Source: Candidatus Aenigmatarchaeota archaeon (GTDB taxonomy: Archaea; Aenigmatarchaeota; Aenigmatarchaeia; QMZP01). From it: a stretch of 13,963 bases of DNA. Below are positions 1 through 13,963 of the stretch, one piece after another. Below the pieces are notes generated by a model. That model was given only the letters and a program-made list of their open reading frames with translations, was not told the DNA's origin and made no database searches. How positions within the stretch are numbered: the first letter of the stretch is position 1; the number at the start of each line of letters is the position of its first letter. The stretch covers positions 1-13,963 of the forward strand of contig JAVZYR010000016.1 in the NCBI GenBank assembly GCA_038999435.1, in the 5' to 3' direction. Made by a program: the position numbers and the translations under genes.

Positions 1-169
1 TAACAGACCGACCAAAGTGGGCAACAGCTATCCTGAAGCGGAAGCTCTAAAGAGCCTGCAGGTGGTTTCTGCTCCACCGCTCTTTGCATGAAGCGGAAGC
101 TCTAAAGAGCCTGCAGGTGGTTTCTGCTCCACCGCTCTTTGCATGAAGCGGAAGCTCTAAAGAGCGGTG
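1..169. repeat. Modular hairpin tandem-repeat array (55-nt period) directly abutting the tRNA-Gly T-loop; truncated by window edge
   Basis: TGAAGCGGAAGCTCTAAAGAGC at 34-55, 89-110, 144-165; CTGCAGGTGGTTTCTGCTCCACCGCTCTTTGCA at 56-88, 111-143; 1-33 is part of a longer alternative module also seen at 13853-13885. Confidence 0.95.
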
Positions 170-170
170 A

Positions 171-246
171 TTCGAACCCGGGCTATCGGCTTGGAAGGCC
201 GAGGTACTTTAGAGGGGTTTATGCCCAACCACTATACTACGGGCGC
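171..246 (-). tRNA. tRNA-Gly(TCC), 5' portion up to position 59, with a D-loop intron; 3' end (expected TCCCGGCGGGCGCA-like) not in window
   Basis: Reverse complement reads GCGCCCG TA GTAT AGTGGT[19 nt]A GTAC C TCGGC CT-TCC-AA GCCGA TAGC CCGGG TTCGAA, then repeat array. D-stem, anticodon arm and T-loop are recognisable. Confidence 0.9.
209..227 (-). other. 19-nt tRNA intron in D-loop (about 20/21) of tRNA-Gly
   Basis: TGGGCATAAACCCCTCTAA. Forms a BHB: D-stem GTAT/GTAC, bulge AAA, central helix AGTG/CTCT (one T-T mismatch), bulge GTT, inner helix GGG/CCC. Removal restores the D-loop AGTGGTA. Confidence 0.8.
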
Positions 247-267
247 ATTAAAATATTACTTTTAAGA

Positions 268-717
268 TTAAAATTCGAATTCTTCTTCCTCTTTTTCTGG
301 TGCTGATGATTTTATCGTTTTTTGCAGTTTTTCCATACTCGCTTTATCAAGCAGTTTTATAGGCAGCATTGATTCAAGCCCTGGTGGTGCTTCGTTCAGA
401 AATCGTGGTATGATATGAAAATGTAAATGTGGCACAACCTGACCTGCAGCACGACCAGAAGAAAGAGATAGCGATATCCCATCTGCCTTCAGCGCATTTC
501 TTACCATCTCAGAAATCCTTCTTACATATATGAAAATGTCTCCTGCCTCTTTATCTGTCAGGTCTGAAAGAAATTCAACATGCCTTTTTGGTATAACAAG
601 TGTGTGTCCAGGATTTCTCGGATTTATGTCAAGAAATGCCATCACATCTTCATTTTCAAATATCTTGTATGCAGGTATTTTTCCTGTAACGATTTTACAA
701 AAGGTACATTCTTGCAT
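268..717 (-). CDS. HIT (histidine triad) family nucleotide hydrolase
   Basis: CTFCKI, AFLDINP, GHTLVIPKRH, AGQVVPHLHFHIIPR motifs. Start moved from 765 to ATG at 717 (MQECTFC) because the longer ORF overlaps tRNA-Pro. Confidence 0.95.
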   Translation of the reverse strand: MQECTFCKIVTGKIPAYKIFENEDVMAFLDINPRNPGHTLVIPKRHVEFLSDLTDKEAGDIFIYVRRISEMVRNALKADGISLSLSSGRAAGQVVPHLHFHIIPRFLNEAPPGLESMLPIKLLDKASMEKLQKTIKSSAPEKEEEEFEF

Positions 718-744
718 AAATAAAATTAGTCTTGGATTTAAAAA

Positions 745-930
745 TGGGCCCGCCCGGATTTTCACTAGAAACCCTCAAGGTTTCCAGCCATCCGGGAGCT
801 GTTTCGCTTCGCTCCACAACGCTTCCGGAAGCGTGCCGCGAGCGCTTTCTTCTTGAAAGAAAGGGCTCATTTGAACCGGGGTCTCGAGCTCCCAAGGCTC
901 GGATGCTAGACCAAGCTACACCACGGGCCC
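745..930 (-). tRNA. tRNA-Pro(TGG) with 111-nt T-loop intron
   Basis: After removing 759-869: GGGCCCG TG GTGT AGCTTGGTCTA GCAT C CGAGC CT-TGG-GA GCTCG AGAC CCCGG TTCAAAT CCGGG CGGGCCC A = 75-nt cloverleaf; no encoded CCA. Confidence 0.95.
759..869 (-). other. tRNA-Pro intron at 59/60, string of four hairpins
   Basis: T-stem CCCGG/CCGGG, central helix TTCA/TGAA, AAT at both splice sites (relaxed BHB/BHL). Hairpins: GAGCCCTTTCTT..AAGAAAGCGCTC, ACGCTTCCGGAAGCGT, GGAGC..GCTCC, CTGGAAACC..GGTTTCTAG. Confidence 0.88.
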
Positions 931-1007
931 ATATAAATAAAATTGTTTTAATTAAATAAACTCAAAGAACACCTATTGAGATAAAACTATTAAAATTTTT
1001 GCAAACC

Positions 1008-1020
1008 CAAGCTTTTTAAA
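1008..1020 (+). promoter_or_regulatory. Putative archaeal BRE/TATA promoter for the 1041 gene (leaderless)
   Basis: CAAGCTTTTTAAA with TTTTTAAA ending 20 nt before the ATG; the region is AT-rich, so specificity is low. Confidence 0.4.
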
Positions 1021-1040
1021 TTATTTGTTGAATACAAAAA

Positions 1041-2093
1041 ATGAGAAGCATTCTCGTTGTGTTAATTTTATTTATTGTTGCACTTTCTGGTTGCATACAA
1101 TATAATGAACAATCCGCAAATATATCTGAAGAAAATACAATACAATCAGGATCCCAATCTGAAATTAAAATTATAAATGAATCGATAGAAAATGAAGAAT
1201 CTATATCGAAAGAACCTTTTATTGTTTTTAATTTTAAATTTAAAAATGAGACATGTCTGTTAAATGGTGAAATATACCTTAATGATATTTTTTTAGGAGA
1301 AACATATGAAGGTCGTTATAATCTCACATTAACAAAATTTGAGCAATTCAAAAATAAGTCTGGTGATACACAAATAGTTTGTATTCAAGGCAGATATCCT
1401 TCCTGTTTCAGCGAATATAAAGGATGGTATTTTAAAGTATGTTGGTTTGTTAATATAACCAAAAGTGATTTTGAAATAAATTTATTACCAGTTTTATTTG
1501 AAGCAGAGATTACTCCAAGATGGCCGAGTTATTGTTATGAATATCGAAATTTTGTAAAACCAGAAAATATTTTAGATAAAATTAATGAATGGAAAGAAAT
1601 TGGGGTTTTAAATAAAGACATAAAAAGCAATATAGAATTTTTATGGAGTAAATCAAGTTTAAATGTAATATACTCAAAAGATTTTTGGATCTCAGGTGAT
1701 GCAGATTGGTGGAAACTGCCAAATGAAACATGGAATGACGTTGGCGATTGTGAAGATTGGTCAAATTTATTAATTTCACTTATCAAGGCTTATAATTCGT
1801 CAGCCAAATGCTATGCTATCGCATTGATCGATCATATTACAACAGTTTGTAAGTTTGATGAAGAATATCCGATTGAATATATTTTTTATGACCAGAAAAA
1901 ATTTTTCATAAGAGAAACGAGAAGTTATTATGACTATGATGTTAAGTTCAAGCTTCATAATTGGCTTAATACATATTTCAACCAATATGGAATCTACTCA
2001 AAATTCAGAAATGTAACATGTGCTTATGACAACGATGAATATTTTGAATTCAGAAATAATGACGAATTTCTCGAATGGTTAATGAATTTATAA
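1041..2093 (+). CDS. Secreted/lipid-anchored protein with C-terminal transglutaminase-like (Cys-His-Asp) domain
   Basis: Hydrophobic N-terminus ending in lipobox-like LSGC; W..P.ETW...GDCEDWS.L followed by DHIT and FYD; many N-x-S/T sequons; visibly AT-rich. Confidence 0.75.
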   Translation: MRSILVVLILFIVALSGCIQYNEQSANISEENTIQSGSQSEIKIINESIENEESISKEPFIVFNFKFKNETCLLNGEIYLNDIFLGETYEGRYNLTLTKFEQFKNKSGDTQIVCIQGRYPSCFSEYKGWYFKVCWFVNITKSDFEINLLPVLFEAEITPRWPSYCYEYRNFVKPENILDKINEWKEIGVLNKDIKSNIEFLWSKSSLNVIYSKDFWISGDADWWKLPNETWNDVGDCEDWSNLLISLIKAYNSSAKCYAIALIDHITTVCKFDEEYPIEYIFYDQKKFFIRETRSYYDYDVKFKLHNWLNTYFNQYGIYSKFRNVTCAYDNDEYFEFRNNDEFLEWLMNL

Positions 2094-2135
2094 ATCTCAG
2101 TTTTTGCAATTATTATTTCTGTTTATTTCTATGAA

Positions 2136-2412
2136 AGCCCCGGGAGGGATTCTCTCTGGAAACCCTCAAGGTTTCCAGCCATCCGGGAGCTGTTTCGCTT
2201 CGCTCCACAACGCTTCCACTCTGGAAGCGTAAGCTCCCTCTTGCTCGCACGCTTTTTGCCTAAAGCGTGCCCGCGAGCGCTTTCTTCTTGAAAGGTTTTG
2301 GAAGCGGCCAGCTCCTTCTTTCCGCGAGCACTTTCTTCTTGAAAGAAGGGGCTCTTTGAACCCTCAACCTATCGCTTACGAGGCGATTGCTCTACCATTG
2401 AGCTACCGGGGC
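2136..2412 (-). tRNA. tRNA-Thr(CGT) with 205-nt T-loop intron
   Basis: After removing 2150-2354: GCCCCGG TA GCTC AATGGTA GAGC A ATCGC CT-CGT-AA GCGAT AGGTT GAGGG TTCAAAT CCCTC CCGGGGC T = 72-nt cloverleaf; no encoded CCA. Confidence 0.95.
2150..2354 (-). other. tRNA-Thr intron at 59/60, modular hairpin string homologous to the tRNA-Pro intron
   Basis: 2159-2217 identical to 768-826; 2271-2294 identical to 836-859 and repeated with one mismatch at 2322-2345. Splice motif is relaxed (TTC/GAG helix, AAT bulge before T-stem). Confidence 0.85.
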
Positions 2413-2955
2413 ATCACCTATTAAATACTTGTTTATCAACCTATCTATTTTGAGATAGAGCTCTTTTTTGCTTCCATCATTTTTTATTCTGAGATCAGCA
2501 TCTTTTATAATCCTGTCTATGTGCCTTTCTGTTTCTCTTTTTTCTATATCAAGGAATTGCCTAAAGCTCATCTTCATTTCACCTTTACCTGCTTCGATCC
2601 TCCTTTTCCATCTTTGCTTAGCTGGTGCAAGTATGGCAACAATTAAGAAATTAGGAAAGCAATTTTTGAAATATGTCACCTCTTCAGGGAATCTTATCCC
2701 AGATATCACAATATTTTTTTTCTTTGCTTTTTTCGCAAGCAACTTTGCAAGCACATCATTTCCATGCCTTTTTCTCATCTCTGTTGCCAATTCAATCAGA
2801 TTATCCCTTGTTATCATCTTGCCCTTTTTCTTGAGCAGGGGCGCTAAAACATCAGCTGTGAAATCGAGTAGCTGAAATCCATACTTTTTCGCGACATATT
2901 CTGCAAAAACATTTTTCCCACTGTATCTTTTGCCAACAAGACCTATCACAACCAT
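2392..2955 (-). CDS. P-loop nucleotide kinase (dephospho-CoA kinase-like/UPF0200-like)
   Basis: VIGLVGKRYSGKN Walker A, VISGIRFPEE, R.KR lid, ADLRIKNDGS. Start at 2955 (MVVIG) preferred; 2973 possible. Stop codon lies within tRNA-Thr. Confidence 0.85.
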   Translation of the reverse strand: MVVIGLVGKRYSGKNVFAEYVAKKYGFQLLDFTADVLAPLLKKKGKMITRDNLIELATEMRKRHGNDVLAKLLAKKAKKKNIVISGIRFPEEVTYFKNCFPNFLIVAILAPAKQRWKRRIEAGKGEMKMSFRQFLDIEKRETERHIDRIIKDADLRIKNDGSKKELYLKIDRLINKYLIGDAPVAQW

Positions 2956-2981
2956 ATTAAATCTATTAAACAATTTTAATT

Positions 2982-3269
2982 ATGCCATTCGAGATTTCGG
3001 CAATATTTACATGGATATCAGGCCTTGACAGCCTGACCCTTGCAATCCTTGTTATCATAGCCCTCATCATTGCATTCAAAATATTTCAATATCTTTTAAA
3101 GGCATTGGTGATGGGACTGATGTTTGCCCTCATCCCACTTGGGCTTAGATGGCTTGGCTTTCCAGTACCTGTTGATATATCGACTGTGTTATTCTTTATC
3201 CTACTTGGCATATTGACATGCTTTGTCTACTCATTCCTTTCTTTTCTCAGTCGGCTTGTTAGGCGATAA
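2982..3269 (+). CDS. Small membrane protein (about 3 TM helices), unknown function
   Basis: 95-aa ORF with three hydrophobic stretches; fills the space between neighbours. Confidence 0.75.
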   Translation: MPFEISAIFTWISGLDSLTLAILVIIALIIAFKIFQYLLKALVMGLMFALIPLGLRWLGFPVPVDISTVLFFILLGILTCFVYSFLSFLSRLVRR

Positions 3270-3786
3270 CAACCTCAACAACTTTTTGCCCTGCCCTTTC
3301 TATTTCAAACCATAAAATCAGATTCGTCCTATCCCTTTTTAGCTGCGTTTCTATACCATAGAACTTAAGCCTAAACTCCTCATCTACAGGGACAAAGAAT
3401 GACACAGCATTGCTATCATCTATCCATATCCACCTTTCACCATCGTTTATGCCTATTGAGAAGTTTTGTCCTTCACCAAGAAAATTTCCAATTCCAATTT
3501 CTATGCTACTGTCATTTCTAATTGTATATATCCACACTGCCCTGAATCTGAAAAGCCGCTCTGCAAGCCTTTCCCTAATCCACATACTCCAATTCTGCAA
3601 GGTTGAAAGAGGGCTTGAGGCATTCAAACCTATATTAAATGCCCTTGGATATTCAGAGATAATGTTCTCTGAAACGGATTTTATGGTCCTTTCTTCAAAA
3701 AATCCCAGTGACATAAAAGAGAGAGTAATGGCTGTGAAGATGATAATGAAAATCACTGCTGCAAGAATGAAAAACTGTCCTCTCAT
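3259..3786 (-). CDS. Class III signal peptide (pilin-like) protein
   Basis: MRGQ followed by hydrophobic helix FFILAAVIFIIIF; ATG at 3786 overlaps the upstream TGA (ATGA coupling). Confidence 0.75.
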   Translation of the reverse strand: MRGQFFILAAVIFIIIFTAITLSFMSLGFFEERTIKSVSENIISEYPRAFNIGLNASSPLSTLQNWSMWIRERLAERLFRFRAVWIYTIRNDSSIEIGIGNFLGEGQNFSIGINDGERWIWIDDSNAVSFFVPVDEEFRLKFYGIETQLKRDRTNLILWFEIERAGQKVVEVVIA

Positions 3787-4097
3787 CGCCATATGTACAG
3801 CTTTAGCTCCTTCCATCCATCATCTTTTGCGAGCAGATAGCTTCCAGTCCATACCTCTTCAGCATCTATTTTACAGCCCCAGCATGCTGTGATGTTATAG
3901 CCATACAATGATATCACAGCCATGACATCTTCAGGCGTTCTTGCACCAAGCTTAACTGCATCATTGAGCAGTGTTTGTGCATCAGGGCCTGTTTCGCGCT
4001 GTGTATAGGCTGATATCAGGCCTGAGAGAAAAATCAGGAAGCCGAGGAGCAGTATACCTCCAATGCTTGCTTCGATTGTGTGAATAATACCTCTCAT
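3783..4097 (-). CDS. Small class III signal peptide-like membrane-anchored protein
   Basis: MRG-IIHTIEA then hydrophobic helix; C-terminal ELKLYIW strand. Start 4097 preferred; 4112 possible. Confidence 0.7.
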   Translation of the reverse strand: MRGIIHTIEASIGGILLLGFLIFLSGLISAYTQRETGPDAQTLLNDAVKLGARTPEDVMAVISLYGYNITACWGCKIDAEEVWTGSYLLAKDDGWKELKLYIWR

Positions 4098-4123
4098 ATT
4101 TATCTTTTCCACAAATAACTAAA

Positions 4124-4777
4124 ATGCTACCAAAGCTTTATAGAGTGTATAAAATCTTGCTCAGAGAATTTGGCCATCAGGGATGGTGGCCTGTCTCAGG
4201 CGGATTTAACCCACCTGAATGGGAGATATGCCTTGGTGCAATCCTAACACAGGCAACTGCTTGGCGGAATGTTGAGCAGGCATTGGAAAATCTCAAAAAG
4301 GCTGGCATCACAGACCCAACTGATATTTTATGCACAAGTCAACAAAAGCTTGGGCAAATAATCAGGCCAGCAGGCTATTATCAACAGAAGGCAAAAAGGC
4401 TAAGATATTTTGCAAAATTCGTTCAGGATTTTGGCTCATTCGATGCATTTAAAAAATGCGTTGACCGAGATATGCTTTTAGCAATACATGGCATAGGCAA
4501 GGAAACGGCAGATTCTATACTTCTGTATGCATGCAAAAGGCCAATTTTTGTAATAGATGCATACACAATCAGGCTTGCAGCCCGTCTTGGTATTTCTGAG
4601 AAGAGATATGATGGATTGCAGTATATCTTTCAATCACAACTTCCAAAAGATGTCGATATATACAAGGAATGCCATGCGCTGATTGTTGAGCATGGCAAGA
4701 AATTTTGCAGAAAAAAACCACAATGCGAGTTATGTCCACTTAAATCTAAGGAATGCACCTATACCACCAAGCCCTAA
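4124..4777 (+). CDS. Endonuclease III-related HhH-GPD DNA glycosylase with C-terminal [4Fe-4S] motif (COG2231-like)
   Basis: GWWP, GAILTQ, GYYQQKAKRL, HhH GIGKETADSIL, FVIDAY, C-x6-C-x2-C-x6-C. Glu occupies the Nth lyase-Lys position, so not called nth. Confidence 0.92.
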   Translation: MLPKLYRVYKILLREFGHQGWWPVSGGFNPPEWEICLGAILTQATAWRNVEQALENLKKAGITDPTDILCTSQQKLGQIIRPAGYYQQKAKRLRYFAKFVQDFGSFDAFKKCVDRDMLLAIHGIGKETADSILLYACKRPIFVIDAYTIRLAARLGISEKRYDGLQYIFQSQLPKDVDIYKECHALIVEHGKKFCRKKPQCELCPLKSKECTYTTKP

Positions 4778-5719
4778 AAAGATATCACCTGCCTCATGGC
4801 CTGTGCTGATGATTTCAATCTCAGCCCTGCTGGCCTCTGCCATGTCAAGTAGCTCTTCAGATTCTGATAATTTTGCTTCAGATATTAGCAGCATTCGAAC
4901 AGCACCTGCCTTTAATGCCATTTCTGTTTCAGCCCTGCCATATACAACAAGTCCATCCTTTTTTATTTCTGCAAGAAGGTTTTCGATAAGCTCTGTTTCT
5001 TTTGCTATCCTCATCTCTCTAAGAAGCCTATTACCAGACTTCCTTATTATTTCCTTTACTCCTGCTATGCTCACATCCGAGCAATGTTCAGACCACACCC
5101 TGTTTGCAATGTCAGGCCTCTTTGCCCTTATCCAATTTAGCAGATTCTCTCTTTCAAAACCAGGCCCACCAATTATCACAGATTTTTTCTCTTCTATCCA
5201 CTGCACAAGCCGTGCATACCATTCATCCCTTTCTTCCTTTTCCTTTTTTTTATATGCAAGCCTGCCAACAACCTTGATGCCCTGCTCTGTTATGGAAAAG
5301 AGCTCAGCGCCCTCTCTGTCCAGCAAAAGCATTGTCAGCTCAGGCCTTTTCCCTGCCTTTTTTATCCTTTCAAGCTCATGCGACTTCCATGCATGCCTTA
5401 TCTCAACCTTTTTCCCAATCTCTATATCAATGCTGTGATGCGCACCAAGCCGGACATGTGCAGGCCCTTGAACAATCACACCAAGCACCCTCAGCCCACC
5501 CTCTTTTATGCTCGATTTTTCAGCCCTTATTGTCAGTATCATAGGCACCTTCTCACCTTCGATAAATTGGCTATCTCTGTAGATTATCTCCTTCCGCGCT
5601 GTTTTTGCCCTGACCTCATCTCCTGCTTTTATGATACGGGAAAGAAGCCACAAATCATCAGTGGTTTCAGGTATGAGGCTAGCTGTATTTCTCCTTAGAT
5701 CTATGCTGAGAATTTTCAT
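4730..5719 (-). CDS. pelA: Pelota / Dom34 ribosome rescue factor
   Basis: PETTDDLWLL, LRVLGVI, GAHHSI, GPGF, VYG..E...A...GAV..LLIS, HEAG....GLGGIGAFLRF. Confidence 0.95.
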   Translation of the reverse strand: MKILSIDLRRNTASLIPETTDDLWLLSRIIKAGDEVRAKTARKEIIYRDSQFIEGEKVPMILTIRAEKSSIKEGGLRVLGVIVQGPAHVRLGAHHSIDIEIGKKVEIRHAWKSHELERIKKAGKRPELTMLLLDREGAELFSITEQGIKVVGRLAYKKKEKEERDEWYARLVQWIEEKKSVIIGGPGFERENLLNWIRAKRPDIANRVWSEHCSDVSIAGVKEIIRKSGNRLLREMRIAKETELIENLLAEIKKDGLVVYGRAETEMALKAGAVRMLLISEAKLSESEELLDMAEASRAEIEIISTGHEAGDIFLGLGGIGAFLRFKWT

Positions 5720-5750
5720 TTATATTTAATTCTTTCGGCCAATATTATTA

Positions 5751-6848
5751 ATGAGAGGTGTTGAGGATTTCATATACCTTCTTGCAATCGCATTTGCAAT
5801 CCTTATCATTCTTGGTCTTGCATCTGTATGGTATCCATACACACCACCAGCAAACTTTACAAAGATTGCAGGCTTTGAGCTTGGACTTGTTGGATGGATG
5901 GGTGAATGGCCTGCAAAGAGCTATGAGATAGGAACGGTTGAGCCAGGGACCCAAAAAGAGATACTGCTATCAATTGGACAGGTTGATGTTGAGCACTCAT
6001 ACTGGTCTGAGAGAAAAGGTGAGCATGCTGTGGTTGTGCCGACATGGGGCCTTGAGTGGATAAGGCGGGTAAAGGTAAAATTCGATGTGTGGCAGACAAA
6101 TAAGTATGGCCGATTGAGGGTGCTGTGGAATGGCAGGGAGTTACTAAACAGCTATGCAGACCCAAGAGAGTATGTATTTGTCATAGAACCTAATGAGGTA
6201 TTTAACAGCAATATGCTGATATTTGAGGCAGAGGACCCAGGCATGCGCTTCTGGGCATCAACTGTTTATACGATAAGGGATGTTGAGGTTGAGCTTGAAT
6301 ATGGCCCTGCACGCTTTTTCAGATTTGAACTCCTGCCATCAGAGGTTGAGGTATTTAATAAGGGAAAGGTGAGCTTCTATGGCTGGGGAAAGGGCAATCT
6401 GTCAATAAAGGTGAATGGCAGGGAGATATATAACAAAAGGCCAATAGGGGCTGATGAGGCAAATTTCACAGCAAGCCAGGCAGCGATTGTGCCTGGAGAG
6501 AATACACTCAGCTTTAGAAGCATAGGCGAGGATGTGCGATGCGAGAATACAAGGCTTGAGGTATGGCTACTCACACAAAACCTTGAGAAAGAGAGGACAT
6601 TTAATATCAGCGAGGCACAGTATGCAAAGCTTGGAAAGGGAGGGAAGATAAGGTTTAATGTTGCTGAGATAAGACGCGCAGGAGGGCTTTCAATCAGCTT
6701 GAATGGAAATGCGCTGGCAGTGCCACAGGTTCAAAAAGGCTGGAATGAGGTCAGCTTTAGCCAAGCACAGGCCAGGTCAGGTCTGAATGCCATAAAATTC
6801 ACTGCAACAGGCACATTTGATATAAGCAGCGTTGAGATTGGGTATTAA
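5751..6848 (+). CDS. Membrane-anchored extracellular beta-rich protein, unknown function
   Basis: MRG + N-terminal TM helix; three loosely repeated G.L.(V/I)..NG....GxN.L.F beta-sandwich-like units; N-x-S/T sequons. Confidence 0.8.
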   Translation: MRGVEDFIYLLAIAFAILIILGLASVWYPYTPPANFTKIAGFELGLVGWMGEWPAKSYEIGTVEPGTQKEILLSIGQVDVEHSYWSERKGEHAVVVPTWGLEWIRRVKVKFDVWQTNKYGRLRVLWNGRELLNSYADPREYVFVIEPNEVFNSNMLIFEAEDPGMRFWASTVYTIRDVEVELEYGPARFFRFELLPSEVEVFNKGKVSFYGWGKGNLSIKVNGREIYNKRPIGADEANFTASQAAIVPGENTLSFRSIGEDVRCENTRLEVWLLTQNLEKERTFNISEAQYAKLGKGGKIRFNVAEIRRAGGLSISLNGNALAVPQVQKGWNEVSFSQAQARSGLNAIKFTATGTFDISSVEIGY

Positions 6849-6853
6849 CATCA

Positions 6854-6867
6854 GAAAAGTATTTAAA
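6854..6867 (+). promoter_or_regulatory. Putative BRE + TATA box of the kinase gene
   Basis: GAAAAG-TATTTAAA ending 22 nt before the ATG at 6890, consistent with an archaeal leaderless promoter. Confidence 0.55.
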
Positions 6868-6889
6868 TTGTTTACTACTTTTAAGTAAT

Positions 6890-9094
6890 ATGGCAAAGTA
6901 TCAATATAACAGGAAGGAAACAAAGGCACAGATTGAGGAATATTTAAAAAAGGCAGAAGAGCATCTTAAAGATCCTAAAGGGCTTAATGATTTTATTTTT
7001 GCAGCAGATTACTATAGGCTTGCAATGCGAATAGATCAAGAATACAGACAGGAGCGATGGTGGAGAGGAAATAAACCGAAGAGAAAATATCTGAAATTAG
7101 CAAAAAAGGCTCTTAAAAAAGGTTTAAAAAATCATTGCGATGAAAATTCCATAAAAACAAAATTAGGAGAGATATATTTTTGGGCTGAAAAGGATGAAAA
7201 GGCAGTTGAAATACTTGAAAACCTAAACCCATTTCATCTCGCAGTTCTTTACGAATTTAGGGCTAAAGAAATGGAAAAAAGGGGAAAAGGGGAAAAAGCA
7301 AAAGAAGATTACAAAAGAGCAAAGGAATTTTATATTAAAAATAGAAGCTACCATCTTGCTGGAGGTATTGCTGAGAGGCTTGGTGAAAAAGAAGATGCTG
7401 CAGAACTTTTTGGAAAAAGTAGATTATTTGGTAGAAAGGCAGCAAAACTATATGAGGAGTTGGGAAAAAAGGAAAAAGCAGCAAAGCTGTATGAAAAACA
7501 TTTCAATCTTTCACTTCGAGTGCCTTATCTTTTGAAGGGCACAGATTCTGCAAAAAGGGCTGCAGAATTATATTTTGAGATGGCAATGTACAGCAAAGAT
7601 TCTACGAAAAAGAGAGAATTTTTAGAAAAGGCAGCTGATATGTATGAAAATGTAGAGGATTGGGACAATGCGTTAAAAGTTTATGAGATGTTAGGTGATA
7701 AAAATAATGCTTTATGGGTAAAAGGCTGTAAATATGAAAGGGAGGGAGATTTTGCCGAAGCTGCAAAGTGTTTTAGAAGTATAGATGCTGAAAGGGCTGT
7801 AGAAAATTGGTTGAAAGTAGATATCGATGATAAAAATTTGAGATTGAAAATAGAAGACCTTGAAAAGATAGGCCCAGAATATAAAAATTATGATCAAGTA
7901 GTAAAAGAACTCGTTAAATTATATGAAACAGAAATTAGTGATAGAATCAAAAGATCCGGTGAAGATTTTCTTTCATATATATTTGAAAGTGATATTGTTA
8001 ACAAGGCAATTGGAAAAATAGAAGAGATATCCAAAGGTAAAAAGTGGTCTGAAGATACAGCCAAAATTTCTGAAAATATTGGATATGCATATCTGAAGGG
8101 TATGTTGTATTATATGGAAGCAATCAAGAAAATAGACAACGTGATGAAAACCGGTAGTAGTAACGGGGAAAAAATGGAAGCAAAAAGGTATTTACAAAAA
8201 TCAAAAGATTGTTTTGACAATGTTTGGAGGATAGATGAAAAATACAAAGATGTTAATAAATGGAGAGAATTTTTATCTCAAGACCATTTTCTCATTAAAA
8301 GGATTGGAAAAGGTGGGATGGGAAGTGTATATTTAGGATGGAATGTATCAGGTGCGATGGGGGATTTCAGAGAAGCAATAAAGTTATCAAAAAAAATAGA
8401 AGGATTTGATCCTCAGAAATTAGAATATGAGGCCTTAAAAAAAGTTAAGAGTCCATATATTGTAACATTAAGAAGTGCTATAGAAATTCAGCCCAGTCCT
8501 TATTCAGAAAAAATGGTTGCACTTATACTTGATTATATTGATGGTAAATCTATGTTTAAAATTTTTGATAGAGAAGATAAGAACCTAAATTTAGGTTTGT
8601 ATGATTTGAAGGATGCGCTTGAGATATTCATAAAGCTTGCAGAAGGTATTGAGGCAATACATAAAGAAAATTTAATACATAGGGATATAAAGCCATCAAA
8701 TATCATTATTTCAGAAAAGGATCCTATCATACTCGATTTTGGCATTGCTGAATTTTCAGATAAAATAGAATGGGATGGCGTTGGAACACCTGACTATCTT
8801 CCGCCAGAAGCCCAAGCAGGAAAGTATGGTCAATTTACTGACATATATGCCTTTGGGGTAACAATCTATGAATTTCTTACAGGTAAGAAACCGGATGAAA
8901 AGCCACCTGAGCTTTCAGAAAAATATCCTCAAAAATTGAGAGATCTCATAAAAAATATGTGTGATAGTAATTGTGGTAAAAGACCTAAAATCGAGGATGT
9001 CAAAGAAACCCTCAAAGAAATTTATAAATCAATATGTGGAGAAGAATTTACGGATAGGTCACAAGATGAAGATCAAACAAGAATAGTAACATAA
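6890..9094 (+). CDS. Hanks-type Ser/Thr protein kinase with long N-terminal TPR/SNAP-like helical repeats
   Basis: IGKGGMGSVY, AIK, HRDIKPSN, DFG, GTPDYLPPE, DIYAFG, KRP. N-terminal AA.LYE..G..EKAA repeats; no TM segment seen. Confidence 0.93.
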   Translation: MAKYQYNRKETKAQIEEYLKKAEEHLKDPKGLNDFIFAADYYRLAMRIDQEYRQERWWRGNKPKRKYLKLAKKALKKGLKNHCDENSIKTKLGEIYFWAEKDEKAVEILENLNPFHLAVLYEFRAKEMEKRGKGEKAKEDYKRAKEFYIKNRSYHLAGGIAERLGEKEDAAELFGKSRLFGRKAAKLYEELGKKEKAAKLYEKHFNLSLRVPYLLKGTDSAKRAAELYFEMAMYSKDSTKKREFLEKAADMYENVEDWDNALKVYEMLGDKNNALWVKGCKYEREGDFAEAAKCFRSIDAERAVENWLKVDIDDKNLRLKIEDLEKIGPEYKNYDQVVKELVKLYETEISDRIKRSGEDFLSYIFESDIVNKAIGKIEEISKGKKWSEDTAKISENIGYAYLKGMLYYMEAIKKIDNVMKTGSSNGEKMEAKRYLQKSKDCFDNVWRIDEKYKDVNKWREFLSQDHFLIKRIGKGGMGSVYLGWNVSGAMGDFREAIKLSKKIEGFDPQKLEYEALKKVKSPYIVTLRSAIEIQPSPYSEKMVALILDYIDGKSMFKIFDREDKNLNLGLYDLKDALEIFIKLAEGIEAIHKENLIHRDIKPSNIIISEKDPIILDFGIAEFSDKIEWDGVGTPDYLPPEAQAGKYGQFTDIYAFGVTIYEFLTGKKPDEKPPELSEKYPQKLRDLIKNMCDSNCGKRPKIEDVKETLKEIYKSICGEEFTDRSQDEDQTRIVT

Positions 9095-9121
9095 TTTTAA
9101 TGGCAAAAACAATTATTTAAA

Positions 9122-10669
9122 ATGGTAGAAAATAACGATTATGAGGAGTCAGAGCTTGAAGAAATTAAAGAAATAATTACAAGTGTTATTTTTTATTATC
9201 TTTATGAGAAATATTATATTATTGATGTTTTAAATGATATAAACACGAATAAGGAGAAAAGCACATATTTTAATGATATTATAAATGGTATAAAAAGCAA
9301 AATTGAAGAAAAGATTGAAGAAGAGCAACTGGATGTTGATTTTGAAAAAATTAAAGGTCAAATAGAAGACTACGTATTGAAATATTGCGAGATAGCTGCA
9401 GAAAAAGGAATTGATGAAGCAAATAAACTTGAATTCCCTTTGGGAAAACCAGGAGAGGGAGCAGGGCCTGAGCTTAAAAAAGAAATTAAAAATATAATTA
9501 TAAATGTTACAACCAAAGAAGCTTATAAAAAAGGAACTTCTACAGTTTTCAATGATATAAAAAATAATAAGAAGAAAAGCGGGTATTTTAAAGAAATTAT
9601 AAATATTATAACAAATTTGATAAAAGATGAAATTCCAAATGAACGGTTCGAAGAGATTAAAGAACAAATAGAAGACTACGTATTGAAATATTGCGAGATA
9701 GCTGCAGATCCTAATAGAGGAATTAATGAAGCAAATAACCTTGAATTCCCTTTGGGAAAACCAGGAGAGGGAGCAGGGCCCTCCAAACCAGGAGAGGGAG
9801 AAAGTAGGACAATTCTTTGCCCGCAATGTCTTGTGAAAAATGCAAGATATAGTTTTATATTGAAAGGTAGAAAAGTGAGAATAAGATGCGAATGTGGCTA
9901 TGATAAAATATGGGATGTAGAAGATTTTTATGAATGGAAAAATGAAGTTAAGCAAATTATAGAAAAAAGAAATAACCTAAACAAAAATCTTGCTAAAACT
10001 GAAATTGATGAGAAAATTAAGGAGCTCAGGGGTAAGCATAGATGGTGGAGCAAGAAAAAATTGGAGGATGAAGCAAGAAAACAGATAATTAATGAAACAC
10101 TCGCAGATGTGAAACCTTCTACAAGAGAAAAAATACTCAAATTACATAGGTTGACATCTCTGCCAGGCTTACCTGAGGCATGGCATATAACAAAAAATAT
10201 TGTAGAATCTTTGACGCTCATAATCATCGGCCTGATTATATCTACCTTGCTTGGCAATTTTTGGTTTATACTTGCATTCCTTTGTTGGGGCATTTCTGTG
10301 AATATGCCTGAGCCTCAAAACATAGGTGCTGTGAAAGAAAAAATGGAAAAGATACGGGGAGAATACCAAACCAGAATGGAAGAAGCCAAAACAGAAGAGG
10401 AGAGGGCAGATATTGCCCAGCAGATGAGGGCAGAGATTGAAGTTGAAAAAATCATAGGAGAAATAGGATTACGTAACATGGTTGGTATTGGGATATTAAG
10501 CAAACAATTTTTAAGAGCACTTGGGGCATTCTTCCTTGGACTGGCATTCCTGTTATTTGGTGCTCCGCTAGCACCAATTATAGGTCTTATCATACTTTTT
10601 GCATCATACTTTTTGATAGGCGGCTATAGGACAGCTCAAACTGAAAAAAAGGAAGGAGGTATTACCTGA
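9122..10669 (+). CDS. Membrane protein: duplicated ~105-aa helical N-terminal domain, Zn-ribbon, coiled coils, about 4 TM helices
   Basis: Two copies of QIEDYVLKYCEIAA..GI.EAN.LEFPLGKPGEGAGP; CPQC..CECG; two hydrophobic hairpins separated by a charged helix. Confidence 0.85.
   Translation: MVENNDYEESELEEIKEIITSVIFYYLYEKYYIIDVLNDINTNKEKSTYFNDIINGIKSKIEEKIEEEQLDVDFEKIKGQIEDYVLKYCEIAAEKGIDEANKLEFPLGKPGEGAGPELKKEIKNIIINVTTKEAYKKGTSTVFNDIKNNKKKSGYFKEIINIITNLIKDEIPNERFEEIKEQIEDYVLKYCEIAADPNRGINEANNLEFPLGKPGEGAGPSKPGEGESRTILCPQCLVKNARYSFILKGRKVRIRCECGYDKIWDVEDFYEWKNEVKQIIEKRNNLNKNLAKTEIDEKIKELRGKHRWWSKKKLEDEARKQIINETLADVKPSTREKILKLHRLTSLPGLPEAWHITKNIVESLTLIIIGLIISTLLGNFWFILAFLCWGISVNMPEPQNIGAVKEKMEKIRGEYQTRMEEAKTEEERADIAQQMRAEIEVEKIIGEIGLRNMVGIGILSKQFLRALGAFFLGLAFLLFGAPLAPIIGLIILFASYFLIGGYRTAQTEKKEGGIT
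9152..9800 (+). repeat. Intragenic tandem duplication (about 9152-9469 / 9470-9781) plus short third copy
   Basis: 44-nt identity 9359-9402 vs 9665-9708; 41-nt identity 9428-9468 vs 9740-9780; AAACCAGGAGAGGGAG again at 9785-9800. Confidence 0.9.
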
Positions 10670-12399
10670 TGTCAAATGGTGGCTATACACCAACAGAGTA
10701 TATGCAGGCATGGGTTAGGGCAATCTTCAGCGTGGTTATAGCCTTGGCCATAATCCTTATATTTCATAATCTTTTCTTAGGTTTGCTTGCACTAACCTTT
10801 TTCTTTTTCATCCCTGTTCAAGACATAGAAGTAGAAAATTCTCTAAATGGAGGTATATTCGCTTGTCTTATGATGATAATTCTTATGCTTGCATTCGTAA
10901 ATAAAGAGATATTTGGACTTGGACTTGATTTTGGAGTAGAATTTTCCCGTTTTGCTTTTGTGCCTATTGGGCTTTTTGTACTTGCAGGATTTGTCAGGGC
11001 TGCGATTATATTCGCTGCTCCAAGGGGTGGTCGATGGGCAGCAGCCGAGTTTGAAATGTTTGCAAACCTTGCCATGATAGGCACAGTAGCCCTTCTTATA
11101 ATCGTTTTACAGGCATGGAAATGGAATACTTCAACAATCATATTCACAGGCATATGGCTATTTGCATATCTTGCAGGCTCAACAGGTGATCTGATGTCAA
11201 GACAACAGATGGGTGCTATTTTAATGACAATCTCCTTTGCTATATTCTCTCTTGGTGTTGGCACACAGCTCGTAGGCACTGCCATGTTCGGTGAATGGTG
11301 GCCTACGGTTTATCAATTTGGACAATCTGTATTTAGTCCGCTCGGTCAGATGTGGTCTGAGCTGACAGGCACATTCGGGCTCGGCTTTCAGATACTCACA
11401 AACCCTGTCGGCTTTGCACAGAGCATGATGAATGGCACGTATGCCACAGACCCACTCTCAGGGTTAAGAGGGGCATATGGCGTTGAGATTGTCGATTTCA
11501 GAACAACACCCATATTTCCATATCAACCCTTCAATATCATTGTACAGCTAAAGAATCAGGGCGCGTTCGATGCAAAGGATATCACATTTAACATAGGTCT
11601 TGGCAAAGAGGCACCACCAGAATTTACAATTGATAAATTGGGTCTTGACAAAAACTCTTCAACCATTTCGGGCATGGCAAGGCTTGATGTGCAGCAGATG
11701 ATGTTCACAGGCAAAATCACATGTGAGACGATAAATGAGGTTAGAGGTAAGATAAGGATAGGTGGTCTCAGAGAGTACATTATTCCGCTAAAAGGTACTG
11801 TCAGTTACAGTTATTCAATCGAATCAACCCTTGACATACAATTCCTATCCAGCGCAGAATGGGAAAGGCTTGTTAAACAAGGCCAGATTATAACACAGAC
11901 AAAGAAGCCGTCAACATTTACAAATGCACCTGTTCGGCTGAATATAGACAGCATGGAGCAACCGATAAAAGAAGGCACGCAATTCTATATTGGCATTGCA
12001 CTCACATCAGCGCAGGGCGAGGATAGTAGCATATCAAATGCCAGAGTTCAGTTGGAGATACCATTTAATATAACCAAAAAAATAAGCTGCAGCACGCCTC
12101 CATCATCCCAACAACCTTCCCAACAAAGCACAATATTAACTTGGGAGCCTAGCAATTGGTCAGCAACAGGCGTTGTTTACTGCCTTTTTGATGGGCTTAC
12201 AGCAACAGCTATTGGCACAAGCAAGACATTCACGATAAAGGCACATGCAAACTATACTTTTACCAAATCAAAGGCATATCCTGCAAAAATAGAATTTGGC
12301 GGTGGATGCTGTGATGCTAAAGATTGTCCTGATCCAGAAGCCTATATCTGTAAAAGAAAAGAAGGAGAAATAGGTGCATGCGTGCCAAAACAGGCTTAG
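10669..12399 (+). CDS. Polytopic membrane protein with C-terminal extracellular Ig/CARDB-like region and Cys-rich tail
   Basis: About 7 hydrophobic helices in first ~210 aa; FNIIVQLKNQG.FDA Ig-like strand; CC...C......C........C tail; TGATG overlap with upstream gene. Confidence 0.8.
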   Translation: MSNGGYTPTEYMQAWVRAIFSVVIALAIILIFHNLFLGLLALTFFFFIPVQDIEVENSLNGGIFACLMMIILMLAFVNKEIFGLGLDFGVEFSRFAFVPIGLFVLAGFVRAAIIFAAPRGGRWAAAEFEMFANLAMIGTVALLIIVLQAWKWNTSTIIFTGIWLFAYLAGSTGDLMSRQQMGAILMTISFAIFSLGVGTQLVGTAMFGEWWPTVYQFGQSVFSPLGQMWSELTGTFGLGFQILTNPVGFAQSMMNGTYATDPLSGLRGAYGVEIVDFRTTPIFPYQPFNIIVQLKNQGAFDAKDITFNIGLGKEAPPEFTIDKLGLDKNSSTISGMARLDVQQMMFTGKITCETINEVRGKIRIGGLREYIIPLKGTVSYSYSIESTLDIQFLSSAEWERLVKQGQIITQTKKPSTFTNAPVRLNIDSMEQPIKEGTQFYIGIALTSAQGEDSSISNARVQLEIPFNITKKISCSTPPSSQQPSQQSTILTWEPSNWSATGVVYCLFDGLTATAIGTSKTFTIKAHANYTFTKSKAYPAKIEFGGGCCDAKDCPDPEAYICKRKEGEIGACVPKQA

Positions 12400-13190
12400 A
12401 CCAACACACCAAGCCTTATAGTATCTCTAAGCCCTGGTGCAAGCCCTAAAATCAGTATCACAAGTTTGAGGAATGTCCTAAATTGTCCCTTCTCTGTCCA
12501 TCTATCTATCGCAATCAGCACAGGAATGAGCACAAAGAATTTTATCAGAAAGAATGCATATGGGCTTATCGTCATCACAACCCTTGGTAGTACATGTTGC
12601 TCAAGATAGCCAAAAAGCACAACTGCGGTGACGGTTGCCGTTGCATCGAGCGAATGTGCACAAAGTATGCATACATTGGCCTTTGTAAAATATTTTGGCA
12701 TCACTTTAGCCCAGGCAAGCCATAGCCCTGACCATATGCCTGTGACAGTAAGAACGATCGCTGGCGGGACAAAGAAGAAGCGTGGTATAAAGAGGATATT
12801 GATGGCACAGAACACAGAACCGAGTACGAGCATAGCCTTCCAGTATGAAATACCAGCCCTCTGTTGTAGAATTAGGCTGATAAGCAGGCAGGCAAGTGCA
12901 AGGCCAAATGTTAGCAGGTATGAGCCAGGTGTTACCCATATCGGGCTTGAAAATATACCATCTATTAGGCCAGCACTCGCAGCATCCTTCAGCACACGGG
13001 CTGTTGCAGCCCACAGCACAAACGGCATGAGAGCAGCACAGAAGTAGACATCGATTTTTATCTTTAGTTTTATTAAAAGCCTGTACACAAGCCATGCACC
13101 AATCACGAGCAGAATCCCATAAACAAATGTATTTATCGGATTAAACCAGCCATTTCTCAATATCGGCTCGATAAACCATTCGTAAAACAT
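12396..13190 (-). CDS. DUF63 family archaeal membrane protein
   Basis: FNPINTFVYG, RVLKDA, VTPGSY, AHSLDATAT, YLEQHVL, LGLAPGLRDTIR motifs; multiple TM helices. Confidence 0.85.
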   Translation of the reverse strand: MFYEWFIEPILRNGWFNPINTFVYGILLVIGAWLVYRLLIKLKIKIDVYFCAALMPFVLWAATARVLKDAASAGLIDGIFSSPIWVTPGSYLLTFGLALACLLISLILQQRAGISYWKAMLVLGSVFCAINILFIPRFFFVPPAIVLTVTGIWSGLWLAWAKVMPKYFTKANVCILCAHSLDATATVTAVVLFGYLEQHVLPRVVMTISPYAFFLIKFFVLIPVLIAIDRWTEKGQFRTFLKLVILILGLAPGLRDTIRLGVLV

Positions 13191-13216
13191 AATAAATTTT
13201 TGCTTTTAAATTAAAT

Positions 13217-13774
13217 ATGAGAGAATTTGAGCTGCAATCAGGACTTTATGATGAACAGCCGGTGATTGAAGAAAAATATCTCAAAAAATACTATCACAAG
13301 GTTAAGGACAAGCTTGATGATTTCTTTAAAAGGCATATTGGCAGACAGCCATATCTCGGAAGGATAAAAATCAAGCTCTGCAAACTCCCAACATATCTAT
13401 ACAAGGTAGGCAACAAAATAGGTATAAGTAAGATATTTGGTGCATATGAGCCATCAAGCAATTCTGTGTATATAGACCCTGTATGTCTACCAGAGTTAAA
13501 TGATCCTGAACGTGCATATCTCAAAAAATATTTCAGGATACCAAGCGCAGAGCGAACGCTTGCTGAAGAGCTTGTGCATGCAGACCAGACAAACAGTGGC
13601 ATCATCTCAAAAAGTATATATAAATACGGTAAAAGGGCCCGTGAATACATTGAGGGGGCAGCAGCGCACATTGCAGATATGATATATGGTTATACAGATG
13701 CATACAAAAGTTGGAAGGAAAGGTTTCGCAGGGCTATGGGCAGTTTAGGACTAAGAAAGGCATATTATCTATAA
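13217..13774 (+). CDS. Zincin-like metallopeptidase-fold protein with variant EExxH motif
   Basis: GAY......YID.......TLAEELVHADQ ... IEGAA arrangement typical of gluzincin-like proteins, but first His is Glu. Confidence 0.65.
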   Translation: MREFELQSGLYDEQPVIEEKYLKKYYHKVKDKLDDFFKRHIGRQPYLGRIKIKLCKLPTYLYKVGNKIGISKIFGAYEPSSNSVYIDPVCLPELNDPERAYLKKYFRIPSAERTLAEELVHADQTNSGIISKSIYKYGKRAREYIEGAAAHIADMIYGYTDAYKSWKERFRRAMGSLGLRKAYYL

Positions 13775-13794
13775 CATAAATTTCAGCTTTTTGT

Positions 13795-13963
13795 GCTCTA
13801 AAGAGCCCTGCAGGTGGTTTCTGCTCCACCGCTCAGCTTGCAAAGCCCACCTTAACAGACCGACCAAAGTGGGCAACAGCTATCCTGAAGCGGTAGCTCT
13901 AAAGAGCTCTGCAGGTGGTTTCTGCTCCACCGCTCTTTGCATGAAGCGGTAGCTCTAAAGAGC
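13795..13963. repeat. Second copy of the modular hairpin array, truncated by window edge
   Basis: GCTCTAAAGAGC at 13795, 13896, 13952; 13853-13963 matches 1-110 except for two A>T substitutions and one inserted T. Confidence 0.95.

Follow-up and report, generated by a model that had tools for sequence, protein, structure and literature searches.

Contig C16 of genome G000 (Candidatus Aenigmatarchaeota archaeon) begins with a tRNA-Gly gene, read on the reverse strand, which passes into a tandem repeat array and is then ended by the contig itself. The question raised by this locus is whether the gene is interrupted by an intron, truncated or split, and what the repeated unit represents. The window, i.e. 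the whole stretch of DNA that was analysed (13 963 nucleotides), is the entire contig, and the 3' strands of the T-stem and acceptor stem are absent from it, as stated in the initial annotation. The G000 assembly comprises 549 kb in 30 contigs, with a G+C content of ~38 %, and is rated 86 % complete. Pfam matches identify the genes of C16 as chromosomal housekeeping genes.

Comparison of the sequence and alignment with orthologs identify 246..171 (reverse strand) as the 5' part of a tRNA-Gly(UCC) gene (Table 1). It matches the tRNA-Gly(UCC) genes of three relatives, G064, G020 and G012, along its whole length and shows no decay. A 19-nt segment of the D-loop coincides with a gap of 18–19 columns in all three of these orthologs. 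The T-loop heptamer, TTCGAAT, is located at 176..170. No other Gly(UCC) anticodon arm was found in the 549-kb assembly. The Rfam tRNA model matches 164–240 on the reverse strand over model positions 7–64 with 23.3 bits (the gathering score is 29), and the gene is not called by ARAGORN. A HIT-family gene is situated directly upstream, and occupies the same position in G064, G020 and G012; conservation of this linkage indicates that the locus is ancestral. The HIT query from the window has no match in G001, a member of the same genus (genome 71 % complete), so that synteny is not available for the left end of C16.

Table 1. Features of the tRNA-Gly(UCC) locus and of the array at the opposite end of contig C16
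Feature	Position	Strand	Evidence
tRNA-Gly(UCC) exon piece 1: acceptor 5' strand, positions 8–9, D-stem 5' strand, D-loop start	228..246	-	Sequence; alignment with G064, G020 and G012 orthologs
19-nt D-loop insert, candidate short second intron, with small GGG/CCC hairpin	209..227	-	Ortholog alignment
tRNA-Gly(UCC) exon piece 2: D-stem 3' strand, anticodon arm (loop CTTCCAA), variable region of 4 nt, 5' strand of T-stem, T-loop as far as about position 59	171..208	-	Sequence; orthologs; partial Rfam match
Probable T-loop (59/60) intron, 5' part, ended by contig end	1..170	-	Sequence; tandem repeat; junction type shared with relatives
Module copy 1	111..169	-	R1 match 110–169, 82.4 bits; fold
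Module copy 2, identical to copy 1 over the 55-nt unit except first bases	56..110	-	R1 match 55–113, 67.2 bits; Tandem Repeats Finder
Module copy 3, 5' part; contig end cuts nested second hairpin in its loop	1..55	-	Same composite in C11 and 13795–13907
HIT-family gene directly upstream of tRNA-Gly(UCC)	268..765	-	Pfam HIT, 5.6e-29
Second array, same module family, other contig end	13795..13963	-	Repeat comparison; synteny

The sequence confirms that the tRNA reads normally through the T-loop heptamer and then switches to an insert. This insert begins with CACCGCTCTTT at 169 and continues to position 1, a length of at least 170 nt. The 55-nt period noted initially is exact: Tandem Repeats Finder reports a repeat at 34–165 with 2.4 copies, 100 % matches, no indels and a score of 264, and segments 34–88 and 89–143 are 100 % identical. 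The perfect pairing proposed for the first insert bases was likewise borne out, as 169..159 is the exact complement of 140..130 and of 85..75; in both the MFE and the centroid structure it pairs with the nearest copy. In copy 1, a helix formed by CACCGCTCTTT and AAAGAGCGGTG surrounds a small inner hairpin, and is followed by the hairpin GGTGG-AGCAGAAA-CCACC and by TGCAG. The loop region of copy 3 carries a nested second hairpin element. The order at the 5' half of the junction is T-stem, TTCG, the 3-nt AAT and then the 11-bp helix, the 3' half being absent from the window. A CRISPR array was ruled out, because the units abut, the period equals the unit length of 55 nt and there are no unique spacers. 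No Rfam 15 family reaches its gathering score, and in window positions 1–300 the array has only matches with E ≥ 0.99.

Contigs from four public hot-spring metagenome runs, all of one study and possibly including the source sample, were compared with the window. In three of the four runs the exon continues into the insert, by 27, 18 and 27 letters respectively (X1 144–797, X2 153–766 and X4 144–766). A bridge across 170/171 was defined as 31 letters on each side, and this length is reached in none of the four. The contigs give partial support for the junction between exon and insert. An assembly chimera at 165–171 is unlikely, because the start of the same sequence at the T-loop heptamer recurs in relatives.

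Complete genes in relatives show how such an insert ends. In G064 (contig C103), the tRNA-Gly(UCC) gene contains one module after TTCGAAG, then a 13-nt tail, AAT and the 3' strands of the T-stem and acceptor stem. The CGAG in this tail can pair with TTCG. The predicted fold of the G064 pre-tRNA is a cloverleaf in which the T-stem is extended by UUC/GAG and by the module helix (z = −3.49; none of 200 shuffles is as good). At this T-loop site the G020 ortholog carries a 62-nt intron of unrelated sequence, and that in G012 has no T-loop intron. In tRNA-Ala(GGC) of G065 (contig C7), two tandem modules occupy the T-loop and the 3' exon is intact. The initial annotation predicted a partner for TTCG, a 3-nt bulge and a 3' exon; this arrangement is present in the G064 ortholog, in the order module, CGAG, AAT and exon, but the exon of the G000 gene itself was not found. 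It had also proposed that any unit of the array could close the helix. This is trivially true of identical copies, but superfluous: the helix of each unit forms within that unit, and the position of the 3' splice site would be determined by the T-stem together with the tail of the intron, as it is in the relatives with complete genes.

G000 encodes candidate enzymes for removal of such introns. A fragment of a splicing endonuclease (EndA) is present at C7:3–524, with a PF01974 match at C7:3–455 (62 bits). Its best PDB match is the three-unit ARMAN-2 enzyme (4fz2_A, E = 4e-55, chain residues 219–387); the likeness to the three-unit enzyme is that of the fragment, as the gene is cut by the start of C7. 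RtcB is encoded on C15 (568 bits). The ARMAN-2 enzyme is reported to cleave an intron at 59/60 with the relaxed hBH motif in vitro (PMC3239211), and a 2018 account gives the three-unit ε2 type as known only from Micrarchaeum and Mancarchaeum (PMC5829648).

The locus probably represents a cis-spliced 59/60 intron in which the first module provides the intron-side helix, which has been enlarged by tandem duplication, and whose 3' exon has been lost to an assembly break. The window would then hold three quarters of a working tRNA-Gly(UCC) gene, from its 5' end onwards, interrupted by two introns. The D-loop intron would be 19 nt in length; the other, at 59/60 in the T-loop, would be long and built of at least three head-to-tail copies of a module of ~58 nt. 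Because it starts right after the AAT bulge behind TTCG, the helix of copy 1 would serve as the intron-side helix of a BHB or relaxed hBH motif. This motif would be completed by the T-stem, by TTCG paired with the intron tail and by a second AAT bulge. An ε2-like splicing endonuclease would cut at the motif, and RtcB would join the exons. The additional module copies would have been generated by tandem duplication, and may be passive cargo. Past position 1 would follow the remaining part of the intron and then the 3' exon of about 13 nt; judged from the homologous array at the opposite end of C16, that remaining part may be only roughly 80–100 nt. The assembler may have stopped here because the next bases are a nearly exact repeat of another locus. 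Since the smallest contig of the G000 assembly is 5372 bases, a short piece carrying the exon may be outside the bin.

The unit count of 2.4 is that of one short-read assembly and may be wrong. A variant compatible with the preferred reading is that the intron is real and the three-copy array is an assembler product, the true locus containing one module or some other number. This is rather unlikely. Units that are 100 % identical over 132 nt are the situation in which graph assemblers loop, the public contigs break at 144 or 153, inside the array, and the complete G064 ortholog has a single module. Against this, the joint between units must exist at least once. Contigs of runs X2, X3 and X4 cover the joint positions 54 or 109, and have an extra C after them. 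Such 1-nt variants are the only differences between units seen in contigs of other runs, where the initial annotation had suggested that intron length may vary within the population. Tandem modules recur in independent assemblies (G015:C83, G072:C55, G065:C7 and G065:C29).

Whether the gene is complete in the organism depends on the 3' exon. There is no exact or one-mismatch copy of its 12-mer in the G000 contigs. When G–U pairs and up to one mismatch are allowed, the 30 contigs give 27 matches, classed as coding or unrelated and with none in a tRNA-like setting; the nearest of the 27 is the 3' exon of tRNA-Gly(CCC) on C3. None of the 60 contig ends of G000 carries the exon, and the ORFs downstream of tRNA-Gly in G064 and G012 have no G000 ortholog at E < 1e-8. 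The public contigs of the four runs do not reach past either window end. A metagenome scan with a 28-nt exon pattern returned two loci, both of them intronless tRNA genes of unrelated, G+C-rich organisms, and the collection scans gave no 3' exon for tRNA-Gly(UCC) of G000.

The other end of C16 carries a second array of the same family. Segment 13853–13963 is 97 % identical to 1–110, and the two ends differ at 3 places in 111. In the RNA sense, the second array finishes in an intron-like tail about 20 nt from the stop codon of ORF 13217–13774. It is not followed by a tRNA 3' exon, and no tRNA signal is present in 13500–13963. Module arrays lacking a tRNA 3' exon therefore exist in G000. In G001, the ortholog of ORF 13217–13774 (49 % identity) is followed by 20 nt and then a gene, whose G000 ortholog (80 % identity, residues 83–293) is located at the right end of contig C4. 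Judged from this gene order, the right end of C16 probably abuts the right end of C4, in which case the second array would have been inserted between two genes, on the strand opposite to both. G000 thus has near-identical composite arrays in two settings, one within an intron and the other apparently away from any complete tRNA gene. A circular contig or plasmid was ruled out by the three differences between the ends, the housekeeping genes and the C4 synteny.

These results bear on a second alternative, in which the locus is a 3'-truncated tRNA fragment whose exon was removed by rearrangement or array insertion, with a working tRNA-Gly(UCC) encoded in the unassembled 14 % of the genome. The absence of the exon from the assembly, and the exon-less array with an intron-like tail 14 kb away, are consistent with this. 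Free-standing arrays exist, one of them directly after the HIT gene of G015: at L133 (G015:C83, 925–1587) tandem modules and then the contig end come immediately after the HIT stop codon, and no tRNA-Gly exon intervenes. Mobile DNA is also reported to leave tRNA 5' fragments in Caldiarchaeum (PMC3293823). Such truncation is nevertheless improbable, given that the assembly contains no other Gly(UCC) arm, that the exon shows no decay relative to its orthologs, that the linkage with HIT marks the ancestral locus and that the junction is of the standard type of working module introns. Least likely of all, and very improbable, is a split tRNA, with a 5' piece and module trailer here and a 3' piece with a complementary leader elsewhere, trans-joined at a BHB, since split tRNAs are not known to occur at 59/60, no candidate 3' piece was found in the 549 kb of this 86 %-complete genome, the G064 and G020 orthologs are cis genes with an intron at the same site, and an assembly break in a repeat suffices as an explanation; for it speak the failure to find a 3' exon either in cis or anywhere else in the 30 contigs, the long intermolecular helices that repeated modules could give and the broad-specificity endonucleases reported to accompany split tRNAs in other archaea (PMC3239211).

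The preferred reading, a cis-spliced T-loop intron, is in keeping with the other tRNA genes of G000. A strict stem-matching script returned 36 rows, 31 of which were kept as tRNA-like; two looser scripts were discarded, having given 923 and 3125 rows that were mostly spurious. The script requires a complete 3' exon, and so misses tRNA-Gly(UCC) itself. In 24 of the 31 genes an insert of 11 to 306 nt follows the T-loop heptamer, so the site of the tRNA-Gly insert is shared with the neighbouring tRNA-Pro and with most of the recovered set. The majority of these inserts belong to another sequence family, with tails ending in GAAAAT or GAGAAT. The insert of tRNA-Gly(UCC), which is of the CACCGC type, has counterparts at three other loci. 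Two are in T-loops, one of 38 nt in a gene on C1, where the module is truncated, and one of 234 nt in tRNA-Arg(UCG) of C11; the third occupies the anticodon loop of tRNA-Gln(UUG) on C4. Similar intron sequence is thus common to different tRNA species and positions on C1, C4, C11 and C16.

Two further interrupted genes are present in the window, both with inserts of another family: tRNA-Pro(UGG) (746–930, reverse strand), with a T-loop insert of 111 nt, and tRNA-Thr(CGU) (2137–2412, reverse strand), with one of 205 nt. The two inserts share 71 nt at 96 % identity (756–826 and 2147–2217). ARAGORN miscalls tRNA-Pro(UGG) and misses tRNA-Thr(CGU), and Rfam matches only positions 7–64 of the latter. 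The tRNA sets of such genomes look incomplete because detectors miss genes and assemblies break inside introns. Contigs of runs X1 and X4 join position 763 to 13879, linking the tRNA-Pro(UGG) 3' exon and flank, with the intron end ATTTTC, to a CACCGC-type module. This join could derive from a strain with different tRNA-Pro intron content, or may reflect a repeat or another organism; its shorter side is only 29 letters.

The initial annotation took the array for a tandemly amplifying intron. The 55-nt unit is not specific to this intron: it is a copy of a self-contained module that is multi-copy across the order and is also present outside introns. The module is ~58 nt long, and consists of a main helix of 7–11 bp with an inner hairpin (loop TNCC), the second hairpin GGTGG-AGCAGAAA-CCACC and a TGCA linker. 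From 11 copies of nine genomes, RNAalifold predicts the main helix, with compensatory changes in 6 of 15 pairs. A covariance model, R1, aligned 87 matches from 78 loci, two rows being the same sequence. In this alignment 96.9 % of cells pair, and in 9 of the 15 pairs both partners vary; covariation scores 0.392, compared with 0.160 for shuffles (none of 500 reaches the observed value) and ≤ 0.075 for slid partners, and as the alignment was fitted to the model, these values are biased toward the structure. No C/D-box, H/ACA or k-turn motif was seen on inspection by eye.

Of the 91 genomes of the archaeal order, 54 have a match to R1 (E ≤ 1e-3), and the largest number of copies in any one genome is 17. 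When the phylum is sampled evenly, the module is present in all four families of the order (f1, 8/13; f4, 2/2; f2, 5/12; f6, 4/7) and in two of seven genomes of a neighbouring family, and is absent from all 109 genomes of 23 other families (E ≤ 1e-4). A scan of a genome collection with a 16-mer of the module gave at least 117 loci, nearly all of them chance bacterial matches; the relevant one, in a MAG titled Aenigmatarchaeota, has the module in a D-loop at a contig end. At two loci (L085 and L089), one of them beside a tRNA gene, a MAG titled Woesearchaeota contains a simple palindrome with the first 16 bases of the module. This palindrome folds straight back on itself between flanking GGAAATTTC-type arms and differs from the module. 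The literature searched contains no description of the module, which cannot prove that none is in print.

The 87 rows were classed by eye from 62-nt flanks, and 15 loci were also scanned with Rfam and 10 flanking ORFs with Pfam. The module is situated at the start of a T-loop intron in 20 rows, as a second tandem copy within such an intron in two and in the interior of one T-loop intron in two. D-loop introns account for seven rows and anticodon-loop or variable-arm inserts for eight. Three rows fall inside a 5S rRNA gene, two in an rRNA-operon spacer and two directly after the mature 3' end of a tRNA. Four rows (two of them clear) are antisense, beside or inside an intron of a tRNA gene on the opposite strand, one is the right end of the window, and 36 are intergenic. 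With 36 intergenic rows and three in 5S rRNA genes, the module is not confined to tRNA introns; as introns, 5S rRNA genes and spacers all carry it, it is a lineage-specific repeat and not particular to the tRNA-Gly intron.

In the 20 T-loop rows the module starts 0–2 nt from the heptamer, and three of these loci in relatives have intact 3' exons. Four intergenic copies directly adjoin a stop codon, in each case that of a gene for HIT, ribosomal protein S15, arginyl-tRNA synthetase or aEF-2. In some relatives the copies hold another hairpin nested in the loop region, as in copy 3 of the window. In many relatives modules are found no more than about 150 nt from a contig end, for example in G015:C83, G072:C55, G070:C110, G020:C157, G065:C21 and G070:C35, in keeping with the repeat as the cause of the break in C16. 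In stable-RNA genes there are ~42 sense rows compared with four antisense (two clear). This sense bias, and the coincidence of the module start with the 5' splice site, argue for a role of the module at the RNA level, at the least as a helix through which a new insert would become spliceable.

Antisense modules are present in T-loop introns of opposite-strand tRNA genes at L171 (G006:C1, 1501–1627) and L214 (G067:C45). In G006, sense and antisense copies lie back to back in a single intron. The antisense copies in these G006 and G067 introns indicate that insertion in either orientation occurs at the DNA level.

Inserts of ~70–80 nt containing the module are present in three 5S rRNA genes: L197 (G064:C28, 123–316), L196 (G065:C1) and L198 (G070:C35). 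They are located between ...CCCAT and (T)CGAACACGGAAG, and end in GGGGAAAT, like the tRNA introns. In G064:C28, the Rfam 5S_rRNA match spans the insert (50.1 bits). These inserts are candidates for introns spliced by the endonuclease. Among the titles and beginnings of abstracts listed in a literature search, none describes an archaeal 5S rRNA intron, and in one paper from that search 5S rRNA features only as a probe and as a tRNase Z substrate; a published case may nevertheless exist.

Neither T-loop introns nor heavily disrupted tRNA sets are new. The introns at 59/60 reported for ARMAN-2 (PMC3239211) share with the present one the T-loop position, a highly disrupted tRNA set and the relaxed BHB-type junction that is predicted here, and that organism supplies the closest solved endonuclease. 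The cleaved ARMAN-2 intron described there is 13 nt, whereas the intron in G000 exceeds 170 nt, is built of tandem repeats, belongs to another DPANN lineage and has no 3' junction in the window. In Thermoproteales, intron families are shared amongst different tRNA genes, a pattern termed 'intron transposition' in a review (PMC4090602) that summarizes Fujishima et al. (2010). Similar introns likewise occur in different tRNA genes here; unlike the Thermoproteales families as presented in that review, the module is also found in gene spacers, tRNA trailers, rRNA spacers and 5S rRNA genes, and in tandem and nested forms. The tRNA-Thr fragment of Caldiarchaeum, reported together with intron gain in connection with a mobile element (Sugahara et al., 2012; PMC3293823), is also a 5' part without a 3' part, in a natural population and beside repeats. 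The Caldiarchaeum element is reported as 1.8 kb and encodes a recombinase, whereas the module is 58 nt and non-coding, with no recombinase beside it in the window. What is new is a discrete, covarying module that is present in most sampled genomes of one archaeal order, in introns at three tRNA positions and at other sites.

Bacterial REP/BIME repeats are short, multi-copy, hairpin-forming and lineage-specific, lie mostly between genes and are sometimes in tandem. The module is alike in these respects, but differs in having no link with a Y1 transposase, in its strong sense bias in stable-RNA genes and in a start that corresponds to the 5' splice site. The Y1 transposase (PF01797) was found in 17 of the 91 genomes of the order. 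It is absent from G000, G072 and G005, which contain 7, 17 and 10 module copies respectively, while six are present in G017, which has none. A REP/RAYT or IS200/IS605-derived repeat was rejected as an identity for the module, as no cognate Y1 transposase tracks it.

It is possible, although doubtful, that the module is an autonomous structured mobile cassette, which seeds or rebuilds spliced introns in tRNA and 5S rRNA genes and settles in gene spacers. If so, the twin arrays at the ends of C16 would record a recent copying of DNA between an intron and a non-intron site. The mechanism by which archaeal tRNA introns arrive is termed 'unknown' in the review cited above (PMC4090602), and their arrival is called open in a 2026 Asgard preprint (10.64898/2026.10.13.758758). 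A module family that comprises both free-standing copies and copies within introns, and whose sites are filled in some close relatives and empty in others, provides a concrete test case for intron arrival.

Two minor features were observed. At L175 (G011:C6, 1128–2387), the 3' end of a 23S rRNA gene, one module and an RNase P RNA-like match are arranged head to tail within 1.3 kb; the RNase P RNA-like match scores 52 bits (cut-off 84), and the 23S match skips a 256-nt insert. Within the window, direct repeats of ~125 nt at 9341–9468 and 9647–9780 have 92–97 % identity and a spacing of 306–312 nt. They are held by ORF 9122–10669, which has no Pfam match, and represent an internal duplication of a protein segment.

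Follow-up and report, generated by a model that had tools for sequence, protein, structure and literature searches.

Two interrupted tRNA genes with related inserts

The window (the whole 13,963-nt stretch of DNA analysed here) carries two tRNA genes on the minus strand, tRNA-Pro(UGG) at 745-930 and tRNA-Thr(CGU) at 2136-2412, both interrupted at T-loop position 59/60. A third interrupted gene, overlooked in the earlier note, runs off the contig and was read as tRNA-Gly(UCC) from a weak Rfam match (C16:164-240) together with the sequence. The features are as follows, with insert subdivisions taken from the module map and given in the direction of the RNA.

870-930, minus strand: tRNA-Pro(UGG) 5' exon, nucleotides 1-59, ending UUCAAA (ARAGORN after insert removal)
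759-869, minus strand: putative Pro intron, 111 nt, consisting of U (869), module A (836-868), CACGCUUCC (827-835), module F positions 1-59 (768-826) and a private tail UAGUGAAAA (759-767)
745-758, minus strand: tRNA-Pro 3' exon, with U60, T-stem 3' strand, acceptor 3' strand and discriminator A
2355-2412, minus strand: tRNA-Thr(CGU) 5' exon, ending UUCAAA (Rfam tRNA model, 44.1 bits, model positions 7-64; ARAGORN after insert removal)
2150-2354, minus strand: putative Thr intron, 205 nt, consisting of a 94% copy of module A (2322-2354), AAA plus a B-like end (2300-2321), AAAAC (2295-2299), module A positions 10-33 (2271-2294), module C (2223-2270), AGAGU (2218-2222), module F (2154-2217) and AGAA (2150-2153)
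2136-2149, minus strand: tRNA-Thr(CGU) 3' exon
1-246, minus strand: third interrupted gene, read as tRNA-Gly(UCC)
171-246, minus strand: 5' part of tRNA-Gly(UCC), the 3' exon lying beyond the contig end
170 downward, minus strand: tRNA-Gly T-loop insert, made of a second module family and truncated by the contig end; 34-165 holds a 55-nt unit in 2.4 tandem copies, with 100% matches

Excision of the 111-nt insert in silico yields a 75-nt tRNA-Pro(tgg), and excision of the 205-nt insert a tRNA-Thr(cgt), both recognised by ARAGORN as valid cloverleaves, in agreement with the earlier note. On the unedited genes, ARAGORN misplaces the tRNA at the Pro locus and the match to the Rfam tRNA model stops at the T-loop of the Thr gene. 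The anticodon loop of tRNA-Pro reads CUUGGGA, and an oligo-T run lies downstream of its 3' exon.

The two inserts are exactly identical over 59 nt (768-826 and 2159-2217) and over 24 nt (836-859 and 2271-2294), as had been claimed before. Both are predicted to be more stable than dinucleotide shuffles, with folds of -44.3 kcal/mol for Pro (z = -2.43) and -86.2 kcal/mol for Thr (z = -3.41). Their GC contents of 0.54 and 0.55, respectively, compare with 0.387 for the contig. The description of the inserts as homologous and built of hairpins is borne out.

A modular family shared by most T-loop inserts

A tRNA census of the 549-kb genome of this hot-spring archaeon (assembly 86% complete) gave 35 curated genes, the isotype labels outside the window being assigned by eye; ARAGORN is often wrong on multiply interrupted genes. 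A 59/60 insert was found in 27 of the 35, with 21 of these inserts falling into two families and 18 into that of the Pro and Thr introns. Insert removal gave an ARAGORN-valid cloverleaf directly in 22 genes, and in three more once a second insert was removed. Two further 59/60-interrupted genes are truncated by contig ends, so that 25 complete inserts are available.

Searching the Pro gene with its intron against its own genome returned 35 matching places, with E values from 1e-5 down to 1e-94, and the similarity is thus far beyond chance. In the BLAST module map, module copies are 91-100% identical over 16 mapped genes that have different tRNA bodies; the membership of two additional genes, which brings 16 to 18, was read by eye. 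Module content varies freely between genes, giving complete inserts of 89-306 nt, 11 of which (out of 25) are longer than 129 nt. Most modules end in the short sequence GGAGCUNACCGCUUCC. The hairpin of module A has the arm GAAGAAAG, and its exact mirror GAAAGAAG is found in module B.

The presence of the family in 18 T-loops agrees with the many copies anticipated by the earlier note. The family is not restricted to the T-loop, however, because modules were also found in the D-loops of tRNA Val-UAC and Val-GAC and in a 211-nt insert of the 23S rRNA. Each anticodon was found once, and the assembly contains no uninterrupted copy and no second 5' exon of Pro-UGG or Thr-CGU; uninterrupted copies were part of what the earlier note had proposed as a mark of pseudogenised tRNAs.

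Known classes of structured RNA were also considered. No Rfam match at gathering score pointed to a group I, group II or box C/D-bearing intron, and Rfam at E <= 1 over three loci (L012 containing both window introns) gave no match. A box C/D or K-turn reading of the 76-nt module G is not supported: inspection by eye shows two CUGA and a single UGAUG, without guide spacing.

A relaxed splice motif at the insert junctions

In the Pro precursor, U54, U55, C56 and A57 (872-875, minus strand) form the 5' strand of a potential H-helix with intron nucleotides 761-764 (UGAA), pairing at 4/4 positions and leaving A760-A759-U758 as the 3' bulge. The corresponding Thr nucleotides (2357-2360, minus strand) pair with 2152-2155 (AGAG) at 3/4 positions, one of them U-G, with a 3' bulge A-A-U60. 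Pairing of nucleotides 54-57 with intron positions n-2 to n-5 at a minimum of three of four positions recurs in 25/25 complete inserts, eight of which pair at all four, and the insert scan had imposed no such pairing. The 3' bulge is AAU in 22/25. Thirteen inserts that lack the terminal F module still keep the H-helix, and intron position n-5 tracks R57 (A57:U, G57:C or G57:U). In 12 of the 25, Thr among them, the H-helix consists only of U-G, U-A and C-G pairs plus a mismatch.

Every complete insert (25/25) therefore has a relaxed hBH/BHL motif of outer T-stem, central helix and 3-nt 3' bulge, the form in which the expected BHB/BHL-type motif was recovered. The long introns lack a strict hBHBh' motif, in which two bulges of 3 nt enclose a 4-bp helix and a further helix flanks each side. 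The strict BHB scan gave no candidate at the Pro or Thr junctions, but it does detect the motif in the 19-nt Ala-UGC intron. Unconstrained minimum free energy folds of whole precursors mispair the T-arm with the intron and are uninformative on the splice motif. For the two D-loop copies, neither folds nor inspection by hand gave a register with a central helix, and no convincing BHB-type motif was found. Nested splicing, with a BHB for each module, was considered and rejected, as a strict-BHB scan of eight precursors gave no excess over shuffles within the long introns.

Splicing enzymes

An EndA fragment (C7:3-524) comprises the C-terminal 174 aa of an epsilon-type endonuclease and matches residues 219-387 of the ARMAN-2 EndA 4FZ2 (E = 4e-55). 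The gene is truncated at the contig start, and a search with PF02778 did not find the N-terminal domain elsewhere in the assembly. A full-length relative of 394 aa, 75% identical to the fragment, aligns with 4FZ2 residues 12-387 (E = 1.8e-99). The N-terminal loop of epsilon EndA, the part that confers broad specificity, lies outside the truncated fragment. The epsilon-type endonuclease is common to the whole order and extends beyond ARMAN-2. In vitro, ARMAN-2 EndA is reported to cleave a 59/60 intron of the hBH type (PMC3239211). An RtcB gene is present at C15:747-2054 (PF01139, 568 bits).

Taken with the insert anatomy, it is probable that the Pro and Thr inserts are genuine protein-spliced 59/60 tRNA introns of one multi-copy modular family, and we read them as a known kind of intron in an extreme, modular and recently amplified form. 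In the proposed precursor, the T-stem would act as outer helix, while U54-U55-C56(-R57) would pair with a (Y)GAR sited 2 nt before the intron end. This would place the 3' cut site in the 3-nt bulge (A-A-U60) and the 5' cut site (A58-A59|N) in the loop adjoining the first hairpin. The three-unit epsilon-type EndA would cut this relaxed hBH/BHL motif, after which RtcB would ligate the exons and probably circularise the intron. We propose that independent folding of the G+C-rich hairpins leaves the tRNA body free to form.

Support for the assembled inserts

In the public assemblies of four runs, all belonging to one hot-spring study, there are contigs that enter each insert by 14-39 nt from unique flanks, with zero differences from the window sequence. 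These are k-mer contigs and break at repeat modules. Under a 31-letter rule, one of the four exon-insert junctions is formally bridged, namely the Pro 3' junction (record 1, run X1), and the module order within each insert hence rests on the original assembly.

It is extremely improbable that the interrupted genes are pseudogenes or that repeats gave rise to the inserts as artefacts of assembly. Two contigs do end inside inserts, and the breaks in public contigs at modules fit such a reading. It would nevertheless leave 27 of 35 tRNA genes dead without spare copies, although the exons are intact, the cloverleaves valid, the flanking contigs free of differences and the splice motif kept in all 25 complete inserts.

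Distribution among relatives

The family gave no match in 39 of 40 relatives, and only a weak 28-nt match inside rRNA genes in the remaining one (G012). Exact-pattern scans with two modules returned 0 matches in viral contigs and 0 in JGI metagenome contigs. One 21-nt module match in a Verrucomicrobia genome was taken as chance.

In the same-genus genome G001, 59/60 introns are merely 10-49 nt long and occur in 7/26 recovered tRNAs; this genome is 71% complete and its tRNAs were taken from stretches picked via Rfam hits, which biases the sample to intact genes. Thr-CGU, Thr-UGU, Ala-GGC, iMet and Arg-UCU lack a 59/60 insert there. A further relative, G041, has an uninterrupted Pro-UGG adjoining the same HIT gene. 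Empty counterparts were thus found for both window genes, as had been foreseen.

The earlier note proposed recent movement between tRNA genes. Its presence in 18 T-loops and module identities of 91-100% support a family that was either copied recently or kept uniform, and the family is missing from G001, whose Thr-CGU is uninterrupted. Concerted evolution may account for the module identity, so high identity does not prove recent spread. The sister genome already contains short introns at 59/60, so that a number of copies may have taken the place of older introns and need not have entered empty loops. Furthermore, the proposed targeting of the conserved T-loop is indistinguishable from survival of spliceable insertions only. 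Overall, the first reading of the inserts is partly supported.

How the family may have spread

We suggest that ectopic recombination or gene conversion spread the family at the DNA level and continues to reshuffle it, with tandem duplication at the module-end sequence as a further contribution. The 59/60 site would act as a filter for the survival of copies. The T-loop homology arms of ~8 nt and ~3 nt are short for ordinary recombination.

A related possibility, which we hold tentatively, is that the hairpin cassette acts at the DNA level as a selfish repeat of the MITE, REP or Rickettsia palindromic element type, inserting widely and surviving in stable-RNA genes only where EndA removes it, so that the introns are a parasite's by-product. 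This overlaps with spread by recombination and differs chiefly in the copying agent. The hairpin pattern CTTTCTT-N3-7-AAGAAAG is patchy over the order: 20 in the genome studied here, 22 in G012, 19 in G061, 10-28 in all five genomes of family f4 and 0 in G001. A reversed-pattern control gave 0-4. A separate set of long T-loop introns, starting with a similar hairpin, occurs in G012, together with copies in its rRNA genes. In G027, the hairpin and a downstream purine tract are also found between protein genes, and the hairpin lies in frame inside long ORFs at 2/20 loci examined.

By comparison, all 24 BLAST regions of the family in the genome studied here lie within tRNA or rRNA genes in the orientation of the host RNA. 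The terminal inverted repeats, intergenic or coding copies and either-orientation insertion of MITE, REP and Rickettsia palindromic elements were not observed in this genome; by eye, the intron ends are not mutual inverted repeats. As a sign of target-site duplication, the GAAT repeat at the junctions is ambiguous: the H-helix requirement accounts for it equally well. The family has no linked transposase, and the case for homology of the G027 element with the modules is one of architecture, not alignment.

It is conceivable, if rather doubtful, that the tRNA and rRNA introns of this DPANN order descend from such a cassette. Built of a pyrimidine/purine hairpin and a mirror purine tract, a possible triplex, it may move at the DNA level, bloom and vanish per lineage and land anywhere, even in frame in protein genes, while persisting in stable-RNA genes only where the broad-specificity epsilon EndA can excise it. 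If true, position 59/60 would shelter the cassette and so make an intron out of a parasite of the genome.

Retention of the introns for a function appears unlikely. A circular RNA role (protein binding or sponge) can be envisaged, as can protection of the T-arm, where integration commonly occurs, from integrating elements, an idea of Randau and Soll on gene interruption as summarised in PMC4090602. The stable G+C-rich folds agree with a function, as does the recurrence in three genera, each time with a different spacer, of a hairpin that precedes a mirror-image purine tract. These stand against module content that is free to differ from gene to gene, a sister species that lives without the family, the lack of Rfam matches even at E <= 1, and a module with box C/D-like letters devoid of guide spacing.

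Spread at the RNA level, by ligation of an excised intron into another T-loop, reverse transcription and recombination into the genome, is very unlikely. The common orientation of all copies with the host RNA would be explained, and RtcB could join such ends, but a search of the 86%-complete assembly yielded no reverse transcriptase domain and no encoded CCA follows either of the window's two full-length genes.

Comparison with known systems

According to the portions of PMC3239211 and PMC12397907 consulted, 56% of the tRNA genes in ARMAN-2 carry disruptions, at various positions. The ARMAN-2 59/60 introns described there share the site, the relaxed hBH/BHL geometry and the T-stem outer helix with those reported here. 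Both organisms have many disrupted tRNAs and the same three-unit endonuclease type, epsilon2 in ARMAN-2. In contrast to what these sources describe, 27 of 35 genes are interrupted here at one position, by modular inserts of up to 306 nt, 18 of which form one family.

In Thermoproteales, near-identical introns occur in tRNAs of different identities and at different positions, and 28.3% of 272 intervening sequences belong to families of at least 80% identity (Fujishima et al. 2010, as relayed in PMC4090602 and bioRxiv 10.64898/2026.10.13.758758). Similar introns across tRNA identities and several positions are common to both cases, and orthologous sites are empty in relatives of the genome studied here. 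Compared with the families outlined in these sources, the introns studied here are 5-10 times longer, are assembled from shuffled cassettes and are found in rRNA too, with 21 of 27 T-loop inserts in two families. Near-identical introns across tRNA identities imply, in Thermoproteales and here alike, that copying took place after the tRNAs had diverged. A 2026 Asgard census that put copying, mobile elements and reverse transcription to the test concluded that the route of intron arrival "remains open" (bioRxiv 10.64898/2026.10.13.758758).

The archaeal tRNA-Trp intron with a box C/D RNA nested inside it is likewise long and structured, as summarised in PMC4090602, while the inserts described here have no C/D architecture and a content that varies per gene. 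The same summary gives a range of 11-129 nt for archaeal tRNA introns, which an insert of 306 nt more than doubles.

Rickettsia palindromic elements, like REP and MITE sequences, are small hairpin repeats scattered in a reduced genome that can sit in genes. The related G027 hairpins, in frame in two ORFs, resemble them. Unlike these elements, the copies in the genome studied here all sit in stable-RNA genes and in the sense direction, and their removal presumably takes place at the RNA level.

The module A arm and its mirror in module B have the layout of a pyrimidine-purine-purine intramolecular triplex, a resemblance of sequence only, and the Pro intron differs in having no mirror tract. Bacterial intrastrand triplex repeats have been linked to genome instability, according to the part of PMC4666352 consulted.

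Our literature searches found no description of a modular, shared family of long T-loop introns. This genome offers a rare view of intron multiplication, with long introns of 91-100% identity, cassette recombination and tandem amplification, and the sister genome with its empty or short-intron sites provides a built-in comparison for copying. A gap in tRNA detection is already known for DPANN (PMC5829648); owing to the T-loop interruptions, standard detectors recover only ~10 tRNAs in such genomes.

Two tRNA genes of the window carry long inserts at T-loop position 59/60

The window corresponds to contig C16 of a 549-kb genome (G000; 30 contigs, 86% complete), and the same stretch is present in contigs of a hot-spring metagenome study. 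As proposed in the earlier note, excision of the inserts from tRNA-Pro(UGG) and tRNA-Thr(CGU) restores the cloverleaves, with ARAGORN returning clean tRNAs of 75 nt and 72 nt, respectively. The identities it listed between the inserts (768-826 with 2159-2217, and 836-859 with 2271-2294) are both exact.

Interrupted tRNA-Pro and tRNA-Thr genes
870-930, minus strand: tRNA-Pro(UGG) 5' exon
759-869, minus strand: tRNA-Pro(UGG) insert, 111 nt
745-758, minus strand: tRNA-Pro(UGG) 3' exon
2355-2412, minus strand: tRNA-Thr(CGU) 5' exon
2150-2354, minus strand: tRNA-Thr(CGU) insert, 205 nt
2136-2149, minus strand: tRNA-Thr(CGU) 3' exon

The G+C content of both inserts is 54-55% versus 38.7% for the contig, and their folds are more stable than those of shuffled sequences (z = -2.43 for Pro and -3.41 for Thr). 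It had been reasoned that intact copies elsewhere, together with a lack of spliced reads, would mark the two genes as pseudogenes; no second 5' exon of either was found in the 86%-complete assembly. Misassembly was the other alternative raised. One of the four exon-insert junctions is bridged by public contigs under the rule applied and the other three are not; the hot-spring contigs break at repeats, and the order of the shared hairpin-bearing pieces (modules) within inserts is that of the original assembly. Summed contig depth over module sequence (window 801-867 and 2141-2207) is ~100x that of the flanks in the four runs X1-X4 of that study (998.8 versus 8.19 in X1). This exceeds the depth expected from the ~35 module matches in G000, hence this intron family may also be present in additional strains or organisms there.

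Position 59/60 is interrupted throughout the genome

Incomplete tRNA sets of DPANN point to disrupted genes missed by detection (PMC5829648). For the whole G000 genome, ARAGORN detects ~10 tRNAs, while an Rfam search gives 25 matches, mostly weak or partial. A BLAST search with the Pro and Thr inserts (the earlier note had suggested one with 768-826) matched 24 regions of the genome, all 24 of which were read as lying inside tRNA or rRNA genes in the orientation of the host gene. A custom scan (requiring only a T-stem, T-loop motif, an acceptor stem that pairs, and a product accepted by ARAGORN following excision of the nt 59/60 insert) identified 29 tRNA genes, 22 with such an insert, and six further genes were added manually or via a second removal step to give a total of 35. 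Isotypes of multiply interrupted genes were read manually; ARAGORN frequently miscalled them.

The case spans the genome, far past the two window genes: 27/35 tRNA genes are interrupted at 59/60 (25 inserts complete, 2 cut by contig ends). Eighteen inserts belong to the Pro/Thr family (first family), three to a second family with the common motif GAGCU(A/U)CCGCUUC, and six are short, unrelated inserts of 11-35 nt. Complete inserts range from 11 to 306 nt, and three of the 35 genes are free of any interruption. There is one gene per anticodon among those recovered. U33 is nearly universal in tRNA anticodon loops; iMet has the loop CCCAUAA, with C at position 33, both in G000 (C26:3232-3637) and in the same-genus sister genome G001 (L070).

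Earlier reports already describe 59/60 introns, relaxed motifs and the epsilon enzyme (PMC3239211), as well as intron families common to several tRNAs and archaeal tRNA intron lengths of 11-129 nt (PMC4090602), a range exceeded by the longer G000 inserts. Beyond the literature found are the cassette architecture, the saturation of one non-canonical site, rRNA with the same cassettes and a sister genome to compare. The literature searched yielded no account of modular T-loop introns from DPANN.

Inserts share a relaxed putative splice motif

In 25/25 complete inserts, nt 54-57 pair with four intron bases ending 2 nt before the 3' end (4/4 pairs in 8 inserts, 3/4 in 17; by our own arithmetic, a random 4-mer reaches 3/4 pairs with a chance of ~15%). 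The 3' bulge is A-A-U60 in 22/25. An ending in module F is common to 12 inserts, and the remaining 13, with other endings, also retain the helix. Wherever R57 pairs, its partner tracks it (A57:U, G57:C, G57:U), and the otherwise identical F end of Pro-UGG has three substitutions that create UGAA, the perfect partner of UUCA. All seven 59/60 introns of G001 end alike in G-R-A-A-R. A scan for the strict bulge-helix-bulge motif (hBHBh') detected it only in the 19-nt Ala-UGC intron, with none at the Pro or Thr junctions; the predicted motif of the 59/60 inserts is the relaxed form (hBH/BHL). Alternative registers giving the same mature sequence, worked manually, had worse pairing or a broken T-stem. 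Strict scanning for nested motifs within introns gave none above shuffles.

The ORF at C7:3-524 contains a match to the catalytic domain of tRNA intron endonucleases. All 174 residues of its product align to residues 219-387 of ARMAN-2 epsilon2 EndA (E = 4e-55), these being the C-terminal part of an enzyme whose N-terminus is cut off at the contig start. Homologs of ~400 aa, representing the three-unit epsilon type, occur in 38/40 relatives searched within the order, one aligning with ARMAN-2 enzyme residues 12-387 (E = 1.8e-99). Three-unit epsilon-type EndA was described from ARMAN-2, and two reports document in vitro cleavage by this enzyme of a relaxed hBH intron at 59/60 (PMC3239211; PMC12397907). 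The RNA ligase RtcB is encoded in G000. In many of the relatives an additional, shorter EndA-like gene (about 185-265 aa) is present as well.

Inserts are assembled from cassettes

Six cassettes were mapped onto the inserts, among which they combine freely.

Cassette composition of selected 59/60 inserts
Pro-UGG, Ile-UAU, Glu-CUC: core A then F, 109-112 nt
Thr-CGU: A, B-like end, truncated A, C, F
Arg-UCU: first four elements common to Thr-CGU
Leu-UAA: eight pieces, 306 nt
Lys-UUU, Ser-CGA: two F copies each

Module copies are 91-100% identical between hosts with different tRNA bodies. The sequence GGAGCUNACCGCUUCC terminates most internal cassettes, joins fall there, and in the predicted fold of the Thr insert it shows complementarity to F, at both its start and its middle, which fits shuffling of cassettes through recombination at a common junction. 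First-family introns may have been copied by recombination of this kind. A reverse transcriptase domain was sought in the 86%-complete assembly and not found.

First-family modules are also found outside the T-loop, and second-family units within the window.

Further module-bearing genes
G000 C3:7277-7423 and C18:604-741: tRNA-Val(UAC) and tRNA-Val(GAC), modules A + B in the D-loop
G000 C8:~322-533 (L040), minus strand: 211-nt 23S rRNA insert of first-family modules, hairpin loop, model positions 180/182
Window 1-246, minus strand: third interrupted tRNA gene, read as Gly-UCC, second-family T-loop insert, cut by contig start

No BHB-type motif was found in the D-loop copies of either tRNA-Val gene. 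The 23S rRNA insert has, by eye, a BHB-like motif (two AAA bulges around CUG/CAG, with an adjoining 12-bp helix) and is probably a spliced rRNA intron. The Gly-UCC insert contains a perfect tandem of 2.4 copies of a 55-nt second-family unit (window 34-165). By manual reading, tRNA-Gln(UUG) (C4:11632-11979, L046) combines a first-family T-loop intron with an anticodon-loop intron of second-family units, the latter also with letters resembling box C (CUGAUGA) and box D (CUGA).

In module A+B (e.g. window 2300-2354), the hairpin purine arm GAAGAAAG is followed 8 nt on by its exact mirror GAAAGAAG. In layout only, this would be the arrangement of an intramolecular purine-motif triplex; the mirror tract might just as well serve as an alternative partner for pairing.

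The long family was not found in the sister genome

A BLAST search of 40 relatives, proposed in the earlier note as a way of finding empty orthologous tRNAs, did not find the family there, except for one weak match of 28 nt in G012 (a different genus within the same taxonomic family). The sister genome is 71% complete, and 7 of its 26 tRNAs, taken from stretches chosen via Rfam hits and thus biased toward intact genes, have 59/60 introns (10-49 nt), none of the first family.

59/60 inserts in orthologous tRNA genes (G001; G000)
Thr-CGU: none; 205 nt
Thr-UGU: none; 117 nt
Ala-GGC: none; 178 nt
iMet: none; 255 nt
Arg-UCU: none; 163 nt
Pro-CGG: 10 nt; 178 nt
Glu-CUC: 12 nt; 109 nt
Ser-CGA: 38 nt; 144 nt

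Given these short introns and empty orthologous sites, the genus has long had introns at 59/60, with the long family either new to the G000 lineage or lost from that of G001. Between the two genomes, orthologous 5' exons are ~90% identical, below the identity among intron copies. In a further relative (G041), Pro-UGG is uninterrupted and adjoins the same HIT gene.

A similar hairpin is patchily distributed across the order

G012 has its own long T-loop introns (L081, L082, L086), which open with a similar pyrimidine/purine hairpin, CUUUCUUU...AAAGAAAG, and close with GAAAA|U; related copies lie in its rRNA genes (L032, L034). Across the order, counts of the hairpin pattern vary patchily between 0 and 28 in each genome, versus 0-4 for the reversed control. 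The relative G027 (L090-L109) has 28 occurrences with a downstream purine tract, CCAAAGAAAC, some within introns of tRNA genes and others between protein-coding genes. A mirror-symmetric AAAGAAA tract lies downstream of the hairpin in both G012 and G027. At 2 of the 20 G027 loci examined (L092 and L105 notable), a copy lies in frame within a long ORF and reads ..LSLEKK... The G027 copies, including those in ORFs, resemble Rickettsia palindromic elements. One of these ORFs looks like a pseudouridine synthase.
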